Shown piece by piece: positions 1-64,000 of a stretch of DNA of 64,000 bases. The stretch covers positions 58,482 through 122,481 of the forward strand of contig DHHM01000016.1 of the NCBI GenBank assembly GCA_002403305.1, written 5' to 3'. The position numbers were made by a program, and so were the translations under genes. Numbering within the stretch: the stretch's first letter is position 1; each line of letters begins with the position of its first letter. The stretch is from Bacteroidales bacterium UBA4772 (GTDB taxonomy: Bacteria; Bacteroidota; Bacteroidia; Bacteroidales; VadinHA17). The notes beneath the pieces are model-generated. The model searched no databases, was not told the DNA's origin, and worked only from the letters and a program-made list of their open reading frames with translations.

Positions 1-99
1 TCCGAATACTATCTGGAGTATGGCAGCAACGCTGACATGTTTCTTCATCCGGTTCTCTTCTACGGTTACCTGCGGCTGTGAGACGGTGTTCTCTTCCAT
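1..99 (-). CDS. N-terminal 33 codons of an unidentified CDS that continues past the left window edge
   Basis: Own minus-strand translation from ATG 99..97 gives MEENTVSQPQVTVEENRMKKHVSVAAILQIVFG with no stop before position 1. It is below the ORF-track size cutoff. No family can be assigned. Confidence 0.25.
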   Translation of the reverse strand, partial: MEENTVSQPQVTVEENRMKKHVSVAAILQIVFG

Positions 100-188
100 G
101 ATACAAAAGTTTTAATGTTCGAATGTTCTACAGAATAATGACACTAATTTATGAAAAATGCTGCACAGGGTATGTAACACTATTTTTT

Positions 189-196
189 TAATTTTG
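189..196 (+). promoter_or_regulatory. candidate Bacteroidota -7 promoter box TAATTTTG (TAnnTTTG)
   Basis: Exact match to the TAnnTTTG -7 consensus known for Bacteroides/Flavobacterium sigma-A promoters, about 20 nt upstream of cassette copy A1. No convincing -33 TTTG at the expected spacing. Confidence 0.35.
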
Positions 197-214
197 CCGT
201 TATCTGATGAAAGT

Positions 215-309
215 ATGAAACTTGCATGAGCAGTAACTCACAAAAGGAGTTTATTATTTAATTTCGTGCAAGTTCCTTTAAGCCGATGAAATAAACATGT
301 TATTATCAA
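215..309 (+). repeat. palindromic cassette copy A1 (95 nt unit)
   Basis: ATGAAACTTGCATGAGCAGTAACTCACA...TTCGTGCAAGTTCC...GCCGATGAAATAAAC. The left arm is the inverted complement of the right arm. First of a tandem pair. Confidence 0.9.
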
Positions 310-404
310 ATGAAACTTGCATGAGCAGTAACTCACACCGGAAAATGATTATATTTCTTCATGTAAGTTCCATTAGACCAATAAAATAATAATCAATTAG
401 CCTA
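310..404 (+). repeat. palindromic cassette copy A2 (95 nt unit), ends exactly at the ATG of the 405 CDS
   Basis: ATGAAACTTGCATGAGCAGTAACTCACACCGGAAAATGATTATATTTCTTCATGTAAGTTCCATTAGACCAATAAAATAATAATCAATTAGCCTA followed by ATG at 405. Confidence 0.9.
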
Positions 405-635
405 ATGAAAAGAAAGATTGCATATATCGCCTCCCTCATTCTGACGGCAAGCCTCCTGACATCATGTGAGATGCTGGGCGACAACTGCCAGATATGTCAC
501 CAGGTAACATATGACAACGGTAATCCGGTCAACTACGGTGATGAAACAGAACTTTGCGGAGACGAACTCTTCGCCGTGAAGGCCAATCCGGAAACTACTG
601 TCGGCTCTGTCACCATCAGATGGGTATGCTATTAA
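405..635 (+). CDS. small Cys-rich lipoprotein, unknown function
   Basis: 76-aa ORF. N-terminus MKRKIAYIASLILTASLLTSC has a signal peptide plus a lipobox-like LTSC. Four further Cys residues. Preceded by cassette A2. Confidence 0.6.
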   Translation: MKRKIAYIASLILTASLLTSCEMLGDNCQICHQVTYDNGNPVNYGDETELCGDELFAVKANPETTVGSVTIRWVCY

Positions 636-765
636 AAGGGCCCCGCAGCTCATTATCTGAATGTTAACATACTGCTTATTTTTTGTTTAAAAGTTGTTGT
701 TAATAAGTTGTTCCTAAAGTTGACATTTGGAACAGAATTCTTTAATCTTGTTAGCCTCCGCCGGA

Positions 766-773
766 TATTTTTG
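766..773 (+). promoter_or_regulatory. candidate -7 promoter box TATTTTTG
   Basis: Matches TAnnTTTG, 41 nt upstream of the response-regulator ATG at 815. Confidence 0.4.
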
Positions 774-814
774 TGATGAGTTCGGAACATTAACCCCGGG
801 TTCAATTATAAAAG

Positions 815-1219
815 ATGCTTGATATTACTGGCAAACGGATTGCGATCGTTGAGGACGATGCTGCATCACTGAAGTATTACGAAACACTGTTAAAGGATTC
901 CGGCGCTGTCATCTCCGTTTACCGTAACGGAAGGGAGTTTGTCGATGCGGTTACCTCAGGCAGGGAAAATTTTGAACTCATATTCATGGATTTTCTCGTT
1001 CCCCTTGTCAACGGCATAGAATGCACCAGGGCCTTCCGGCAGGTAAACAAGTCGGCACCCGTTATCCTCATCACCGCATACTATTCCGAGCAGACCAGAA
1101 ATGAGGCTTATATAGCAGGTTGCACCGAGTACAACCTCAAGCCGGTCTTTCCCGATAAGATCCACATGATTCTGGAGAAGTATCTCTCCCCGCGGCCTGC
1201 ATATCAGTCATACGACTGA
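815..1219 (+). CDS. stand-alone response regulator receiver (CheY-like) protein
   Basis: 134 aa. IAIVEDD...FMDFLVP...ILITAY...KP layout of a REC domain. No output domain. Confidence 0.85.
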   Translation: MLDITGKRIAIVEDDAASLKYYETLLKDSGAVISVYRNGREFVDAVTSGRENFELIFMDFLVPLVNGIECTRAFRQVNKSAPVILITAYYSEQTRNEAYIAGCTEYNLKPVFPDKIHMILEKYLSPRPAYQSYD

Positions 1220-1322
1220 GGTTCAGTCCACAGTCGGCAGTCGGCAGTCGGCAGTCCACAGTCGGCAGTCGGCAGTCGGCAGTCTGACAATAGCGACTGA
1301 GGACTGAAGACTGAAGACTGGC
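1214..1322. repeat. heptanucleotide microsatellite hairpin: gactgag-gtt-(CAGTCNN)x9-acaatagc-(GACTGNN)x4
   Basis: Nine direct CAGTCGG/CAGTCCA/CAGTCTG heptads (1224-1286) are followed by four inverted GACTGAG/GACTGAA heptads (1295-1322). The structure fills the whole gap between convergent stop codons at 1217-1219 and 1322-1324. Confidence 0.9.
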
Positions 1323-4300
1323 TACTGCCTTAGCGCCATATATTTGGCATATAGTTCATTGAACCCTGCATTAAGCTCTTCGGCGAGATCAGTCTCACCG
1401 TAGTCATAGCAGGTCTGTATCAGCGGTGAAACTATCTGGAGTGTGATAACAATCTCCTGTTCCGCGTACAGGGCAACGGAGGGCACCTGATTTATCAGGT
1501 ATTCAGCACGACTGAAATAATAGTCTGCCAGGCCTCGGGCAAGCTCATTGGCCTTCTCTCTTTTCCCGGCAGCAAAACAGACAGATATTGTCTCCGGCAT
1601 ATAAAAATCATATCCCAGCTTTTCTGTCGGGAAAAGTTCCAGGCATCTGTCAATGACAGCCGAAGCCCTGACGGTGTCTCCCTCCTCAAGCAAGGCTCCG
1701 GCCAGCCTGGCATGGTTGAGCCTTGCCCGCACCACAGTGAGAGTGCGCTTGTGGTAGTAATCTATGTTAACATCCGGGTCTGCAGCACCGCCCCAGACAA
1801 ATTTGTTCATCATGTTATCGTACAGGATGTCTGTATTTATACGGCCGTAATCGAGCCTTCCCCTGTTGACTCCCTTCACCGGCACCAGTCTGTAGGCAAT
1901 GCCTTCCAGCTGGAAATATTCCTCCAGTCCCATGGCATCGTCATGCTGTCCGGCCACAAAATATATCGGTCGCTCCCAGTCGTTGTGGGCAATGATATCG
2001 AGGACCATCAGCTGGCTCTTCATCAGCCACTGGCCTTTGAGGTTGATATCTATGTATGGCACTATTCTGTCTGCATCCTCTGGCCTGACGGTTCCGTTGG
2101 CCACCACTTTGGCCGAATCAACCGGGATGCGTATGGTACGTGTTGGGATATAATAAATCTCCTCACCGTACATTTTGAGTTTTGACACTTCGCTGCCGCT
2201 GTTGATGAACCTCATCACCTCCTTTGCCGTTGCCGGCTCTTTGACGCGTTCGAATACCGCCACCTGGTTGTTTACCCCGTCATAGTACAGTTTCTTGGGC
2301 AGGCTTATGGGCAGCGGTTCGGAGCTGTATGCCTTCATCTTCATCTGGTCAATATACCAGTCGGTGTTGAGCAGCATCAGGTTGCACACCCGCACATCGG
2401 TACGCATGCCTTCCACCTCCTGGGCATACCACAGCGGGAAGGTGTCGTTGTCGCCGCCGGTAAATATCACCGCCTGCGGGGCGCATGAGTGGAGGTAGTT
2501 GAATGCCACATCCCGGGCAAGGTACCTCCCCGACCTGTCATGGTCATCCCAGTTCTCGGCAGCCATCAGTGCCGGGACGGCGGCAAAGGCAATGACGGTG
2601 GCGGCGATGGCTGCGGGCTTCTCAGTCACCGCCTTTCGCAACAGCTCATAAAGTGCCAGTACGCCCATGCCTATCCAGATGGTGAAGGCATAGAACGAAG
2701 CAGCATATGCATAATCGCGCTCGCGCGGCTGGTTGGGAGACTGGTTGAGGTATACCACAATGGCTATCCCGGTCATCACGAAGAGCAGCGACACTATCCA
2801 CCAGTTGCGCACATCACGGTTGAAGTGCCACAGGAAGCCGGCAAGGCCCAGCAGCAGCGGCAGCAGGAAATAAGTGTTGCGCGAGGGATGGTTCCTCATG
2901 TCATCAGGCATATCCTTCAGTGAGCCTGTCCTTGGTGCGTCAATAAAGTTTATTCCGGTGATCCAGTTGCCGTTCACCGGTCCCCCGAGGTGCTGTATGT
3001 CATTCTGACGGCCGCTGAAGTTCCACATGAAGTACCGGAAGTACATAACCCCGAACTGGTACCGGAACATGAACTTCAGGTTCTGTCCGAAGGTAGGCAC
3101 ACGCAGGGTAGTCGGCTCTCCCGACTGCGGGTCGGTGACAGTGACCGCCTTTCCCCCGGTGCCGGCATACTCTTCATAAACCCTCCTGTGATCAGGTGCT
3201 TCGCTCCACATCCTGGGCAGGAAAGTCACGAACCTCTCATCATACTCGCGCTCGGTGGCACGGTTGGTGATCACATATTTGCCGTCAACAGGATTATAGG
3301 TAGGCTTACCCTTCGTATAATCGGTTATGGGGGCATTGTAATAAGGACCGGTAAAGAGGGGACGCTGGCCGTACTGCTCGCGGTTGAGGTAATAAAGCAG
3401 TGCGAATGGGTTTGACGGGTTATTCTCATTCATGGGGGTATTTGCCGTTGATCTGATGACTATGGTGGCAAACGACGAATACCCTATAACGATGACGGTC
3501 ATCGCCGTCAGGATGGTGTTAAGCGCCACACGCTGACGCGTTGAGAGGTACCATGCACCGTAGATGAGCAGGGCAAGGAAGAGGAGGTTTGCCGCCAGTG
3601 AGTCTGTCAGCAGCCACATGCCCGACAGCAGAAGTGTCACCGCCGCCAGCAGGAACCCCTTTCTGCCGTCACGGTGGGTAAAGGAGTACCATACCGAGAG
3701 GATCAGTGCAGTGACAAAAAGGAGCAGGTGAATGACCATGCCGCTGTTGAAGGGCATGCCCAGGCTGTTTACAAAGAAGAGTTCAAACTTCGAGGTGACC
3801 CTGAAGATCCCCGGTATAATGCCGTACATTATCAGTACCAGCAAAATCACTGATACACCGGCAGATGCTGCCAGTCCCTTCCATGAGAACTGATACTTGC
3901 GGAAATACCAGACAAATACTATTGCCGGTATTGCCAGCAGATTTAGCAGGTGCACCCCTATTGAGAGCCCCATCATAAAGGCAATGAGTATAATCCACCT
4001 GTCAGCATGGGGCTCATCGGCCTCATCCTCCCATTTGAGAATGGCCCAGAAGACCAGTGCGGTGAAGAGTGAAGAGGTGGCATAGACCTCGCCCTCAACG
4101 GCTGAGAACCAGAATGTGTCAGAAAAGGCATAGGCCATGGCGCCCGTCAGTCCGGCACCGAGAACGGCGATGATCCTGCCGGGGGTATAATCAGACTCCT
4201 GCTTCAGGAAGATCCTGCGTGCAAGATGGGTGACGGTCCAGAAGAGAAACAGTATTGTCAGTGCACTGGCGAGTCCTGACATGGCATTGATCATCATTGC

Positions 4301-4528
4301 CACCCTGGAGACATCACCGCCGGCAAAATTGGCAAAGAACCGGCCGAGGATCATGAAGAAGGGAGCCCCGGGCGGATGCCCGACCTCAAGCTTAAAAGCA
4401 GAAGCGATGAACTCTCCGCAGTCCCACAGACTGGTTGTCGGCTCCAGGGTCATAAGGTATGTGACCGCCGCAACGGCAAAAGCCGTCCAGCCGAGTATAT
4501 TATCCCAAAGCCTGAATTTTTTTACCAT
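1322..4528 (-). CDS. DUF2723-family large polytopic membrane protein (putative glycosyltransferase-like)
   Basis: N-terminal motif LWDCGEFIASAFKLEVGHPPGAPFFMILGRFF as I recall for DUF2723. Many TM helices, then a soluble C-terminal half. The ORF extends to 4606, but MVKKFRLWDN at 4528 is the likelier start. Confidence 0.8.
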   Translation of the reverse strand: MVKKFRLWDNILGWTAFAVAAVTYLMTLEPTTSLWDCGEFIASAFKLEVGHPPGAPFFMILGRFFANFAGGDVSRVAMMINAMSGLASALTILFLFWTVTHLARRIFLKQESDYTPGRIIAVLGAGLTGAMAYAFSDTFWFSAVEGEVYATSSLFTALVFWAILKWEDEADEPHADRWIILIAFMMGLSIGVHLLNLLAIPAIVFVWYFRKYQFSWKGLAASAGVSVILLVLIMYGIIPGIFRVTSKFELFFVNSLGMPFNSGMVIHLLLFVTALILSVWYSFTHRDGRKGFLLAAVTLLLSGMWLLTDSLAANLLFLALLIYGAWYLSTRQRVALNTILTAMTVIVIGYSSFATIVIRSTANTPMNENNPSNPFALLYYLNREQYGQRPLFTGPYYNAPITDYTKGKPTYNPVDGKYVITNRATEREYDERFVTFLPRMWSEAPDHRRVYEEYAGTGGKAVTVTDPQSGEPTTLRVPTFGQNLKFMFRYQFGVMYFRYFMWNFSGRQNDIQHLGGPVNGNWITGINFIDAPRTGSLKDMPDDMRNHPSRNTYFLLPLLLGLAGFLWHFNRDVRNWWIVSLLFVMTGIAIVVYLNQSPNQPRERDYAYAASFYAFTIWIGMGVLALYELLRKAVTEKPAAIAATVIAFAAVPALMAAENWDDHDRSGRYLARDVAFNYLHSCAPQAVIFTGGDNDTFPLWYAQEVEGMRTDVRVCNLMLLNTDWYIDQMKMKAYSSEPLPISLPKKLYYDGVNNQVAVFERVKEPATAKEVMRFINSGSEVSKLKMYGEEIYYIPTRTIRIPVDSAKVVANGTVRPEDADRIVPYIDINLKGQWLMKSQLMVLDIIAHNDWERPIYFVAGQHDDAMGLEEYFQLEGIAYRLVPVKGVNRGRLDYGRINTDILYDNMMNKFVWGGAADPDVNIDYYHKRTLTVVRARLNHARLAGALLEEGDTVRASAVIDRCLELFPTEKLGYDFYMPETISVCFAAGKREKANELARGLADYYFSRAEYLINQVPSVALYAEQEIVITLQIVSPLIQTCYDYGETDLAEELNAGFNELYAKYMALRQ

Positions 4529-4635
4529 AACTCTCTCTTTTCCATTTGCCGGTAATACCGCACGAAAATAATAAGATTTTGGAGTGGCGCGGTGGATATC
4601 AGCCATTTTTGGTATTTTTGAAGAAACCGCCCTGC

Positions 4636-7623
4636 ATGAGGAAATTCATTATTCTGCTCTTAGTCAGCATCATAACTGCTACGGGTGCTGTAGCGCAGTA
4701 TTATGATACGGGGCAGGATCCGGCCTCACTGCGGTGGCGTCAGATACGCACTCCCCATTTCCGCGTCATCTTTCCCGTGGATTTTGCCGACGGTGCCGCG
4801 GAATATGCACGGCTGCTGGAGGATTCATACAGCAGGCTCTCCCACCTCTATCCTGATGCCAACGTCTCCGTTCCGGTTATCATCCACAGCCACTCTATGC
4901 TCTCAAACGGCTATGTGAGCTGGGCTCCTCGCAGGATGGAACTCTATCCTATCCCGGGCCAGGATAACCTGCCGATGTCTCCTGCCCGGCAGCTTGCTGT
5001 GCATGAGACTGCCCACGTCCTTCAGCTGGCATCACTAAACAGGAGAGGGCTGGGGAGGGCAGTATGGTACCTCCTGGGAGAACAGGCTGTCGGGCTGAGT
5101 GCCGTGGAGATACCCATGTGGGCCTTTGAAGGCGACGCCGTCTATGCCGAGACGGTCACAGGAGTGTCAGGCCGGGGCCGCAGCAACGCCTTCATACAGG
5201 AGGCCCGGGCACTGGCGGCCGGCCCCGGTGGCATCTACGGGTATGACAAGATGCTGGCGGGATCGTACAGACACTTCACACCTGACCATTACGTCTTCGG
5301 ATACCTCATGATGAATCATCTTCACAACACCGACAGCAGCGCATGGATCACCGCCGTCAGGAAGGTGTCGTCAGGCTATCCCTTCAATCCCGTCAACAGG
5401 AGCCTCAGACAGGTTGCGGGACTTACCAAAAAGAGTCTTTATGATTCTGTTTTCGCGACGCTGGAGAGACGGTGGCGGGAGTCAGAGAGCCACCACGGCT
5501 ACACCGGTTATCCTGCGCTGAACCTCCCGGCCCGAAGAGACCACGTGAACCACTATATACCCCACCGCACAGCTGACGGCACCATTATCTCACTCAAAAG
5601 CTCCATGTCCGCCCCCACAAAATTTGTGATCACTGATGAAAGTGGTGGTAAAGAGCATGTTCTGACCACCACCGGTTATATTTATCCCTATATTTTCTCG
5701 TATAATGACAGTACTGTAGTATGGTCAGAACTGCACCGCGACATCCGGTGGGACAACCGCGATTACTCTGTCATCAAGAAGATGAGCCTGGATGGCGGAG
5801 GGATGGAGCAGCTCACCCGGCGCTCCCGTTACAGTGCCCCCGATCTCTCGCCCGATGGAAGAACCATTGTGGCGGTCTCAACCACTCCTGAGCTGCGATG
5901 CTCCCTGGTATTTCTCGATGCCTTCACGGGCGAAGTGCTGATGGACCTGGTACCTCCTGAAAACCTCTTCCTGCAGCGGCCGGCATGGTCATCCGACGGC
6001 AGTGCCGTGACGGTGGTGACACTCAGCGACAGGGGAGAAGGCATCCGTACCTACCGGCCGACAGGCAAGCGATGGAAGGTGAACATGGAAGAGAGTAATA
6101 CAGATATCATCCAGGCGGAGATTTACAATGACACCCTCTTTTTCCTGGCCCAGGGCGACGGCTCTGACAACATCTACCGCATCACCAATGACACCGTCGT
6201 CACCCGTGTCACAAGGTCGCGCTACGGTATATCAGGCTTTTCAATATCCGACGGAGAGATTCTCTTTTCGGATTACACTACGGACGGCTTTGTAATTGCC
6301 TCGGAGAAGAGCTCTGCCGATGCGGGAGAGCCGTCGGGCAGCATGTACGGCGTCATCCCTGACCCTGCACCTTTTCCGTCAGCCGACGCGGGAGAACCGG
6401 CATGGGCCGGTCGTGGTGTCACCAATGATGAGGCTGCCTCAGCAGGAGATACTGCAAGCAAACAGTATAGCGTCATCCCCGCTACGGCTCAGGCAGCCCC
6501 TGATGACAAAACGGACAGGTCTTATTTTCAAATGCCTGAGTCAGAACCTTACAGTAAGCTTGCCAATCTCTTCAACTTTCACAGCTGGTTTCCATTTTAC
6601 GGAGACCTTGACCTTATCACGACAGACCCGACGAGCATCAGGCCGGGGGTTACGCTGATGTCACAGAACCACCTGAGCACCCTGATAACCACCGTGGGAT
6701 ATGAATACAGCGACGAGACCCACCGTCTTCATACAGGTATAATATGGAGCGGATGGCACCCCGTGATAGAGGCTGACATAGCCTTCGGGGGTGACCGGAT
6801 AATCAGAAAGGACACTGCCTCCCGACCTGATCCTTCCGATATCAAAGGTGACATAACCGTCAATGCCAGCATCTATGACCAGCTCTGGTTTGCCTACGGG
6901 AAGTTCAGACAGCTTCTGATGCCTGCACTCTATGTCAGTTACCGCAACGCCTATACATATATCAGTGAGGAGCATGGGTACGACAGGGGATTTGCCTTCG
7001 TCACCGGCAGGCTTTACTTTTCCAACACCTTCCGGGTGGCATACCGTGACATCAACCCCAGGTGGGGGCAGGTAGCAGATCTCAGGGTGACCTCAGCCCC
7101 GCTGGACAGGGACCTCTACGGCACCAGGAAATATGCCGGGGGAACACTCTATCTCCCCGGCATCTTCAGGAACCACAGCCTGGTGCTCAGGGCCGGGTAC
7201 GAAGACCAGTCGCCCTTCGGTAAGATGCTCTACGGTAATGCCCTGTCATATCCAAGGGGATATAATGAAACAGTCGTGTCGGAAAAGCTCATCTCCCTCT
7301 CAGCAGACTACACCATGCCTCTCTTCTACCCTGACCTGGCGGTGGGCAGCCTGCTATATCTCAAGAGAATAAGAGGCTCGGCATTCTATGACGCCTCAAG
7401 AGGGGAAAACACCTACAACTACGGATCAGGGAGCTATGCAGGAGGACTCACCGGATACAGTTCATTCGGCACCGAGCTGCTTGCAGATTTTTATCTTCTC
7501 CGGTTTCCGTTCGAGATAAGCGCAGGAGCCACTGCCGGTTATATCCCCTCGCAGGAGCGCTTTTTCATCAACGGCACTGTCTCAGCGAATATCTACGGTA
7601 CCGTCCTGGGCAGAGAGCGCTGA
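4636..7623 (+). CDS. secreted multidomain protein: peptidase-MA-like N-domain, TolB/PD40-like repeats, beta-rich C-terminal domain
   Basis: Signal peptide MRKFIILLLVSIITATGAVAQ (start chosen at 4636 rather than 4546). HETAH plus a downstream WAFEGDAVYAE (gluzincin-like HExxH...EGxA). SPDG/SSDG propeller-like repeats. Duplicated SADAGEP low-complexity patch. Confidence 0.7.
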   Translation: MRKFIILLLVSIITATGAVAQYYDTGQDPASLRWRQIRTPHFRVIFPVDFADGAAEYARLLEDSYSRLSHLYPDANVSVPVIIHSHSMLSNGYVSWAPRRMELYPIPGQDNLPMSPARQLAVHETAHVLQLASLNRRGLGRAVWYLLGEQAVGLSAVEIPMWAFEGDAVYAETVTGVSGRGRSNAFIQEARALAAGPGGIYGYDKMLAGSYRHFTPDHYVFGYLMMNHLHNTDSSAWITAVRKVSSGYPFNPVNRSLRQVAGLTKKSLYDSVFATLERRWRESESHHGYTGYPALNLPARRDHVNHYIPHRTADGTIISLKSSMSAPTKFVITDESGGKEHVLTTTGYIYPYIFSYNDSTVVWSELHRDIRWDNRDYSVIKKMSLDGGGMEQLTRRSRYSAPDLSPDGRTIVAVSTTPELRCSLVFLDAFTGEVLMDLVPPENLFLQRPAWSSDGSAVTVVTLSDRGEGIRTYRPTGKRWKVNMEESNTDIIQAEIYNDTLFFLAQGDGSDNIYRITNDTVVTRVTRSRYGISGFSISDGEILFSDYTTDGFVIASEKSSADAGEPSGSMYGVIPDPAPFPSADAGEPAWAGRGVTNDEAASAGDTASKQYSVIPATAQAAPDDKTDRSYFQMPESEPYSKLANLFNFHSWFPFYGDLDLITTDPTSIRPGVTLMSQNHLSTLITTVGYEYSDETHRLHTGIIWSGWHPVIEADIAFGGDRIIRKDTASRPDPSDIKGDITVNASIYDQLWFAYGKFRQLLMPALYVSYRNAYTYISEEHGYDRGFAFVTGRLYFSNTFRVAYRDINPRWGQVADLRVTSAPLDRDLYGTRKYAGGTLYLPGIFRNHSLVLRAGYEDQSPFGKMLYGNALSYPRGYNETVVSEKLISLSADYTMPLFYPDLAVGSLLYLKRIRGSAFYDASRGENTYNYGSGSYAGGLTGYSSFGTELLADFYLLRFPFEISAGATAGYIPSQERFFINGTVSANIYGTVLGRER

Positions 7624-9024
7624 GGCCATCTCTTTTATCAACTCCCAGGCATCAATCACATGCTTCTCCGTCACGACAGTCTGGGCCGTCACCATGCGAA
7701 GCACATATCTTCCGTCAAGGATCGTGTGGGTAAGGTATATCCTTCCGCTGTCATTCAGTGAATGATTGAGCTTCTCATTGAGCCTGTCGGCCTCCTCCGG
7801 GCTCATGGGGGCAGGTTCATACCTGAAACAGACAGTATTCAGCGGTACCGGGGCCATGAGTCTGAAGTTCTCCTCTGCCTCTATGAGGCCGGCGAGCATC
7901 TTCGCCAGGCGGATGTGCTCCCTGATCATCGACTGCAGCTTCTCAACCCCGTAGGTGCGTATCACGGCCCACAGCTTCAGCGCCCGGAAGCGTCTTCCCA
8001 GCGGTATTCCCCAGTCGCGGTAGTCGTTCACCGCTCCCCGAGTACGTGTCTTCAGGTACTCCGGGAGAATTTCGAAGGTGCGTATCAGTGCCGCGGCATC
8101 GCGTACAAAATATGCTGAGCAGTCGAAGTTGGTGAACATCCACTTGTGAGGGTTGAAGACCAGTGAGTCGACATACTCCATGCCGTCAGCCATCCACCGC
8201 ATCTCCGGCAGCATCAGGGCTGTGCCTCCCAGGGCAGCGTCAACGTGAAGCCATATATTCTTCTCAAGGCATATCTCACCCACGGCACGCAGCGGATCAA
8301 TGGCCGTGGACCCTGTCGTTCCCATGGCCGCCACAACACAACAAGGTATGTATCCCTCCCTGATATCCCTGTCTATTGCCTTCCTGAGGGCACCGGGGTC
8401 CATGGAGTAGTCGCTCCTGACGGGTATCCTCACAAGATTGCCACGTCCGAAGCCTGCCACTCCCGCTCCCTTCTCCACCGACGAGTGTGCCTGTGTGGAG
8501 GCGTAAACGCGCAGTCGTCCCGAGGATGACATACCCTCACTGTTGGAGCTGTAGCCTGTCACCCTCTCGCGTGCCGTTATCAGCGCCGCCAGTGTGGCGG
8601 ATGAGGCGCTGTCGTGTATCACTCCCTCGAAGGATTCGGGCAGTCCTGTCATCAGGCGAAGCCACTCCATCATCCTCTCCTCCAGCTCCGTAGCTGCAGG
8701 GGAGGTCTCCCAGATCATGCACTGTGCGCCAAGGGCGGCGGTGAGCATCTCTGCCAGTACGGAGGGCGGACTGCTGTTGGCGGGGAAGTAGGCAAAGAAA
8801 TTGGGACTCTGCCAGTGCGTTATGCCCGGCATGATAATCTCGTCAAAATCCTTCAGGAAGAGGTCAAACGACTCACTGGCGGAGGGTGGTATCTCCGGGA
8901 GGGAGGCTTTGACAGCGCCGGGGGTCACACCTGATTTTACGGGATACTGTTCTACCGTCTCATAGTAACGGGCTATCCATTCAACAATCTGATGACCGTA
9001 CCTGCGAAATTCATCACTGTCCAT
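7582..9024 (-). CDS. PLP-dependent group II decarboxylase (aromatic-L-amino-acid/tyrosine decarboxylase family)
   Basis: 480 aa with the NPHKW PLP-lysine motif (VFNPHKWMFTNFDCSAYF) and overall DDC-like sequence. Starts 5 nt after the atpC stop. Confidence 0.9.
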   Translation of the reverse strand: MDSDEFRRYGHQIVEWIARYYETVEQYPVKSGVTPGAVKASLPEIPPSASESFDLFLKDFDEIIMPGITHWQSPNFFAYFPANSSPPSVLAEMLTAALGAQCMIWETSPAATELEERMMEWLRLMTGLPESFEGVIHDSASSATLAALITARERVTGYSSNSEGMSSSGRLRVYASTQAHSSVEKGAGVAGFGRGNLVRIPVRSDYSMDPGALRKAIDRDIREGYIPCCVVAAMGTTGSTAIDPLRAVGEICLEKNIWLHVDAALGGTALMLPEMRWMADGMEYVDSLVFNPHKWMFTNFDCSAYFVRDAAALIRTFEILPEYLKTRTRGAVNDYRDWGIPLGRRFRALKLWAVIRTYGVEKLQSMIREHIRLAKMLAGLIEAEENFRLMAPVPLNTVCFRYEPAPMSPEEADRLNEKLNHSLNDSGRIYLTHTILDGRYVLRMVTAQTVVTEKHVIDAWELIKEMASALSAQDGTVDIR

Positions 9025-9029
9025 CAGCC

Positions 9030-9281
9030 TCAGCTTTGCCTGACGGCATCGGCGAGGAGGATGATCCTGTTTTTCTTCACCTCGATGAGGCCGCCGGTGA
9101 TCTCAAAGTGCTGAACGGTCCCCTGTTCGTCGGCCAGGGTGACGGTACCTGCGTCAAGGGTGGAGATGATGGGAGCATGGTCCTTAAGCACCTGGAACGA
9201 TCCCTTTCTGCCGGGCACCGTCACCGACTGAATATCTCCTGAATATACCTTGCTGTCGGGTGTTATTATCTCGATCTTCAC
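9030..9281 (-). CDS. atpC: F1 ATP synthase epsilon subunit
   Basis: 83 aa, MKIEIITPDSKVYSGDIQSVTVPGRKGSFQVLKDHAP. Immediately downstream of atpD. Confidence 0.9.
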   Translation of the reverse strand: MKIEIITPDSKVYSGDIQSVTVPGRKGSFQVLKDHAPIISTLDAGTVTLADEQGTVQHFEITGGLIEVKKNRIILLADAVRQS

Positions 9282-9299
9282 TTACCTGTCTGTTTGTCA

Positions 9300-10817
<1,518 letters not shown>

Positions 10818-10874
10818 TTAAAATATATTCTACTTTACTCTTCTTACCTCGCTCGCCGCATTCACGGCACACTT

Positions 10875-11849
10875 TCATTTGACCCTGCCGATGAGGTTCA
10901 CCGCCAGCTGTTTAAGTTCATTCTTACGTTCGTCCTTCACTGACACCTGGTCCAGTGCCCTGAAAGCCCTGTTGAAATAGTCATAGGCCAGGTTCTCTGC
11001 CTCCAGCCTTATCTCCAGCTCATCATAGATAGTCCTGACGGCTGTTATCTTCTCTTCCGGGTTGCCGTCGTTGGTTTCGATCTGCTTCCTCAGCTCACGC
11101 AGCTTCTCTCCTCCTGCCGTCTCCAGTGCCCGCACCAGCAGATATGTCTTTTTGTTTGAGACGATATCATTGCCGGTTTTCTTTCCGAACTTTTTTGTAT
11201 CACCATAAGTGTCAAGAACGTCATCCTGTATCTGGAAAGCCATTCCCAGGGAGCGGCCGAACTCATAAAGGAGATCCTGGTCTTTTTCGGAAGCCTCGCC
11301 GATGACGGCTCCAATCTTCAGCGATGCTGCCACCAGCACAGCTGTTTTGAGCTCTATCATGCGCAGGTACTCCTCAGTGGTGACGACTCCCTTTTTCTCA
11401 TAGTCCATGTCAAGCTGCTGACCGACGCACACCTCAATCGCGGTGCGGTTAAAGATCTTCAGTGTCAGTGGCAGCACCTTTTCGGGTGCATGGCCTATGC
11501 ACTCGGTAGCCAGGAAAGCCATCACGTCCCCCGAGAGTATAGCCTGGTCAGCACCCCATCTTGCATGAACGGTGGGTGAGCCTCTTCTGATATCGGCTCT
11601 GTCCATGATGTCGTCATGTACAAGGGTAAAGTTATGAAACACCTCAATACCTGCTGCCGGCATCACGGCATTATCAATCTTGTCGCTGAAGAGATTGCAT
11701 GCCATGAGACACATCACCGGCCTGAGCCTCTTGCCACCTATTGACAGAATATACCGCACCGGCACGAAGAGCCTGTCGGCTTCCGATGAAGACCCCAGGC
11801 CGGTAATAGCCTTGTCTGTCAGTTCTCTCAGGTAGTCGCCGGTGAACAT
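10875..11849 (-). CDS. polyprenyl diphosphate synthase (trans-isoprenyl diphosphate synthase family)
   Basis: Both aspartate-rich motifs are present (LVHDDIMD and QIQDDVLD). 324 aa. Confidence 0.9.
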   Translation of the reverse strand: MFTGDYLRELTDKAITGLGSSSEADRLFVPVRYILSIGGKRLRPVMCLMACNLFSDKIDNAVMPAAGIEVFHNFTLVHDDIMDRADIRRGSPTVHARWGADQAILSGDVMAFLATECIGHAPEKVLPLTLKIFNRTAIEVCVGQQLDMDYEKKGVVTTEEYLRMIELKTAVLVAASLKIGAVIGEASEKDQDLLYEFGRSLGMAFQIQDDVLDTYGDTKKFGKKTGNDIVSNKKTYLLVRALETAGGEKLRELRKQIETNDGNPEEKITAVRTIYDELEIRLEAENLAYDYFNRAFRALDQVSVKDERKNELKQLAVNLIGRVK

Positions 11850-11860
11850 TTATCTCTCCT

Positions 11861-12745
11861 TTATCCGTTAAGTGCTTCCGCGCCACTTACCACCTCAAGC
11901 AACTGGTTTGTGATGGCAGCCTGGCGAGCCTTGTTATACTGCAGAGTGAGATCCCTGATAAGCTCCGTGGCGTTGTCAGTGGCCTGGTGCATGGCAGTCA
12001 TTCGTGCACCGTGCTCTGCGGCAAATGAGTCGAGCAGTGCCTTGTAAAACTGTATCCGCAGACTCTTGGGTATCAGCTCCCTCACAATGCTTACCTGGTC
12101 AGGCTCGTAGATATAGTCAGCTGATTCATTATCAGTGTCATTCTCCGTAACGGTAACCGGCAGGAACTGCTCCGCGGTAAGCTTCTGGACAGCTGCATTC
12201 TTAAACTGGTTATAGACTATCTCTATAGTATCATACTCTTTTGAAAGGTACAGCGTGATAAGTCTGTCTGCCAGGATGGCTGTATTTTCATAGGTGAGGT
12301 CTGACCACAGATCACTGTGCTCTTCAAGTATGTTGCACTTCAGTCTTTTGAGCAGGTCATTTCCCTTTTTGCCAACGGTGACGAACCAGAGGTCTCCTCT
12401 CTTCGCCTGTTCCGGGTATTTCTCAGCCATGATGCGTCTTGCCTCCCTGACGACATTGGCATTGAAGGCGCCGCAGAGTCCCTTGTTGGAGGTGACTATT
12501 ACTATCAGCACCTTGCCGGAGGTCTGCTTCCTGGCGGCATAGATGTTCTCGGTTTCGGCATCACGCAGGGCATTATTCAGTCCTGTCAGTATCTCCTCCA
12601 GCTTGGCAGCGAATGGCCTCAGCTGTACGATCGCATCCTGTGACCTGCGCAGCTTTGCAGCCGCAACCATCTTCATCGCTGAAGTGATCTGGCGTGTCGA
12701 TTTGACCGAGCTGAGTCTGACCCTTATTGCCTTGAGGTTAGCCAT
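11861..12745 (-). CDS. atpG: F1 ATP synthase gamma subunit
   Basis: 294 aa. MANLKAIRVRLSSVKSTRQITSAMKMVAAAKLRR and a C-terminal ITNQLLEVVSGAEAL. Confidence 0.95.
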   Translation of the reverse strand: MANLKAIRVRLSSVKSTRQITSAMKMVAAAKLRRSQDAIVQLRPFAAKLEEILTGLNNALRDAETENIYAARKQTSGKVLIVIVTSNKGLCGAFNANVVREARRIMAEKYPEQAKRGDLWFVTVGKKGNDLLKRLKCNILEEHSDLWSDLTYENTAILADRLITLYLSKEYDTIEIVYNQFKNAAVQKLTAEQFLPVTVTENDTDNESADYIYEPDQVSIVRELIPKSLRIQFYKALLDSFAAEHGARMTAMHQATDNATELIRDLTLQYNKARQAAITNQLLEVVSGAEALNG

Positions 12746-12765
12746 AGTTTACTTACCGTTTCAGA

Positions 12766-14352
12766 TTAACGCTGGGAGTATCGCAGTGCAACATCCGCAG
12801 CAGCTTTTTCAAGCACCCCCGTTACCTCGTCATTGATAATGCCTTTGGCGATGGTCTCAAGCACATCGCTGTGATGGTCGCGCATGAAGGTCAGAAAATC
12901 GTTTTCGAAGAGCTTTACCTTATGCACCGGGATATCCTTAAGCAGCCCCTTTGTGCCGCAATAGATGATCGCTACCTGTTCTTCCACCTTCATGGGAGAG
13001 AACTGGTTCTGCTTCAGTATCTCGACGTTCCTGGCACCTTTGTTAAGTACTGCCAGGGTGGCAGGGTCAAGGTCGGAGCCGAACTTGGAAAAAGCCTCCA
13101 GCTCGCGGTACTGTGCCTGGTCGACCTTCAGGGTGCCTGCGATTTTCTTCATCGATTTTATCTGGGCGTTGCCCCCTACCCTGGATACGGAGATACCCAC
13201 GTTGATGGCGGGCCTGATACCGGCATTGAAGAGGCTGGTCTCAAGAAATATCTGTCCGTCAGTGATGGAGATCACGTTGGTGGGGATGTATGCTGACACG
13301 TCTCCTGCCTGTGTCTCGATGATGGGCAGTGCTGTCAGTGACCCTCCCCCCTTGATCATATCTTTTATTGAATCGGGAACGTCATTCATGCGCTGTGCCA
13401 CCTCGTCAGATTCGATGATCTTGGCTGCTCTCTCGAGCAGCCTCGAGTGGAGATAGAAGACGTCGCCCGGGTATGCTTCGCGGCCGGGGGGCCGGCGGAG
13501 CAGGAGTGACACCTCGCGGTATGATACTGCCTGTTTCGACAGGTCGTCATAGATGATCAGGGCATCGCGGCCGGTGTCACGGTAGAACTCGCCGATGGCG
13601 GCGCCGGCAAAAGGAGCATAGAACTGTGCGGCGGCGGAGTCGGCGGCGGTGGCACACACGATGACCGTGTAGTCCATGGCGCCGTAGTTCTCAAGGGTGG
13701 CTGCTATGTTTGCCACCGTCGATCCCTTCTGACCTATAGCAACATAGATGCAATAGACAGGTTTCCCCTTCTCATATTCGCTCTTCTGATTGATGATTGT
13801 GTCAATGGCAATGGCTGTCTTGCCGGTCTGACGGTCGCCGATGATCAGTTCGCGCTGTCCCCTGCCGATGGGTACCATGGCATCGATAGCCTTGAGACCC
13901 GTCTGCACCGGCTGTTTCACCGGCTGCCTGAAGATAACACCCGGAGCCTTCCTCTCGAAAGGCATCTCGTAAAGCTCTCCGGTGATCGGGCCCCGGCCGT
14001 CGATGGGGGTGCCGGTGGTGGTGATAACCCTGCCAAGCAGTCCTTCACCGACCATTATTGATGATATCCTTCCTGTGCGGCGTGCTATGTCACCCTCCTT
14101 TATCTTCTCGGAGGCTCCCAGGATCACAGCACCGACGTTGTCTTCCTCGAGGTTGAGGACAATGGCCTTGATGCCCGACTCCACGAATTCGATAAGCTCA
14201 TTGGAGCCGACATTCCTGAGACCGTAGATGCGTGCGATGCCGTCACCGACCTGAAGTACGGTCCCTACTTCCTCAACATCAATGGCCGTCTTTACTCCTT
14301 CAAGCTGCTGCCTCAGGATCTGTGATACCTCTGAAGGTTTGATATTAGTCAT
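12766..14352 (-). CDS. atpA: F1 ATP synthase alpha subunit
   Basis: 528 aa with Walker [10 protein letters not shown] and conserved alpha-subunit sequence. Confidence 0.97.
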
Positions 14353-14370
14353 CTCTCTTTATCTTATAAT

Positions 14371-14922
14371 CTATTCTTCGGCATACCCTGCCAGTGAAAA
14401 TTCTTTTCTGAATCTGTTAAGCCTGTTTCTCACGCTCGCGTCGATATATGCATCATCAACTCTGAGAATGAAGCCTCCGATAACCGATTCGTCAATCTTT
14501 TCAATGAATTCGATCTCTCCCGTCTCCTTCTCCTCCATCAGCAGGGCCATCTCCTTCCTGAGACTCTCGCCGACAGGCACCGCCGTGGTAAGGGTGACTT
14601 CGCGTATGCCCCTGTGGCGGCGAGTCAGGTCAATGACGTTCCTTGCTGCTGCCCCCAGGAATTCTCCCCGGCCCTGTTCAAACATCAGTCTGATGAACCT
14701 GACCGTAAATGCATCAGCATCATCACCTGTAAGGGCAATCATTATCTCCTTCCTCTTCTGCAGCGGTATGACCGGATTGCCGATCATCTCCTTCACCTCC
14801 TCCATGGAAGATACCCGGCTTATGACCTTCATGTCGCGGTACACCCTTTCCAGCGCATTCTTTTCGAGTGCGAGGCTGAAGAGGGCGGTGGCATACCTTA
14901 CTGCTATCTTGCTTGCGTTCAT
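14371..14922 (-). CDS. atpH: F1 ATP synthase delta (OSCP) subunit
   Basis: 183 aa. RYATALFSLA start typical of the delta subunit. Sits between atpF and atpA. Confidence 0.85.
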   Translation of the reverse strand: MNASKIAVRYATALFSLALEKNALERVYRDMKVISRVSSMEEVKEMIGNPVIPLQKRKEIMIALTGDDADAFTVRFIRLMFEQGRGEFLGAAARNVIDLTRRHRGIREVTLTTAVPVGESLRKEMALLMEEKETGEIEFIEKIDESVIGGFILRVDDAYIDASVRNRLNRFRKEFSLAGYAEE

Positions 14923-14927
14923 GAGAT

Positions 14928-15440
14928 TCAGTTACGGTTCGCCTCTATCTCCTTAAGATATCTCTCTATAAGCTTCTGCTGCTCGGCGTCGCTCTTCAGT
15001 GTCTCTCCGACAACCTTTGAGGCCACCTCTATTGCCAGACGGGCTACCTCGCGCTTTACCTCGGCGATAGCGCTCACCCTTTCACGTTCGATGAGCTCCC
15101 TTGCTCTACGGACCATGGCATCTGACTCCGACTGGCTCTTCTCCTTCGCCTCGGACATCATGCGTTCGTATGCCACACGTGCATCACGGAGTATCTTGTC
15201 TCTCTCCTCACGGGCCTTGCGAAGGATGATCTCATTGTCAGCCTGCAGGACCTTCATCTCTTCGCGCGCCTTTTCGGCAGCATCAAGGGCATTATGTATC
15301 ATGTCCTCGCGCGAACTGACAGCCTTCATGATCGGATCCCAGGCAAACTTCCATAGAAGGACCAGCAGGAGGAGAAAGATCAGTGTTGTCCAGAAGACAG
15401 TCCCGATGGCGGGACTGGCAAGACTGCTTTGTAGTAACAT
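14928..15440 (-). CDS. atpF: F0 ATP synthase subunit b
   Basis: One N-terminal TM helix, then a long charged helix. Start placed at MLLQSSLASP (15440) rather than the ORF maximum at 15482. Confidence 0.85.
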   Translation of the reverse strand: MLLQSSLASPAIGTVFWTTLIFLLLLVLLWKFAWDPIMKAVSSREDMIHNALDAAEKAREEMKVLQADNEIILRKAREERDKILRDARVAYERMMSEAKEKSQSESDAMVRRARELIERERVSAIAEVKREVARLAIEVASKVVGETLKSDAEQQKLIERYLKEIEANRN

Positions 15441-15506
15441 ATCGTATCTTTTTCGTTGATTCGGTTGATAGCCTGCAACCAACCGTTGCAGGCTATGTTT
15501 CCTTGC

Positions 15507-16839
<1,333 letters not shown>

Positions 16840-16850
16840 CCTAATCTAAA

Positions 16851-17243
16851 TTATACTGACATCTTTTTCAGGACACTGAGAAACGTAAGAATTACAAAAA
16901 CTGTGAATGCCAAATATAGGATAAAAAACAATATTACTGAAGCGGTATCCCTGTTTTTAAGCACAAGGAAAAACAGCAGGGCAAGTACCAGAGAGAGGAG
17001 CAGCTTGATTCCCAGCGCAATTAGTGTAGCAAAGACACTTGTTTCAGGATTTTTCCCTGCCCCCCGAAAGAAAACGATTATGGAAGCCAGGGCTGAAATG
17101 GCAAATCCGCCGGTCAGCATAAGTTCGCCTCTGCCCGGAAGAAGTGAGGGTTTGGCCGCATTGAGTGAGAGTATCAGTATGATGAAGATGACTGAGAGGC
17201 CCAGCAATGACAGCAGATTCTTGATTGGGACCGGTGAGGTCAT
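16851..17243 (-). CDS. small 4-TM membrane protein upstream of atpB (possible AtpI-like accessory protein)
   Basis: 130-aa hydrophobic ORF, co-directional and tightly spaced with atpB. No diagnostic motif. Confidence 0.5.
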   Translation of the reverse strand: MTSPVPIKNLLSLLGLSVIFIILILSLNAAKPSLLPGRGELMLTGGFAISALASIIVFFRGAGKNPETSVFATLIALGIKLLLSLVLALLFFLVLKNRDTASVILFFILYLAFTVFVILTFLSVLKKMSV

Positions 17244-17342
17244 GCTGGTTGTTTCTTTAGGATTCGCTGGTTGCTTGTTCCGGCATATGAATTCTGTCTG
17301 TTTCTGACGGCTATCTCTATTAATTGAATTGGCTGAGGCATG

Positions 17343-17585
17343 CTATCTGTTTCTTGAAGCTTCTCTTATTACAAGCCAGATGGCAGCTGCCACCCCCAGC
17401 AGTGAGAGGATCACGGTGAACAGGTGTTCTGTTCCGATGGCTTTGTCGAGTTTGACTCCGCCCAGGGATGTCAGGATTATTATTACCGCCATCTCGATGG
17501 CGATGGCGCTGTATCTCGAGTAGGCCTGCAGGCCGTTCTCCCCCTTATTTTTCTCCCTCTTTTGGTTTGGCTGCCGTTCCTCCAT
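17343..17585 (-). CDS. AtpZ/AtpI family protein
   Basis: 80 aa. A basic N-terminus is followed by YSRYSAIAIEMAVIIILTSLGGVKLD, which resembles the AtpZ/AtpI family as I recall it. Position at the head of the atp operon. Confidence 0.7.
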   Translation of the reverse strand: MEERQPNQKREKNKGENGLQAYSRYSAIAIEMAVIIILTSLGGVKLDKAIGTEHLFTVILSLLGVAAAIWLVIREASRNR

Positions 17586-17934
17586 TATCTCCGTCTTTCA
17601 TGGAGCAGTTTCCTGTAAAGAGGGCTCCCGGCTCAATGGAGAGCTTGTCTGTCATAATTGTGCCGTTGATCTTTGATGATGCCTTGAGTATCAGCAATTG
17701 CGTGACAGTTATCTTGCCTTCAATAAGTCCTGACACTTCGGAGTTTTTACACTCCACCTCGCCCTTGACACGTCCGGTAGGGCCGATCACCACCTTGCCC
17801 CTGGTTACCATGTTACCGTTCAGCACTCCGTCAATGCGTACATCTCCGGTTGACTTTACGTCGCCGGTAATCTCCGTACCCTGGCTTATCAGGTTAACTG
17901 CCGTTCCGTTGTCTGTCTCTATTATTTTTGCCAT
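17545..17934 (-). CDS. bactofilin (polymer-forming cytoskeletal protein, DUF583)
   Basis: Repetitive beta-helix pattern GTEITGDVKSTGDVRIDGVLNGNMVTRGKVVIGPTGRVKGEVEC. Lys/Gly/Glu-rich, mixed-charge C-terminal tail. Confidence 0.85.
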   Translation of the reverse strand: MAKIIETDNGTAVNLISQGTEITGDVKSTGDVRIDGVLNGNMVTRGKVVIGPTGRVKGEVECKNSEVSGLIEGKITVTQLLILKASSKINGTIMTDKLSIEPGALFTGNCSMKDGDNGGTAAKPKEGEK

Positions 17935-17978
17935 ATGAAACTTGTGTTTAATCCTTTTCCCTGAGTTATTTTAACCCA

Positions 17979-17986
17979 CAAATATA
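17979..17986 (-). promoter_or_regulatory. candidate -7 promoter box TATATTTG for the bactofilin-atp transcription unit
   Basis: The reverse complement of caaatata equals TATATTTG (TAnnTTTG), 45 nt upstream of ATG 17934. Confidence 0.45.
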
Positions 17987-18044
17987 GAAAGTATTGTGGC
18001 CTGTGAAAAAAAAGAGGGCTGAATCAACGCTCCCTGTCAGATTC

Positions 18045-19052
18045 TTATTCCGGGGGGGCTGAATCATACGCCCATTTCAACCATATGCTGCCCCATGTAA
18101 AACCGCCTCCGAAGGCGGCCAGCACCAGGTTGTCACCCTTTTTGAGTCTCTTCTCGAACTCCCAGAGAACAAGCGGTATTGTGGCTGCGGTGGTGTTGCC
18201 GTACTTCTGAATGTTGATCATCACCTTCTCCGGTGGCAGTCCCATCCTGCGACCTGTGGCATCGATGATGCGGAGGTTTGCCTGGTGTGGCACCAGCCAG
18301 GCGATGTCTTCCGGACGGAGGTTATTTCTGTTCATCACCTCAACAGCGATATCTGCCATGTTTGAGACGGCAAACTTAAAGACAGCCTGTCCCTCCTGGT
18401 ATATATAGTGCTCTCGTCCGCCCACCGTTTCATGCGATGCCGGCCTTAGTGACCCTCCGGCCTTCATGTGAAGGTATTTTCTTCCTGACCCGTCGCTTTT
18501 GAAGACATGGTCCATAATACCGTATTCCTCAAGTGTGGGCTCAAGCAGGACTGCACCTCCGGCGTCGCCGAAGAGAGTGCAGGTGGTACGGTCAGTGTAG
18601 TCAGTTATGGATGACATCTTGTCGGCACCGACCACTACTACCTTTTTGTATCTTCCCGATTCAACATATGATGCTGCGGTCTGCAGCGCAAAGAGAAACC
18701 CTGAGCAGGCAGCCCCGACATCAAAGCTGAAGGCATTCTTAATTCCTGTCTTGTCACAGATGATGTTCGCAGTGGCGGGGAACATCATGTCAGGCGTAAT
18801 GGTTGCGCAGACGAGCAGGTCCACCTCATCGGGAGAGGTGCCGGTCTTCTCAAGGAGGCCTGTGACGGCCGGTGCGCCCAGGTCGGAGGTGCCGAGGCCT
18901 TCACCTTTAAGTATCCTTCTCTCTTTGATGCCTACGCGTTGCATGATCCACTCGTCGCTGGTCTCGACCATCGTCGACAGCTCATGGTTTGTAAGCCGGT
19001 ATTCCGGCACCCAGGCATTTATTCCGGTAACTGCAGCTCTGATCCTTGTCAT
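18045..19052 (-). CDS. fabH: beta-ketoacyl-ACP synthase III
   Basis: [25 protein letters not shown]..., active-site region GAACSGF, C-terminal GGGFTWGS. The ATG overlaps the plsX stop (ATGA). Confidence 0.93.
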
Positions 19053-19993
19053 GCTCCAAGCGCCTCCTTGATTTTTCCGGCAAGGTCGGCATGAACAACA
19101 TCGCATGTCTGAAGAAGCATGTTCATTATAGCCTTGCGGTTTGAGATACCGTGACCTACCACGACATTCTCATTGATGCCAAGCACGGGTGTGCCCCCGA
19201 CAACCTCAAAGTTCATCCTGTCAAAAAAGTCATCGCTGATCCCTTTTGATTTCAGCACCACATAGAATTTCTCAGCCATCTTCAAGACCACGTTACCCAC
19301 GAATCCGTCGCACACGATAACGTCAGTCATCTCATCGGTGAAGAGGTGGTGTCCTTCTATGTTGCCTTTAAAACTGATCTCGCTGCTTTCGCGCAGCATC
19401 TCGAAGGCACTCTTCACCGCTGCCGAGCCCTTTGTCTCCTCGATGCCGATATTCAGCAGCCCGACGGATGGATTGTCAATGCCAAGCACATACTTTGCAT
19501 ATACCGTTCCCAGCAGCCCGTACTGAAGAAGGACATCCGGCTTGCTGTCAGGGTTTATCCCCACGTCCAGCATTACCGATGAGCTGCCGTTGATATTTGG
19601 GATGAGGGCGGCAAGGGCAGGCCTGAAGACACCGGGGATGACATTGACGGTATAACTTGCCCCAACCAGCATTGCACCGGTGTTTCCTGCACTGGCAAAA
19701 CCGTCGATGAGCCCGCTCTTAAGCATGTTGTATCCTACTGCGATGGATGAGTCTCTCTTCTGCGAGAATGCCTTTGCAGGATGGTCTGACATCTCGATAA
19801 CCTCCGTTGTGGGAACAATATCGAACATGTCAGGGTCAGCATGCATCAATGCAAGCTTCTCCCTGATCTTCTGACCGTCACCCAGAAGTACGACACGGTC
19901 ACCTGACGGCAGTTGTCCCAGGGCATCCACAGCCCCTTCAAGAATAGCATCGGGAGCAAAGTCGCCCCCCATGACATCAAGACCTATTTTCAT
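19049..19993 (-). CDS. plsX: phosphate acyltransferase PlsX
   Basis: [14 protein letters not shown] start and overall PlsX sequence. Canonical rpmF-plsX-fabH order. Confidence 0.93.
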
Positions 19994-20021
19994 CGTTCAG
20001 CTTTTTTGAACGGTTGAAAGA

Positions 20022-20207
20022 TCAGGCGGTCGTCGTCTTCTCGACGGCCAGCTTACCTCTGTAGTATCCGCATTCAGGACATACCCTGTGATACAGATGG
20101 GCGGAACCGCAGTTGGGGCATGCAGCCACTGTCGGGGCCACAGCCTTGTAATGGGTTCTCCTCTTGTCTCTCCTGGTGCTGGAGTGTCTGTGTTTTGGAT
20201 TTGGCAT
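20022..20207 (-). CDS. rpmF: 50S ribosomal protein L32
   Basis: MPNPKHRHSSTRRDKRRTHYKA plus a CPNCG...CPECG zinc ribbon. Confidence 0.93.
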   Translation of the reverse strand: MPNPKHRHSSTRRDKRRTHYKAVAPTVAACPNCGSAHLYHRVCPECGYYRGKLAVEKTTTA

Positions 20208-20224
20208 CGCAGTAATTAATTTCG

Positions 20225-20746
20225 TTAGTTGTTCGTTGTCAGTCTCTCAAGCTCATCCCACCGGGGATCATGCTCTTTCTCCCCATGCGCGAGATGTTCT
20301 TCAAGTTTCCTGATCATTTCCGGATCGCATGTGGATCGACCCTCACTGTCATCAGGATGTATGCGTTTAATGGGCAACGCCAGGTGAATGTATTCATAGA
20401 AAAACTGGCTCAGATCCAGCTCGTACTCGTCCGGAGAAATTGTGACCATGTCAGGGTCACTGTCACCCCACTCCCTGCCCTGCCTGACAAACAGCCTGTT
20501 GGCAGCAGAGACCGGCATGAAAAACTCCTCAAGACATCTGTCACATATCACCCCGACCTGACCATTAATTACTATGTCAAGCTCGAAATGAGCAGAACAT
20601 TTCTGAAGCACTACCTCCGCCTTAAGCTCTCCCCTCTTTATCTCTGACCCCTCAAAAGCCTCAAAGAAATCGTCACCCAATGAAAATTCGTAGGTGTACC
20701 TGGCTTCCTTCAGTCCGGCCAGCGGTATGGAATACAATCCGGGCAT
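20225..20746 (-). CDS. yceD: YceD/DUF177 family protein
   Basis: 173 aa with a CDRCL...hairpin motif. Conserved position upstream of rpmF. Confidence 0.85.
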   Translation of the reverse strand: MPGLYSIPLAGLKEARYTYEFSLGDDFFEAFEGSEIKRGELKAEVVLQKCSAHFELDIVINGQVGVICDRCLEEFFMPVSAANRLFVRQGREWGDSDPDMVTISPDEYELDLSQFFYEYIHLALPIKRIHPDDSEGRSTCDPEMIRKLEEHLAHGEKEHDPRWDELERLTTNN

Positions 20747-20765
20747 CTTCCCTTTTTTCGGTCTG

Positions 20766-20773
20766 CAAAATTA
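20766..20773 (-). promoter_or_regulatory. candidate -7 promoter box TAATTTTG for yceD-rpmF-plsX-fabH
   Basis: The reverse complement of caaaatta equals TAATTTTG, 19 nt upstream of ATG 20746. The leader would be very short. Confidence 0.35.
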
Positions 20774-20896
20774 TAAATCCTACTCCAATAAAAAAAATTA
20801 TGAACAAAAAAGTAACAATACCTGGCCTTTTCGCCGTTTACCGCCCTTTATCCGCAGTCTGCCGGAAATCTGTGGCAGCGGTATAGTTAGTGGTGG

Positions 20897-20904
20897 TATT
20901 TTTG
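20897..20904 (+). promoter_or_regulatory. candidate -7 promoter box TATTTTTG
   Basis: TAnnTTTG match 24 nt upstream of ATG 20929. Confidence 0.4.
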
Positions 20905-20928
20905 ATGCGAAAATAAACTTCAACCGAC

Positions 20929-21264
20929 ATGAAAGAGAGACACCACAATCCGTTTGCAGGCATCGCGAGATTCCTCATATCCCTGGGGCTGGTGATGATA
21001 GCAGCAAAGACAGACCTGCTCAGCCTTGGTGATATCTCAGATTACTACAGGTGGGAGATGCTGCTCATATTTTTCGGGATCTGGTCTCTCCTGAGCCTGG
21101 AGCTGGTATCAGCCGTGGTCCTGTTCGCCCTGGGATTCTGGTTCCTGATGCCCGACATGACTGTACAGCTATCGCCTCTCTACAGGCAGATATTCTGGCC
21201 TGCAGTGCTTGTACTGGCCGGGGTGGCATTCATGATCAGGCCGATTACAAAAAGAAAACAATGA
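20929..21264 (+). CDS. small multi-TM membrane protein (first gene of the LiaF-like/LytS/LytTR cluster)
   Basis: 111-aa hydrophobic ORF with a promoter-like box upstream. No diagnostic motif. Confidence 0.55.
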   Translation: MKERHHNPFAGIARFLISLGLVMIAAKTDLLSLGDISDYYRWEMLLIFFGIWSLLSLELVSAVVLFALGFWFLMPDMTVQLSPLYRQIFWPAVLVLAGVAFMIRPITKRKQ

Positions 21265-21285
21265 CAGGAAACCAATAATTGACTA

Positions 21286-22035
21286 GTGATGGAAAACGAA
21301 ACAAACAAACCAATTAAAAATCCTGAAACCTCAAGCAGGCTTATCATCGGGATACTCCTCATCGTCGCAGGAATGGTGCTTATCCTCAAGAAAACAACTG
21401 TACTGCCCGGGCCTCTCGACGATTTTATTGATGACGTTATCTTCAGCTGGCAGATGCTGCTGATAGTCATCGGTGTAATAACACTTGTGGGCTCTGACAA
21501 CAAGACTCCGGGCATCGTACTGATATCCGTAGGAGGCTTCTTCCTGATACCTGAGCTGTTCACCGATTTCTTCAGATCCTTTAATTTCTTCTGGCCAGCC
21601 CTCTTCATAGTTGTGGGCATTGTGCTTCTCATTAACTCCAAAAGGCTCGCAAAAACCGTGAGTTACAACAGCGCCAGCACCAATAAGGCCGATGTGATAG
21701 ACATCGTCAATATCTTCAGCGGGGCGGAACGGCAGCTCATCACTGATAATTTCAAGGGCGGAAAAATAACCTCCATCTTCGGCGGCGGAGAGGTTGACCT
21801 TACGAGATCGTCCCTGGCTCCGGGCGACAATGCGATTGAAATTACCTGTATCTTTGGGGGCACAACGGTCATCGTGCCCGACAGCTGGAATGTTATAATA
21901 GATGTGACTCCAATACTGGGAGGCTTTTCAGACAGCAGAAAACTACGGGGCGATGAGATGAGAGACAACACCAGAAGCCTTACTTTGAGAGGCACCGTGA
22001 TATTCGGAGGGGGCGAGATCAAAAGCTACAAATAG
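21286..22035 (+). CDS. LiaF-like (cell-wall-active antibiotic response, DUF2154-like) membrane protein
   Basis: N-terminal TM helices. The C-terminal beta-rich IFGGGEVDLTRSSL...ITCIFGGTTVIVPDSWNV...GTVIFGGGEI repeats resemble the LiaF C-domain as I recall it. Confidence 0.55.
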   Translation: MMENETNKPIKNPETSSRLIIGILLIVAGMVLILKKTTVLPGPLDDFIDDVIFSWQMLLIVIGVITLVGSDNKTPGIVLISVGGFFLIPELFTDFFRSFNFFWPALFIVVGIVLLINSKRLAKTVSYNSASTNKADVIDIVNIFSGAERQLITDNFKGGKITSIFGGGEVDLTRSSLAPGDNAIEITCIFGGTTVIVPDSWNVIIDVTPILGGFSDSRKLRGDEMRDNTRSLTLRGTVIFGGGEIKSYK

Positions 22036-22038
22036 CAT

Positions 22039-23097
22039 ATGAGGCATCCGGTACTGGAGAACAGAACAAGGTTACTGACCTGGTGGCTGGTCTGGCTGAC
22101 ACTTGCAGCCTGCCAGTCACTCCTCATTCATTATGCCTACGGCAGTACAATGAATGTGGCCCTGCTCGACGGAACTGTGTCGATGTTGCTATACGGCTTA
22201 CTTGGCCTGGCGATATGGTTTCCGGTGAGATACATCCTGAGAGATGACAGTGAAGCCTATACTGCAATCTTTAACATCGCCCTGACAGGGACGGCCACAA
22301 TCTTTGCATGGCTCTTCATCCCAAGGTTCCTGGTGAGGGCGATGGTGACCGAGAAGGTGGATTACATGATCTTCTGGCATTCGGTACTGGTCTTCAGGCT
22401 TACGGCCGGCATACTCATCTTTTTTGTGATCATCCTTGTCTACTATCTCTTTCTCAGCGCCGGCAGGCTGGCGGAAAAGGCGAAGCGGCAGGCACAACTG
22501 GAGGCGCAGGTACGCAACGGTGAGCTGATGATGCTGCGCGCACAGATAAACCCCCATTTCCTCTTCAACAGCCTCAACTCCGTCAGTTCGCTCACCGTTA
22601 CCGACCCCCTCAAGGCCAGGGAGATGATAGTCAAGCTCTCTGATTTCATGAGATACTCGCTCTCCTCCCGGAATGATCAGCCGGTTACGCTTCAGAATGA
22701 GCTGGAAAGCCTGAGGCTCTATCTGCAGATCGAGAAGGTTAGGTTCGGTGAACGGCTCATGATAGAGGAGGATATAAGTCCCGAATGCCTCACGGCAATT
22801 CTCCCTGGGATGCTTCTTCAGCCTCTCTATGAAAACGCCATCAAGCACGGGGTGTACGAGTCTACCGAAGAGATCATCATAAAGACCACAGCAAGGCTGG
22901 AGGATGATCTTGTAGTAATTACAATAACAAACAATATCGACAGGGAATCAGTTGTGACACGGAGGGGGGCAGGCATAGGACTGAAGAATGTCAGCAGCAG
23001 GCTGGAACTCTTCTTCGGAGAGAAGGCAGGACTGAAAATCAACCTCTCAGACGACATGTTTACTGCGGAGGTGAGGTTTCCCTGCCGGAAAACATGA
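22039..23097 (+). CDS. sensor histidine kinase, LytS/YehU type
   Basis: Multi-TM N-terminus, the INPHFLFNSLNSVSSL His_kinase motif, and a C-terminal GAGIGLKNV ATPase region. Confidence 0.88.
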   Translation: MRHPVLENRTRLLTWWLVWLTLAACQSLLIHYAYGSTMNVALLDGTVSMLLYGLLGLAIWFPVRYILRDDSEAYTAIFNIALTGTATIFAWLFIPRFLVRAMVTEKVDYMIFWHSVLVFRLTAGILIFFVIILVYYLFLSAGRLAEKAKRQAQLEAQVRNGELMMLRAQINPHFLFNSLNSVSSLTVTDPLKAREMIVKLSDFMRYSLSSRNDQPVTLQNELESLRLYLQIEKVRFGERLMIEEDISPECLTAILPGMLLQPLYENAIKHGVYESTEEIIIKTTARLEDDLVVITITNNIDRESVVTRRGAGIGLKNVSSRLELFFGEKAGLKINLSDDMFTAEVRFPCRKT

Positions 23098-23112
23098 AAA
23101 TATTTTTTCGAG

Positions 23113-23865
23113 ATGCAAAAAATAAGAGCACTTATCATTGAAGATGAAGCACCGGCACGCGAGCTGATAAAGTTTATGCTTAAAGATCATCCTGAGATAG
23201 AGATTGCGGGAGAGTGCGGCGACGGGTTCTGCGGGGCCAGGGAGATGAAGGAGAAACATCCTGACCTTATCTTCCTCGACATACAGATGCCCAAGCTGAC
23301 AGGCTTCGAGCTGCTGGAGGTTATCGATGAAAAGCCCGAGGTGATCTTCACAACTGCCTTCGACCAGTATGCCATCAGGGCCTTCGAACTCAATGCAGTC
23401 GATTACCTGCTCAAGCCATTCTCGAAGGAGCGCTTTGATGATGCGCTGGAAAAGGCCGTCAGCCGCCTAAACAAGCAGGAGAGGGAGACGGAGAAGATAG
23501 AGAAGCTCGTGACCGCCGTCTCTGAGAGCGAGGGTCAACTGACAAGGATAGTATTCAGGAAGGGTGCCGGGATAAAGATCATCCCGCTCAACAATGTCTC
23601 CCACCTTGCTGCGGAGGATGATTACGTGATGATATATCATACCGAAGGCAAGGCGCTGAAGCCCAAGACCATGAAGTATTACGAGGAGCATCTGCCACCG
23701 TCACTGTTCCTGAGAGTGCACCGTTCGTTCATGGTCAATGTGGAGTACATAACACGACTCGAACCCTACAGCAAGGATAACTACGTGGCCATACTCAAAT
23801 CGGGAGAAAAGATCCCGGTGAGCCGTGCCGGGTATAAGATGCTGAGGGAAAAACTTAACTTTTAA
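23113..23865 (+). CDS. LytTR-family DNA-binding response regulator
   Basis: REC domain (ALIIEDE...FLDIQMP...KP) plus a C-terminal LytTR-like domain (FLRVHRSFMVNVEYI). Confidence 0.92.
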   Translation: MQKIRALIIEDEAPARELIKFMLKDHPEIEIAGECGDGFCGAREMKEKHPDLIFLDIQMPKLTGFELLEVIDEKPEVIFTTAFDQYAIRAFELNAVDYLLKPFSKERFDDALEKAVSRLNKQERETEKIEKLVTAVSESEGQLTRIVFRKGAGIKIIPLNNVSHLAAEDDYVMIYHTEGKALKPKTMKYYEEHLPPSLFLRVHRSFMVNVEYITRLEPYSKDNYVAILKSGEKIPVSRAGYKMLREKLNF

Positions 23866-24176
23866 TCTCTCTCCTTCAGCCTGTTGCAACGGGGCGTCCT
23901 GCGGGTGAAACCACCGCCGGCACGATAACGTTTGAATATATAGCGGGGTACGGGGTCATAACCGTGGGTGCCGCCGGGCCTGCACCGCAGGATACGGTCA
24001 GCAGCAAGCAGCGTTCCTGCCAGCGGACCGTGCATGGTCAGGGCATCAATAGCATACTGCGAACAGGTAGGCACATGACGGCATGAGGAGGGAGTCCAGG
24101 GAGAGATTACCCACCTGTATATCCATACCGGTATAAGCAGTAAAAAAGAGAATATCTTTGCAGGTGTCTTTAACAT
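23862..24176 (-). CDS. yidD: membrane protein insertion efficiency factor YidD
   Basis: YRWVISPWTPSSCRHVPTCSQYAIDAL...HGYDPVP signature. Start at MLKTPAK (24176). Confidence 0.85.
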   Translation of the reverse strand: MLKTPAKIFSFLLLIPVWIYRWVISPWTPSSCRHVPTCSQYAIDALTMHGPLAGTLLAADRILRCRPGGTHGYDPVPRYIFKRYRAGGGFTRRTPRCNRLKERD

Positions 24177-24284
24177 CGCCCTCAAAGATAATCTGAATGG
24201 TCATGACAAAATGACCTCTTTTCAGAACTTATAGGGAATGGCAGATGTTTTGATAATAAATTGACGAATTAAACTGAAGGATAT

Positions 24285-24992
24285 ATGAGCGAGTCGATGT
24301 TTTTGCACAACGGGACCTACTGGATCATCTTTATAGTCTTCATGCTGCTGAGCTGGATAGTCAGCAACAGGCTCAAGTCGAAGTTCAGAAAATATTCCAG
24401 GATGCCGATAGGCAGCGGCCTGACCGGGCGCGACGTGGCTGAAAGGATGCTGCGCGACAGCGGTGTTACCGACGTCACCATACACAGCGTGCAGGGGGAA
24501 CTCTCTGACCATTACAATCCGCTGAAGAAGACCATCAACCTGAGTCGTGAGGTCTATTCCAATGCCAGCATTGCATCAGCTGCAGTGGCAGCTCACGAGA
24601 CCGGCCACGCACTGCAGCATGCGCAGTCATATGCCTGGCTGAATATGAGGTCGAAGCTTGCGCCGGCGGTGAGCTTTGCCTCCAACTGGATACAGTGGGT
24701 GCTCATTGCCGGATTGGTGCTTATCAACTCGCGACCTGAGATACTGCTGGTTGGCATCGGGCTGTTCGCCCTCACCACCATCTTCAGCCTCATCACCCTC
24801 CCTGTGGAGATTAACGCCTCAAAGCGTGCACTGGCATGGCTGTCCAACGCCGGGATCACCCAGCGCGAGACTCACGCCAGGGCTGAGGATGCCCTGAGAT
24901 GGGCGGCATATACATACGTCATCGCAGCCCTGGGGTCCCTGGCGACACTTATCTACTATATAATGATATTCATGGGAGTACGCGACAGGTAG
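24285..24992 (+). CDS. membrane zinc metallopeptidase (YugP-like, Zn_peptidase_2)
   Basis: AAHETGHALQH HExxH motif with flanking TM helices. 235 aa. Confidence 0.85.
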   Translation: MSESMFLHNGTYWIIFIVFMLLSWIVSNRLKSKFRKYSRMPIGSGLTGRDVAERMLRDSGVTDVTIHSVQGELSDHYNPLKKTINLSREVYSNASIASAAVAAHETGHALQHAQSYAWLNMRSKLAPAVSFASNWIQWVLIAGLVLINSRPEILLVGIGLFALTTIFSLITLPVEINASKRALAWLSNAGITQRETHARAEDALRWAAYTYVIAALGSLATLIYYIMIFMGVRDR

Positions 24993-25004
24993 ATCCCTCG
25001 CGGC

Positions 25005-25739
25005 CTATCTCCCGTCCACGTAGAGGAAGCTGGTACGCTTGACCAGGTATCTCACAACAGCCCAGAAGATGCCGGCTGCCACCAGCAGCGTAACGTACAG
25101 CGGCTCCATGTAAACCCTCCCTGTGACTGCAATATTGCGGACCGTATCGAGTATGGCAAAGACGATGAAGAGATTGGCCACGCTGTTGTGCTCGCGCTTG
25201 AGAACATTCCTGAAAGAGAATGGAAGTGCAGGCTTTTTGTAATGTTTCAGAGAGGGTATAACCGCTTTAACCCTGAAGGCCCAGATGTCATATGTCTCTC
25301 CGAACTTGCGGCGCAGATATTGCTCCTCGGCAAATATTATCCGTTCATAGTAGAGCCAGAAGGCCAGGATAAAAATAATGAGGCACCATACTGACCTCAG
25401 GAACATAACCGGTCCCAGCCACATCAGGAAGTTGCCGAGGTAAAGAGGGTTACGTACTATGGAATAGATGCCCGTTGTATTAAGTTCATCGGCCAGCTGG
25501 TCTATTACATTGCGCCCGGAGGTGTTGCGGGGTACATACCCCACTGTAAATGACCTGACCAGTTCACCTGCGACTGATACCAGGATGCAGATTATCTCCC
25601 AGGTGTAGTTGAAATAGATGACACTGCGGTTTGCTATGAAGAGCCAGATGATTGCCGGAACAAGAATCACCACCGGCAGCCAGCTCCTGCGTCTGAACAA
25701 CCAGTTACCTGATTTTTCAAGTTCATGGACAAGTGACAT
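25005..25739 (-). CDS. isoprenylcysteine carboxyl methyltransferase (ICMT/PEMT-like) family membrane methyltransferase
   Basis: Polytopic protein with SIVRNPLYLGNFLMWLG typical of the family. Start chosen at MSLVHELEK (25739) rather than 25880. Confidence 0.7.
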   Translation of the reverse strand: MSLVHELEKSGNWLFRRRSWLPVVILVPAIIWLFIANRSVIYFNYTWEIICILVSVAGELVRSFTVGYVPRNTSGRNVIDQLADELNTTGIYSIVRNPLYLGNFLMWLGPVMFLRSVWCLIIFILAFWLYYERIIFAEEQYLRRKFGETYDIWAFRVKAVIPSLKHYKKPALPFSFRNVLKREHNSVANLFIVFAILDTVRNIAVTGRVYMEPLYVTLLVAAGIFWAVVRYLVKRTSFLYVDGR

Positions 25740-25887
25740 ACTTACGGAGTTACTCCGTAAAAGTATGAAAAATTCATCATATAATAATTTACTCCATTTG
25801 TATGAAAGCCTGTCCCGGTTTATGGGAGAACCTCCATGTATCAGATTATTATTTACTTGTATTTGTGTGTGATAACACATGGAGGTT

Positions 25888-27117
25888 TCAGAAACTATAC
25901 CTGATCCTTAAGAAGCCAAGATTAAGCTTCGTCTCTGCGGAGGCCAGACGCATGTCAAAATGTTGCCAGAGTAATGAGAAATCGACATTCTCAGCCAGTG
26001 AAACATCCACTGAAGGGCCGGCGTACCATCCATCCATGTCAGGGTACCACATGGCTGAAAGTGATATACTGAGAAGGGGCATCGGCGCCCATGTCACCTG
26101 TCCTACGGCGCTGAATTCCGAGAAGGCAAGGTCTCTGGCCGTCAGGCCCCCCTTATAAAGCACGGTGAAACTGTCGAGTGATAGCGGGCGGTTTGAGTAC
26201 ATCAGCTGCACAATGGCGGTCAGCCTGTCAGAGAAGACCCTGTCAACGCCGGCGGTGGCAATCACGGTGCTCCCTTCATGCTCTGATCCGTCAAAAGGGG
26301 AAAAGAGTGTTGCCTCACCCCTGACGGAAAAGGGCCCGACGGCTCCTGACCATCCGGTGCCGGCGGTGAATAACTCCTCATCGGTCTCTCCGGCAAGAAA
26401 CTGGAGGTCGGTGTTCAGCAGGCTGAAGCGGAAGAGAGCTGCGGCGGTGAACCGGCCCTGGCTGTTGATCTTGACGGCAGCCTCGGCAGCTGACGATGGG
26501 CCGGTGGAATATACCAGCCTGACGGCGTCACTGCCCGGACGCTCAACATAGTCGAAATCAAAAAATGAGTAGGTGTTGAAGATGTCATTGGGGTTCCATA
26601 CCAGCGACTGGCTCCAGTTGATGCGCTGGCGGCCGGCGGTGATCTGCAGCCTGCCCAGCGTGAAGTCAGCGTATGCCCTGTCGATCATCGAATTCAGGAC
26701 ATAGGAGTTGCCGTCGGATATGTTCCATGAAAGGTCAATCCATCCGTCGTCGGTTGCCAGTCCTGACACATAACCGGGATCGAGCGCAATCATGTCGCCG
26801 GTGACAAACCTGTTCCTGATCTCTAAAGCAAAAGTGAACCTACTTCCTGCCCAGGCTTTGAAGTTTAGCCTGTTATGAAGCATGCTGCTGTTGATCCAGG
26901 TTTCTGCAGGCTTTTCGAACATGGCAGTATGGAGCCATGAGGCATACCCCCCGGCAGTGAGGCTGACCATCTTCTCTTTCTCTTCCGGAGGATCCGTGAT
27001 GACGCCGTTCATCTTCAGCGTATCACTCTTAGCAACGCCGGGGTCGATGCCGGTAAGGGCGACAGACTGCAGCATTGCGGCAAACATCATAACTGCCGGA
27101 AGGAGTGTTCGCATCAT
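25888..27117 (-). CDS. predicted outer-membrane beta-barrel protein, last gene of the ABC/LolA_like cluster
   Basis: Signal peptide MMRTLLPAVMMFAAMLQSVA. Alternating beta-strand pattern. C-terminal ...LGFLRIRYSF with a terminal aromatic residue. 4-nt overlap with the ATPase gene. Confidence 0.6.
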   Translation of the reverse strand: MMRTLLPAVMMFAAMLQSVALTGIDPGVAKSDTLKMNGVITDPPEEKEKMVSLTAGGYASWLHTAMFEKPAETWINSSMLHNRLNFKAWAGSRFTFALEIRNRFVTGDMIALDPGYVSGLATDDGWIDLSWNISDGNSYVLNSMIDRAYADFTLGRLQITAGRQRINWSQSLVWNPNDIFNTYSFFDFDYVERPGSDAVRLVYSTGPSSAAEAAVKINSQGRFTAAALFRFSLLNTDLQFLAGETDEELFTAGTGWSGAVGPFSVRGEATLFSPFDGSEHEGSTVIATAGVDRVFSDRLTAIVQLMYSNRPLSLDSFTVLYKGGLTARDLAFSEFSAVGQVTWAPMPLLSISLSAMWYPDMDGWYAGPSVDVSLAENVDFSLLWQHFDMRLASAETKLNLGFLRIRYSF

Positions 27118-27809
27118 GAAGTATGATTTGTTCTTTCGTCTGACACAACCTTCCCGTCCTCAAGGGTGATGACCCTGCGGGCCCTCTTCACAACCCGTGC
27201 ATCATGTGTCGAGAAGATAAAAGTCATCTCCTCCCCGCGGTTCAGCTTCTCCATGATGTCAAGAAGGGTCTCGGCCGATTTGGTGTCGAGGTTGGCTGTG
27301 GGCTCGTCGGCCAGGATAAACTGTGGCCGCGGCGCCAGGGCGCGGGCCACGGCAACCCTCTGCTGCTGTCCGCCTGAGAGCTGCGCAGGACGACTGCTGT
27401 GGCGGTCAGAGAGGCCTACGGCTTCCAGCAGCTCCCCGGTGCGTGCCATCCGCTTCTCCTTCGGCCATTTCTGGAGGCTCATGATAAACCCCACATTCTC
27501 TGAAGCCGTGAGAACGGGGATGAGATTGTACGACTGGAAGACGAAGCCCACATGCTCCATACGGAAATCTATCAGCTCCGAGGGCTTCAGTTCCGAGAGC
27601 CTGTGGCCCGCCACGATGATCTCCCCGGCGGTAGGCTGGTCAAGCCCCCCGATGAGGTTCAGGAGGGTGGTCTTGCCTGAGCCCGACGGACCCACTATCA
27701 CTGCAAAATCGCCCTTTTCAAAACTGAGCGTGACGCCGTTGACGGCCTTCACCTCAACTTCTGTATCATGATAGGTCTTGAAGACATCATTGATTTCAAC
27801 TACTTTCAT
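27114..27809 (-). CDS. ABC transporter ATP-binding protein (LolD/MacB-type)
   Basis: Walker A GPSGSGKTT, signature LSGGQQQRVAVARAL, Walker B ILADEPT. Confidence 0.93.
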   Translation of the reverse strand: MKVVEINDVFKTYHDTEVEVKAVNGVTLSFEKGDFAVIVGPSGSGKTTLLNLIGGLDQPTAGEIIVAGHRLSELKPSELIDFRMEHVGFVFQSYNLIPVLTASENVGFIMSLQKWPKEKRMARTGELLEAVGLSDRHSSRPAQLSGGQQQRVAVARALAPRPQFILADEPTANLDTKSAETLLDIMEKLNRGEEMTFIFSTHDARVVKRARRVITLEDGKVVSDERTNHTS

Positions 27810-27827
27810 TGTATTGCGTTTTTCTGG

Positions 27828-29255
27828 TTATTCTCCTCTTAATGCTTCAACAGGGTTTAGCTGCAACGCTTTCCTGGCGGGATAGATGGCTGCAACGATC
27901 CCGGTGATCACGATCATTACAGTCAGCATGATAAAGAAATCAGCCCCGATGGTGGGATAGAGATGGGCTGAGTATCCGAATGCCTCAAGGCCCTCCGAGT
28001 ACTTCACCAGGTTGATGCCGGTATGATTGGTAATGGCTATCACAATGGCACTTACTGCCATTCCCGCAAAACCTCCGACTATCGAAAGGAATATAGATTC
28101 AAGCATGATCATGCTGAATACACGGCGACGGTTCATGCCTATGGCTGAGAGCATGCCCAGCTCACGTGTGCGTTCCAGCACCGCCATCAGCATGGTGTTT
28201 ACTATTCCGAAGGCCAGGGCTGCCAGGATTAGCACCATGAAGATGCCATATATCTGGTTTACGTAATCGGCTATCATGGCCAGGTCAGTCTGTATCTGCT
28301 TCCAGCTCATCACCTCCAGTCCGGGGAGCGCTTCCTTTACGGATGCGCTGGCTTTGTCAGTCAGGTCATCATCCTCCAGGCGTGCAATGATGCGGTGGTA
28401 CTGCCCCTCTTCCATCCCTGTGAGGCGGAGCAGTTCATCATGCGGCACAAATACCGAAAAGGCCTCGAAAAAGTCGTTGTTCGTGCGGAAGATGCCGCTG
28501 ATACGGAAGGCAGCCCCTGTCTGTGTGCCGTTTGCATCAAGGAAGGTGAGGATGACCTTTGATCCCTCTCGGTATGACCAGGCTGCCTCCTTGATCCTCA
28601 TCCCGTACAGCTTCCCCTCCTTCTCCGTGAGCAATCCGGAACAGGCCTCCGACAGTTTCTTTTCCGCGGTGAACCTCTGGTTTTCGAGGGGTCTGAGTTT
28701 CTCAACAACGGCTGCAGGAACATCCTCAGCTTCAAGGGCGGTAAAGGATTCTTCCGTGAGGATATACCGGATTATGTAGAGCTCTTTTGCCAGCTTCTCG
28801 CCGATGAAGGCGCTGTTGAGCCTGGTGTCGGTTCCAAAGTAGCTCCCCGTTCCGGGTATGAGACGTTCCTTAAGGGTAAACATCTGCTGCTCCTTTTCAA
28901 CGTCTATGCCCGTGATCTCCACGCCCGCGCTCCCGGCGGAGGTTGAGGCTATGCCCCGTACAATTATCCGTTCGGTGATATGAGTCACTCCGGGTGTCTC
29001 TTCGAGCACCGATACAACCTTTTCAGGCTCGGCTATCACATTGGCTATGTCACTGCTGCCCCTGAATCCGGGGTTGTTTACCTGGATATGAGACAGCTCC
29101 TCGTTGACAGCGGCATCAATGCGCTGAACAATAGAGCTGTTGATGGCAGCCATGGCAAAGACGCCCGCAAAGACGCCCACGGTCACGGCAGCTATCACGG
29201 TCAGGCTCCTGGTCCTGTTCCGCCAGACATTCTTCCATGCAATGGATGTTATCAT
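27828..29255 (-). CDS. FtsX/MacB-type ABC permease (4 TM with a large periplasmic domain)
   Basis: N-terminal WKNVWRNRTRSLTVIAAV TM1, a ~270-aa extracytoplasmic insert, and three C-terminal TM helices of an FtsX domain. Confidence 0.88.
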   Translation of the reverse strand: MITSIAWKNVWRNRTRSLTVIAAVTVGVFAGVFAMAAINSSIVQRIDAAVNEELSHIQVNNPGFRGSSDIANVIAEPEKVVSVLEETPGVTHITERIIVRGIASTSAGSAGVEITGIDVEKEQQMFTLKERLIPGTGSYFGTDTRLNSAFIGEKLAKELYIIRYILTEESFTALEAEDVPAAVVEKLRPLENQRFTAEKKLSEACSGLLTEKEGKLYGMRIKEAAWSYREGSKVILTFLDANGTQTGAAFRISGIFRTNNDFFEAFSVFVPHDELLRLTGMEEGQYHRIIARLEDDDLTDKASASVKEALPGLEVMSWKQIQTDLAMIADYVNQIYGIFMVLILAALAFGIVNTMLMAVLERTRELGMLSAIGMNRRRVFSMIMLESIFLSIVGGFAGMAVSAIVIAITNHTGINLVKYSEGLEAFGYSAHLYPTIGADFFIMLTVMIVITGIVAAIYPARKALQLNPVEALRGE

Positions 29256-29267
29256 TTTAGTCTTCTG

Positions 29268-30683
29268 TTAGGCTCTGATAGCATTTATTATGTTCAATTT
29301 GAATATCCTCCGCACACTGAATGTGATGGCTATGAGCAGTATCAGCAGCACAATCGCTGCCTGCCACAGGTAGTAGGTGTCCGGGAGATGCATGGGCATC
29401 ACCGCTTCAAAGCCGTACTCCTCGTACATCTTTGCCAGCTCCCCGGTGAAGCGCAGGGGCCTTGCATAGCCATAGTAGACAATGGGCAGTGATGCTGCAA
29501 TACCTGCCAACACACCCAGCAATCCGATGAACAGCATCTCCATGCTTACTATGCCGGCCAGCTTACGCTTCTGCATCCCTATAGAGACCAGCATGCCGAA
29601 CTCCCTCCTCCGTTCAGCCATCATCATAAGTACTGTACCGGATACGCCAAAGGCTATCACCAGGTAAAGGATGCCTATCATGATTGCCCCGCTCTTGTTG
29701 TCAGCCTCCATCTGGTTCAGCAGGAGGGCATTCATCTCCTTCCAGTTGCGTATTACCAGCCCGTCATTGCAGGAGGCGGACAGCCGCTGTTGCGTTTGCA
29801 GAAGCTCCCTGTCATCTGTATCGCTTATACTTATTATGGCCGAGGTGACCATTTCGGGTGCAGCATAGAGATACTGTGCATCTGCCAGGGTGATGTAAAC
29901 AAATGCATTGTCAATCTCGGGGTTTGGCATGCTCACTATACCCTTTATCACGAAGAGTCCGGCTGCGGATACCCCGTGATAGCCCTGTCCCATCACCACC
30001 AGGGTGTCTCCAACGTCTGCGCTGAGATAACGCGACAGTCCGTATCCTATAACCGCCCGGCCGGAATCTGCCGAAGTGAGGTAACGGTTGTCGAGTGATG
30101 CATACTTCCTGAAGAGAGGCATCACTGCTGCTGAATCATCATCGCCTATGCCGAGGTCAGAGATGAGGCTCTTTTCATCGGTCCAGGCCTCACCGGAAAA
30201 TACATCGACCAGCTTAGCGGTGCGGGACGGCAGGTTTTCTCCTTTAAGAGCTTCGGTTGCATCAGGAGTAAGGCGGTATTTTATGAGACGGTTCTTTATG
30301 TTCAGCGTCTTCTGCTCATTGTCGGGATCCATGCCGATCACCATCACACCCCGGGTGCGACTCCCGGCAGCTGCCAGCGCGAACGATTCCAGCTTTGGAA
30401 TAACCCCCGTTACATTGGGGTCTGCCTCTATTATGTCAGTCAGCGACTGCTCAGGAACAAACCCGTTGTCAAGATTTGATTCATCAAGGTAGTCACTGTG
30501 CTGAAGCTGCAGGTAACCGGAGTATGATTCGATGACATCCCTGTACATCTTTTCGTATGTACCCAGCTGAAACGACCTCATCACCAGTGCAAAGAAGACT
30601 GCAAAGAATACCGAGGCTGCCGTTATGAGGGTCCTCCTTTTGTTTCGCCATAGATTTCTCCAGGCAAGCTGATAGTTCTTCAT
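29268..30683 (-). CDS. FtsX/MacB-type ABC permease, paralogue of the preceding gene
   Basis: WRNLWRNKRRTLITAASV TM1, a large periplasmic insert, and a C-terminal FtsX domain. Preceded by cassette copy B. Confidence 0.88.
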   Translation of the reverse strand: MKNYQLAWRNLWRNKRRTLITAASVFFAVFFALVMRSFQLGTYEKMYRDVIESYSGYLQLQHSDYLDESNLDNGFVPEQSLTDIIEADPNVTGVIPKLESFALAAAGSRTRGVMVIGMDPDNEQKTLNIKNRLIKYRLTPDATEALKGENLPSRTAKLVDVFSGEAWTDEKSLISDLGIGDDDSAAVMPLFRKYASLDNRYLTSADSGRAVIGYGLSRYLSADVGDTLVVMGQGYHGVSAAGLFVIKGIVSMPNPEIDNAFVYITLADAQYLYAAPEMVTSAIISISDTDDRELLQTQQRLSASCNDGLVIRNWKEMNALLLNQMEADNKSGAIMIGILYLVIAFGVSGTVLMMMAERRREFGMLVSIGMQKRKLAGIVSMEMLFIGLLGVLAGIAASLPIVYYGYARPLRFTGELAKMYEEYGFEAVMPMHLPDTYYLWQAAIVLLILLIAITFSVRRIFKLNIINAIRA

Positions 30684-30776
30684 TCGATTATCTTATTATT
30701 TCATTGGTCGAAAGAAACTTACATGTAGTAAAAACAATCATGTCCAATTGTGAGTTTCTGTCCATGTAAGTTTCAT
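30684..30776 (-). repeat. palindromic cassette copy B (93 nt), intercistronic
   Basis: Minus-strand reading: ATGAAACTTACATGGACAGAAACTCACAATTGGACATGATTGTTTTTACTACATGTAAGTTTCTTTCGACCAATGAAATAATAAGATAATCGA, then ATG at 30683. Confidence 0.88.
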
Positions 30777-30798
30777 GCCAGTGGATATTTGATGGACA

Positions 30799-31569
30799 CT
30801 ATCTGATGGTCTTCATATTCTGCTGTGAGAAGAAGCTCTCCTCAATCTTTACATTGAATTTTACCTCTGTTATATTAAGGATGGTCTTGCGGCCCGGCTC
30901 CTCGGCGGGGATCAGTTCAATGGTGGTGGGTATAAACCTTCCGTCCATTGTCCTGAGATCACTGCCCCGCTCCGTTCTGACCAGGTAGCCGTCCTCATCA
31001 TAGAGCTCGGCTTTCAGGACAATAAACTCATTTTTATCAACCCACCACAGCTGGTGACTCCAGAGAACGTCGGCATCATCCTTTGCCGTCAGCCTGATCT
31101 TGTGGCACATGCGGCCGTCGATCTCCTCCTCTCCCTCGAAAGTGTGGGTGTAGTCTTCCACCACGGAGGACTCCCTGAGGATATCATCATTGGTGTAGTC
31201 TGACCCCATCCAGCCCTGCGACATCATTGAGGGCGGCAGCTTGATAAGCCTGTTGATGGCGGGATTCCAGCTCCACATCTCCGTGCCCCGTTTGAGAAAT
31301 GTCTGTCCCTTTTCGCGCGCCGGCGCGGTGATTAGCGTGAGGGCATAGTCATCTTCCAGGGCCCACGATTTGAATTCTATTGTGCGCTGCCATGAGGAGC
31401 GCACGATGGTCATGCTCATGACGCTGTAGCCCGAGAGCTCACCGTTGAATTTCTCGTCTGTTTTTTTGATTATTTCTTTGGCGCTCAGCTGCTGCGCGGT
31501 GGCCGGCCCGCTTGCCGGCAGCAGGAGGAGCATTGCGATGCCTGTGATTATCTGACCTGTTAGTTTCAT
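30799..31569 (-). CDS. LolA_like periplasmic protein (outer membrane lipoprotein-sorting protein family)
   Basis: Signal peptide MKLTGQIITGIAMLLLLPASGPATAQ. IKLPPSMMSQGWMGSDYTNDDILRESS matches my recollection of the LolA_like family. Confidence 0.8.
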   Translation of the reverse strand: MKLTGQIITGIAMLLLLPASGPATAQQLSAKEIIKKTDEKFNGELSGYSVMSMTIVRSSWQRTIEFKSWALEDDYALTLITAPAREKGQTFLKRGTEMWSWNPAINRLIKLPPSMMSQGWMGSDYTNDDILRESSVVEDYTHTFEGEEEIDGRMCHKIRLTAKDDADVLWSHQLWWVDKNEFIVLKAELYDEDGYLVRTERGSDLRTMDGRFIPTTIELIPAEEPGRKTILNITEVKFNVKIEESFFSQQNMKTIR

Positions 31570-31665
31570 TAGATTATTTGTTTATTATTATATTGGACTA
31601 ATGGAACTTGCATGAAGTTTACAGTCATTTCCCCGGGAGGAGTTGCTGCTCATACATGGTTTCAT
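31570..31665 (-). repeat. palindromic cassette copy C (96 nt, left arm degenerate)
   Basis: Minus-strand reading: ATGAAACCATGTATGAGCAGCAACTCCTCCCGGGGAAATGACTGTAAACTTCATGCAAGTTCCATTAGTCCAATATAATAATAAACAAATAATCTA, then ATG at 31569. Its head ATG overlaps the stop of the upstream ORF (ATGA). Confidence 0.8.
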
Positions 31666-32057
31666 CTGTATCTTTTTATCAGTGCGTCTGTTACCTTTTC
31701 ATAATATTCACCCTGATACTGTTCTTCAGAGAATATGGAAGTGATGGCAAACCCCTTGATCGCATTTATAAACATGAGCAGATCGGTCATCGGGTTATAG
31801 TCCGGACCGGCGTTCTCTCCCTTCTTCCGGAAGTATTCCACCAGGAGGCTCATCATGCTTTCGGTGTATTCCCTGAAAGGTCTTCCTGATATTGATAAGG
31901 ACCCTGACTCCTCCCCGAATAGTTTCTCATAGACTCCGGGCTGTATCATTATTCTGAAGAGCAGTTTCCGGAACTGCCTCTTCTCATGAAGCACTTTAAA
32001 TACTTTCCGGATTTGCAGAAAGTGTTGAAAATAAAATATATGTAGTAATATTAACAT
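31662..32057 (-). pseudogene. ORF of unknown function, possibly the C-terminal remnant of a TetR-like regulator (no HTH present)
   Basis: 131-aa helical ORF in the position where such clusters often carry a regulator. The frame is closed by in-frame stops at 32070-32072 and 32088-32090, so no DNA-binding N-terminus can be encoded. The family assignment is a guess. Confidence 0.3.
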
Positions 32058-32143
32058 TATTGCATCTGGTCACTGATGAATTCTGTTTCAATTAGCGATT
32101 TCAGTATTGCTGAAGGTTTGATTGGCAGAAAGAATTACCAGGA

Positions 32144-33346
32144 TCAGGGTGTAAGCAAAAAATCGACCAGATTTTGCCATTTTATACCATTTCGCACGTT
32201 GCCATAATGCCTGTCCATGGACAGTACAAGTTTGGGATAATTGTCCCGCACCGTTTCAAGAGCACCAAATTCTCTTTCAATAACAGCCTCATCTGAGAGC
32301 ATATAGGCAACTTGTATGTAAGTTTTGGTGTTACCTTTTACTGCAATAAAATCGATCTCACGTTCGTATAGCTTGCCAATATGAACTTTAAACCCTCGTG
32401 CAACCAGTTCAAGGTAAACAATGTTTTCAAGCTTCCCGGATATGTCCTGAAACTTATCACCCAGCAAGGAATACATAAATCCGATATCACCAAGATAGTA
32501 TTTGTCGTAAAGCTCCAGCTGTCTCTTCCCTTTTATATCGAACCTATTCACCTTGTGTGCCATGTAAGCCTGAGAAAGCCAATGCAGATAATTCTGCACC
32601 GTATCAGCAGAAAATTTTAGGTGTTGGGATTTAAAATAGTTGCTTATACCTTTGGCAGTAGTTATATTGCCAATATTATCAGCAATATAGGCGGTTATCC
32701 TTTCAAGCATAGCTACATCACGTACCTGGTTCCGGGACACAACATCCTTTAGAAGAATGGTGCTGTATATGGCGCTTATATACTGACTGATAACTTCATC
32801 AGCAAATTCCATTCTATGAATCCCCGGGAAACCGCCATATTTCATGAAAAGGGCAAACTCATCATCCCTTTCAGCCCCTGATTTGTTTCTGAATGTAAGA
32901 AATTCACTGAATACAAGAGTATTCATCTTAAATTCAATATACCTCCCTGTCAAAAGTGTTGCCAGGTCAGATGCCAGTAAATCCGCATCGGACCCTGTGA
33001 TGTATATATCTGCAATCTCATCCGCAAAAAAGCCGGCAATTGCCTTCTCCCATTGTTCAATTTCCTGAACCTCATCAACAAATAGGTACTTCCTGGCATT
33101 GTTTTTAATTAAATTTTTGGTTACATAGACATGAAGATCCATATAGGTCGTGATGAAGTCAAATTCCAATGAATCTTTGTTGATATACAGTATATCAGCA
33201 GGGTCTACTCCTTCAGTTTCCAGCTCATTAATCAGCAGTTTCAGAAAGGTGCTTTTGCCACATCTTCTTATCCCGGTGATTACTTTTATTACAGGTTTAT
33301 CGATGAATGGTGCTATTCGATCAAGATACATGTCTCTCCTAATCAT
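32144..33346 (-). CDS. AAA+ ATPase (AAA_14 N-domain with DUF4143-type C-domain)
   Basis: Walker A ITGIRRCGKSTFLK and Walker B LFVDEVQEI. Start at MIRRDMYLDRIAP (33346); the longer ORF to 33595 is a non-homologous extension. The gene is visibly AT-richer than its flanks. Confidence 0.85.
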   Translation of the reverse strand: MIRRDMYLDRIAPFIDKPVIKVITGIRRCGKSTFLKLLINELETEGVDPADILYINKDSLEFDFITTYMDLHVYVTKNLIKNNARKYLFVDEVQEIEQWEKAIAGFFADEIADIYITGSDADLLASDLATLLTGRYIEFKMNTLVFSEFLTFRNKSGAERDDEFALFMKYGGFPGIHRMEFADEVISQYISAIYSTILLKDVVSRNQVRDVAMLERITAYIADNIGNITTAKGISNYFKSQHLKFSADTVQNYLHWLSQAYMAHKVNRFDIKGKRQLELYDKYYLGDIGFMYSLLGDKFQDISGKLENIVYLELVARGFKVHIGKLYEREIDFIAVKGNTKTYIQVAYMLSDEAVIEREFGALETVRDNYPKLVLSMDRHYGNVRNGIKWQNLVDFLLTP

Positions 33347-33604
33347 TTTCGAGTATATTACGATTATTACAAATATATGCAAATATTTCGACTGTATTCG
33401 TTTTATTGAAGTTTTTCTATGATTGAGGAGAGTCTGTTCACGGCAGGTGCGGTGGAGGTAACGCTGTCCCATGCCGTTCCGCGGGCTCCCGGCAAGTACT
33501 CCTCGCAGCAGATGACGTGGGTTAAGAGATCTTGCGTTGATATGTATCCATATTAAATAGAGTACAAGTACAGTTATTAAAAGTATTGTCAGCAACCCTG
33601 ACCT

Positions 33605-33635
33605 AAAAAAAATCCGGGAGAGATCACCTCCCGGA
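33605..33635 (-). terminator. rho-independent terminator after the BlaR1-like gene
   Basis: The minus strand reads TCCGGGAGGTGATCTCTCCCGGA (an 8-bp GC-rich stem) followed by TTTTTTTT. Confidence 0.7.
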
Positions 33636-33659
33636 CTTTTAAATTGAGACCGTACCGGA

Positions 33660-35744
33660 TTATAATCCTTCCTGAATTTTCTCGCCAGAGGATAGTGCGA
33701 ATGAAATCGGGACAGAATACCATACGTTGACAGGCTTACCGCCCTGCATTCCTGGTGTCCAGTCGGGAAGAAGACTCATTACCCTTACTGCTTCGGCATC
33801 AAGCAGGGGGTCAATTCCTCTGACAACTGTAACATCTTCGACTGAACCATCAGAAGTGACCACGAACCTCAGAATGACTTTTCCCTGTATACCCCGTTCT
33901 TTAGCTTCAGGCGGATACCTGACATTTTCATTTATGAATTTGAACAGGGCTTCATCACCACCCGGATATACCGGCATTTTTTCAACTACAACAAATATTT
34001 CCCCTCCTCCCACCTTGTCAGGCAGCGAGAATTTAGCAGTGATTTCGGAGGTAAAGGGTTCATTCATGCCTGGATTCTTCGGAGGTTCCCACAGGGGAGA
34101 GGTTTTGATCACTTCTGCCAGGGCATTGGCAAGAAGAGGATTGGTTGTTCCTTTGGGTTTTATATTGCTTACAGAACCGTCCGGCTCAACCGTAAAGCTG
34201 ACATGGGCCCAGCCCTCTATTCCGGCTGCAGCAGCCTCAGGAGGATATTTGGTTCGGCTTATCACCCAGTCGGTAAATGTAGTATGAAAGCTGCCCCCAA
34301 AGGTCGGAAAATCGTCCTGGGACTTCCTGCGAAGGGGAACGGTCATGCCCAGCTCTTTGGCTTTTTCCCTGGAATATATTTCCATCACGCCTGCAGCTCC
34401 CTTCTCTCCATACTTTTCCTTGGCTTCACTAAAGGTTAGGGCTTTTGCTATACCCAGGTCGTTCCCCATCTTTTCCATAATTTCAGTAAGGGTCTGATCA
34501 GTGATGACGCCGTCAACAACCAGCAGCTGCTTCGGTTTAGGTTTATCCGTAGCATCAGGCTTCACAGTGGCAGGGTCAACGTAATTGGGGTCAGGTTGCA
34601 TCCTGACTATCATCTCCTTGTCTGTAACAGGATTAAGTGGCAGGTACTTATAGCCTTTATAAGTAAAAACCAGTATCACATTTTCGGGAATGCCCCTGAA
34701 CTCAAAGCGGCCTGAAGCATCGGTACTCACTGAAAGGGAGGTGCCGGATACGTTGACATTTACTCCGGGAAACGGTGTTCCGTCTTCACGGTAAACGACT
34801 CCCCTTACAGTATTCTGGATCAGGGGTGCCGGCTGGCTGATAGTTAACTCAGATGTACCTGTGGTTTCCGCATAAACATATCTGGGAGATGCAAATGCAA
34901 ACAACATTCCTGCCATAAGTGGCAGTACAAGAAGCAGTTTAAGCTTCCTGAATGGAGAATAAGTTTTCTTTTTCATCATTTCAAACCTGTTTGTGTTAAA
35001 CGAAAAATTGAATGAATTCGAGAGACTGATCAGCCTGGCGCTGAAGACCTGGTTGAGGAGAGTAGCCCTGTATCCTGCCGGGTCAGATGTCTGCTGCAGC
35101 GCCACCTCATCGGCAAGATGCTCATGATTCTGCCTGACAAGCGCCGAACAGATCCATGCAAAGGGATTCATCCATTGCACCAGGCTAATCACTTCAACAA
35201 GCAGGAGATCAAACCAGTGCTTCTGTCTGAGGTGCACCATCTCATGGTTCAGTATCTCCCTGACCTCACGCCCGCTCAGTGAAGGATTGATAAAAACGTA
35301 ATTGAAAAATGAAAAGGCGGAGGTATATTTTTCTGATCTGACAAGCAAGGCATCTCCTTCCCTGTGTACCGGCCCGCTTCTTACAGCGCGGTACACCGTG
35401 AAGAGGTACTGCAGCGTCCGCCCCAGCAGGAAGACTAATCCTGCAGCATAGAATATCATGAACCATTTCAGCGGATCTTTCTCCGCCACAATCTCCGCCG
35501 CCGCTGCCGGTGATGAAGGCAAAACCGGGGTCATCCCCTGCGTCTCCTGTATCAGCGGAGCAGGAAGCTCAACCCTGTAATGCAGAGTTACCAGCGGAAG
35601 GATCAGTGAGAGAGCCACTCCTGCCAGGAGGTAGATCCGCTTAAGCATGAAAAACCTCTCCTTCTGCAGAAAGAGAAGGTATACCAGCGTAAAACCTGCC
35701 AGCCATGCGGCCGATTTCAGCAGGTAGAATGCAATCTGTTCCAT
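33660..35744 (-). CDS. BlaR1/MecR1-type M56 peptidase sensor fused to a CarboxypepD_reg-like domain and two TonB C-terminal-like domains
   Basis: N-terminal TM region with HEMVHLRQKHWFD (M56 HExxH). Central VRGVVYREDGTPFPGVNVNVSG. Two C-terminal YPPEA...G.V.V.F.V..DG modules. Confidence 0.85.
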   Translation of the reverse strand: MEQIAFYLLKSAAWLAGFTLVYLLFLQKERFFMLKRIYLLAGVALSLILPLVTLHYRVELPAPLIQETQGMTPVLPSSPAAAAEIVAEKDPLKWFMIFYAAGLVFLLGRTLQYLFTVYRAVRSGPVHREGDALLVRSEKYTSAFSFFNYVFINPSLSGREVREILNHEMVHLRQKHWFDLLLVEVISLVQWMNPFAWICSALVRQNHEHLADEVALQQTSDPAGYRATLLNQVFSARLISLSNSFNFSFNTNRFEMMKKKTYSPFRKLKLLLVLPLMAGMLFAFASPRYVYAETTGTSELTISQPAPLIQNTVRGVVYREDGTPFPGVNVNVSGTSLSVSTDASGRFEFRGIPENVILVFTYKGYKYLPLNPVTDKEMIVRMQPDPNYVDPATVKPDATDKPKPKQLLVVDGVITDQTLTEIMEKMGNDLGIAKALTFSEAKEKYGEKGAAGVMEIYSREKAKELGMTVPLRRKSQDDFPTFGGSFHTTFTDWVISRTKYPPEAAAAGIEGWAHVSFTVEPDGSVSNIKPKGTTNPLLANALAEVIKTSPLWEPPKNPGMNEPFTSEITAKFSLPDKVGGGEIFVVVEKMPVYPGGDEALFKFINENVRYPPEAKERGIQGKVILRFVVTSDGSVEDVTVVRGIDPLLDAEAVRVMSLLPDWTPGMQGGKPVNVWYSVPISFALSSGEKIQEGL

Positions 35745-35756
35745 TTTTTATTCCTG

Positions 35757-36122
35757 TTAGTCATCGTCAAGCTCTTCCCGGGCCTCCTCGAGTATCCTGT
35801 CGAGGTCCTTTACTGAAAGATTCTTCTCCCTGGCAAAGAACGATGTCATTGCCGGGAAAGAATTGTTGAAGTACCCTTCGAGCAGCCCGAACAGCTGGTG
35901 CTTTGAATACTCCCGTTTCGAAACCAGGGGAAAATAGAGGAATACATTCGCATAAGCCCGGTGATCCACATAACCCTTCTTCTCAAGGACCTTCAGCACT
36001 GTTGAGATGGTGTTACGCGCCGGCTTCGGATCATCAAATTTTCCCCTGATATCCTTTACCACTCCCTCTTCCAGATCCCATAAAATCTGCATTATCTGCT
36101 CTTCAGCCTTAGTCAGTTGCAT
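35757..36122 (-). CDS. BlaI/MecI/CopY family transcriptional repressor
   Basis: MQLTKAEEQIMQILWDLEEGVVKDI winged-helix start (ATG at 36122). 12-nt gap to the BlaR1-like gene. Confidence 0.88.
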   Translation of the reverse strand: MQLTKAEEQIMQILWDLEEGVVKDIRGKFDDPKPARNTISTVLKVLEKKGYVDHRAYANVFLYFPLVSKREYSKHQLFGLLEGYFNNSFPAMTSFFAREKNLSVKDLDRILEEAREELDDD

Positions 36123-36200
36123 AAAATCTTTTTTAATTAATACCACAACAATGCCCGTTTCCGGACACTTCTTTTCAATCAATCCTTCAACACAAATATA

Positions 36201-36258
36201 CGACTATATTTATAGACGCGCAAGCTTTTATGAATTTTTTCGTCTATTTTTATAGTCA
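36201..36258. promoter_or_regulatory. candidate operator pair for the BlaI-family repressor
   Basis: CGACTATATTTATAGACG (36201-36218) and its inverted copy CGTCTATTTTTATAGTCA (36241-36258). Each contains a CTAT-N4-ATAG dyad. Located 80-135 nt upstream of the blaI ATG. Confidence 0.35.
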
Positions 36259-36354
36259 CATAATCTGATTAATTATATTATAATGAGTTAATGATCTTTG
36301 AAGATTGGGATTTCGACAGGATTTACATTTCACTGTCTGCACCCTGGCACCTTG

Positions 36355-37392
36355 TCAGAATGACTCCAGCATATTCACCAGCTTCTCGCGCCCGGTGATG
36401 CCCGGGGCAGCTCTGAGAAGGTCATTGAGCCAGTTGCCGTACATGGGGTTGGGAAGCACGATGTATCTTGTGCCGAAGAGCCGGCGGTCGGCATCAACAG
36501 CAGCAAAGCCATGGTCAGGACCCCGTTTTTCGTAGATGCCGCTGTGGTCGGCGAGGTTATCACCTACCAGGAGCAGAATCTCATAATCCTTCTCGATAAG
36601 CGCCCGTCTCTCCACCTTTGAGGAGGTTGTCTCCTTAAGCAGCATGTGTGTGCTGTCGGCGTTGACAAATCCCCAGGCCGCCATGTTTTCAATCGTGGGA
36701 CCCATCTCCTGCACGGTTCTGTTTGACACATAGAAGACCTCTACTCCCAGCGAATCAGCATACCTGGTGAACTCCACAGCGCCAGGAAGAGGCCTGGCGC
36801 GGGCAAGCTCCACCCACCGGAACCAGTCGTCGTTGTTGAATGACTTCTTCTCAAGCACCTGCCATCCCTGGAAGGGGGAGTTGTCGAGCAGCGTCTCATC
36901 GATATCAATAACCACCGCGGCAGGTTTCGGCAGCTCCGTCCTCTGAAGGTTGCCGGAGGCGGCTCTCTTATTATCACCCAATGACTCTTCGTTAAAAGTC
37001 CCGGGTTCCGGTAGAGAAACATCAGCAACAGTCCCGGTACGGCCTGATGATGCAAGGTTCTCCTTCAGCGCGATCCCGGCATTCCGGAAGCACTGGTAGA
37101 AAAGCGCCCGCATCTCGGCCGATTTCTGGAACCAGAGGGTCGCCAGTATCAGGTGGTCCTGGTCCTCTGCGGCTGCCAGTGCAGGGTGGCTTCTGGCCTC
37201 CACTGATGACGAGTCCTCAGCAGTCACGGCCTTTGCCTCACTGCCGGTCTGGCCGGACTGGCCTTCCGGAGGCAATACTGCATGGCTCCTTGCAGCCCTG
37301 GCTGATCGCTTCTCCGCAGGCTGGGTTGTTTGTTTCACCGTGGCACAGGATGCCACCATTATCAGAAGGGTAACAATAATGAGCTTTTTCAT
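36355..37392 (-). CDS. lipoprotein e(P4)-family 5'-nucleotidase / class C acid phosphatase (HAD superfamily)
   Basis: Lipobox LLIMVASC. DIDETLLDNSPF and LLVGDNLADH HAD motifs. A Ser/Ala/Glu/Gln-rich low-complexity region follows the lipobox. Confidence 0.8.
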   Translation of the reverse strand: MKKLIIVTLLIMVASCATVKQTTQPAEKRSARAARSHAVLPPEGQSGQTGSEAKAVTAEDSSSVEARSHPALAAAEDQDHLILATLWFQKSAEMRALFYQCFRNAGIALKENLASSGRTGTVADVSLPEPGTFNEESLGDNKRAASGNLQRTELPKPAAVVIDIDETLLDNSPFQGWQVLEKKSFNNDDWFRWVELARARPLPGAVEFTRYADSLGVEVFYVSNRTVQEMGPTIENMAAWGFVNADSTHMLLKETTSSKVERRALIEKDYEILLLVGDNLADHSGIYEKRGPDHGFAAVDADRRLFGTRYIVLPNPMYGNWLNDLLRAAPGITGREKLVNMLESF

Positions 37393-37540
37393 CCGTTTTT
37401 ATTCTGTTGAAAATAAACTATTTGTCGCAACTGATCCGATTTTGTTTGTTATTGCCTAATTAACAAATAATTGGCTGATGCGACTATAATGTATGAAAGA
37501 TATTTAACTTTATCCGAACTATACCAAAAAGCAACCTGCA

Positions 37541-39127
37541 ATGTCAACCTTAAAGCTGATGCTGGGGATGATCCCCTCAACCTCCAAAATCGAACAGGAA
37601 GAGAAGGCTCTGATTGCCGAGTATGAAAAGATGATCGCCTTTGCCGGCTCGGAAGCACTGGCACGATACAACGTATTGCACGAGAGTGTCAACTCGGCCG
37701 GCTTCATGCAAAAAAAGAAGGAGATAGAATCGCTTGCCTACAAGGGCTCGGAGGAGCACGCCAGGGAGACTGAATTCCTGGGCCTTCAGAAGGCAAAAGA
37801 CATTGTATCATATTTCAGGACAGAGGGCAGCGCCCTGCTGAAGAATTTCCAGTCGCTTGACGCATCAGCCAGGATAAAGGAGATCGAAGACCTTCAGCTC
37901 TTCGTGCAGTCGCCTGAATTCAGGCAAAAGGAGAAGATGAAGCCGGTGACATTCAGGGATACGGAGGAGTATGGCAAGTGGCTGGAATTCAAAAAACTGA
38001 AGAGAGACAAGGAGGTTAAGAAGAATCTTAATCCCGAAAAGGTGAAAAGGTTCTCCGAGTTGCAGTCCCTGGTGACCTCATCGGCCTTCCTGCTGAAGAA
38101 AAACATGAAGCCCGTCACATTCAGGGATACTCCCGAATATCAGAAACTGCAGGAACTCAAAACCAAAAAGAGTGCTTCGGATATTGTTTCCTACTACAAG
38201 TTTCGCAATTCAAAGGAATATCACAACTACACCGGTGTAAAGGATTCCGCCCGCCTGAAGAGGTACCATGAACTCCAGGAGTATCTCAAGACTAAGGAAT
38301 TTTCGGAGAGGAAAGAGTACCTGCTCGACAAGCGTCGGTTTGAAAAGACGGAGATGTTCAAGGAGCTGAAGGAGTACGAGACACTGAAGAATTCACCTGA
38401 CATCAAATGGTACTTTGGCGTTAAGGATTCGAGCAAGTTTGATATCATCAAAAACCGCAAACTCACTTTCAGCGATGAGTTCGACGGTACTGCCCCTGAC
38501 AGCAGCAAGTGGATAAACAAATACTATTGGGGTGATAAGCTGCTACACGACAGCTACAGTATTGCCACCGATCTTCACTGTTACACACCTTCGGACAATT
38601 TCGAGATGCGTCACAGTGTACTTCGCATCATCACCAAACCTCAGAAGATAAACGGCAAGGTATGGGATCCGTCAAAGGGTTTCTACACCAAGGATTTCAA
38701 CTTTACCTCCGGCATTATCAACACCGGCGCTTCTTTCAGGCAGAAGTACGGCACCTTCTCCGCCAAGATCAAGCTTGCCGACCACAATGTCCGCAACGCC
38801 TTCTGGCTGATCGGCGACCGCATAACACCTCATCTGGACGTCTGCAGATCGGGCGGCGGAAAGGTCTGGTTTGATCTCTTCACCTCGCCGGGCAGCCATT
38901 ATAAGAAAAGCATCGGATCACGATATCTCTCTGATTTCTACATATACACCCTCGAGTGGACGCCCCGGAGCCTCATCTGGAAGATCAACGGTGTGGAGGT
39001 GATGCGCCAGACAACAGGCGTGCCCCAGGAGGAGATGTACATCAACCTCGCAGGAGGCGTTGACAAGCCCATAGGAGGGATCTCATCGATGGAGATCGAC
39101 TGGGTCAGGGTTTACCAGGAGAAATAA
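37541..39127 (+). CDS. GH16/ConA-like lectin-fold protein with an N-terminal array of charged ~55-aa repeats; canonical catalytic motif absent
   Basis: The C-terminus (FSDEFDG...SGIINT...YGTFSAKIKL...NAFWLIG...MEIDWVRVYQ) follows the GH16 fold landmarks. The ExDxxE position reads PHLDVCR. N-terminal repeats include KMKPVTFRDTEEY and NMKPVTFRDTPEY. No signal peptide is seen. Confidence 0.7.
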   Translation: MSTLKLMLGMIPSTSKIEQEEKALIAEYEKMIAFAGSEALARYNVLHESVNSAGFMQKKKEIESLAYKGSEEHARETEFLGLQKAKDIVSYFRTEGSALLKNFQSLDASARIKEIEDLQLFVQSPEFRQKEKMKPVTFRDTEEYGKWLEFKKLKRDKEVKKNLNPEKVKRFSELQSLVTSSAFLLKKNMKPVTFRDTPEYQKLQELKTKKSASDIVSYYKFRNSKEYHNYTGVKDSARLKRYHELQEYLKTKEFSERKEYLLDKRRFEKTEMFKELKEYETLKNSPDIKWYFGVKDSSKFDIIKNRKLTFSDEFDGTAPDSSKWINKYYWGDKLLHDSYSIATDLHCYTPSDNFEMRHSVLRIITKPQKINGKVWDPSKGFYTKDFNFTSGIINTGASFRQKYGTFSAKIKLADHNVRNAFWLIGDRITPHLDVCRSGGGKVWFDLFTSPGSHYKKSIGSRYLSDFYIYTLEWTPRSLIWKINGVEVMRQTTGVPQEEMYINLAGGVDKPIGGISSMEIDWVRVYQEK

Positions 39128-39148
39128 GAAAACTCATATCACTGAAGA

Positions 39149-39196
39149 GGCCGCCCGGGGGAGCAGTCGAAAACTGCACACCGGCGGTCTTTTTTA
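39149..39196 (+). terminator. possible rho-independent terminator after the GH16-like gene
   Basis: GGCCGCCCGG...CCGGCGGTC imperfect stem with a ~22-nt loop, followed by TTTTTTATT. The CCGGCGGTCTTTTTT segment recurs at 39237-39251. Confidence 0.4.
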
Positions 39197-39384
39197 TTCC
39201 TTCAGGGTCGCCAGGCAAGTACTGGTTTTGTGAGCTCCGGCGGTCTTTTTTCCATTCCGTCGGACCGGAAAGCCTCCGGTTTCATTGCTGAAGCAGGCAA
39301 ATTCTTACTGTTTTCCTGATAGCTGTAACCTTTTCTGATTTCTCACCGGGCTTTGCAATTTCTCTCATATTTTTACCGGAGAGC

Positions 39385-39411
39385 TGTAACATTTGCCGTC
39401 TTACGGCCGTC
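39385..39411 (+). promoter_or_regulatory. candidate ECF-type autoregulatory promoter TGTAAC-N17-CGTC
   Basis: TGTAAC at 39385-39390, a 17-nt spacer, and CGTC at 39408-39411, 27 nt upstream of the sigma-factor ATG. AAC...CGT architecture is typical of many ECF promoters. Confidence 0.5.
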
Positions 39412-39437
39412 TTTATGTTGTCAGTGCATTGACCTGA

Positions 39438-39923
39438 ATGACCGTAAAAGAGTACAATAACGCCGTCAGGGAGTTCGGTGACCATGTTTACCGGTTCATC
39501 TTCCGCAGTATCAAGGACAGCCACAGGGCTGACGATATCGTACAGGACAGCTACGAAAAGCTGTGGCGGAACGTTACTGAAATAGAGTACTGCGCCGTGA
39601 AATCATGGCTCTTTTCAACGGCATACAACAGGATGATTGATGTTATCAGGAAAGACTCCAGGCTGGTAGGCGTGGAGTATTACGATGACAGTTCACTATA
39701 TGCGGAGGAGAACGGCAGCGACCTTAACGAGGTGCTGCACAGGGCCCTGGAGACCCTTCCGCCGGCCCAGCGATCGGTAATTCTCCTGCGTGATTACGAA
39801 GGGTACAGCTATAAGGAGATAGCTGACATCACCGCACTCTCTGAGGCACAAGTCAAGACCTACATCTTCAGGGGACGTGTGGCTCTCAGGAACTATCTGG
39901 TAAAGACATCGGTATGGCAATGA
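39438..39923 (+). CDS. ECF (sigma-70 family group 4) RNA polymerase sigma factor
   Basis: 161 aa. Region 2 (DIVQDSYEKLW...W Lfstaynrmid) and region 4 (LPPAQRSVILLRDYEGYSYKEIADITALSEAQVKTYIFRGR). Confidence 0.9.
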   Translation: MTVKEYNNAVREFGDHVYRFIFRSIKDSHRADDIVQDSYEKLWRNVTEIEYCAVKSWLFSTAYNRMIDVIRKDSRLVGVEYYDDSSLYAEENGSDLNEVLHRALETLPPAQRSVILLRDYEGYSYKEIADITALSEAQVKTYIFRGRVALRNYLVKTSVWQ

Positions 39924-41071
39924 CAGAAAATACAGACTTCCCACACCTTACACCCCGGGACGACAGGCTGCAGGGCGAAGGGAAGCTGTTCCGCCGGCCG
40001 GAGGAGCTTACTGATGAGCAGTTTGATCTCCTCGCTGCCGCGTGGGCCGATGATGCTCTCGGCGGCGACAGTCTCGCAGAGACAGAGGCGGCGCTGTCCT
40101 CCAGTCCTGAAAGAAGGATGCGCGCTGAAAGCTTCCGGCAGATCAGGCTCTCTCCTCTGATTGACAGGTGGGAGGGCAGGAACCGAATACTGAAAGCTGA
40201 TCCGGGTACCTACGCCATCAGGCGCATACTGATTGTCACACTGACTGTCGCCGCGGCACTGGGAGCCCTGGTAATCCTGGGCCCGTTAAAAACGGAACCC
40301 GACAACAAATCAGCGGGTCCGGCTGTTGCTGAGGCACAAAAAATTGGTGAGGCCATAACAATAGCTGAAGCACAGACAATGGGTGAGGCCCTCATCTCCG
40401 AAGCATCACCGGTGATCGTGGCCCTGCCGGCAGAGAGTGTGACTCCTGCGACACAAAATATTAATCAAACTGCCGGTGCGGCTAACCCATCCATTGACAA
40501 AACAAGCAGTACCCGGTTGGCCGGTGTCATCTCCGGATCTGCTGCTGACATAACGAGTAAGCCGCGGCCAGTCGGGGTGATCCCGGAATCACTTAAGCCG
40601 GAAAGAATAGTGCCGCAACAGAATGATATTACTGCCTCAGTTACCAACTCATTCATCCACGCTAATAGTGAGCCGCGAACCACCGCGGAAATTGCTGAAT
40701 ACCGTGATCTGGCAGAGTCTATTGCCTTGATGCATGATTTTTCGGGTGCAGTGCCCCTGCTGGCTGCCGGACCGGAAGCATCCCGCCTGGCTCCGGTGGA
40801 GCTTAAGGATATAACCCCTCTTCCTGCTCTGGAGAGAGAGGAAAACTGGCTGGTGAGAGGTCTCTCACTGCTGGCGGAGGCCATAACAAAAGAACCGAAA
40901 AGTGTTGACGGATACTTTATTGCCGATGCCTGCATCAGAGGAGTAAACAGAGTGCTGGGCTGGGAAATGGAGCTCGAACAGGAGAAAAATAATGAAGGGG
41001 AGCAACTTGCAACGAATTTCAGCTCTTCACTGCTAACCTTCTCTGCCCCGGCGAAAAAAACTCATCCCTGA
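39914..41071 (+). CDS. putative anti-sigma factor (single-pass membrane protein)
   Basis: Overlaps the sigma gene by 10 nt. N-terminal cytoplasmic segment, one TM helix (ILIVTLTVAAALGALVILG), and a low-complexity periplasmic part with an AEAQxxGEA repeat. Confidence 0.55.
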   Translation: MAMTENTDFPHLTPRDDRLQGEGKLFRRPEELTDEQFDLLAAAWADDALGGDSLAETEAALSSSPERRMRAESFRQIRLSPLIDRWEGRNRILKADPGTYAIRRILIVTLTVAAALGALVILGPLKTEPDNKSAGPAVAEAQKIGEAITIAEAQTMGEALISEASPVIVALPAESVTPATQNINQTAGAANPSIDKTSSTRLAGVISGSAADITSKPRPVGVIPESLKPERIVPQQNDITASVTNSFIHANSEPRTTAEIAEYRDLAESIALMHDFSGAVPLLAAGPEASRLAPVELKDITPLPALEREENWLVRGLSLLAEAITKEPKSVDGYFIADACIRGVNRVLGWEMELEQEKNNEGEQLATNFSSSLLTFSAPAKKTHP

Positions 41072-41113
41072 GTGTAACTTTCCGGGTGCATTGATCGTCC
41101 CACCAATAAACAA

Positions 41114-41183
41114 CAGAAACTTGCATGAGCAGAAACTCACAGCAGTAAATGACTACTACATTCATGCAGGTTCCATTCGACCA
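41114..41183 (+). repeat. palindromic cassette copy D1 (70 nt short form, lacks A/T tail)
   Basis: cAGAAACTTGCATGAGCAGAAACTCACAGCAGTAAATGACTACTACATTCATGCAGGTTCCATTCGACCA. A tail-like remnant CCACCAATAAACAACA lies just upstream. Confidence 0.85.
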
Positions 41184-41277
41184 GTGAAACTTGCATGAGC
41201 AGGAACTCGCAACAGGTTTTGATTGTCAAATTCATGTAAGTTCCATTCGACCAATAAAATAATAATTATATAACCGA
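41184..41277 (+). repeat. palindromic cassette copy D2 (94 nt)
   Basis: GTGAAACTTGCATGAGCAGGAACTCGCAACAGGTTTTGATTGTCAAATTCATGTAAGTTCCATTCGACCAATAAAATAATAATTATATAACCGA, then ATGAAATAA. A duplicated 25-nt tail follows, then the gene ATG at 41303. Confidence 0.9.
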
Positions 41278-41302
41278 ATGAAATAATAATTAAATAAACG
41301 CC

Positions 41303-42403
41303 ATGAAGAGAACATTGTTAACAGTCACTGTGATAATTGCGCTGATCCTTCCGGTGCAGGCACAGGAGAAGGAAGAAAAACTGAAGGAGTTGGAGAAACT
41401 TGAGGCGGAGGCAGGTACGGTCACTCCCCCTGACACCCTGAAAGCGAAAACGGACATCAGTGCAGCAGAGGCAGACACCCTGAGGCAGGAGGCAGAAGCG
41501 CTGCCGGCAGAGGAGGGAAACCTCCCGGCAGAGGAGGCGGAGGAGATAATGATTGAAGAGCCGGAATCTCCGGCTCTTCCCGGCGATGGTGAAGACACTG
41601 CCCGCATTACAATAGGTGAAATAGTCACCGTGGAGGACACGGGTGACGAGACAGTGATAAGGATCGGGAAGAAGGCTGTCAGGATTCTGACAGACGGTGA
41701 CAACGCGGAGATCCGGATGGAAGATGAGGAAGAAGATGCAGATGAAGAGTTTTCCACTCCCGGCAGACGCTTGTTTGAGGGCCACCTCGGAGGCATTGAG
41801 ATCGGCTTCAACAGCTATTCCACCGGACAGTGGGGCCGTAATCCGGAAATGGCCGATGACTATCTCGACCTGAACACGGCAAAATCTTCCAATTTCAATA
41901 TCATCTCACCGCCAGTGAGCCTGGGACTGTCGCGCCACATCGGTATCGTGTCGTCCCTGGGTGTCAGCTTCAACAACTACCGCTTTGACAACAACAACTC
42001 GGTCATCCCGGGAGACGGCGGGATCGTGGAACCATATTATCCTGCTGATGGAATAAATTATGAAAAGAGCAAGCTTGCTACCGTCTACGGCGTGCTGCCC
42101 GTAATCCTGGAGGCACAGATACCCGTGACATACAGTAGCACCCTGAACATCGGGGCGGGCATCATCGGGGCAGTGAAGCTGGGATCACATACCAAGGTGG
42201 TCTACTACAGCGACGGAAAGCAGAAGGATAAGAACCATGACGACTTCAGCCTCAATGTGCTGAGATACGGAGTCACAGCACGGGCAGGGTACGAGATGGT
42301 ACAGGTGTACGGCACCTGCTACCTGTCACAGATGTTCGAAAAGGGCAAAGGACCGGAACTCTATCCCTTTGAGGTCGGCATAGCCCTGACCATCAACGAC
42401 TGA
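41303..42403 (+). CDS. outer-membrane beta-barrel protein with an acidic low-complexity N-terminal region
   Basis: Signal peptide MKRTLLTVTVIIALILPVQAQ. A Glu/Ala-rich ~130-aa segment, then an alternating beta-strand C-terminal half. Lies downstream of the sigma/anti-sigma pair. Confidence 0.6.
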   Translation: MKRTLLTVTVIIALILPVQAQEKEEKLKELEKLEAEAGTVTPPDTLKAKTDISAAEADTLRQEAEALPAEEGNLPAEEAEEIMIEEPESPALPGDGEDTARITIGEIVTVEDTGDETVIRIGKKAVRILTDGDNAEIRMEDEEEDADEEFSTPGRRLFEGHLGGIEIGFNSYSTGQWGRNPEMADDYLDLNTAKSSNFNIISPPVSLGLSRHIGIVSSLGVSFNNYRFDNNNSVIPGDGGIVEPYYPADGINYEKSKLATVYGVLPVILEAQIPVTYSSTLNIGAGIIGAVKLGSHTKVVYYSDGKQKDKNHDDFSLNVLRYGVTARAGYEMVQVYGTCYLSQMFEKGKGPELYPFEVGIALTIND

Positions 42404-42441
42404 CAGCAGGATCAAGGTTGACATTACCGGCATGATACGGG

Positions 42442-42477
42442 GAGGGTGTTTCGCGGAAATACCCTCTCTTTTTTTTT
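42442..42477 (+). terminator. rho-independent terminator
   Basis: GAGGGT-gtttcgcggaaat-ACCCTC stem-loop followed by TCTCTTTTTTTTT. Confidence 0.7.
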
Positions 42478-42484
42478 ATGTATC

Positions 42485-42652
42485 TTTGGCGCAACAGCGC
42501 GGTCAGCAGAGTGTTGTACATTTGGCACAACAGCACATTCAGAAGAGCGGGCCGCAGGGCGTTGTATATTTGGAACAACAGCGCATTCAGAAGAGCGGGC
42601 CGCAGGGCGTTGAAGATTTGACGCAGCGGCACGTGTCGCAGAGCGTTGAAAC
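42485..42652. repeat. tandem array of four 36/48-bp units upstream of pepE
   Basis: Units begin with TTTGG/TTTGA at 42485 (36 bp), 42521 (48 bp), 42569 (48 bp) and 42617 (36 bp). The 48-bp units carry a 12-nt insert CGGGCCGCAGGG. Confidence 0.9.
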
Positions 42653-42689
42653 TTTTAAGTTGTAAACATAAAACGGAAACCCGACAGAT

Positions 42690-43403
42690 ATGAGACTTTT
42701 ACTTATCAGCAATTCAACCAATGCCGGAGAGGCATATCTCGAGTATCCCAGGAACAATATCCGGAAGTTCCTCGGCACCAGGAAGGTGAAGGCACTCTTC
42801 ATTCCCTATGCGGCCGTCACCTTCTCCTACGATGCCTATGAGGAAAAAGTGAGATCGCGTTTCAGGGAGGTGGGGCACGACGTCATATCCATTCACCGCT
42901 TCAGTGACCCCGTGCAGGCTGTCATGGATGCCCCGGCGATAGTAGTCGGCGGCGGCAACACCTGGATGCTTCTCAAATGCCTCAGGGAAAACGGGCTTAT
43001 AGCAGCTGTCAGAAAGAAGGTGCTTGGCGGCACACCCTACATAGGCTGGAGTGCCGGTTCCAATGTGGTGTGTCCCACCATCATGACCACCAACGACATG
43101 CCGGTGACGGCTCCCTCGTCATTCAGGGCTTTCGGGCTGATACCGTTCCAGATAAATCCCCATTACCTTGATGCCAATCCTGCAGGCCATGCCGGGGAGA
43201 CCCGTGAGCAGAGGATACAGGAGTTCATCGAGGTCAACAGGGATATCTTCGTAGCCGGACTGCGCGAGGGAACAATGTTCCTCCTGGAGGACAGGAAGCT
43301 CTCACTCATCGGCCCGCGCAACTGCCGCATATTCAGGTACGGCAGGGAGTCTGTGGAGGTGATCCCCGGCTCCGATCTCTCCTTTCTGCTTGCCAGGAAG
43401 TAA
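42690..43403 (+). CDS. pepE: dipeptidase E (S51 alpha-aspartyl dipeptidase)
   Basis: MRLLLISNSTNAGEAYLEY..., GGGNTWMLL, GWSAGSNV. Collinear with PepE. Confidence 0.88.
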   Translation: MRLLLISNSTNAGEAYLEYPRNNIRKFLGTRKVKALFIPYAAVTFSYDAYEEKVRSRFREVGHDVISIHRFSDPVQAVMDAPAIVVGGGNTWMLLKCLRENGLIAAVRKKVLGGTPYIGWSAGSNVVCPTIMTTNDMPVTAPSSFRAFGLIPFQINPHYLDANPAGHAGETREQRIQEFIEVNRDIFVAGLREGTMFLLEDRKLSLIGPRNCRIFRYGRESVEVIPGSDLSFLLARK

Positions 43404-43409
43404 AAATAA

Positions 43410-46049
43410 ATGCCGGCGGCGGCAGGGACAATGAGATGGTTGAAGAAAATAGCACTCCTTGCAGGCGGACTGCTCCTGCTGCTCCTTGTCGTGCTTGTCG
43501 TCTATACCTCACTGCGACATGAGAAGATTACAGCAGCCCTGACCGGGAAGGTCAATGAGGCTGTCAACACCAAAATATCATACGGCAACCTTCGACTTAC
43601 GGTTTTATCGTCATTCCCGAACATAGGTGCCAGGTTTGACAACCTGCTTGTTGCGCCGTCGCCCTACTATGACATGACACAGTTTGCCGGTGATAATACT
43701 GACACCCTGCTCTACGCATCCTCGCTCTCACTGAAGATCTCTCTCCCGTCGCTGCTCACGGGTACCGTAGCCGTAAAAGCCATCACGGTGAGTGACGGTA
43801 AGATCAGCATGCTTACAGACAAGAGGGGTGACATCAACTTCGAGGTGCTTGCCAGCAGGAAAGGAGGGGGAAAGAATGTCAGGCTGAAAAATATAAGTGC
43901 AAAGAACATAGGGGTCATATGGCATGACAGAAGCAACGAAATGAGGATAGCAGGCAACATCAGCCAGGCTACCCTCGGAGGTGAGATATTCAAAACGGGT
44001 GTCTTCCTCAATGCTGCTCTCAGTGCCAAAGTAGACTCCGCCACCATCGGGGGTATGGATTTCCACGGCCTGCCGGCCTCCGCCAGCCTCCGGATGCGCA
44101 AGTCGGCCAACTCAATCTCAATAGCAAAAGGGGCCCTGGAGCTGGCAGGGCTTGACTTTGACGTCGACGGCAATGTAAACTTCTCCGCGAAGAAGCTGGA
44201 TCTTACCGTCACCGGGCAGAAGATTGAGATCTCCACCCTCTCTGCTCTCCTTCCGGCGCGCTGGGGTTCACTCACCAGCAGCTTCACCCCGTCAGGGATA
44301 CTCGATATTGGCTTTTCTGTCAGCGGCCCCTACGGTGAGGCAGGCAGCCCCCATATCGATATGAGCTTCGGGCTGTCGGGTGGCAGGATGAGTCACACGG
44401 CATCAGGATTCAGGGTCAACAGCCTTGAGTTCCGCGGCGGCATGACAAACGGTGATCGCAACGGTCCGGAGACATTCCGGTTTACTGTTGACCGGCTTGA
44501 GGCATCATACGGCACGGCAAGCCTGAAAGGCTCATTCATGCTGAACGACCTCACCTCTCCCCACATCATCCTGAGCCTTGAGGGTGATCTCGACTTTGAC
44601 GACCTGGGCAAAATAATTAACCCGGGTTATATTCATGATCAGACCGGGTTGCTGTCAGGAAGCATACGTCTCTCCGGAACTCTGCCCGACACCATGAAGC
44701 TGAGAGCGGCCACACTGCCGTTGCTCAATCCGGAGGTATCTCTTCTGTTCCGCGACTTCGGAGCATCATTCGGTGAAAAGGGGCCGTCACTCACCGGGAT
44801 GAACGGCTCTGTAACCGTCATGAATGACCTGGTAGCCGACAGCCTCTCTCTAACCTACGGGGAACAGCACTTCATCATCGATGCCTCCATGCGCGACTTT
44901 GTACCGTGGCTGTCGGGACGGCCGGTGATGCTTTATGTCAGCGGGGATGTCAGGACGGATATGTTCATCCCGGAAAAGTTCGCGGTAAGAGACACTGTCA
45001 GTGACATTGTCAGTGTACGGAGTGAAGGAAAGAAGAGGGATATCTTCCCGGCATCGGTTACCGCAGATGTGAGGTTTGCGGCTGACAGCCTGGTATTCAA
45101 AGGCTTCAGGGCGTCAGACCTGAAAACCTCAATTGATTACAGGCCTTATGTGTTCACCTTCAAAGATATAAGTGCAGGAGGCCTTGGGGGGCTCCTTGAG
45201 GGAGAACTGATGCTCGGCAAGCAGAAGGAGAGCGATTATATTGCAAGGGTCAGGCTTGATGTTGAGGGTACTGATATCAACAGCGCATTCACCGCCTTCA
45301 ATAACTTCGGGCAGAACTTCATTGTGAGTGACAATCTCCGGGGTAATCTTACCGGATCCGTTAACATGCTGTCTCCCCTCGACTCTCTATACAGGATCAT
45401 CAGGCCGGAGCTCATAGCCGAGGCACATCTTGTGATCACGGAAGGCAGGCTGACGGACTTCGGGCCGGCAGAGAGTCTATCGTCATATCTTGACCTGGAT
45501 GAGTTGAAGGATATCTCCTTCTCCAGGATGGAGAATGACCTCTTCATCAAAAGCGAGAGTGTCTCCATACCGAGGATGCTCATCAACTCCTCAGCCGTGA
45601 ACTTCACCCTTTACGGCAGTCACAAATTCAATGGCGATTATTCATATCACCTGCGCCTCCTGTTATCGGAGGTAATGAGCCGCAAGGCCAGGGACCGCAA
45701 TCGCGGCGTGAGCTCCTTCGGACAGGTGACGGTCGACGGCAGCGGCAAGGCCACCGTCCCGCTGAAGATTGTTTGTGTCGGAGGAGAAACGGAAGTTAAA
45801 TACGATTTCGGACAGGCACAGGATAACATTAAGACCGACATAGCCCTGGAGAAGCAGGAGCTGAAGGGGATCCTCAACGAGGAGTACGGCTGGTACAGGT
45901 CAGATACACTCATTACAAAACCAACTGAGGGCAAGCCCAGGTTTACTATCACCTGGGAAGAGGGAAAAGAGGGTGCCACCCCTGCCGCACAGAGCCAGGA
46001 GGAGGTGAAGGAGAGTCCCCTGAAAATTTTACTCAGAAAAAAGAGGTGA
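43410..46049 (+). CDS. AsmA/TamB-like large envelope protein
   Basis: 879 aa. An N-terminal TM anchor (IALLAGGLLLLLLVVLVVY) is followed by a long beta-rich sequence. The family call is from architecture and recollection only. Confidence 0.5.
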   Translation: MPAAAGTMRWLKKIALLAGGLLLLLLVVLVVYTSLRHEKITAALTGKVNEAVNTKISYGNLRLTVLSSFPNIGARFDNLLVAPSPYYDMTQFAGDNTDTLLYASSLSLKISLPSLLTGTVAVKAITVSDGKISMLTDKRGDINFEVLASRKGGGKNVRLKNISAKNIGVIWHDRSNEMRIAGNISQATLGGEIFKTGVFLNAALSAKVDSATIGGMDFHGLPASASLRMRKSANSISIAKGALELAGLDFDVDGNVNFSAKKLDLTVTGQKIEISTLSALLPARWGSLTSSFTPSGILDIGFSVSGPYGEAGSPHIDMSFGLSGGRMSHTASGFRVNSLEFRGGMTNGDRNGPETFRFTVDRLEASYGTASLKGSFMLNDLTSPHIILSLEGDLDFDDLGKIINPGYIHDQTGLLSGSIRLSGTLPDTMKLRAATLPLLNPEVSLLFRDFGASFGEKGPSLTGMNGSVTVMNDLVADSLSLTYGEQHFIIDASMRDFVPWLSGRPVMLYVSGDVRTDMFIPEKFAVRDTVSDIVSVRSEGKKRDIFPASVTADVRFAADSLVFKGFRASDLKTSIDYRPYVFTFKDISAGGLGGLLEGELMLGKQKESDYIARVRLDVEGTDINSAFTAFNNFGQNFIVSDNLRGNLTGSVNMLSPLDSLYRIIRPELIAEAHLVITEGRLTDFGPAESLSSYLDLDELKDISFSRMENDLFIKSESVSIPRMLINSSAVNFTLYGSHKFNGDYSYHLRLLLSEVMSRKARDRNRGVSSFGQVTVDGSGKATVPLKIVCVGGETEVKYDFGQAQDNIKTDIALEKQELKGILNEEYGWYRSDTLITKPTEGKPRFTITWEEGKEGATPAAQSQEEVKESPLKILLRKKR

Positions 46050-46052
46050 GCA

Positions 46053-47192
46053 ATGAACATCTACCGTAAGAAGTTGGTATGGAAGATATTGCTCCTGGTG
46101 TTCGCGGTTATCATAGGCCTCGGATCACTCTTTTACACCCGGCAGCTTGTGACAAAGCTCAAGCTGGAAGAGAAGAAGAAGGCTGAACAGTGGGCTGAGG
46201 CAACAAGAAGGTTGGTCACGTCTGACGACTTCGAATTCCTCTTCAGGATCATCGAGGATAACACCACCGTGCCGGTGATTCTGACCGACGGTAACAAAAC
46301 CATCATATCACACCGGAATATTCCTTCAGGTATTGCATCCGACACTCTCTCCCTTCAGCGTGAGCTGAGCCGCATGGAGAAATGGAATGAACCCATTACC
46401 GTGGAGCTCGGCGACGGTATCAGCAACTACCTCTATTACCGTGAGAGCACACTCCTCCGGCAGCTCAGGATATACCCCTATGTGCAGCTGGGAGTGATCC
46501 TTCTGTTCATTGCTGTGGCATACGTTGCCTTCAGCTCCTCACGGATGGCTGAACAGAACCAGGTGTGGGTAGGGCTCTCGCGGGAGACGGCCCATCAGCT
46601 TGGGACACCCACCTCGTCGCTGTCGGCATGGAGCGAGATCATCAGCAGCAGGTACCCCGGCACTGACATAGCCGAGGAGCTGCCTGCCGACGTGGAGAGA
46701 CTGGTGCGGGTGGCGGAGAGATTTTCGCTGATAGGGTCAAAGCCGAAGCTTCAGCCCGGCGACCTGCCTGCCCTGGCGGATACAACGGCAGGGTACCTGA
46801 GGAAGAGGATAGCCTCCACCATCGGGCTCACCGTCGTCAATAACACCTCCTCATGCAGCTCCGTGCCGCTGAATGCCGTTCTGCTAGGCTGGGTTATCGA
46901 GAACCTCGTCAAGAACTCGGCAGATGCAATGAAAGGCAGCGGAACCATTACCATCATCCTGAGCGAGAATGAGAAAGAGGCTTTCATTGATGTAGAAGAC
47001 ACCGGCAAGGGTATTCCGAGAAAAGATTTCAAGACCATCTTCAAGCCCGGCTATTCGACCAGGGAACGGGGCTGGGGACTGGGTCTCTCCCTCTCTAAGA
47101 GGATCATTGAAGAGTATCACGGTGGCAAGATCTTTGTTCTCCGTTCCGAGCCCGGCAACGGATGCTGCATGAGGATCATTCTTAACAAATGA
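46053..47192 (+). CDS. sensor histidine kinase
   Basis: Two TM helices, H-box ETAHQLGTPTSSL, and HATPase motifs NLVKNSADA, DTGKGI, GWGLGLS. Confidence 0.85.
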   Translation: MNIYRKKLVWKILLLVFAVIIGLGSLFYTRQLVTKLKLEEKKKAEQWAEATRRLVTSDDFEFLFRIIEDNTTVPVILTDGNKTIISHRNIPSGIASDTLSLQRELSRMEKWNEPITVELGDGISNYLYYRESTLLRQLRIYPYVQLGVILLFIAVAYVAFSSSRMAEQNQVWVGLSRETAHQLGTPTSSLSAWSEIISSRYPGTDIAEELPADVERLVRVAERFSLIGSKPKLQPGDLPALADTTAGYLRKRIASTIGLTVVNNTSSCSSVPLNAVLLGWVIENLVKNSADAMKGSGTITIILSENEKEAFIDVEDTGKGIPRKDFKTIFKPGYSTRERGWGLGLSLSKRIIEEYHGGKIFVLRSEPGNGCCMRIILNK

Positions 47193-47214
47193 GAGGCAAC
47201 AGACGGCTACAGGG

Positions 47215-48474
47215 ATGAAGAGAAGCGATATAGAGATAATGGCTCCGGCCGGCTCACGCGAGACGCTCAGGGCAGCTGTCGCAGGAGGGGCTGACTCGGT
47301 ATATTTTGGCGTGGGCAGGCTGAACATGAGGGCCCGTTCCTCGGATAACTTCACCGTTGATGATCTGCAGGAACTGGCGGAGCTGTGCAGGGATAACGGG
47401 ATGAAGAGCTACCTCACCCTGAATATCGTCATGTATGACGATGAGATGGAGGAGATGAGGGCGATACTCGATTCTGCCGTAAGCGCCGGCGTGTCAGCAG
47501 TCATAGCCACTGACCAGGCAGCCATCACAGCAGCCAGGGAGAGAGGCCTGGAGGTACATCTGTCAACACAGCTTAACATCTCAAACAGTGAGTCGCTCAG
47601 GTTCTACTCCCAGTGGGCTGATGTGGCCGTTCTGTCGCGTGAGCTTAACCTGCAGCAGGTAAGGAAGATACATGACACCATCATCCGTGATGATATCCGC
47701 GGTCCCGGCGGTGATCTCATCAGGCTGGAGATGTTCGTCCACGGCGCACTCTGCATGGCAGTCTCGGGAAAGTGCTACCTGAGCCTGCACGAGTACAATA
47801 CCTCCGCGAACAGGGGCAACTGCTACCAGACGTGCCGGAGAGGCTATACCGTGACCGACCGTGAGACAGGCTATGAGCTGGATATTGACAATGAATTTAT
47901 AATGTCACCCAAAGATCTCTGCACCATAGGGTTCCTCGATCAGATCATTGACTCCGGCGCCAGGGTGCTGAAGATAGAGGGCAGGGCCAGACCGGCAGAG
48001 TATGTGAAGACCGTCACGGAGTGTTACAGTGAGGCTGCCGCAGCGGTGGCGGAGGGCACCTTCGGACCGGAGAGGGTCAGCGGCTGGATGAGCCGTCTGG
48101 AGACCGTCTTCAACAGGGGTTTCTGGGACGGCTGGTACCTCGGTCAGAGGCTGGGAGAGTGGAGTACCACCTACGGATCCGCAGCTACCAAAAGAAAGAT
48201 CTACCTGGGTAAGATCACCAATTTCTTCAGCAGGCCTGGCGTTGCTGAGATCAGGCTGGAGACCGGCAGTCTGAGTGTCGGCGACGAGCTGATAATAACA
48301 GGACCCACAACGGGTATTGTTGAGTATACTGTCACCGGACTGAGGGATTCTTTGGAAAATGATGCTGATACAGTACCAAAGGGAGAGCTCTGCTCCATTC
48401 AGGTGCCCGCACAGGTGAGGCGGTCAGACAAGGTCTTCAGACGGGTTGATGCCTCCTCACTCAGGAAAGAGTGA
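47215..48474 (+). CDS. U32 family peptidase
   Basis: IEIMAPAGSRETLRAAVAGGADSVYFG start and overall U32 layout with a C-terminal beta-barrel domain. Confidence 0.9.
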   Translation: MKRSDIEIMAPAGSRETLRAAVAGGADSVYFGVGRLNMRARSSDNFTVDDLQELAELCRDNGMKSYLTLNIVMYDDEMEEMRAILDSAVSAGVSAVIATDQAAITAARERGLEVHLSTQLNISNSESLRFYSQWADVAVLSRELNLQQVRKIHDTIIRDDIRGPGGDLIRLEMFVHGALCMAVSGKCYLSLHEYNTSANRGNCYQTCRRGYTVTDRETGYELDIDNEFIMSPKDLCTIGFLDQIIDSGARVLKIEGRARPAEYVKTVTECYSEAAAAVAEGTFGPERVSGWMSRLETVFNRGFWDGWYLGQRLGEWSTTYGSAATKRKIYLGKITNFFSRPGVAEIRLETGSLSVGDELIITGPTTGIVEYTVTGLRDSLENDADTVPKGELCSIQVPAQVRRSDKVFRRVDASSLRKE

Positions 48475-49517
48475 CCACCGGACACCATCTCAGCGGCTGC
48501 AGCTGCCACCATTGAGGCATTCACCGCCACATCATCGGTATGTGTCTCCACATATATCACCTGTCCCTCCGGCCTCTTTGACAGGCCGTAGCGGTATGAT
48601 TTGTCATAGTATTCAAGGGTGATCCTTATGGCAGTGCTGAAGTCGCCTCTCTGCAGCGCTTCGATCGCCTCCCTGGTCCTGTCGCCCCCCAGGCGTTTCG
48701 ATATTCTCATCACCGAGGCGGTGATCTGTTCCAGTGGAAAGGATGTATAGTCCTCGAGCAGTCGCGGCATGCGCGTTTCTATGCTCATCATCAGGGCAAC
48801 CACCGGGGCTTTTTGCATCTGTTCGAAGAAGCTGTCGGGCATGAATACCGATCCTATATTGCGGCTCTCATCCTCCAGCCATATAGCCTCTCCCTCTCTC
48901 ATGCCGGAGAGATCTTCATACAACAGGTTGGCAAAGTGTTCCGATGAGGGCTGCGGTGGCTGTCCCAGGGCTCCGAATGCCGACCCCCGGTGTGATGCCA
49001 GCCGTTCCAGGTCTGTCACCTGTGCCCCCGCACTGTCCATATGATTCAGTATCCCTGTCTTGCCGCTTCCGGTAAGACCTCCCAGGATGATGTAATCTCT
49101 CTTCCGGGAAAGATCTGTCAGGATATAATTTCTGTAGGCCTTGTAACCCCCGGTGAGGAACAGGGGCGTTATTCCTCCTGTGTGGAAGAGCCACGCCATA
49201 GCTTCGGAGCGCATCCCTCCCCGCCAGCAGTAGAGCCGCAGCCCTCTCCCCGCGGCCAGAGCCAGCGCCTGCCTGAGCTTTGCCGGCATCTCCGGTGCTG
49301 CCAGCTCAATGCCCCGAAGCACCGCGGGGGTGCTGCCCTCCTTTTTAAAGAGGGTGCCCACCTCCGCCCTCTGACTGTCATCAAAGAGTGGTATGTTCAC
49401 CGCACCGGGGATATGCCCGTATACATATTCGGAGGGGGATCTTACATCCACCAGCGGCATCTCCGCCCTGCGGGCAAGGAATTCTTCAGGATCGAGACCG
49501 GTAATATTCAGGGCCAT
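48399..49517 (-). CDS. selU: tRNA 2-selenouridine synthase
   Basis: N-terminal rhodanese domain with YCWRGGMRS and a P-loop GGLTGSGKT. The 3' end overlaps the convergent U32 gene by 76 nt. Confidence 0.88.
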   Translation of the reverse strand: MALNITGLDPEEFLARRAEMPLVDVRSPSEYVYGHIPGAVNIPLFDDSQRAEVGTLFKKEGSTPAVLRGIELAAPEMPAKLRQALALAAGRGLRLYCWRGGMRSEAMAWLFHTGGITPLFLTGGYKAYRNYILTDLSRKRDYIILGGLTGSGKTGILNHMDSAGAQVTDLERLASHRGSAFGALGQPPQPSSEHFANLLYEDLSGMREGEAIWLEDESRNIGSVFMPDSFFEQMQKAPVVALMMSIETRMPRLLEDYTSFPLEQITASVMRISKRLGGDRTREAIEALQRGDFSTAIRITLEYYDKSYRYGLSKRPEGQVIYVETHTDDVAVNASMVAAAAAEMVSGGHSFLSEEASTRLKTLSDRLTCAGT

Positions 49518-49520
49518 GCG

Positions 49521-52337
49521 TCAGTCTTGCCTGTGATACCTGGTTATCACTCTTCTCAGCTCCTCCACAGTCACCGGCTTGGAGAGCAGCTCCTTCATTC
49601 CGGTCTGCTCCACACGTGTCCGGGTTTCGGGCATGGTATCTGCCGAGAGAGCGACGATAATCGCTTCACTGTGCATTGTCAGGATAGTCTTCGCAGCCTC
49701 GAAACCGTCCTTCTCAGGCATGATAAGATCCATAAGTATCAGATCATAGCTTTTGGCAGCAGCCATCGCAATGGCCTCATCGGCGCCGGAGGCGAATTCG
49801 GCATTGACGCCCAGAACCTTCAGGAGCGAACCTTCCACCTTCCTGTTGAGATAGTTGTCGTCAACGACAAGTATGACGGGAACGTCAGACCGGTCTGACG
49901 ACACGGTGCCCCTGTGCTCCCTGAGGCCGGGGAAATGATCCTTGAGCACACTGACAAGATCTTCGCCAGCAAAAGGCTTGACAAGAAGATGGTCAATGCC
50001 CAGGTCAACACACTTTGCATAGTGGCCTTTGGGGTCCCTGGAGGTAAACATAAGCACGATATGCTGGCTGGTCATTCCTGCCTCCATCAGTTTGCGTGCC
50101 GCCTCAAAGCCGTCAGTTTCAGGCTCATCGAAGATAACCAGCAGTATATACCTGTTCTCGTCGTTTCCAAGGCTGGTTTTTATCTGTGACACCGTATGCT
50201 TCTGGAAGCTGGTCACCGATACCGGGAGCCCAATGCGGTGCATGATGCCGAGGAAATCGTCATCACGGCCATGTGAACCGGTGATGGCAAGAGTGCGTAT
50301 CATCCCCGTCTCATTGTAGCGACTGAGATCAATCTCCTTGGCAATCTTTTCATTCAGGTGGACGCTTACTGTGAATGTCACCTTCAGTCCTCTCTCCTTT
50401 CCGGAGGAGTCTTTGCCCGCCGGACTCTCGGCGTGCAGCTCGCCGCCCATTAGCTCGGTGAGCTGACGTGCAAGCACAGGACCCAGCTTCAGGTCATCAG
50501 ACCAGCCGGAACGCTCGCTGAGGTTGGTGATGTAGTCGCCAAACAGCTTCCTGATCTCGGCTTTGGTGTAATTGGTGCCGGTGTCGGTCACGGTGAACTC
50601 CAGCAGGAACTGGTTTCCCTCTGTCCTTTTTACCCTGCAACCAACCCTTATCTCTCCCGTTTTTGTTCCGGTCAGGGAGTTGTTAAGCAGATTGGTGATG
50701 ACCTGACGCAGCCTGTAGGGATCTCCGATGAGGCTCTCCGGTACCGACTGCTCAACCGAAGAGGTTATATTGACCGCAGCGTCGGGGTTCTCTCTCCTGA
50801 CGAGGTTGATGCAATAGTCGACCTGCTCCCTGAGCCGGAACGGGATCTCGTCGAGTATCATCTTGCCGGTCTCTACTTTCGAGACATCGAAGATATCATT
50901 GATGATGTTGAGAAGCAGGTCGGCCGACCGTCTGAGCAGCATGGCCACCTCCTTTGTCTCCTCCGACAGCTCCGCCCTGTTGAGCATATCGGTCATACCC
51001 AGGATGCCACTCAGTGGAGTGCGTATCTCAAAGCTCATGCGCGCCAGAAGCTCCGACTTGGCAATATTTGCATCTGCCTCAAGCCGGCGTGCCAGTTCCA
51101 GTGAGGTAACATCAATGAGGACCTCCAGTGTGGCACTCTCGCCATGATACTGTACCGGAATGGCGTTGTGGAATATCACCTTCTCTCCTGAGGCGCCTCC
51201 CAGCCTGATGATATTACCGTTTCCGCCCTGGCCGGCAAAGTCCCCGGCAAACTCACTGCCTGACAGGTCGGGCACCAGCTTGCCGGTCATCTCACTATCA
51301 CTATCATAGCCGAAGAGCAGTGCTGCTTCACGGTTTGCCCTGAGGATCTCGCGGCCGGCATTGCATACAATGAGTCCTGCAGGCATCTTATCCATCAGTG
51401 ATAGAAGGGTCTTCTCCGACTCGGCTGTCTTCTTAAGCTGACGTTCCTGTCTCCCTGAGGCATAGCGGAACAATATGATAATAAAAAGAAGTGTCAGCAT
51501 CGTCAGCAGGCCCAGGATGAGCGAGTTCCTGACAATATACTTCCGGAAAAAATCTGTCGGCGCAGAGAAGACCATCCCGAAATCGAGGCCCAGAAGTGTA
51601 ACCGGATAGTAGGCTGAGAGTATCTCGTTGGTGAGGCCATCCTGCTCCATGGTGTGCGTGATCCTCCCCGAGCTGCCGAGAGTGATGCCTTCTGCAATTT
51701 TATCCAGATGGTTGTAACTTACCTCACCGCCGTGATTGTCGAAGACTATCCCGCCTGTATCATTGACAACCCACTGCCACTGGTACTGTTCGAGATTGTA
51801 CTTGGTGAAAATCCTGGAGAAATACTTTTTGAAATCAACGGTTATAACCAGGTTACCGAGCACACGGCCATCATCCAACACCGGCAGGAAGTACCTGTAT
51901 CGGTCACGCTCGGCCTCCAGATGCTCTGTCTCAAATATCTCGGGCACATTCTGTGCTTTGTAAGATCCGTCGAGCCATGCATTCCTTTCCTCATCCTTAA
52001 ACAGGGTATAGACATCACCCGAGGTGTTGTACAGCATAAGCCCGACAACGATATCCTCATACTTGGAATAGTAGAGTTTCATCCTCTCCGTGACACGCTC
52101 ATTGGTAATTTCATCGGTGAAAAAACCGGAGAAATCATCCGAGAAATCAAGCTCCGTAAGGTCGCTGACAATATACATGCTGGTATTGTCAATGTCGGAG
52201 CCGGCTATCATTACCTGTCTGTCAAGCAGCTTGTTGGAATATTCTATCTGGTTTCTGTAGAGGCTCAGGTAGAATATCACCGTGACCAGCATGATCAGGA
52301 AGAAAGCAGACCAGGCAACAAGAGATATTTTTTTCAT
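49521..52337 (-). CDS. hybrid sensor histidine kinase with periplasmic sensor, PAS, HisKA/HATPase and two receiver-like domains
   Basis: 938 aa. TM-flanked N-domain, H-box SFEIRTPLSGILG, HATPase region, a degenerate REC, then a canonical REC (ILVVDDN...LILMDLIMP...KP). Confidence 0.9.
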   Translation of the reverse strand: MKKISLVAWSAFFLIMLVTVIFYLSLYRNQIEYSNKLLDRQVMIAGSDIDNTSMYIVSDLTELDFSDDFSGFFTDEITNERVTERMKLYYSKYEDIVVGLMLYNTSGDVYTLFKDEERNAWLDGSYKAQNVPEIFETEHLEAERDRYRYFLPVLDDGRVLGNLVITVDFKKYFSRIFTKYNLEQYQWQWVVNDTGGIVFDNHGGEVSYNHLDKIAEGITLGSSGRITHTMEQDGLTNEILSAYYPVTLLGLDFGMVFSAPTDFFRKYIVRNSLILGLLTMLTLLFIIILFRYASGRQERQLKKTAESEKTLLSLMDKMPAGLIVCNAGREILRANREAALLFGYDSDSEMTGKLVPDLSGSEFAGDFAGQGGNGNIIRLGGASGEKVIFHNAIPVQYHGESATLEVLIDVTSLELARRLEADANIAKSELLARMSFEIRTPLSGILGMTDMLNRAELSEETKEVAMLLRRSADLLLNIINDIFDVSKVETGKMILDEIPFRLREQVDYCINLVRRENPDAAVNITSSVEQSVPESLIGDPYRLRQVITNLLNNSLTGTKTGEIRVGCRVKRTEGNQFLLEFTVTDTGTNYTKAEIRKLFGDYITNLSERSGWSDDLKLGPVLARQLTELMGGELHAESPAGKDSSGKERGLKVTFTVSVHLNEKIAKEIDLSRYNETGMIRTLAITGSHGRDDDFLGIMHRIGLPVSVTSFQKHTVSQIKTSLGNDENRYILLVIFDEPETDGFEAARKLMEAGMTSQHIVLMFTSRDPKGHYAKCVDLGIDHLLVKPFAGEDLVSVLKDHFPGLREHRGTVSSDRSDVPVILVVDDNYLNRKVEGSLLKVLGVNAEFASGADEAIAMAAAKSYDLILMDLIMPEKDGFEAAKTILTMHSEAIIVALSADTMPETRTRVEQTGMKELLSKPVTVEELRRVITRYHRQD

Positions 52338-52368
52338 TCAGGAGCAGTTCTTACCAATAGCATAACGA

Positions 52369-53283
52369 TTATCTGTACTTATCATTGTCTTCCAGCATCA
52401 TGCTTATGTAGCTTTTATATCTCCACGGTTCAATTTCATTGCGGGCAACGGCTTCACGCACCGCACAGCCGGGTTCTGCCAGGTGGAGGCAGTTGTAGAA
52501 TCTGCAATCTGATGATCTCCGGAAAATCTCCGGAAAGAAATGATATATCTCGCTGCGGTCGAAGTCGATAACACCAAATCCCCTGATGCCTGGAGTGTCA
52601 ATGACATACCCCACCTCCGGCAGCGGATGCATCTCCGGGAAGGTGGTCACATGGCGGCCCTGTTCATGATACTCTGAGATCTCTCCTGTTCTCAGTGAGA
52701 GTGCCGGGTTGAGCCTGTTGAGCAGGGAGCTCTTGCCAACGCCGCTGTTGCCGGAGAGCAGTGTGATCTTGCCTTTCAGGGCAGCTGTGATCTGGCTTAT
52801 GCTGCTATCCGTTGTAACGGAGATAATGTAGACAGGATACCCGATTTTTTCATACACGCTCTTTATTCTGTCAGCCAGAGCGTCATCTTCATCGCCATAG
52901 AGGTCTGTCTTGTTAATGATTATTGAAGCGGGTATGCGGTAGGCCTCGGCGGTGGCCAGAAACCGGTCGATAAACTCTATTGGCGTGCTTGGCATGGTGA
53001 CGGCAATCATCAGGAAGGCCTGGTCAACATTGGCTGCGATGATCTGCGATTCCCTGGAGAGGTTTGATGCTCTGCGGATGATGTAGTTATGCCTGGGGAA
53101 GAGGTATGTGATCACGTTCTCCTTGCCGTCAAGAGTCACCCTGTCACCCACAGCCACCGGGTTGGTGGTACGGAGGCCGCTGACCCTGAACCTGCCCTTG
53201 AGGACACACTCATGGATCATGCCGTCATCAGCAAGCACCCTGTAGCGGCTGCCGGTCGATTTTATTACAACGCCATCCTTCAC
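52369..53283 (-). CDS. rsgA: ribosome small-subunit-dependent GTPase A
   Basis: GNSGVGKSSLLNRL P-loop and a C-terminal zinc knuckle CRFYNCLHLAEPGCAV. Confidence 0.92.
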   Translation of the reverse strand: MKDGVVIKSTGSRYRVLADDGMIHECVLKGRFRVSGLRTTNPVAVGDRVTLDGKENVITYLFPRHNYIIRRASNLSRESQIIAANVDQAFLMIAVTMPSTPIEFIDRFLATAEAYRIPASIIINKTDLYGDEDDALADRIKSVYEKIGYPVYIISVTTDSSISQITAALKGKITLLSGNSGVGKSSLLNRLNPALSLRTGEISEYHEQGRHVTTFPEMHPLPEVGYVIDTPGIRGFGVIDFDRSEIYHFFPEIFRRSSDCRFYNCLHLAEPGCAVREAVARNEIEPWRYKSYISMMLEDNDKYR

Positions 53284-53368
53284 CCCCGCAACTATTTCCG
53301 CTGAAATAAAGAAAGTGATGCCCTGTGTGATCCGGCATCACCTTCTGTTATATCTGAACAGGTTATTT

Positions 53369-54574
53369 TCAATACTCTGCCGCCATAAGGAAGAACGGCT
53401 TCATCTCGAAGTTTGAATAGTAAGGCCTGAGCCTTTCGGTGTTGTAGTATTCGGATACCTTCACAACCTTTTTTGAAGAGGTGACCACGTCAATAGGTAC
53501 ATTGTCATAACGTCCGTTCTTGAGCACCACCACCCTGCCGTGCAGGCCTTTCATGATAAGGTCGAGGGCCAGGTTTCCGAAGGCCATCGGTACTATTGAG
53601 TCGACAGCGTCAGGGTCACCGCCCCTGACCATGTAACCCAGCTTTTGGGTAATGATATTTATGGTCTTGCCGCCGTTGAATTTTGCGGTGTGTTCCTTGA
53701 TTTCGGCTGACACAAGATCTCCGATGCCGCCGAGCTTGGCATGGCCGTAAGCATCGAGCTCGCTGTCCTGGAATATCATCTCACCGCCCTTGTAGAGTGC
53801 GCCTTCCGAGACCAGGACTATGGAGTACTTGCTCGGGTTGGAGTTGCGGTCTTCCACCAGCAGCTGTGTGAGAAGTTCAATATCAAACTTGTATTCCGGG
53901 ATTACGCACCTGTTGGCTGCTCCCGCCATGGTGGGCAGCATGGCGGTGAAGCCGGCATATCTGCCGAACACTTCCAGCACCATTATGCGCTCATGTGACC
54001 CGGCCGAGGTGCGCAGGGTGTTGGTCATCTGTATGGTACGGGTAACACACGTGCTAAAACCTATGCAGTAGTCCGTGCCCGGGACGTCGTTGTCCATCGT
54101 CTTGGGCATGGCCACTATCTTCACTCCCTGCTTGTAGAGATGGACACCGTAACTGAGGGTGTCATCACCGCCTATTGGTATCAGGAAATCGATCCCCAGC
54201 CACTCAAGATTCTTCAGAACCTCAGGCGTAAGATCGTTGATATCATCCTTATAGGTATCCTTCAGATGATCCGGGACATAAGCTTTGGCCACATGGCTGG
54301 GCCTGGTGCGTGATGTGTGAAGGTATGTGCCGCCAGTCCTTCCCGCTTTGTTGACAATATCATCCGTGAGCACCTGAAAACAGTTACTGTTATCGACCTT
54401 GGGATCCCTTACTATCTCCAGCAGGCCGGCCCAGCCCCTGCGGAGCCCTATTACCTTGTAACCTTCCCTGTTGGCCCTGATGGTCACCGCCCTGATGGCA
54501 GGATTAAGCCCCGGAACATCTCCTCCTCCGGTAAGAATACCGATCACTCCCCTTATTTTCTTCTGATTTGCCAT
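53369..54574 (-). CDS. pfp: 6-phosphofructokinase, pyrophosphate-dependent type
   Basis: GILTGGGDVPGLN. GGDDT replaces the GGDGS of ATP-PFKs. MPKTMDNDV carries Lys at the position equivalent to E. coli Gly124. Both are known PPi-specificity signatures. Confidence 0.85.
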   Translation of the reverse strand: MANQKKIRGVIGILTGGGDVPGLNPAIRAVTIRANREGYKVIGLRRGWAGLLEIVRDPKVDNSNCFQVLTDDIVNKAGRTGGTYLHTSRTRPSHVAKAYVPDHLKDTYKDDINDLTPEVLKNLEWLGIDFLIPIGGDDTLSYGVHLYKQGVKIVAMPKTMDNDVPGTDYCIGFSTCVTRTIQMTNTLRTSAGSHERIMVLEVFGRYAGFTAMLPTMAGAANRCVIPEYKFDIELLTQLLVEDRNSNPSKYSIVLVSEGALYKGGEMIFQDSELDAYGHAKLGGIGDLVSAEIKEHTAKFNGGKTINIITQKLGYMVRGGDPDAVDSIVPMAFGNLALDLIMKGLHGRVVVLKNGRYDNVPIDVVTSSKKVVKVSEYYNTERLRPYYSNFEMKPFFLMAAEY

Positions 54575-54837
54575 TTTTAAATATTTTGATTGATCTCTGT
54601 TGATTGAAGGTGATAAAAATATGACTTTTCGAATTCATATCAAAAAGAGAATCAACTGCTACTTTATTTTTTTAATCAGCCGTCGCGTAAAAATTCAGAC
54701 TTCGGCCGGTATAATCAGCTACGTCCGATGAAGCAGGCAGACGCGAAGGAAAGATAGAGGTTTTCGGCGTTTGCACCGTTCTTTGAGCCCAGAGGTCCGG
54801 GGTTCATATCATTTGATTATTTTTGACGAAAAAGCGA

Positions 54838-54999
54838 ATGATCACAACAGATAAGGCTATCAACTTCTTCAGGGCCGGTTACAGCTGCTCGCAGTCGGTA
54901 CTCATGGCCTGTGCCGGTGAGAGTGATTCTGCTTCCAGAACGGCGGGGGCTTTCGGAAAAGGTGTGCGAGAAGTGCATTCGCGGCGCCGCATCATGTGA
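54838..54999 (+). pseudogene. N-terminal fragment of a C_GCAxxG_C_C family gene
   Basis: Own translation: MITTDKAINFFRAGYSCSQSVLMACAGESDSASRTAGAFGKGVREVHSRRRIM*. The first ~42 aa fit the family N-terminus (F..GY.C.Q.VL...FG.G). The CGAxxG core is missing. Confidence 0.4.
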
Positions 55000-55205
55000 C
55001 ACATGACATGCTGATGAGGGAGGTGGCCCGCCCGAAAGGGCTTCCGGTATTCCTTCCCCGCCTGCCGGTATGGCTGCTGCGTGCCGTTATGGGAGAGATG
55101 TCCGTGCTGCTGACAACCGGAAGCCGTATCTCATCGGAGCGTCTTTCAGCAGCGGGATTTCAATTCAGCTATCCTGATATATCATCTGCCCTGAGGGCCT
55201 GCTGA
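54996..55205 (+). pseudogene. C-terminal fragment of a DUF1731 / YfcH-type epimerase-family gene
   Basis: PRLPVWLLRAVMGEMSVLLTTGSRISSERLSAAGFQFSYPDISSALRAC matches the conserved C-terminus of TIGR01777-type proteins. The ~230-aa Rossmann part is absent. Confidence 0.5.
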
Positions 55206-55335
55206 CGTCATAATGTCCTGCCTGGATCCACTGCATCTGTAATTGCGGGGTGACCTGCTCAAATCACTCTTCGCCCGTAAAATAAAGACTATCTGATAAT
55301 GAATTCCTTATCCGGAGGTAAGCCGGCACCGGTGA

Positions 55336-56043
55336 TCAGCCCCGGCGCGAGATCACCTCAAGTTTTTTCATGTCGGCAATCTCAATGGTGCGGCCATTCG
55401 ATTTGATTATGCCGTCACGGCGGAAATCGCTGAAGGTGCGAATGACGTTGGCAGGACTCATGCTGATGAGATCGGCTATCTCCTTGCGTGATACCGGAAG
55501 GTCAAATATCCTGGAACGAAATATCTCATTGGCAAAATAGAGAAGCACATATGCTATCCTGCCCGCCAGGTTACGCTGCCTGATCTCAAGGCCGAGGGCA
55601 ATGATATTCTGCGAAGTGCGTGACAGAACGGAGATGAGATTGAGCGCAAACCTGCCGTTATTTTCAATCAGCTCCTTCATCAGATCAAGCCGGATGCAGC
55701 ATACTTCGGAATCTTCGAGGGCAGTGAGAGAGTATCTGTAATGGGTCTCGTGGAACACGTTGGTGTTACTGACAAACTCAAGGGGACGGGTGATGGTGAT
55801 GATCTGCTCGTCGCCGTCGCCGTTGATCCTGAACAGTTTTACAAGACCATGTTTCAGGTATTTGAAATCGTGTATGGCATCACCCTCATGGTGGATTATC
55901 TCACCCCTGGCATAATGCCTCTCCTCCCTGGCCTCACAGACACGACTCATGTCCTTGTCGCTGAGGTTGGTGAATGCCACATTCCTGAATTCGCAGGAGA
56001 TGCAGTTACATTTGCTTTTTTGTGTATCCGTCATCGTGGCCAT
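55336..56043 (-). CDS. Crp/Fnr family transcriptional regulator with an N-terminal Cys cluster
   Basis: cNMP-binding-like beta-roll plus a C-terminal HTH (RKEIADLISMSPANVIRTFSDF). N-terminal CNCISC. Start at MATMTDT (56043). Confidence 0.88.
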   Translation of the reverse strand: MATMTDTQKSKCNCISCEFRNVAFTNLSDKDMSRVCEAREERHYARGEIIHHEGDAIHDFKYLKHGLVKLFRINGDGDEQIITITRPLEFVSNTNVFHETHYRYSLTALEDSEVCCIRLDLMKELIENNGRFALNLISVLSRTSQNIIALGLEIRQRNLAGRIAYVLLYFANEIFRSRIFDLPVSRKEIADLISMSPANVIRTFSDFRRDGIIKSNGRTIEIADMKKLEVISRRG

Positions 56044-56197
56044 GAATAATGCAAATTTAGAACAATCTGTCAACAAATTCGTTCACCTTTCCTTAATTTG
56101 AAGGTGAGCTTTCAATCGCTGATAAGAGATCCCGTTCTGAAATGTTCTGATTGAACCCGTTGAAACGAACCGGGCTGATTTCACCCGGCGCAGTGTG

Positions 56198-56764
56198 TCA
56201 GGCAGCAGCCGTCAGGTGTTCGACCAGGATCCGGATTCCTATTACCGCCAGAATAATTCCGCCTATGATCTCAACCCTTGATCCGAGGCGGTCACCGGCG
56301 GACTTGCCTATACGTATTGCAGTCATGGATGCCAGGAAGGTGACAGCCCCTATTATCAGGCCGGCGGTCCATATCTGTACCTTCAGCAGGGCGAAACTGA
56401 TGCCAACGGCAAAGGCATCGATGCTTGTACCGACAGCCATGGTGAGAACCACCGGCCAGCGGTTGATGTCTACCGGCTGACGTTCGGAACCGTCCTTCAA
56501 TCCCCCGATAATCATTCTTGTTCCGAGAAACATCAGAAGGATAAATGCCACCCAGTGATCATATTTTTCAATGTATATGCTTACGGTTGAGCCCAGGAAG
56601 AAGCCGGCCACCGTCAGTCCGCCCTGGAACAGGGCAAGGATAAATGCTATCCTCATGGCATTACTGAAACGTATCCTGGACTCTATGACGCCGCATGAGA
56701 GGGAGACAGCGAAACTGTCAAACGAGAGGCCCAGGGCTATCGCCGTTATTGTGATGAGGTCCAT
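56198..56764 (-). CDS. mntP: manganese efflux pump MntP
   Basis: MDLITITAIALGLSFDSFAVSLSCG... and the repeated DAFAVGISF motif. Start at 56764. The annotated ORF to 57070 is an artefactual extension across dtd. Confidence 0.88.
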   Translation of the reverse strand: MDLITITAIALGLSFDSFAVSLSCGVIESRIRFSNAMRIAFILALFQGGLTVAGFFLGSTVSIYIEKYDHWVAFILLMFLGTRMIIGGLKDGSERQPVDINRWPVVLTMAVGTSIDAFAVGISFALLKVQIWTAGLIIGAVTFLASMTAIRIGKSAGDRLGSRVEIIGGIILAVIGIRILVEHLTAAA

Positions 56765-56824
56765 AACTGCAAGATGGCCGCAAAAATAGTAATAATTGCT
56801 ATTTTTACCACCTTGTTTGGCGGT

Positions 56825-57277
56825 ATGAGGATAGTAATACAAAGAGTGAAGCGGGCCTCTGTAACCATTGAAGGGAAGATACATTCTTCCATCGGGATGG
56901 GGCTGCTGGTGCTTACCGGCATTGAGGAGGCCGACACTACCGATGATGTTGAGTGGCTGGCAGCCAAGGCGGTTAACCTGCGGCTTTTCGATGACAGCAA
57001 AGGGGTGATGAACCTCTCTGCCGCTGAGACCGGAAGTGAGATAATGATTGTCAGCCAGTTTACCCTGCATGCCTCCACCAGGAAAGGCAACAGGCCCTCA
57101 TATATCAGGGCCGCCAGGCCGGACAGGGCGATCCCGATATACGAGGAGTTCATTATGCGCATCGGTGAGCTCCTTGGACACAAACCGGAAACGGGAATAT
57201 TTGGTGCCATGATGGAAATTGAACTGGTTAATGATGGGCCGGTAACGATAATTATAGACAGCAAGCAGAGGGAATGA
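56825..57277 (+). CDS. dtd: D-aminoacyl-tRNA deacylase
   Basis: MRIVIQRVKRASVTIEG...SQFTLHA...GNRPSY...NDGPVTI. Start at 56825. Confidence 0.93.
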   Translation: MRIVIQRVKRASVTIEGKIHSSIGMGLLVLTGIEEADTTDDVEWLAAKAVNLRLFDDSKGVMNLSAAETGSEIMIVSQFTLHASTRKGNRPSYIRAARPDRAIPIYEEFIMRIGELLGHKPETGIFGAMMEIELVNDGPVTIIIDSKQRE

Positions 57278-58650
57278 CGGAGAAAGAGTTTAAAAGATCA
57301 GTGCTGACGGTCACTGCCTTCGCCTCATTTCTGACCCCTTTTATGGGTTCGGCGGTCAACCTGGCACTCCCCTCCATCGGTGAGGAGTTCAGTCTCAATG
57401 CCGTCACCCTCAACTGGATTGTCAGCAGCTACATGCTTACCACCTCCATGCTGCTCCTTCCTGCAGGAAGGGCCGGGGATATACTGGGACGCAGGAAGAT
57501 CTTCACCGCGGGGATGATTGTTTTCACTTTCTCGATGATACTTCTGACCTTCACCCCCGGCATACGATGGCTTATCGCTGTAAGGATACTGCAGGGGGTG
57601 GGAGGAGCCATGATGTTCGGCACAAACATGGCGATACTGACCTCGGTCTTCCCTCCCGGAGAGAGAGGCAGGGCCATGGGAATAAATGTCACGGCAGTAT
57701 ATGCCGGCCTTGCCTCAGGACCCTTTCTGGGAGGGTTGCTGACGCGCTATCTGGGCTGGAGAAGCATCTTCGCCTTTCTAATACCCATGGGAATTATCAG
57801 CCTGATACTTATCCGTACCCGCATGAAGAAAGAATGGGCTGATGCCAGGGGCGAGAGTTTCGACTGGCAGGGATCGGTGGTCTACGGTCTGGCGATGGCG
57901 GCACTGATGTACGGCTTCTCCAAACTGCCCTCGCCGGCGGGGTGGATCATAACAGGCGCCGGCCTGTTGCTCATGCCGCTCTTCATCATGAGGGAGAAGA
58001 GAGCAGTTCACCCGCTGTTCGACATAACACTCATCTCCAGAAACAGGGTCTTTGCCTTTTCAAGCCTCGCCGCACTTATCCATTATGCCGCCACCAGTGC
58101 CGTAGGCTTCTTTCTGAGCCTGTTCCTGCAGTATATCAAGGATATGGGACCCCGTGACGCGGGGTTCGTGCTCATGTCATTGCCTGTCACAATGACACTG
58201 ATATCACCTCTTGCCGGCAAGCTGTCAGACCATCATAACCCGGGAGTGCTCGCCTCCATAGGCATGGCCATATCCACGGCCGGACTGATATTACTCTGCT
58301 TTCTTACCGAACAGACTTCGATTCTGTTCATTGTTGTGGTACTGCTGATTATGGGAGCCGGATTCTCGCTCTTCTCATCACCAAATTCAAATGCCATAAT
58401 GAGCTCCGTTGAGAAAAGACAGCTGGGAAATGCCTCAGGCATGCTTGGCACCATGAGAAACGTGGGCCAGACATTCAGTATGGCAATAGCACTGATGCTG
58501 CTGGCACTCTACATGGGTCAGGAAAAGATCGGCCCGGCAAACTACCCTCAGCTGATGAATTCGATGAAGAGCGCGTTTATCGTCTTCTCCGTCCTCTGCT
58601 TAGCGGGTGTTTTCGCCTCCCTGGCGCGAAATAAAAATCTTCGGCGGTAG
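57274..58650 (+). CDS. MFS transporter, 14-TMS DHA2 (EmrB/QacA)-like
   Basis: 458 aa with ~14 hydrophobic segments and the GRAGDILGRRKIF motif A. 4-nt overlap with dtd. Confidence 0.9.
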   Translation: MTEKEFKRSVLTVTAFASFLTPFMGSAVNLALPSIGEEFSLNAVTLNWIVSSYMLTTSMLLLPAGRAGDILGRRKIFTAGMIVFTFSMILLTFTPGIRWLIAVRILQGVGGAMMFGTNMAILTSVFPPGERGRAMGINVTAVYAGLASGPFLGGLLTRYLGWRSIFAFLIPMGIISLILIRTRMKKEWADARGESFDWQGSVVYGLAMAALMYGFSKLPSPAGWIITGAGLLLMPLFIMREKRAVHPLFDITLISRNRVFAFSSLAALIHYAATSAVGFFLSLFLQYIKDMGPRDAGFVLMSLPVTMTLISPLAGKLSDHHNPGVLASIGMAISTAGLILLCFLTEQTSILFIVVVLLIMGAGFSLFSSPNSNAIMSSVEKRQLGNASGMLGTMRNVGQTFSMAIALMLLALYMGQEKIGPANYPQLMNSMKSAFIVFSVLCLAGVFASLARNKNLRR

Positions 58651-58680
58651 CCTTAACTCTACTTTTTGTTTGCTTTTCAT

Positions 58681-58774
58681 TCGGTTATTTAATTATTATT
58701 TTATTGGTCAAATGGAACTTACATGAATTTGACAATCAATACCTGTTGCGAGTTCCTGCTCATGCAAGTTTCAT
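58681..58774 (-). repeat. palindromic cassette copy E2 (94 nt)
   Basis: Minus-strand reading: ATGAAACTTGCATGAGCAGGAACTCGCAACAGGTATTGATTGTCAAATTCATGTAAGTTCCATTTGACCAATAAAATAATAATTAAATAACCGA, then ATG at 58680..58678. Near-identical to D2. Confidence 0.9.
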
Positions 58775-58845
58775 TGGTCGAATGGAACTTACATGGAGTA
58801 AAACAATCATAACCTTTTGCGAGTTGCTGCTCATGTAAGTTTCAT
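58775..58845 (-). repeat. palindromic cassette copy E1 (71 nt short form)
   Basis: Minus-strand reading: ATGAAACTTACATGAGCAGCAACTCGCAAAAGGTTATGATTGTTTTACTCCATGTAAGTTCCATTCGACCA. Confidence 0.88.
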
Positions 58846-58917
58846 TAAAAACAATTAAATTGACCCCTGTTTGCCTGAGGGCAGATAATGTCTGTTTTTT
58901 ATTACATATCATTAATT

Positions 58918-59790
58918 ATGACTAAATTATACAAGAAACTACTGAACCACGACTACTCACCCGGGGAGATGGGTGAATGCATTACCGAGGCTCAAAGGAT
59001 GACCACTTCAGTGGAGAGAGGCCCTCTTTTGAAAGATATTTTTTCCATGATTGACCTGACAAGCCTCAACACCTCCGACAGCGAAGGAACAATAGGCAGT
59101 TTTGCAGAGAGAGCAGCTTCATTCCGTTACAGTTTCAGCGGGATAAACAATGTTGCCGCCCTCTGCGTCTATCCCAACTTTATCACCGTTGCCCGCCAGG
59201 GCCTGAGCGACTGCGGGATCAGGCTTGCTGCCGTCGCGGCATCCTTTCCCACCTCCCAGACATTCCTGGAGATCAAGACTCTGGAGACGGCACTGGCAGT
59301 AAGGATGGGCGCTGATGAGGTTGATGTGGTCATTCCCGTGGGAACATTCCTTGAAGGGGCATACGAAAAGGTGATAGATGAACTGAAGGCTGTAAGGCAG
59401 GCAGCAGGAGAGGCTACCCTCAAGATAATACTGGAAACGGGGCTACTCAAGGACGAAAGGAACATCTACAGGGCATCTATAATCGCCATGGATACCGGTG
59501 CTGATTTTATCAAGACCTCAACGGGAAAGAGCCCTGTCTCCGCAACACCCGAGGCAGCATGGGTGATGTGCCGTGCAATACGTGACTACTGGAATGAGAC
59601 CGGCATAATGGTTGGCTTTAAGCCCGCAGGCGGGATTGTCACTCCTGATGATGCCCTGGTCTATTATTTCATCGTCAGGAACATGCTTGGAGAAAAATGG
59701 CTGACGGCTGAATACTTCAGGATCGGCGCATCAAGACTTGCCAATAACATACTGGCAGAACTGTACCCCGGCAAGCCTGCCTTCTTTTAA
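58918..59790 (+). CDS. deoC: deoxyribose-phosphate aldolase (long form)
   Basis: DLTSLN..., EVDVVIPVG, LKIILETG, ADFIKTSTGK (Schiff-base lysine). Start at MTKLYKK (58918). Confidence 0.9.
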   Translation: MTKLYKKLLNHDYSPGEMGECITEAQRMTTSVERGPLLKDIFSMIDLTSLNTSDSEGTIGSFAERAASFRYSFSGINNVAALCVYPNFITVARQGLSDCGIRLAAVAASFPTSQTFLEIKTLETALAVRMGADEVDVVIPVGTFLEGAYEKVIDELKAVRQAAGEATLKIILETGLLKDERNIYRASIIAMDTGADFIKTSTGKSPVSATPEAAWVMCRAIRDYWNETGIMVGFKPAGGIVTPDDALVYYFIVRNMLGEKWLTAEYFRIGASRLANNILAELYPGKPAFF

Positions 59791-59799
59791 TCGCCGGGG

Positions 59800-60660
59800 A
59801 TGATCACCGTCACCGGAGATACTGTCACCGCTCCTGCTGCCGACACCCTTACAGGTGCAGCCAGGGGCAATACCTTCAGCATAGGCAGGTTCCTCCCGCT
59901 GAACGAAGAACATGTGCTGACCGGCGTTGGCACTCAGGCCGGCGGCATCCTCAGGACTGACATCATTCAGCAGGCAGAACGCGTTGCCGGTCTGCCACTG
60001 CCGCCGGAAAAGATGAATTCCGACTTCGGGTTCATCATTCTCTCACTCTCCCTCCTGCTGCTGACACTGCTGACAGTCATAGCCCGTAAATCTGTTTTTA
60101 CCGGATTATCATCCCTGAGCTTCCGGAAACAACCGGCGCCGCCCCCCCCGGGCACGTCCGAAGTCTTTACCTGGCCGCCGGTAATACGAAACATCTTCTC
60201 GGCACTTAACATCAGCCTCTTCGCCACTTTATCACTCCTTCTCGCCGGAATCCTGAAGCCGGACAGCCTGGCAGACTCTGTATGGCTTACTGCAATTATT
60301 GCCGGCTCGTTCATTGCAGGAGTGATGCTGAGACATCTTACCAGCATAGTAACCGCGGAGCTCACAGGATGGAAGAACCCCCTGAGGGAATATATGAATG
60401 TCATCTACAACGTGTGGTTTACAACTGCACTTTTACTCTTTCTTCTCAACGCAGTCATCATTTTTTCACCTCTCAACAATCCGCTTCCGGTTATAATTGC
60501 CGGCCTCGCCGTATCTGTCATACTGCTTATTATCAGGGTCTTAAGGCTGTTGGTCATTTTTTACAACTGGCATATTTCGATTTTGTATTACATTTTATAC
60601 CTTTGTGCCCTTGAAGTCTTACCTGTCCTGGTCATTCTCAAAATAATCGGTGTTTTCTGA
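59800..60660 (+). CDS. DUF4271-like polytopic membrane protein
   Basis: 286 aa, 6-7 TM helices. Sits directly upstream of hemD, which is where DUF4271 genes lie in Bacteroidota as I recall. Confidence 0.6.
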   Translation: MITVTGDTVTAPAADTLTGAARGNTFSIGRFLPLNEEHVLTGVGTQAGGILRTDIIQQAERVAGLPLPPEKMNSDFGFIILSLSLLLLTLLTVIARKSVFTGLSSLSFRKQPAPPPPGTSEVFTWPPVIRNIFSALNISLFATLSLLLAGILKPDSLADSVWLTAIIAGSFIAGVMLRHLTSIVTAELTGWKNPLREYMNVIYNVWFTTALLLFLLNAVIIFSPLNNPLPVIIAGLAVSVILLIIRVLRLLVIFYNWHISILYYILYLCALEVLPVLVILKIIGVF

Positions 60661-60681
60661 CCGGCAGGTAATCAGAGGAGG

Positions 60682-61452
60682 TTGAACTTAAAACTTAAGG
60701 CGTTGAAAATTAGGAAGGTATTAGTGTCGCAGCCTGAGCCCAACAATCCGAAATCACCATATTTCGAGCTCGCCAAAAAACACAATCTGAGAATTGATTT
60801 CAAGCAGTTCATTCAGATTGAAGGTATCCCTGCAAAGGATTTCCGTCATCAGAAGATCAATCCGACAGATTACTCAGCCGTTGTTTTTACATCCAAGACG
60901 GCCATTGACCATTTTTTCAGAATCTGTGACGAGATGCGCATCATGGTGCCTGATACCATGAAGTATTTCTGCATCACTGAAAATGTGGCTTTTTACCTCC
61001 AGAAATATATTGTCTACCGCAAGCGCAAAGTCTTTCACGGCAAAGCCAAATTTGAAGATCTCATTGACATTATCGTGAAGCATAAGGAGGAAAACTACCT
61101 TGTTCCTCTCTCCGAGCCCCATAATACTGATATTCCGGACCTGTTGACAAAACAGGGAGTTAACTACACTGTTGCCACCATGTACAGAACAATCAGTGCC
61201 GGATTTGACGGTGAGGAGCTTGACTATGACCTGCTTGTATTCTACAGTCCTTCGGGAATCAAGTCCCTGAAGGAGAATTTCCCCTCCTTTATCCAGGGAG
61301 AGATAAAGATCGCTGCCTTTGGCCCTACTACGGCGGAGGCGGTAACCAATGAGGGTTACCGGCTCGACATTCAGGCACCCAACCCCAAGGCTCCATCCAT
61401 GACAATGGCTCTTGACTGCTTCATACGCGACTTTAACAGGAATAACAAATAG
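60682..61452 (+). CDS. hemD: uroporphyrinogen-III synthase
   Basis: KVLVSQPEPNNPKSPYFELAKKHNLRIDF...VVFTSKTAIDHFFRI...YRKRK pattern of the Bacteroidota HemD family. The true start is probably TTG at 60703 (MKIRKVLVSQP). Confidence 0.8.
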   Translation: MNLKLKALKIRKVLVSQPEPNNPKSPYFELAKKHNLRIDFKQFIQIEGIPAKDFRHQKINPTDYSAVVFTSKTAIDHFFRICDEMRIMVPDTMKYFCITENVAFYLQKYIVYRKRKVFHGKAKFEDLIDIIVKHKEENYLVPLSEPHNTDIPDLLTKQGVNYTVATMYRTISAGFDGEELDYDLLVFYSPSGIKSLKENFPSFIQGEIKIAAFGPTTAEAVTNEGYRLDIQAPNPKAPSMTMALDCFIRDFNRNNK

Positions 61453-61521
61453 AGCTTACTGAAAAGAGACTCTTAATGAAGGCATCCATCCCTGACGCGG
61501 ATCGATGCTTTCTCTTTTGAG

Positions 61522-61914
61522 ATGACACGGAAAAAGGCATCACTGGTTAAGGGAGAAAGGCTCTGCGGGGTAAAGGCCGTCAGCGAACTCTTTGCCCGAG
61601 GAAAGTTACTGAGCGATCCTCCTCTCAGGATAATATACAGGACAGCCCCGGCAGAGAAATCGCTGAGCACCGTAAGAGTGCTCATATCAGTTCCGAAAAG
61701 AAATTTCAAAAAGGCAACTGACCGCAACCTGATAAGAAGGAGAATCAGGGAGGCATGGAGGCTCAACAGAATGCCCCTGATGGAGAGGCTCGACGGCAGC
61801 GGCAGGCGCATGGACCTTGCCATCATATGGAATGACACTCAGATAAGGCCTTATGACTTTGTGGTGAAGTGTGTCACCGGGGTGATCAGCAGATTGACGA
61901 ATCTTAAATATTAA
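61522..61914 (+). CDS. rnpA: ribonuclease P protein component
   Basis: LISVPKRNFKKATDRNLIRRRIREAWR RNR-motif region. 130 aa. Confidence 0.85.
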   Translation: MTRKKASLVKGERLCGVKAVSELFARGKLLSDPPLRIIYRTAPAEKSLSTVRVLISVPKRNFKKATDRNLIRRRIREAWRLNRMPLMERLDGSGRRMDLAIIWNDTQIRPYDFVVKCVTGVISRLTNLKY

Positions 61915-61919
61915 CTTTG
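61912..61919 (+). promoter_or_regulatory. candidate -7 promoter box TAACTTTG
   Basis: TAnnTTTG match that begins with the rnpA stop codon, 14 nt upstream of cassette copy F1. Confidence 0.35.
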
Positions 61920-61933
61920 TGAAAACGGTCTTT

Positions 61934-62026
61934 ATGAACTTGCAAAAGCGGGGACTCTCAATAGGAGATGACGTTAAAACTTCATGCAAGTTCAATCCGG
62001 CCAGTAAAATAAATATTTATACACGA
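61934..62026 (+). repeat. palindromic cassette copy F1 (93 nt, degenerate)
   Basis: ATGAACTTGCAAAAGCGGGGACTCTCAATAGGAGATGACGTTAAAACTTCATGCAAGTTCAATCCGGCCAGTAAAATAAATATTTATACACGA. Confidence 0.8.
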
Positions 62027-62121
62027 ATGAAACTTACAAGAGCAGTAACTTACAATAGGTAATGATTATTTCTCTTCATGTAAGTTCCATTAGACCAATA
62101 AAATAACAATCAAGTAATCTA
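62027..62121 (+). repeat. palindromic cassette copy F2 (95 nt), ends at the ATG of the S41 protease gene
   Basis: ATGAAACTTACAAGAGCAGTAACTTACAATAGGTAATGATTATTTCTCTTCATGTAAGTTCCATTAGACCAATAAAATAACAATCAAGTAATCTA, then ATG at 62122. Confidence 0.9.
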
Positions 62122-63792
62122 ATGAAAAGAGGCAACAGAAAGAGAATATTGCTGATACCGGTGATGGCACTGGCAGCTATGCTTGCGTTGGGGTTTCTGA
62201 TGGGCGGACAGGAGAGCAAGGACTTCAAGCTCACCAGGAATCTTGATATATATATATCGCTTTTCAGGGAGCTGAACGCTTTCTATGTAGATGAGATAGA
62301 CCCTGAAAAGCTTGTCACAAGAAGCATCACAGCGATGCTTTCAACCCTCGATCCATATACTGTCTACTACCCAGAAGAGGAGCGCGAGGATCTCGATTTC
62401 CTCACCACCGGGAAATACGGCGGTTTTGGCTCCCTGATAAGAAAGTCAGGTGACTATATCGTTGTCACCAATGTCTACCGGGGGTTCCCTGCCGACAAGA
62501 ACGGCATCAGGCCGGGTGACATGATGCTTAGTATTGACGGCACATCACTCAAGGGAGTATCCTCCGAGAAGGCTTCTGACATGCTCAAGGGCGAGCCGGG
62601 GACTGCGGCTGAGATAACCTTCAGACGCAACGGGGAAGAGTTTGCGAAAACCATAAAGAGAGAGAGGATATCTATCTCTGCAGTGCCCTATTACGGGATG
62701 ATCGATGATAACACCGGATATATCCGGTTCACCAATTTCACACAAAACTGTATCGCTGAGGTGAGGGATGCTGTCACCGACCTGAAGGATAACCTTGGTG
62801 CCACTGATCTGATACTGGACCTCAGGGGCAATCCCGGTGGCCTTGTCAATGAGGCCGTGGAGATTGTGAATCTGTTTGTTAGGCCCGGACAGGAGGTGGT
62901 GAGCACCAGGGGAAGGGCAAAACAGTATGATGCCGTTTTCCGTACATCCAGAACCCCGGTGGCCCCCGATATGCCGGTGGTGGTCCTGATAAACAGAGGC
63001 TCTGCATCCGCTTCGGAGATAGTGGCCGGGGCATTGCAGGACCTTGATCGCGGGATCATCGTCGGAGAGAGGTCCTACGGCAAGGGGCTGGTGCAGGTGG
63101 CCAGGCCCCTGAGCTACAAGGCACAGCTTAAGGTGACCACGGCAAAATACTATATCCCCAGCGGCAGATGCATACAGGCTGTCGATTTCTCCCACAGGAA
63201 CGAAGACGGCAGCGTAGGACAGATACCGGATTCGCTGATAAAGACATTCACCACCAGGAATGGCAGGCCGGTGAAGGACGGCGGTGGCATCATACCTGAC
63301 CTGCAGGTGGAGTCAGACATGTTCAGCCGCTTCACCAGCGAACTCTATGTTCAGAACATGGTCTTTGACTTCGCCACGGAATACTACTGGTCGAAACCGC
63401 AGCCATCGTCACTCGACAGCCTGAAGGTGACCGACAGTGACCTGGAGCGTTTTGAACAGTTCCTCCGGGATCGCAATTTCTCATACAGCACAGGTTCGGA
63501 ACTTATGCTTGAGGAGCTCGCCTCCGCGGCCAGAGAAGAGAATCTATATGACGCCAACAGCAGTGAGATTGAGAATCTGAAGGCCGGTCTGAGCCATTCG
63601 CTCGACAGGGATATGACTGCACAGAAGAGCGATATCATTGAGCTGCTGGAGTCGGAACTGGCAGGCAGGTATTTCTACGATGCCGGTTCGGTGAGATATT
63701 CGCTGAAACGCGACAGACAGGTGCAGGCAGCAATGGAAATAGCAGGAGACAGGATGCGCTACAACAACCTGCTGAAAGGTGCAGGAGAGTAA
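62122..63792 (+). CDS. S41 family C-terminal processing peptidase with PDZ domain
   Basis: N-terminal membrane/signal anchor, PDZ (GIRPGDMMLSIDG), LDLRGNPGG, LINRGSASASEIVAGALQD. Confidence 0.92.
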   Translation: MKRGNRKRILLIPVMALAAMLALGFLMGGQESKDFKLTRNLDIYISLFRELNAFYVDEIDPEKLVTRSITAMLSTLDPYTVYYPEEEREDLDFLTTGKYGGFGSLIRKSGDYIVVTNVYRGFPADKNGIRPGDMMLSIDGTSLKGVSSEKASDMLKGEPGTAAEITFRRNGEEFAKTIKRERISISAVPYYGMIDDNTGYIRFTNFTQNCIAEVRDAVTDLKDNLGATDLILDLRGNPGGLVNEAVEIVNLFVRPGQEVVSTRGRAKQYDAVFRTSRTPVAPDMPVVVLINRGSASASEIVAGALQDLDRGIIVGERSYGKGLVQVARPLSYKAQLKVTTAKYYIPSGRCIQAVDFSHRNEDGSVGQIPDSLIKTFTTRNGRPVKDGGGIIPDLQVESDMFSRFTSELYVQNMVFDFATEYYWSKPQPSSLDSLKVTDSDLERFEQFLRDRNFSYSTGSELMLEELASAAREENLYDANSSEIENLKAGLSHSLDRDMTAQKSDIIELLESELAGRYFYDAGSVRYSLKRDRQVQAAMEIAGDRMRYNNLLKGAGE

Positions 63793-63810
63793 GATACGGT
63801 TACGGTACTG

Positions 63811-64000
63811 TCAGAATATCTCTTTCTTCCATACAGGCAGCCGCTCCTTGACCATCTCCAGTGTGTGACGGCAAGCACGCGTAGCATGGTCTCGGTGGCC
63901 CGATGTCACCATGATGAAGAGCGATGCCTCGCCGGCTTTGACCATTCCCGTGGAGTGAACCAGCAAAACTTTCCTCACGTCGCTGAAAGCTGCCTTCACC
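63811..64000 (-). CDS. moaE: molybdopterin synthase catalytic subunit, 3' part (5' end beyond the window)
   Basis: C-terminal ...GEASLFIMVTSGHRDHATRACRHTLEMVKERLPVWKKEIF matches the MoaE HR..AF...K...P.WKKE signature. Confidence 0.75.
   Translation of the reverse strand, partial: VKAAFSDVRKVLLVHSTGMVKAGEASLFIMVTSGHRDHATRACRHTLEMVKERLPVWKKEIF

Follow-up and report, generated by a model that had tools for sequence, protein, structure and literature searches.

The two repeat copies on either side of the LolA_like gene, designated B and C, belong to a family of small structured mobile repeats of the MITE/REP kind. They are passengers in the operon in which they lie, and their position reflects target choice. 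We consider it likely that the repeat is a MITE/REPIN-like element that targets the hexamer ATGAAA and regenerates the start codon at which it inserts. In the surviving copies, this target is usually the start codon of a gene together with the following Lys codon. No account of the repeat was found in the literature, where it was looked for by sequence and by concept, nor did we find a description of any small mobile repeat that has the start codon as its effective target and regenerates that codon.

Anatomy of the unit and its copies in the window

The unit is non-coding, has a length of approximately 93-96 nt and occurs in arrays of one or two. On the sense strand, an n'n'n'ATGAAAC head is followed by the left arm (TTRCATG), a small variable hairpin, an A-rich stretch, the right arm (CATGYAAG), TTCCATnnn, ACCAAT with approximately 25 AU-rich nucleotides, and an n'n'n'ATGAAA tail. 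The arms form helix P1 (CTTRCATG/CATGYAAG), a hairpin of 8-15 bp. The small inner hairpin P2 is of the GAGC-loop-GCTC type and has weaker support than P1 and P3. In P3, GTTCCATnnn pairs with the tail n'n'n'ATGAAA, including the tail ATG (columns 106-108). Classical terminal inverted repeats are absent: a direct copy of ATGAAA stands at each end, the inverted arms of 12-15 nt are internal, and the right arm lies approximately 35 nt before the 3' end of the unit. The head opens a four-codon ORF, MKL(A/T)-stop, in 90 of 97 heads, and the tail hexamer is ATGAAA in 80 of 114 units.

The window, which is the whole 64-kb stretch of DNA that was analysed, contains 11 units at 7 loci. Ten of them, at 6 loci, are clear, and the eleventh (25785-25894) is diverged and lies in the same operon as B and C. 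A 15-mer motif of the right arm has 18 matches in the window vs 1.5 expected, and a 17-mer motif of the left arm has nine vs 0.24 expected; no shuffle reached either count. The window copies were scored with a covariance model built from 75 units.

The genes of the operon are arranged on the minus strand in the order 131-aa ORF (31662-32057), LolA_like (30799-31569; PF17131, E = 1.7e-55), two FtsX permeases, ABC ATPase, a 409-aa protein and a PEMT/ICMT-like protein. The first permease gene, of the FtsX/MacB type, occupies 29268-30683, and the second occupies 27828-29255. What the earlier note called a five-gene cluster is actually longer, since it comprises LolA_like, both FtsX genes, the ABC ATPase gene, the 409-aa gene and the PEMT/ICMT gene. 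The 131-aa ORF preceding copy C is a truncated remnant of a TetR-family regulator, which has 210 aa in relatives and whose 5' part is missing here.

Copy B (30678-30776, minus strand; 82.6 bits, E = 1.5e-12) lies between the LolA_like stop codon (30799-30801) and the FtsX start ATG (30683-30681), which are separated by a gap of 115 nt (30684-30798). Along the minus strand, 22 nt of native spacer precede the head ATGAAA (30776-30771) and a 93-nt insert (30770-30678), so that the earlier figure of 93 of the 115 nt is reproduced. The left arm reaches to 30763, the right arm occupies 30725-30714, and an AU-rich loop leads to the tail ATGAAG (30683-30678), with which the FtsX permease starts. P3 of copy B is partly degenerate (GTTTCTTTCG) and has decayed relative to the JARGFQ ortholog; the ortholog in L023 is intact. 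Copy C (31564-31665, minus strand; 70.3 bits, E = 2.3e-10) is located directly upstream of LolA_like, as had been noticed, and its head ATG (31665-31663) overlaps the TGA (31664-31662) of the preceding ORF. Its 96-nt segment (31659-31564) has a degenerate left arm, a right arm at 31614-31600 and a tail ATGAAA (31569-31564) that constitutes the LolA_like start. The same spacing of B and C is found in six independent metagenome assemblies of the source organism, which occurs in at least 36 assembly blocks.

The diverged third copy of the operon (25785-25894, minus strand; 33.7 bits, E = 8e-4 with the entire window searched) lies between the 409-aa gene, whose stop is at 25888-25890, and the PEMT/ICMT gene, and its arms, AAACCTCCATG/CATGGAGGTTC, carry compensatory changes. 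Gene callers are split on the length of the PEMT/ICMT protein (291 vs 244 aa). Because the start of the 291-aa ORF (25880) is inside the left arm of the repeat, the real start is probably at 25739. As this call shows, annotators of these MAGs should bear in mind that an insertion can be the source of start codons, uORFs and "intercistronic regulators".

The remaining loci described here are tandem pairs. In the plus-strand array at 212-413 (units 212-309 and 307-413; 70.1 and 107.6 bits), the tail ATG (405-407) opens a 76-aa lipoprotein-like ORF (405-635), and a TAATTTTG box lies upstream of the array at approximately 190-197. The plus-strand array at 61931-62130 consists of a degenerate unit (61931-62023, 37.8 bits) and a second one (62024-62130, 102.2 bits), with an S41 peptidase starting at its tail ATG (62122). 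A third plus-strand array, at 41111-41286 (units 41111-41178 and 41181-41286; 41.1 and 102.7 bits), is situated in the 5' leader that precedes the OMP_b-brl_2 gene; its tail ATGAAATAA (41278-41286) is not the start of that gene, which is at 41303. The pair at 58672-58848 (minus strand; 58.6 and 103.3 bits) is an orphan that lies antisense between the MFS (57274-58650) and DeoC (58888-59790) genes, both on the plus strand. Its tail ATG (58680-58678) opens an ORF of only 26 codons, and this locus has one unit in three sister species.

Of the 112 collected arrays, 64 have an ORF of 60 aa or more that begins at the first tail ATG vs approximately 5% expected, and the count rises once inserted hairpins are allowed for; in approximately 40% of the arrays there is no long ORF at this ATG. 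The 77 downstream proteins are diverse and include PyrH (UMP kinase), CysS, response regulators, ABC proteins, peptidases, OMPs and lipoproteins, with signal-peptide- or TM-like N-termini in 37. This placement pattern fits an ATGAAA target combined with loss of intragenic insertions, and not a regulon. An envelope-stress regulon was also considered and rejected, because the downstream genes are not restricted to the envelope and the motif in question is part of the repeat.

That motif, GAAAC-N16-TCRCA, occurs seven times in the window vs 0.2 expected, an ECF sigma/anti-sigma pair adjoins the 41111 array, and several genes that follow units in the window have envelope proteins as products. All three observations would suit a unit that acts as an internal promoter (e.g., of the ECF type TGAAAC-N16-TCACA) or as a palindromic operator for a regulator of envelope genes. 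We regard this as very improbable. The motif belongs to the repeat itself, and a different one, TGTAAC-N17-CGTC, precedes both the neighbouring sigma gene and the 41111 array, immediately upstream of which we located GTAAC-N17-CGTC, an ECF-type motif (41073-41100). Elsewhere, the downstream genes include pyrH, cysS and genes of cytoplasmic enzymes, and the helices covary in sequence, which is unexpected for a protein-binding site. The Bacteroidetes -7 box TAnnTTTG is present on the sense strand of none of the 114 units, and native promoter-like boxes remain upstream of the insertion point in empty and filled alleles alike, which makes the internal promoter offered by the earlier note unlikely. 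The reading of the left arm as an ECF-sigma or sigma-54 promoter was discarded as well, since it is a repeat motif and the putative promoter of the local ECF sigma differs from it.

Empty and filled sites, distribution and age

Six independent sets of orthologous empty and filled sites were obtained, including sets from sister species at 86-94% nucleotide identity. The insert lies exactly at an ATGAAA-like start codon and has ATGAAA at both ends, and all inserts are in one orientation. At the S41 peptidase site, WOYX is empty (gtctttATGAAGAGA; ...TAACTTTGcgaaaacagtctttATGAAGAGAAGC), there is one unit in JAVEXM, and there are two each in the window and JARGFQ. The inserts have an ATG(A)A head and, at the other end, an ATGAAA tail leading on into the same ORF, and a promoter-like box is found upstream of the insertion point in the empty and filled alleles. 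At the site of a LytTR response regulator, the window is empty (gagATGCAAAAAATAAGA) and WOYX carries a unit between the kinase and regulator genes. Three further orthologous sites show the same pattern, and one of these three has the canonical unit, a 67-nt short variant or nothing, depending on the species. Target duplication is indistinguishable here from a target that matches the end of the element, as the flanking ATGAAA is always the same sequence. In a single comparison, precise deletion between ATGAAA copies could mimic an empty site.

The sites of B and C were compared at 80 orthologous LolA_like loci, with 65-90% amino-acid identity. Both are empty in approximately 70 relatives. Relatives with a LolA_like protein 65-86% identical to that of the window lack both copies, and in place of B they have a spacer of approximately 30 nt followed by ATGAAAGAT. 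The spacer between LolA_like and FtsX in relatives is mostly -4 to approximately 40 nt, and in the closest ones it measures 27-34 nt and is followed by ATGAAAGAYTATCAGCT. Among the relatives compared, the B site is filled only in L112, whose LolA_like is 90% identical. The C site is empty in several of the closest relatives, in which the 210-aa TetR gene ends with ...TACAGATGAAAG... and its TGA overlaps the LolA_like ATG (ATGA). The head of copy C overlaps a stop codon because this old TetR/LolA_like overlap was left behind by the insert, which moved the LolA_like start 96 nt downstream. In L189 (69% identical), a very different unit occupies the same LolA_like start, through an independent insertion. 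Because the same sites are empty in relatives, B and C are insertions specific to the lineage of the window. The spacing and coupling of TetR, LolA_like and FtsX in this operon changed recently, by insertions and not by design.

Array size varies among species at three loci, and at the S41 locus the window and JARGFQ have exchanged unit tails, a sign of recombination among units. Such variation could be expected if the units were not mobile but arose through local tandem duplication and leader recombination, with empty sites produced by deletion between ATGAAA repeats. This explanation is hardly credible, as copies are present at many unlinked genes with no flanking homology beyond ATGAAA. Different subfamilies also occupy the same start codon depending on the lineage (L050 vs L053/L071, and L189). 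The B and C sites are filled only in the lineage of the window, and deletion cannot mimic empty sites in approximately 70 relatives.

The distribution of the family was surveyed by scanning GTDB species representatives with a whole-unit pattern, for which approximately one chance match is expected. Among the matches listed, the repeat was found in more than 105 stretches from more than 25 Bacteroidales MAGs, with many copies per genome. It has dispersed across a clade of uncultured Bacteroidales. The labels of the carrier MAGs include Rikenellaceae, "Rikenella sp.", "Sphingobacteriia" and Bacteroidetes. Two pattern matches in Clostridia (L090 and L106) were dismissed as chance, of which about one is expected, and contigs labelled Nealsonbacteria and Balneolales (L028 and L034) are near-identical short contigs that are probably mis-binned. 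No copies were detected on the plasmids, phages or IMG/VR contigs searched. Copies within a genome are 70-79% identical, barely above the identity between genomes, and several are kept at orthologous sites across the species with 86-94% nucleotide identity. The copies are old, because identity within genomes is only slightly higher than that between genomes, and a recent burst is without support. Long retention of the structure in the copies could also reflect selection in place.

Folding of the unit

The secondary structure was assessed on a MAFFT alignment of 75 units. Most loci had been collected by an exact-arm pattern, which inflates the conservation of the arms. Paired cells amounted to 86% vs 18-38% with slid partners, and the covariation score was reached by none of 500 shuffles. 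P1 is paired in 99%, and its variable pair 13-63 is GC in 38 units, AU in 28, GU in 7 and other in 2. In P3, columns 73-105 are UA in 50, CG in 16 and UG in 3, and columns 74-104 are CG in 28, AU in 24 and UA in 10. The three variable bases after GTTCCAT pair with the downstream partner in 87-93% of the units, and with the bases before the head in 28-60%. In 114 units recovered by the model, in an alignment that leans towards the structure because it was fitted to the covariance model, 10 pairs change on both sides (reached by 3 of 500 shuffles) and 31 extra pair types occur (reached by 0 of 500).

The most convincing cases of structure are diverged members, in which different letters preserve the helices. 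The L189 unit has CCCACATG/CATGTGGG (its arms are also given as GAAACCCACATG/CATGTGGGTTCC, with the inner hairpin TGTAT-TGC-ATACA), the window copy at 25785 has CCTCCATG/CATGGAGG, and the JAVEXM unit retains the helix as ACCTGC/GCAGGT. RNAalifold favours an extended P1. In this fold, GTTCCAT is the partner of the head ATGAAAC, and P3 is excluded. P1 and P3 are predicted together in several units under both RNA and DNA energy models; as RNA, both are predicted for copy C, for the unit at 62024 and for B's ortholog in L023. Counts of G-U vs A-C pairs (10 vs 1 in P1; 13 vs 11 in the P3 pairs) single out neither a strand nor RNA over DNA.

These properties can be accommodated by a selected, cis-acting 5'-leader RNA. 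In it, a P1 hairpin located at the 5' end or close to it would serve stabilisation or processing, and P3 would compete with the extended P1 (AUGAAAC/GUUCCAU) and thereby sequester the start codon. The MKL(A/T) mini-ORF would tune the fold, and B and C would set the ratio of carrier to permease. P1 and P3 covary, P3 takes in the AUG, and the incompatibility of P3 with the extended P1 provides two alternative folds; in the three folds named above, both helices form together. The stop of the mini-ORF is also well kept, some copies are retained across species, and promoter-like boxes just upstream of several first units suggest that the units are probably transcribed. We nevertheless consider a selected leader unlikely. 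The downstream genes have no function or pathway in common, and there are orphan and antisense copies, such as that at 58672-58848, besides the arrays without a long ORF at the first tail. The element is missing from the same operon in approximately 70 relatives and is polymorphic among sister species, and P3 has decayed in copy B of the window compared with its ortholog. Furthermore, the asymmetry between G-U and A-C pairs identifies no RNA strand, DNA folding gives the same helices, and Rfam has no match, with zero hits at gathering score over the whole window. Rfam scans by E-value returned only chance hits of the miRNA type (E >= 0.1).

Three other readings were eliminated. A CRISPR-like array and a leader-peptide attenuator were ruled out on anatomy. 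For an integron attC site, ATGAAAC and GTTCCAT do not fit the RYYYAAC/GTTRRRY cores, and the copies are scattered before housekeeping genes instead of being arrayed.

Proposed insertion at start codons and comparison with known systems

The comparisons show that the element integrates in one orientation at ATGAAA or near variants (ATGAAG, ATGCAA). The old ATGAAA stays at the head and opens the mini-ORF, and the identical ATGAAA of the 3' end becomes the new in-frame start behind the AU-rich leader of the element itself. The gene stays translatable because this 3' ATGAAA supplies an in-frame start. With their own terminal copies of ATGAAA, the units would become targets in turn, giving rise to tandem arrays of one or two units. 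P1 and P3 may provide the fold on which mobilisation in single-stranded form depends, and pairing of GTTCCAT with the flanking or terminal ATGAAA may define both the target and the ends. Because GTTCCAT can pair with either ATGAAA, recognition by base pairing, as in single-strand HUH transposition (IS200/IS605/RAYT-type), is suggested. Copy C landed on the LolA_like start when it overlapped the TetR stop (ATGA), and B on the FtsX start 22 nt past the LolA_like stop. A tblastn search with E. coli RayT over the window and the collected loci (approximately 1 Mb) gave no transposase, and no head/tail pair flanks an ORF in the collected loci as an autonomous version would.

The earlier note had taken the placement of an element between cistrons as a sign of a role in this operon, by way of mRNA processing or stability or re-initiation of translation. 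The element is real and has features able to affect mRNA or translation, namely P1 as a stable hairpin between the cistrons, P3 pairing with the downstream start and the four-codon mini-ORF at the head, whose ATG retains its native upstream context. Its position is not specific to the operon, as the family inserts at ATGAAA starts of unrelated genes and approximately 70 relatives lack the copies; the placement by itself does not indicate such a role. The predicted P3 could mask the start codons of FtsX and LolA_like. Effects on transcript stability or translation are plausible, and they would be a by-product of insertion and not its reason.

We also considered a start-codon-homing mobile leader that inserts between the native 5' UTR and the start codon of a gene, finds its site by pairing GTTCCAT with ATGAAA (HUH-type or RNA-guided) and imposes a shared control module. 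The module would consist of the four-codon uORF, the 5' hairpin and the hairpin masking the start codon, and it would be imposed on dozens of unrelated genes. We hold this to be a doubtful extension. Bacteroidota initiate translation without Shine-Dalgarno pairing, and if the homing leader were true, it would be a portable post-transcriptional regulator in these SD-less bacteria. A small mobile repeat that regenerates the start codon it targets would have an unusual way, for a selfish element, of avoiding harm while it occupies a gene's most sensitive part. The natural pairs of filled and empty alleles are suitable for tests of the effects of structured leaders and uORFs on Bacteroidota translation.

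The repeat resembles classical MITEs in being short, non-coding, multicopy and polymorphic for presence at orthologous sites, but it has no terminal inverted repeats. In Geobacter uraniireducens, the MITE named Chunjie lies within an operon whose structure is undisturbed, according to the title of Chen et al. 2008 (cited in PMC10969869); it has terminal inverted repeats and direct repeats, a variable size of 178-235 bp and many intergenic copies, as far as the account in PMC10969869 goes. Chunjie is likewise a small repeat within an operon, but it is not reported there to target start codons, and the 2024 review of prokaryotic MITEs never mentions "start codon" (PMC10969869). The Rickettsia palindromic elements are palindromic mobile repeats that are tolerated in coding sequences with the frame kept (PMC10969869). 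They insert within ORFs and add a peptide, whereas the repeat described here lies outside the ORF and duplicates only its first two codons. The Correia elements of Neisseria and the ERIC/BOX-type repeats are likewise transcribed and structured, lie near gene starts and can change the processing and expression of mRNA, and the BOX type shares a modular or tandem build. In contrast to our repeat, they either insert at TA, which is duplicated, or have no defined target; they contain promoters or IHF sites and regenerate no start codon.

REP/REPIN sequences are similar in structure: they are short and non-coding, fold into a hairpin through two inverted arms, show compensatory changes, and are present in many copies per genome, often in transcribed operon spacers and in tandem or clustered arrangements. 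However, REPINs are mostly located at 3' ends or between genes and have no fixed target, whereas the present repeat is found exactly on ATGAAA starts, takes up the start codon in a second hairpin and is accompanied by no RAYT in approximately 1 Mb of loci. From the IS200/IS605 derivatives (PATEs) it differs in that its target is a hexamer, made up of the start and Lys codons, and in that a single guide-like GTTCCAT could serve both ends; no TnpA was found for it, and we infer the mechanism. Like these derivatives, it lacks terminal inverted repeats, has subterminal hairpins conserved in structure and inserts in a specific orientation beside a short sequence that matches the other end of the element, and its cleavage site may also be recognised by internal guide base pairing. 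The closest known logic for the mobilisation of the repeat would be that of the IS200/IS605 and RAYT/REPIN elements.

ECF-type motifs and repeats around the OMP gene

The same ECF-type motif, TGTAAC-N17-CGTC, occurs twice on the plus strand, at 39385-39412 upstream of the ECF sigma gene (39438-39923) and at 41073-41100 upstream of the array of two tandem ~95-nt mobile repeat units (41111-41286) that precedes the OMP_b-brl_2 gene (start 41303). Because one motif lies before both the sigma gene and the array, the sequence suggests that the sigma factor may drive both its own gene and the array, which would then be transcribed as a leader of the OMP gene. The interval that separates the OMP_b-brl_2 and S51 peptidase genes contains three tandem 48-nt repeats (42496-42639, plus strand; 67-100% identity to the reference copy), each of which includes TTGGCACAACAGCAC.

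Gene boundaries at the two ends of the LolA_like operon

Upstream of the LolA_like operon, a TetR-family regulator (31662-32057, minus strand) is truncated at its 5' end, retains 131 of 210 aa and lacks the HTH. The truncation adjoins an AAA_14/DUF4143 ATPase gene (32144-33595, minus strand), which is situated in a 40% GC patch. This arrangement looks like an insertion that took out the repressor of the operon.

For the PEMT/ICMT gene of the same operon, the ATG of the 291-aa ORF falls inside a decayed repeat unit (25785-25894, minus strand), within its left arm. In other assemblies the annotated product is 244 aa long and begins at 25739, and translation probably initiates there. Immediately upstream of this position is a perfect palindrome, TTACGGAGTAACTCCGTAA.

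Nested segments and a second repeat class

In other MAGs, many repeat units contain a GC-rich mini-hairpin of ~22-30 nt (cccgcaaaggcggggcaggc or ctgcctgccggcaggcaggc) nested after the GTTCC of the right arm, between GTTCC and AT (loci L022, L029, L032, L036, L044, L046, L048, L052, L062, L063, L100, and L104). The units of one MAG, JBKBSF, share an additional internal segment, ACCGAAGCTCGACGCAGTC. Both the mini-hairpins and this segment look like second-order insertions or markers of subfamilies. L028 and L034 are two short contigs that flank the same repeat unit at 96-97% identity. One was assigned to Candidatus Nealsonbacteria and the other to Balneolales. Mis-binning of Bacteroidales DNA from the same sediment is the probable cause.

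A second, different class of intergenic repeat consists of heptamer runs (e.g., CAGTCGG or GGTTACT) followed by reverse-complement runs, which form long hairpins. It is found at 1224-1279 in the window and in the LolA_like-FtsX spacers of L139, L149-L151, L160, and L181. In several relatives, heptamer-run hairpins lie in the spacer that is occupied in the window by a ~95-nt unit (copy B, 30678-30776, minus strand).

Follow-up and report, generated by a model that had tools for sequence, protein, structure and literature searches.

The hairpins scattered along this stretch of DNA (the window, 64 kb in length) are probably copies of a non-autonomous, orientation-locked mobile DNA element of about 95 nt that is confined to a clade of Bacteroidales. 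The unit has inserted in one orientation at (A/G)TGAAA and either ends in ATGAAA or duplicates it so that, where the target is the ATG-AAA of a gene, the gene regains both its reading frame and a start codon. What was formerly the start codon now opens a four-codon mini-ORF (MKLA or MKLT, then stop). Since the tail carries the same target motif, nested insertions occur, and these yield the 70-nt and 95-nt tandem arrays, including the D1-D2 pair. The base-pair-preserving variation of the stem most likely reflects folding needed for the spread of the element, and not the gene-regulatory attenuator to which a preliminary description of the sequence had likened the tandem copies; the folding molecule is most likely single-stranded DNA.

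Eleven copies of the hairpin unit were found at six loci in the window, ten of which could be aligned for stem comparison. The exact 13-mer GAAACTTGCATGA occurs five times, against an expectation of about 0.002 in 128 kb of random sequence. The copies are spread across 64 kb of core chromosome that includes ATP synthase and fatty-acid synthesis genes. The units and associated segments are as follows.

215..309, + strand: A1, 95-nt unit with its left ATGAAA at 215-220
310..404, + strand: A2, 95-nt unit ending directly before the ATG (405) of a gene for a 76-aa putative lipoprotein
30684..30776, - strand: B, single unit between a LolA-like gene and an FtsX-type permease gene (start 30683)
31570..31665, - strand: C, single unit, partly decayed, lying before the LolA-like gene (start 31569)
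41114..41183, + strand: D1, hairpin unit, L arm 41116-41128, R arm 41162-41174
41184..41277, + strand: D2, complete 94-nt unit, L arm 41186-41198, R arm 41232-41244
41244..41280, + strand: P3 helix of D2, CATTCG (41244-41249) with CGAATG (41275-41280), spanning the A/T-rich tail; predicted in RNA and DNA folds
41278..41302, + strand: tail of D1 (ATGAAATAATAATTAAATAAACGCC), separated from its hairpin by D2; in related locus L024 it directly follows that hairpin
58681..58774, - strand: E2, unit nested behind E1
58775..58845, - strand: E1, hairpin unit antisense to both flanking genes; orthologous single copy in L020
61934..62026, + strand: F1, old, decayed unit; ortholog present in L020
62027..62121, + strand: F2, young 95-nt unit, absent from the matching site in L020

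A full unit, about 95 nt long, starts at (A)TGAAA and stops directly before another ATGAAA. Its 5' part comprises the left (A)TGAAA, whose GAAA joins the stem, and the CTTRCATGA L arm; its middle contains a small inner hairpin, TGAG(C)..(G)CTCA, a variable loop and the R arm TCATGYAAGTTCC; and its 3' part consists of ATTNGACC, an A/T-rich tail of 22-25 nt and TCN'A, with the second ATGAAA following at once. The inverted repeat is confined to the 5' ~65 nt, the 3' A/T-rich tail having no inverted partner on the 5' side. The inner hairpin (P2) is paired at 77%, shows few compensatory changes and overlaps the main stem (P1) by 3 nt; we regard it only tentatively as a real helix.

Inspection of the individual loci shows how the units are fitted together. 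D1 and D2 lie head to tail within 41114-41277, D1 being truncated after ..CCATTCGACCA by the nested D2, so that its own tail is now found at 41278-41302; D1 with an intact tail is present in L024. D2, whose A/T-rich tail occupies 41250-41277, sits in the internal (A/G)TGAAA of the D1 tail, and the inserted segment could equally well be written as 41190-41283. It is identical to a copy in WOFB09. Immediately after the D1 leftover tail, the ATG at 41303 starts a gene whose product is an outer-membrane beta-barrel protein by Pfam match. At locus A the left ATGAAA of A1 opens the mini-ORF ATG AAA CTT GCA TGA, and the same locus in BF4_172 (L007) has one unit only. The left ATGAAA of C (31665-31660) includes the TGA stop of the upstream ORF (31664-31662). 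The ATGAAA after E2 (58680) opens just a 26-codon ORF, which overlaps the 3' end of a convergent MFS transporter gene. Upstream of F1 lies a Bacteroidetes-type -7 box (TAACTTTG, 61912-61919) and, in F2, the P3 helix pairs CATTAG (62088-62093) with CTAATG (62119-62124), thereby including the start codon (62122-62124) of an S41 tail-specific protease gene.

The conservation of pairing was assessed in the ten window copies and in 90 distinct full copies from at least 10 Bacteroidales/Rikenellaceae-labelled MAGs and several metagenomes. The single variable stem pair that the preliminary description assigned to each copy is recovered by RNAalifold (GC in four, GU in three and AU in three), copy C, which had not been listed, supplying the fourth G:C. 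The statement that A:C never occurs holds for these ten copies but not for the wider family, where the corresponding P1 pair (12:77) is G:C in 41 copies, A:T in 37, G:T in 8, A:C in 3 and A:A in 1. Nevertheless, the proposal that variation in the stem preserves pairing is borne out: the two columns of this pair have a mutual information of 0.48 bits, compared to 0.22-0.28 for the next-best column. Over the 90 copies, 86% of cells in the 13-19 nt arms are paired, and the arms are strongly conserved in sequence as well as in pairing.

A second covarying helix, P3, absent from the earlier account, joins CCATT[N]G to C[N']AATG and contains the start codon of the downstream gene. Its N:N' pair is CG in 32 copies, AT in 23, TG in 4, TA in 2 and GT in 1, a total of 62/80 paired compared to 35.6 ± 4.1 in shuffles, controls which ignore kinship among the copies and are thus not phylogeny-aware; by the tool's count P3 is 93.6% paired. 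Its mutual information is 0.54 bits, with 0.29 for the next column. The P1 and P3 pair states are unlinked (16/14/10/10), so that simple descent from two subfamilies cannot explain both, and the second helix covaries independently of the first.

Neither helix identifies the strand that folds. Wobble cells across the P1 core number 25 G:T and 26 A:C, showing no strand asymmetry, and the P3 counts of 16 and 7 represent a weak trend; both helices are predicted on either strand, as RNA or as DNA. The earlier argument that the G:T pair favours the sense strand is therefore not supported, the more so as the constant A/C mismatch at stem position 2, which we confirm in the window copies, would be a G.T wobble on the other strand. 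Given this lack of detected asymmetry, an RNA-level role for the folding is possible. As to the tandem copies, the spacing of 7 nt originally given between R1 and L2 is in fact 11 nt when measured from one 13-nt core to the next, or 6 nt (CGACCA) with the arms extended to ..CCATT / (A/G)TGAAAC. The compact R1:L2 hairpin, put forward as one of two possible folds, is more than possible, belonging as it does to the predicted minimum-free-energy fold of both D and E.

Comparison with related loci reveals presence and absence of units at corresponding positions. F2, at 95 nt, is missing at the orthologous site in L020, against which E2 appears as a clean 70-nt indel. D2 is missing in L024 and present in L018 and L035, the D1 tail in the window being displaced yet intact. 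Both B and C are missing in L093 and L094: the empty site of B is an intergenic gap of 27-30 nt in each, and at the empty site of C in L094 the upstream stop and the gene start overlap in the tetranucleotide ATGA. L051 and L081 likewise contain nested insertions that have left a tail behind. Units at unlinked loci are 92-97% identical (97% for D2 against E2, and 92-95% for F2 against copies at other loci). Between genomes, identity is 58-83% for orthologous B and C elements and 65-71% for third codon positions in the adjacent gene; old orthologous copies thus diverge at about the third-codon-position, roughly neutral, rate, and they lose pairing. The insertions are bounded on both sides by (A)ATGAAA. 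In D2 the left boundary is GTGAAA and the right ATGAAA; any target duplication is no longer than 5 nt, or else the element carries its own ATGAAA. Differences bounded by a direct repeat of 5-7 nt could in principle arise through slippage deletion, but the near-identical copies at unlinked loci and the nesting indicate that the direction of change was insertion.

Across the family most copies are single, 78 being terminal and 12 having another copy behind them. An ORF of at least 60 codons lies downstream of 63/78 terminal copies and begins with ATGAAA in 49/78, the ORF-opening ATGAAA being most often 35 nt past the R arm; around 13% of terminal copies have no downstream gene. The downstream genes are functionally unrelated, encoding dehydrogenases, an epimerase, response regulators, a tRNA synthetase, lipoproteins and a protease. 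An envelope-protein regulon, suggested by the first Pfam results, was dropped when other genomes showed cytoplasmic enzymes downstream. The ATG, four codons and TGA are kept in 62/90 copies. In A and F the first copy is preceded, at a distance of 15-19 nt, by a Bacteroidetes-type -7 box, for which reason the units are probably transcribed. The exact protein of the F gene occurs in metagenome samples such as ERZ27315072 and JGI 3300000568 and 3300002498. Matches to the exact pattern number 14 in C14-10 and 9 in WOFB09; copy number in the reference MAGs, measured in this way, is modest and we make no claim of hundreds of copies per genome.

Searches for an enzyme that might move the element, covering the fetched loci and the scanned ORFs of the window, found no transposase, recombinase or autonomous copy. 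A tblastn search of the 680 kb of fetched loci with three Y1 transposases as queries (IS200, IS608 and E. coli RAYT) yielded nothing, although the test is a weak one. A Pfam scan of 30 ORFs of the window showed no integrase. In L027 and L055 there are long variants, which consist of additional hairpin modules and contain no ORF, and L057, L064 and L082 carry similar long inserts. A scan for 'orphan' L and R arms was swamped by noise, since each arm also matches the other on the reverse strand. Rfam gave no matches in the whole window at gathering scores, and a permissive scan of 61900-62200 gave chance-level matches alone (E of at least 1.9). The plasmid and phage collections searched contained no homolog; three viral-contig matches to the inner motif were attributed to chance, as neither an nhmmer profile nor a covariance model found the element there. 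Literature searches by sequence words returned unrelated primers alone, and those on MITE, REPIN and IS200 returned analogues without this hairpin element.

These observations suggest a mechanism in which the cassette stem P1 and P3 (CATTNG : CN'AATG) would be kept paired because only folding copies get copied. Across a tandem or circle junction the two helices would join as one 19-bp hairpin, TCN'AATGAAACTTRCATGA / TCATGYAAGTTCCATTNGA, with a single A.C mismatch and with the insertion point inside it; the circle junction sequence to be expected is ..TCNAATGAAA|CTTRCATGA... A TTCCATT segment is predicted to be complementary to two sequences, the target and the end of the element itself, which may represent the kind of arrangement used by hairpin- or guide-dependent HUH enzymes (IS200/IS605, RAYT) or by folded-site recombinases. 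Where a unit lies in an mRNA leader it would, as likely side effects, add the mini-ORF, the stem, an A/U-rich Bacteroidetes-style initiation region and a weak helix at the start codon. A bolder version, which we entertain only tentatively, is that this is a new class of self-guided mobile DNA in which TTCCATT picks ATGAAA start codons. The element would bring a replacement initiation region and start codon, rendering its insertion harmless, and would be moved by a domesticated host enzyme or a new one. With a start-codon-sequestering helix and a mini-ORF placed before many genes, it may moreover have been co-opted as a genome-wide translational control module.

The position of the copies invites a regulatory reading. 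Sense-oriented copies directly before start codons, the -7 boxes with the probable transcription that they imply, a P3 helix that contains AUG and covaries, and the frequent retention of the mini-ORF would all suit a host cis-regulatory mRNA leader, its stem, mini-ORF and start-codon helix acting as a translational switch common to many genes. For example, the CCAUU at the end of the R arm could pair with either the upstream AAUG or the real start codon, and selection on expression would preserve the pairing. Such a leader would also accord with PMC6847099, according to which it is the structure of the leader, and not Shine-Dalgarno pairing, that governs initiation in Bacteroidetes. We nevertheless consider it unlikely, as the downstream genes have no function in common, some terminal copies precede no gene, E lies antisense to the genes on either side, pairing is lost in old orthologous copies as they diverge at a nearly neutral rate, close relatives lack the element at the same genes and P1 shows no wobble asymmetry toward the sense strand. 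Secondary co-option of the element at some genes is possible. An attenuator device, in which L1:R1 plus L2:R2 would alternate with the compact R1:L2 hairpin so as to control read-through, can point to the presence of R1:L2 within the predicted folds of D and E, but any tandem palindromic pair offers this alternative. Moreover, the lack of an obvious U-tract already remarked upon extends to terminator-like sites in general, none being found in 40950-41350, where the bases past the R arm are CCATTCGACC. With no Rfam match, unrelated genes downstream in the family, none downstream of E, a predominance of single copies and old copies decaying near the third-codon-position rate, little is left of the attenuator-like leader, which we judge very improbable. 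D2 and E2, nearly identical to each other and missing at the corresponding loci of relatives, are recent nested insertions, and the tandem topology is consequently a by-product.

Two further readings concern DNA rather than RNA. Strong conservation of the arms, beyond what pairing demands, and their promoter-proximal position might indicate a double-stranded operator, the inverted repeat being bound by the dimeric regulator of a regulon. However, the centres of the half-sites lie some 46 bp apart, the genes have unrelated functions, and complementarity-keeping G:C to A:T covariation at two pairs is unexpected where a protein reads two half-sites; insertion polymorphism and nested copies would in any case still require mobility, so that an operator appears improbable. 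No more credible than the attenuator are attC sites of the integron type, that is, gene-less cassettes recombined by an integron integrase. The folded imperfect hairpin is of attC-like length, the bottom-strand stem foot ..GGAAC / GTTTC.. contains the AAC/GTT triplets known from attC R boxes, crossover would take place at G|TT and insertion is orientation-specific. Against this, RYYYAAC/GTTRRRY fits poorly, with 2/7 positions failing on each side, the stem is continuous without unpaired spacer or extrahelical bases, the copies are dispersed at gene starts instead of being arrayed beside an integrase, and the scanned window ORFs include no integrase.

If the mobile start-codon-targeting element is as we describe it, a tiny element landing exactly on the start codon would represent a 'stealth' strategy undescribed in the literature searchable here: the old start would open the four-codon mini-ORF, and the new A/U-rich leader and ATG would let the gene survive. 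Three of about seven genuine ATGAAA gene starts in the window carry a copy, suggesting that, in these bacteria, an appreciable fraction of genes has had its 5' leader rewritten by the element. At C, the insertion separated two operon genes whose ancestral stop/start overlap, ATGA, is judged from the relative L094. The element can also mislead start-codon calling and RNA-motif discovery, the latter because selection on the fold of a mobile element mimics the covariation of a structured RNA. Finally, the complementarity of the internal segment to target and element end provides a testable model of target choice.

Among known systems, the element resembles no Rfam family at gathering score and, although it offers alternative hairpins, has no terminator hairpin with U-tract such as defines a transcription attenuator. 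Classical MITEs differ from it in having terminal inverted repeats at both ends. Like ERIC, Correia (Neisseria), RUP and Rickettsia palindromic elements, it is a palindromic repeat of about 100 nt that would come to lie in transcripts and could change the structure of the mRNA. Rickettsia palindromic elements, too, leave reading frames unbroken when they insert. These four groups, however, have terminal inverted repeats, TA duplications or both orientations, and we know of none among them that targets and regenerates a start codon.

The folded single-stranded sites of integrons (attC) and of the CTX phage (attP) provide another parallel, in that the functional site would exist solely in the folded strand, with a conserved mismatch near the crossover point and orientation-specific integration into a short core common to the target. 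The core motifs of the element match neither attC R boxes nor dif: its bottom strand, ATGGAAC / GTTTCAT, has AAC/GTT alone, in a continuous helix with one wobble or mismatch. Furthermore, no integrase lies nearby, and hundreds of ATGAAA targets are possible in place of one attI or dif site.

The likeness to REPINs and the REP-RAYT system is closer in general form. The element is short, non-coding, chromosomal and multi-copy, its two inverted arms make up a long hairpin with imperfect pairing, it encodes no transposase, and it exists as a population diverging within a lineage and absent from the plasmid and phage collections searched; as expected of a REP, it is an extragenic repeat with two inverted arms, found at many loci in several genomes. 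It differs in its foot, (A)ATGAAAC / GTTCCATT, which lacks GTAG or any other known foot tetranucleotide, in arms that are A/T-rich rather than G/C-rich, in its asymmetric A/T-rich tail and in being locked to (A)TGAAA, mostly at gene starts, while REPs lie downstream of genes. Nor did tblastn with the three Y1 queries find a RAYT in the 680 kb of loci. The Bacteroidetes-dominated Y1 subclass 2.6 (RAYT group 5) is flanked by atypical hairpins without GTAG (PMC6006769), and the element may be linked to these poorly understood enzymes. The Aequorivita hairpins that exemplify the subclass (e.g. GCTAGCGCGAGCG...) are unrelated to it in sequence.

With the IS200/IS605 derivatives (PATEs/MITEs, 'peel and paste') the element appears to share strand-specific insertion next to a target of 4-5 nt and the need for a hairpin, and like them it lacks terminal inverted repeats. 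It consists, however, of one large hairpin (P1 with inner P2) plus P3 and not of two subterminal hairpins; its insertion point is inside the stem, where IS605 cleavage sites are outside the hairpins; its candidate guide is 3' and not 5' of the hairpin; and no TnpA was found for it. The complementarity of TTCCATT to the target and to the element end, with one non-canonical pair, resembles the guide and cleavage-site pairing of IS608 (PMC5934647). With respect to the IS200/IS605 target rule, the data fit insertion after (A/G)TGAAA by an element ending in ATGAAA, or a short duplication.

The tandem hairpins of the preliminary description at 41114-41277 are confirmed as two head-to-tail units, and the same unit is found in 11 copies at six loci (A to F) on both strands of the 64-kb window, as listed here with the gene behind each terminal copy (one without another copy right after).

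215-404, plus strand: units A1 and A2, same unit as D; 76-aa putative lipoprotein
30684-30776, minus strand: unit B, same unit as D; FtsX-type permease
31570-31665, minus strand: unit C, same unit as D; LolA-like protein
41114-41277, plus strand: D1 and D2, two head-to-tail hairpin units (from sequence); outer-membrane beta-barrel protein
41116-41128, plus strand: D1 left arm, GAAACTTGCATGA (from sequence)
41162-41174, plus strand: D1 right arm, TCATGCAGGTTCC (from sequence)
41186-41198, plus strand: D2 left arm (from sequence)
41232-41244, plus strand: D2 right arm, TCATGTAAGTTCC (from sequence)
58681-58845, minus strand: units E1 and E2, same unit as D
61934-62121, plus strand: units F1 and F2, same unit as D; S41 protease

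One 13-mer has five exact copies in the 64 kb, far above chance expectation. With the flanks included, the full unit proves to be about 95 nt, longer than first described. It runs from (A)TGAAA through CTTRCATGAGCAGnAACTCRCA to the loop, continues with TTCATGYAAGTTCCATTnGACC and an A/T-rich tail of 22-25 nt, and ends in TCn'A, with another ATGAAA directly after. The unit is tied to start codons: in the wider family 63 of 78 terminal copies precede an ORF of 60 codons or more, 49 of these ORFs starting with ATGAAA, most commonly 35 nt after the right arm. Locus E has no real downstream gene, the 26-codon ORF there overlapping the end of a convergent transporter gene. The genes behind the terminal window copies have unrelated functions, and those elsewhere encode short-chain dehydrogenases, an epimerase, response regulators, a tRNA synthetase, kinases and lipoproteins; this mixture across genomes rules out a regulon.

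Comparison with related genomes provides both filled and empty sites. F2 (62033-62127, 95 nt) is absent from the orthologous site of MAG BF4_172, which reads ..TTATACGA|ATGAAAAGAGGC.., and E2 differs from the same MAG by a clean 70-nt indel. The 94-nt D2 is absent in MAG CALMRD, where the D1 hairpin runs directly into GTGAAATAATAATTAAGTAAACGCC-ATG; the window has D2 within that (A/G)TGAAA of D1, whose tail is intact at 41278-41302. Loci L051 and L081 independently show the same nesting with leftover tails. B and C are absent in the more distant relatives L093 and L094, in which the LolA-FtsX gap is 27-30 nt vs about 110 nt in the window. In L094 the upstream gene's stop and the LolA-like start overlap as ATGA; in the window the upstream TGA (31664-31662) lies within the left ATGAAA of C, and a new ATG is present at the right end of C. 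Units at unlinked loci are 92-97% identical (D2 vs E2; F2 vs L041, L006, L058, L087 and L016). Between genomes, identity is 58-83% for orthologous copies of B and C and 65-71% for third codon positions of the adjacent gene, and mismatches accumulate in the stems of these copies. Filled and empty sites, nesting, near-identical unlinked copies and decay of old ones together indicate a non-autonomous mobile element, whose insertion at (A/G)TGAAA has a fixed orientation and regenerates ATGAAA. Since the tail also carries the target motif (CCAATGAAAT), tandem periods of 95 and 70 nt result, including the D1-D2 arrangement.

Just past complete units at L016 (~3935-3960), L009 (~3800 region) and L038 (~395-405) only 2-11 nt resembling the element precede a second ATGAAA (ATGAAA-CTTGATAACAA-ATGAAAAC is one example), possible footprints left by units almost wholly deleted or excised. 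At L029 (7560-7615) and L088 (930-1000) a single hairpin precedes two A/T-rich tails in tandem, so tail duplication, or hairpin loss, can apparently happen independently.

A 20-nt pattern from the left arm and loop matched 32 loci in Bacteroidales/Rikenellaceae-labelled MAGs and about a dozen more in unrelated phyla, the latter at the expected chance level, and a right-arm/tail pattern matched 41 metagenome loci. Profile searches after these two scans gave an alignment of 90 distinct full copies; a second subfamily, differing in loop and tail, is present in other metagenomes. Exact-pattern matches numbered 14 and 9 in reference MAGs, with a pattern that catches only six of the 11 window copies, and we put the copy number per reference MAG at dozens at least, hundreds not being claimed. 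No match to the unit was found in Rfam or in plasmid and phage collections, nor was it found in literature searched by sequence words. A full element (80 bits) on a 1.85-kb contig of a Clostridia-labelled MAG (L022, JAFGUQ010000102.1) is probably on a mis-binned Bacteroidales contig. Just past the 3' end of the window (~64.2 kb; L095 3611-3659, minus strand), a weak covariance-model match (21.8 bits, 49 nt) between moaE and thiS homologs possibly represents a copy, short or decayed, in front of moaE.

Selection for pairing, proposed from the window copies, is supported and extended in the family. In ten window copies RNAalifold yields a 12-bp stem (P1, left arm with right arm) whose sole variable pair is GC in four, GU in three and AU in three, exactly as described, and stem position 2 indeed has an A/C mismatch throughout. 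The statement that A:C never occurs holds for these ten copies and not for the 90, where it is rare (GC 41, AU 37, GU 8, AC 3, AA 1). P1 cells are 85.9% paired in the 90 copies, and the variable pair has a mutual information of 0.48 bits, every other column reaching at most 0.28. A further helix, P3, pairs CCATT[N]G, immediately 3' to the right arm, with C[N']AATG at the tail end, the start codon itself. Its N:N' pair (CG 32, AT 23, TG 4, TA 2, GT 1) is paired in 62 of 80 copies vs 35.6 ± 4.1 in 10,000 shuffles that ignore relatedness among copies, with mutual information of 0.54 bits vs 0.29 for the next column. Over the 6-bp helix 93.6% of cells are paired, and the covariation score exceeds all 500 shuffles (relatedness not preserved). 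The two covarying pairs vary without linkage between their states (16/14/10/10), which rules out descent from two subfamilies as the source of both. For single units the predicted fold is P1 plus P3, for both strands and for RNA and DNA alike; the small inner hairpin TGAG(C)/(G)CTCA shows few compensatory changes at 77% pairing and is tentatively a structural part.

A regulatory RNA is the alternative to be weighed. Transcription of the units is probable, since Bacteroidetes-type -7 boxes (TAnnTTTG) precede the first copy of loci A and F by 15-19 nt. As leader RNA, a unit would add a four-codon mini-ORF (ATG AAA CTT RCA TGA, which 62 of 90 copies retain intact), a stem, an A/U-rich initiation region and a weak helix over the AUG. 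The compact hairpin between the first right arm and second left arm, suggested earlier, does belong to the minimum-free-energy fold predicted for both arrays, D and E, the spacing being 6 or 11 nt by arm delimitation, not exactly 7. The attenuator reading is unsupported, no terminator-like feature having been found at the D array. Nor does G:T favour the sense strand in the larger sample: P1 core wobble cells are 25 G:T vs 26 A:C, without strand asymmetry, and those of P3 (16 vs 7) give a weak trend. Because old copies decay and some copies lack a gene, regulation is disfavoured as the primary explanation; it is superfluous for explaining the data, and such a role may exist, perhaps secondarily acquired.

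Other window features were observed. An intergenic tandem repeat at 42499-42620 (period 48, 2.5 copies, 87% matches), between the outer-membrane protein gene and an S51 peptidase gene (start 42690), holds TTGTACATTTGG(C/A)ACAACAGC in every unit and may be a series of promoter or operator sites. A perfect 28-nt x 2.2 repeat (7-nt CAGTCGG x 7.7) at 1224-1284 separates a response-regulator gene (815-1219) from the 3' end of an opposite-strand 1094-aa TMEM260-like gene. The 1025-aa ORF at 4546-7623 (plus strand; TTG start, no Pfam match), whose start overlaps the 5' end of that 1094-aa gene, may not be a real gene.

For the mobile element, a folded single strand would present the recombination site. 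Where two units adjoin in tandem, or the ends of one meet in a circle, TCN'AATGAAACTTRCATGA would read as one 19-nt arm complementary to TCATGYAAGTTCCATTNGA; the single A.C mismatch would become a G.T wobble in the complementary strand. This arm contains the insertion point (..ATGAAA|C..), and the TTCCATT segment is complementary to the target as well as to the 3' end of the element itself. Long variants (L055 2540-2670, L082 264-343, L057 7247-7339, L064 721-813, L027 2300-2470) carry extra modules, of which one is a G/C-rich hairpin (CCCCGCATAGGCGGGG) after the right arm and another a loop insert of ~20 nt; no ORF was found in L027 (ORFs checked) or L055 (sequence read). A tblastn search of 680 kb of loci with three Y1 transposase queries (IS200, IS608 and E. 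coli RAYT), a weak test, found no Y1 transposase. Y1 subclass 2.6, Bacteroidetes-dominated and with genes flanked by atypical hairpins without GTAG (PMC6006769), is one candidate enzyme class; the example hairpins retrieved from that publication are unrelated in sequence to the element. The element fits best among the small hairpin-forming, non-autonomous mobile elements, as a new variant distinguished by targeting and restoring start codons. Presentation of the recombination site by a folded single strand would be shared with the guide pairing of IS200/IS605, with REP/RAYT, with integron attC and with CTX attP, the details differing in each case.

Follow-up and report, generated by a model that had tools for sequence, protein, structure and literature searches.

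Several kinds of small repeat have been described in bacteria. The PATEs of the IS200/IS605 group are small and non-coding, and they are moved as single-stranded DNA by Y1 HUH transposases. MITEs such as the Correia elements of Neisseria and the ERIC sequences of enterobacteria are non-autonomous, about 100 nt long and present in many copies per genome. The pneumococcal BOX elements are modular (boxA, boxB n times, boxC), MIRUs lie between operon genes in the direction of transcription, and the REP/BIME sequences linked with RAYT are abundant hairpin repeats. Translation initiation in the Bacteroidetes proceeds without Shine-Dalgarno pairing and is poorly understood. In this study, we analyzed a stretch of 64,000 nucleotides (hereafter, the window) from Bacteroidales bacterium UBA4772 and found, between an MFS transporter gene and deoC, two units of a repeat of the MITE/PATE/BOX/MIRU-like sort. 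The mobile family to which they belong is apparently undescribed so far. The searchable literature, queried both by description and by sequence strings, held no description of the repeat. The nearest papers deal with the MITE/BrickBuilt elements of P. gingivalis and the TAACTGA repeats of Beggiatoa, which are unrelated elements.

RESULTS

The initial annotation had placed a reversed pair of cassettes, in minus orientation, between the plus-strand MFS gene (stop at 58650) and deoC, and this arrangement was borne out. The conserved ATG of deoC is at 58918; gene callers pick 58888. By inspection of the sequence, cassette E begins 25 nt past the MFS stop. It occupies 58675-58846 and, read in minus sense, consists of two 70-nt hairpin units (E1 and E2) and a 24-nt AT-rich tail, with AATGAAA at the bounds of every piece. 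The features of the locus are as follows, P1 and P2 being the two hairpins described below.

58840..58846, minus strand: distal heptamer AATGAAA, one of two target copies and the 5' foot of the E1 hairpin
58776..58839, minus strand: E1 unit body; P1 arms at 58846-58831 and 58796-58781; nhmmer 75 bits, E 1e-21
58769..58775, minus strand: internal heptamer AATGAAA at the E1/E2 junction
58706..58768, minus strand: E2 unit body; P1 arms at 58775-58760 and 58726-58711; absent from L018, L058 and L047
58705-58699, minus strand: AATAAAA element of the tail, followed by the tail at 58698-58682
58682..58705, minus strand: 24-nt AT-rich tail (AATAAAA + TAATAATTAAATAACCG), which matches the D tail and forms the P2 loop
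58675..58681, minus strand: proximal heptamer AATGAAA, pre-existing spacer serving as target; contains the orphan ATG 58680-58678
58600..58680, minus strand: 26-codon ORF MKSKQKVELRLPPKIFISRQGGENTR, antisense to the MFS 3' end; not a gene
58847..58866, plus strand: right part of the block upstream of deoC (AAAAACAATTAAATTGACCC), near-invariant, the whole block being about 35 nt (alignment of 21 spacers)

The E1 fold has a free energy of -16.4 kcal/mol (z -3.1), and P2 at this locus pairs CATTTG (58714-58709) with CGAATG (58683-58678). In single-unit relatives, the position of the internal heptamer reads AATAAAA, followed directly by the old tail. The left part of the conserved block upstream of deoC is GTTTGCT at 58668-58674, so the block, which includes the palindrome CAATTAAATTG at 58852-58862, is split by cassette E. 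A small covarying hairpin with a T-run lies downstream of the cassette, at 58868-58900. The list of open reading frames agreed with the earlier statement that ATGAAAAGC at 58680 opens solely the 26-codon ORF.

Repeat search, nhmmer and pattern scans identified 10 units of the family at 6 loci in the window. E-values for the units ranged from 1e-13 to 1e-21 (nhmmer and cmsearch), and two arm patterns gave 8 matches each in the window compared to 0.00 expected. The loci besides E are the following.

213..410, plus strand: locus A (A1, tail, A2, tail); the tail ATG at 405 is the start of a small lipoprotein gene
30684..30778, minus strand: locus B (one unit and tail); the ATG at 30683 is the start codon of an FtsX-like permease gene
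31564..31665, minus strand: locus C (one unit and tail); the ATG at 31569 starts a LolA-like gene, and the left heptamer and the upstream gene's stop codon overlap
41114..41283, plus strand: locus D (D1, D2, two tails), upstream of an OMP beta-barrel gene
61934..62127, plus strand: locus F (F1, tail, F2, tail); the ATG at 62122 starts an S41 peptidase gene

Further copies were found at 37 loci in about 13 species-level uncultured Bacteroidales MAGs; given that these loci were picked by an exact 22-nt match, the conservation of the matched columns is partly an artifact of retrieval. Phage, plasmid and IMG/VR collections contained no copy of the repeat. Rfam gave no match at gathering thresholds over the whole window, and a permissive search of 58600-58950 returned only chance-level matches (E of at least 0.36).

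A full module measures about 87 nt plus the 7-nt flanking repeat and comprises the P1 hairpin, a short spacer (xGACC) and the 24-nt AT-rich tail with the end Cx'AATGAAA. P1 has 16-17 bp (AATGaAACTTRCATGA / TCATGYAAGTTcCATT) and a loop of about 33 nt. The left half of the repeat is AATGAAACTTRCATGAGCAG, and the right half is CATGYAAGTTCCATTnGACC plus the tail. Hairpin-only, tail-only and hairpin-plus-tail modules all occur, heptamer-bounded and variable in number. The 70-nt units have 30-40% G+C and stand in direct tandem at gene 5' ends, where 36 of 44 arrays have a tail ATG that begins a real ORF; the downstream genes fall into many functional classes and have no common functional theme. The repeat itself is non-coding, with no ORF longer than 4 codons and a tail that is closed by stops in all three frames, and its upstream heptamer starts a 4-codon uORF (ATG AAA CTT GCA TGA) inside P1. 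A conserved ORF in the loop (ATGATT...) was considered and ruled out, given that loop indels of 1-3 nt disrupt the frame.

Comparison of the copies supports two hairpins, the second of which would engage the start codon. In P1, pair 14-62 is AU in 25 copies, GC in 19 and GU in 8, and pair 12-64 is UA in 47, UG in 3 and CG in 2; overall, 86% of the P1 cells are paired, against 23-44% with slid partners. P2 (CAUUxG : Cx'AAUG) includes the start codon and is paired in 97% of cases, against 21-49% with slid partners. Its covarying position x-x', which is neither target nor coding, is CG in 15 copies, AU in 8, UA, GU and UG in 1 each, and another combination in 1. The P1 foot and P2 use one and the same strand, UUCCAUU, and the two hairpins are thus mutually exclusive; RNAfold predicts that they alternate among copies. 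As RNA, P2 is marginally stable, given its short AU-rich stem and its loop of about 28 nt. An A.C mismatch is conserved in both helices (45 of 54 copies), and the wobble pairs (32 G.T versus 18 A.C) give a weak asymmetry for assigning the functional strand. The element is bounded by the feet of its hairpins, on the 5' side by that of P1 and on the 3' side by that of P2. Inner loop helices (GAG/CTC and AACTCA/TGATT) were ruled out, as their covariation was inconsistent.

Related genomes had been proposed as the place to look for presence/absence polymorphism and a target-site signature, and both were found: a single unit is present in the sister lineages and none in more distant relatives, and between strains the difference is one 24-nt tail. 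In 20 relatives with 68-85% deoC identity, there is no unit anywhere in the locus. These cassette-free genomes have the same MFS-deoC pair and a spacer of about 60 nt, ...GTTTGCwTTTCATTAAAAACAATT..., in which a single TTTCATT stands where the cassette sits in the window. In the window, the cassette lies exactly inside TTTCATT (the complement of AATGAAA), which is now present on both flanks, and spacer alignment shows that the window minus 58682-58846 is collinear with the 20 cassette-free relatives. Two other loci gave the same picture. The empty site of locus F reads ...TAACTTTGCGAAAACAGTCTTTATGAAGAGA in about 20 relatives and the filled site reads ...GTCTTTATGAA|unit...CTAATGAA|AAGAGG, while the empty site of locus B, at the FtsX start in L094 and L095, reads ...ATC ATGAAAGATTATCAG. 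The flanking repeat obtained from these empty/filled comparisons is AATGAAA at E, ATGAA at F and ATGAA(A/G) at B, and orientation and target specificity are alike at the three independent sites. The flanking heptamer admits three readings, namely a target-site duplication, a target plus an element end, and the microhomology of enzyme-free template switching.

The initial annotation had also called the pair a stranded start module. This stands insofar as there is no sense-side gene, but ATGAAAAGC neither came with the module nor is a remnant of a lost gene; it is the pre-existing heptamer, present in the 20 cassette-free relatives. In many relatives, a TAA follows 4 codons after the same minus-strand ATG (ATGAAATGCAAATAA). 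A small protein MKSKQKV... was ruled out, given this stop after 4 codons in many relatives.

The pair was assembled in steps. E1 is the sole unit at locus E in the sister lineages L018, L058 and L047, and the comparison shows that E1 and one tail were inserted first, in the ancestor of the genomes whose deoC identity is at least 93%. A second module, of the D2-plus-tail type, was then added in this species between E1 and the tail of E1, and some strains have since shed the old tail; strains L002 and L005 have one extra 24-nt tail at E. Loci A and F, compared with BF4_172, likewise gained a second unit on the gene side. The suggestion that E2 resembles D2 and arose by recent duplication holds: repeat search aligned 41163-41283 with 58675-58795 over 121 nt at 95%, and E2 and its tail differ from D2 and its tail at 3-4 positions in about 100 nt. 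The heptamer-bounded segment 41184-41276 of locus D is the likely source of E2 and its tail. We also note that E2 may stem from gene conversion from D alone, the flank homology being about 27 and about 24 nt.

Most copies appear, from their rates of divergence, to behave as passengers. The orthologous B, C and F1 copies are 66%, 58% and 68% identical, and third-position identity is 65-68%, that is, they diverge at the synonymous rate. The D1 orthologues are 93% identical against 61% at synonymous sites (the third-position comparison for the D gene was codon-aware, since indels upset the uncorrected version), and D2 is likewise strongly conserved relative to synonymous sites. In the one informative species pair, window and L018 / BF4_172, E1 is 96% identical, whereas the third positions of deoC agree at 76%. 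The L058 pair says nothing about E1 because the neighboring MFS gene is also 97% identical. Given that D1 and E1 are conserved above synonymous sites, it can be argued that some copies, possibly E1 among them, hold a host function.

DISCUSSION

The cassette at 58675-58846 is, in our view, likely to be an orphan copy of a small mobile repeat, non-coding and modular, which inserts at AATGAAA, in this case outside any gene. Given that the heptamer that was hit is a chance TTTCATT in non-coding DNA, within the conserved block upstream of deoC, no gene was ever lost here, and the module has no gene to serve. According to the mechanism we propose, the element would enter at the heptamer (A)ATGAA(A/G) in one fixed orientation, after which the heptamer would stand on both sides. 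In the Shine-Dalgarno-independent Bacteroidales, ATG-AAA is a frequent gene start, and insertions within genes would presumably be purged, which could explain why most surviving copies sit exactly on a start codon and point at the gene. After insertion, the upstream heptamer would become the start of the 4-codon uORF in P1, and the true AUG would become paired in P2. We infer that the primary insertions may be made by a trans-acting enzyme that recognizes single-stranded hairpins and the heptamer at their feet, by analogy with IS200/IS605. Secondary events, such as the gain of E2 and the gain or loss of tails, could also proceed via gene conversion or slippage between heptamers. The pair at E would most probably be a tolerated passenger that, if transcribed, would form part of an antisense strand in the region of the MFS 3' end and the deoC upstream sequence. 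No transposase domain was found among the 40 window proteins, and a crude tblastn search of 627 kb around repeat copies, with approximate queries for IS200 TnpA and E. coli RAYT, gave nothing below E = 0.03. The truncated unit in L027 was considered as the end of a longer autonomous element and ruled out.

It is possible, though we hold it to be doubtful, that the family serves above all as a cis-regulatory RNA leader of the host, in other words a mobile riboregulator whose alternative P1 and P2 structures expose or hide the AUG. The choice between the two would possibly depend on whether the 4-codon uORF is translated or on a factor bound to the conserved loop GAGCAGnAACUCAC. The insertion history is compatible with such a leader, which differs from a passenger in what maintains the copies, and locus E would then be a copy that landed where it was unable to act. 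Covariation in P1 and at the non-target, non-coding position of P2, the pairing of the start codon, the strand held in common by the two hairpins with their alternation in RNAfold, and the strong conservation of D1 and D2 all argue for a riboregulator, as does the native -7 box TAACTTTG (61912-61919) upstream of the F units, which places these units in a 5' leader. However, B, C and F1 decay at the neutral rate despite their start-codon position, P2 is marginally stable as RNA, the genes downstream lack a functional theme, and transposition as single-stranded DNA would require the same hairpins.

Spread of the mobile repeat without an enzyme seems rather unlikely to us. It would proceed by template switching on microhomology, slippage and ectopic gene conversion between AATGAAA copies, with the hairpins stalling replication. 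The heptamer bounds and variable number of every module type are consistent with it, as are the homologous flanks of about 25 nt that E2 has in D and E and the outcome of the transposase searches. Against this, the naive sites E, F and B would need two precise switches each on only 5-7 nt of homology, and such switches would have to recur many times within a genome (the window of 64 kb alone has 6 loci) and across about 13 species; in addition, the conserved A.C mismatch and the strongly conserved arms resemble features recognized by a protein.

The plus-strand face of E1 and E2 had been proposed to act as a promoter for deoC. Promoters of the ECF (sigma-E-like) type have a -35 element GGAAC(TT) and a -10 element TCnAA with a spacer of about 16 nt, and the E. 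coli sigma-E consensus is GGAACTT-N16-TCAAA. The motifs that had been pointed out exist as strings, GGAACTT-N15-TCAAT at 58714-58740 and GGAACTT-N16-TCATA at 58784-58811, but a promoter role found no support, and we regard them as a by-product of the repeat. An exapted antisense promoter of the ECF-sigma type, driving or modulating deoC and thereby explaining retention of the pair, is in our judgment improbable. In its favor are the resemblance of the strings to the E. coli consensus, the conservation of E1 between the window and BF4_172, and the split in the near-invariant block upstream of deoC; this block is possibly a promoter or operator, and its loss of continuity could make a replacement promoter necessary. 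Yet GGAACTT-N14-17-TCAW has 6 matches in the window (0.23 expected by chance), all of them repeat copies, and 4 of the 6 face away from any divergent gene. What reads as GGAACTT...TCAWA on the antisense side is simply the 3' arm of the hairpin followed by the family-conserved ATGATT loop motif. Moreover, the sole ECF sigma gene of the window (39438) is preceded by a different promoter-like site (TGTAAC-N17-CGTC), L047, whose deoC is intact, has an E1 copy decayed to TGTAACTT and changed in its spacing, and the conservation seen in the L058 pair is uninformative. An ECF regulon was ruled out, the motif being confined to repeat copies and the local ECF sigma gene having another site. A scan for sigma-70-type promoters found nothing in cassette E, inspection of the unit for the Bacteroidetes -33/-7 boxes yielded only partial matches at the wrong spacing, and a sigma-54 reading was ruled out on inspection of the sequence.

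The alternative offered in the initial annotation, that the hairpins terminate the MFS transcript, drew no support. We consider it highly improbable that the hairpins, read on the plus strand, serve as an MFS mRNA terminator or a 3'-end stabilizer similar to REP/BIME, even though the pair starts so soon after the MFS stop and the plus strand has a good predicted fold (z -2.9, -45 kcal/mol over 201 nt). What comes after the hairpins is AUUGGUC and AUUAAAAAC rather than a U-run, and a scan found no terminator-like site in 58675-58846. Since a U-tract is lacking and the 20 cassette-free relatives with the same gene pair and short spacer manage without any such hairpin, the idea is without support; the family is also found overwhelmingly at 5' rather than 3' gene ends, and the hairpin with a T-run downstream of the cassette is a better terminator or attenuator candidate. 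Local gene loss, in which a minus-strand gene once began at the ATG at 58680 and was deleted or eroded to leave its start module, is vanishingly unlikely even though most family members do occupy a gene start, given that the full-length minus-strand gene that would have pointed to it was not seen in relatives, that 20 relatives, cassette-free and single-unit, have MFS adjoining deoC across a heptamer-bearing spacer with no room for a gene, and that the ORF here is antisense to the MFS C-terminus and ends after 4 codons in many relatives.

Returning to the mobile repeat, we tentatively suggest that its members may be non-autonomous mobile translation-start modules of the Shine-Dalgarno-independent Bacteroidales, a class not described before, in which hairpin-guided, TTCCATT-based recognition of start codons leads to leader replacement that rewires expression at hundreds of loci, with D1/D2 and perhaps E1 under selection. 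Such modules would insert in one orientation without damage to the gene, and P1, with its uORF, and P2 would contest one strand in the new leader. If the start-codon heptamer is truly the target, nature offers here an element by which many unrelated genes have their 5' leaders exchanged while the genes stay unbroken, and the same gene with and without the leader makes a comparative data set for leader structure and initiation in the Bacteroidetes. It is also a candidate for a new integration mechanism that is sequence guided and orientation specific. Tail and unit copy numbers may serve as strain-level markers for uncultured digester Bacteroidales. For annotation, the repeat accounts for "stranded" start-like sequences and short spurious ORFs such as that at 58600-58680, and it cautions against taking conserved promoter-like strings at face value, since a repeat can produce them as a by-product.

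Among known systems, an integron attC site was ruled out, given that the arm ends ATGAAAC and GTTCCAT misfit the cores RYYYAAC ... GTTRRRY and that the copies are scattered on both strands among housekeeping genes rather than in one-directional cassette arrays. The REP/BIME sequences are similarly abundant, often paired, structurally constrained and able to be targets for other elements, but they are imperfect palindromes of 20-40 nt with a conserved 5' tetranucleotide, GC-rich, arranged in inverted pairs and located mostly at gene 3' ends, whereas our repeat is 70 nt, AT-rich, in direct tandem and at 5' ends, with no RAYT found near it by the crude tblastn search. As with MIRUs, whose neighbors' stop and start codons overlap the repeat ends and whose tandem number varies between strains, an upstream TGA within the left ATGA and a downstream ATG within the right heptamer occur at loci C and B only; E, A and F lack this arrangement. 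MIRUs differ in being small ORFs that are themselves translated and in lacking a long hairpin; the repeat has only the 4-codon uORF, and its tail stops all frames. Pneumococcal BOX elements resemble it in that their module number varies by locus and strain, in being intergenic, transcribed and hairpin forming, and in having no known dedicated transposase, and they differ in sequence and phylum, in not targeting start codons and in having modules without shared heptamer bounds.

Like the Correia and ERIC elements, which can be co-transcribed with their neighbors, form long hairpins and show presence/absence polymorphism among strains, the repeat is small (<300 bp), non-coding, multicopy and flanked by a short duplication, which the empty/filled comparison brings out and which may be a true target-site duplication or target plus element end. 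Correia and ERIC duplicate TA, whereas the repeat is flanked by a fixed 7-mer, has a fixed orientation to genes and varies its hairpin and tail modules independently. Terminal inverted repeats are absent from it (left end AATGAAACTTGCATG, complement of the right end TTTCATTCGGTTATT); its inverted repeat is internal, the 3' arm of P1 lying 25-30 nt from the right end. The IS200/IS605 elements usually have unlike left and right cleavage sites and make no duplication, in contrast to the 7-nt target on both sides here; the repeat also differs in a central strand that serves both hairpins, in a long hairpin (16 bp, 33-nt loop) and in having no Y1 transposase linked to it. In common with the PATEs, it lacks terminal inverted repeats, bears at both ends hairpins, here with covariation in P1 and P2, whose feet are the boundaries, and inserts, to judge from the three sites E, F and B, in strict orientation beside a short specific sequence, and its internal strand TTCCATT is complementary to the target, which recalls guide/target pairing.

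RESULTS

Locus E holds two hairpin repeat units, E1 and E2, between the MFS transporter gene, which ends at 58650, and deoC, whose conserved ATG lies at 58918 (gene callers chose 58888). The initial annotation had described a reversed unit pair here, and the coordinates read in the window bear this out, together with the plus-strand strings GGAACTT-N15-TCAAT and GGAACTT-N16-TCATA and a last minus-strand ATG that opens only a 26-codon ORF and no gene. Upon folding, each body forms the hairpin AATGaAACTTRCATGA / TCATGYAAGTTcCATT with a loop of ~33 nt.

Table. Layout of locus E
58846-58840, minus, distal heptamer AATGAAA
58839-58776, minus, E1 body, 64 nt
58775-58769, minus, internal heptamer AATGAAA
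58768-58706, minus, E2 body, 63 nt
58705-58699, minus, AATAAAA
58698-58682, minus, tail part TAATAATTAAATAACCG
58681-58675, minus, proximal heptamer AATGAAA

Among 45 deoC loci taken from metagenomes for empty-site comparison, a unit lies upstream of deoC only in the two closest (96% and 93% deoC identity), one unit apiece; those at ≤85% identity have no unit anywhere in up to ~9 kb. The MFS-deoC spacer of 20 cassette-free relatives reads ...CTTTTTrTTTGCwTTTCAyTAAAAACAATTAAATTGACCC..., and the window minus 58682-58846 aligns to them column for column, indicating that the cassette (the whole insert) entered a pre-existing TTTCATT (= AATGAAA) that now stands on both sides. Empty/filled pairs at true gene starts give the same insertion picture at locus F (S41 peptidase; empty ...TAACTTTGCGAAAACAGTCTTTATGAAGAGA; filled ...GTCTTTATGAA, then the units, then ...CTAATGAAAAGAGG) and locus B (FtsX; empty site ...ATCATGAAAGATTATCAG). 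Comparing relatives for presence/absence and target-site features thus yielded empty sites, and the three comparisons define the target as (A)ATGAA(A/G). Element orientation is set by this asymmetric target, and this accounts for the "canonical 24 nt" spacing as well as for units facing genes. The heptamer at locus E is not a start, and the minus-strand frame ends after four codons in many relatives (ATGAAATGCAAATAA). Of the stranded start module proposed initially, the absence of a gene therefore stands, whereas the start itself is explained as the pre-existing target site. Nor is there room for a gene, and loss of a minus-strand gene is refuted. The left heptamer of locus C shares its ATGA with the TGA stop codon of the preceding gene (31663-31669, minus strand). 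Before insertion the two genes probably overlapped stop to start in a single ATGA, which was then duplicated with both genes left intact.

In the sister lineages BF4_172 (L018), L058, and L047, the sequence after E1 is the tail AATAAAATAAGAATCAAATAAACG and, beyond it, AATGAAAAGC. The window's species carries an extra ~94-nt segment (E2 + tail) between E1 and this old tail, which is kept in strains L002 and L005 and lost from the window strain as well as from four further contigs; L002/L005 have 24 nt inserted just 3' of MFS (alignment A1 columns 65-88). The segment is nearly identical to D2 + tail of another species, and the near-identity to D2 noted initially was confirmed, with 3-4 differences in ~100 nt, tail included, from the heptamer-bounded 41184-41276 of locus D. 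The suggested mobility is supported, and because D and E share flanks of ~27 and ~24 nt, E2 may equally have arisen by ectopic gene conversion or by re-insertion. Loci A and F compared with BF4_172 show the same pattern, in which a younger consensus-like unit lies next to the gene with an older diverged unit beside it. The 24-nt tail varies in copy number, as variable-number repeats do: strains of one species have one or two at E, this genome (41260-41302) and WOFB09 each have two at D where C14-10 has one, and several other loci (L012, L019, L029, and L033) have two.

The window contains 10 units at six loci, and each arm pattern has 8 matches against 0.00 expected.

Table. Loci with repeat units
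213-410, plus, locus A
30684-30778, minus, locus B
31564-31665, minus, locus C
41114-41283, plus, locus D
58675-58846, minus, locus E
61934-62127, plus, locus F

At every window locus except E, a real gene starts at the tail-end ATG (at D, that of the second tail), the genes encoding a small lipoprotein, an FtsX-type permease, a LolA-like protein, an OMP beta-barrel, and an S41 peptidase. An exact-pattern scan with one genome per species recovered 37 further loci in ~13 uncultured Bacteroidales MAGs; conservation in the columns covered by the scan is partly ascertainment. Genuine ORF starts, nearly always ATGAAA or ATGAAG, end 36 of 44 arrays, and the downstream genes span many functional classes (e.g., response regulator, FabG, formate-THF ligase, ROK kinase, and AccC). 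The family appears to be undescribed, with no match in Rfam, phage/plasmid records, or IMG/VR and no description in the searchable literature.

Several divergent sequences were also observed. The hairpin GAAACCTCCATGTG...ACATGGAGGTTC at 25819-25892 (minus), between two minus-strand genes, matches the unit model weakly (E 0.002), has arms resembling unit arms with compensated changes and a tail-like AAATAATAATCTGA in its loop, and may be a diverged member. L027 (2299-2475, between a TetR-like gene and typA) has the left half of a unit alone (model positions 4-48) with a tail-like ATAAACGAATGAAA ~115 nt further on; this may be a rearranged copy or a variant of the element. In L021 and L028 (AS09scLD_223 and AS06rmzACSIP_518), a variant copy with no gene downstream is bounded on both sides by AATTACGTGT, not AATGAAA, and its 3' arm, altered to CATACG, still pairs with CGTGTG.

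Covariation in the long unit hairpin, P1, is clear: over 54 distinct units it is 86% paired versus 23-44% with partners slid, pair 14-62 being AU 25, GC 19, and GU 8 and pair 12-64 UA 47, UG 3, and CG 2. A second helix missed initially, P2, forms between CAUUxG directly 3' of P1 and Cx'AAUG (tail end plus start codon), with 97% of cells paired versus 21-49% when slid; pair x-x' is CG 15, AU 8, UA 1, GU 1, and UG 1, with one mismatch. Since the P1 foot (AAUG/CAUU) and P2 both use the strand UUCCAUU, the two are mutually exclusive, and a conserved A.C mismatch (45/54 copies) is common to both. The left heptamer starts a 4-codon uORF, ATG AAA CTT GCA TGA, within P1. Wobble counts (32 versus 18) do not single out a functional strand.

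We set the identity of orthologous copies against third-codon-position identity in adjacent genes.

Table. Copy identity versus third-position identity
B vs L092, 66%, 65%
C vs L092, 58%, 67%
F1 vs L018 (BF4_172), 68%, 68%
A1 vs L011 (BF4_172), 83%, 67%
D1 vs L025, 93%, 61%
D1+D2 vs L017, 98%, 85%
D1+D2 vs L037, 97%, 89%
E1 vs L018 (BF4_172), 96%, 76%
E1 vs L047, 79%, 68%

These values indicate that B, C, and F1 decay at the neutral rate. By the same measure, conservation of A1 is intermediate, D1 and D1+D2 are clearly conserved, and E1 is equivocal, conserved in one comparison and near neutral in another; the L058 pair carries no information, its MFS flank being 97% identical. The majority of copies thus look like passengers, and a few seem constrained.

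DISCUSSION

The observation in the initial annotation is confirmed and its interpretation partly right: the evidence supports mobility, and a gene is absent. Its two suggestions for the cassette's function are unsupported. As to an MFS terminator, the hairpins have no U-tract, no scan hit falls in the cassette, and no equivalent hairpin occurs in the spacers of cassette-free relatives. The putative antisense promoter acting on deoC consists of the 3' arm plus a conserved ATGATT loop motif, and all six window matches to the string are repeat copies. The local ECF sigma gene (39438-39923) has a promoter-like site unlike that of the repeat: two GCTGTAAC motifs lie upstream at 39320-39415, the second with CGTCT 17 nt further, a candidate for a typical ECF-type autoregulated promoter. 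The gene that follows (39914-41071, no Pfam match), probably encoding the anti-sigma factor, precedes locus D.

One real effect of the insertion was to split a near-invariant block of ~35 nt, GTTTGCwTTTCAyTAAAAACAATTAAATTGACCC, that precedes deoC even in relatives with as little as 68% protein identity. Conserved far above its surroundings, the block (58668-58681 plus 58840-58866) is probably the deoC promoter or operator, and it includes a perfect palindrome, CAATTAAATTG, at 58852-58862. Its right 27 nt remain intact beside deoC owing to the heptamer duplication. A small hairpin at 58868-58900 (TTGCC-loop-GGCAA), whose pairing is kept through differing sequences in relatives, is followed by a T-rich run just 5' of the deoC ATG and was flagged by the terminator scan; it may terminate MFS or act as a leader structure of deoC. 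At locus F, TAACTTTG (61912-61919) fits the Bacteroidetes -7 box TAnnTTTG perfectly. Cassette-free relatives have it just 14 nt ahead of the S41 peptidase ATG, which makes for a very short native leader; F1 and F2 lengthen that leader to ~200 nt in the window. Elsewhere, a 48-nt repeat occurs three times in tandem at 42496-42639, between the OMP beta-barrel and S51 peptidase genes; the other two copies are 83% and 67% identical to the first.

Collectively, our findings describe an element without coding capacity or terminal inverted repeats that inserts at a specific heptamer in fixed orientation, leaving the heptamer on both sides, gains and loses modules bounded by heptamers, and carries two selected hairpins whose feet are the element boundaries. 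P1, P2, and the uORF may have an RNA-level role in translation control. For the insertions we propose a trans-acting enzyme that would handle single-stranded hairpin DNA and read the heptamer, possibly via pairing with the internal TTCCATT. Neither the 64-kb window nor the collected loci around repeat copies yielded a transposase. Less probably, copies spread without an enzyme, by template switching at the 7-nt microhomology. As a new variant, the family fits best among the small non-autonomous hairpin repeats, from which it is set apart by targeting of the ATG-AAA start heptamer and by the start-codon-pairing helix, and the enzymatic mechanism we propose would be closest to that of IS200/IS605-type elements and their PATE derivatives.
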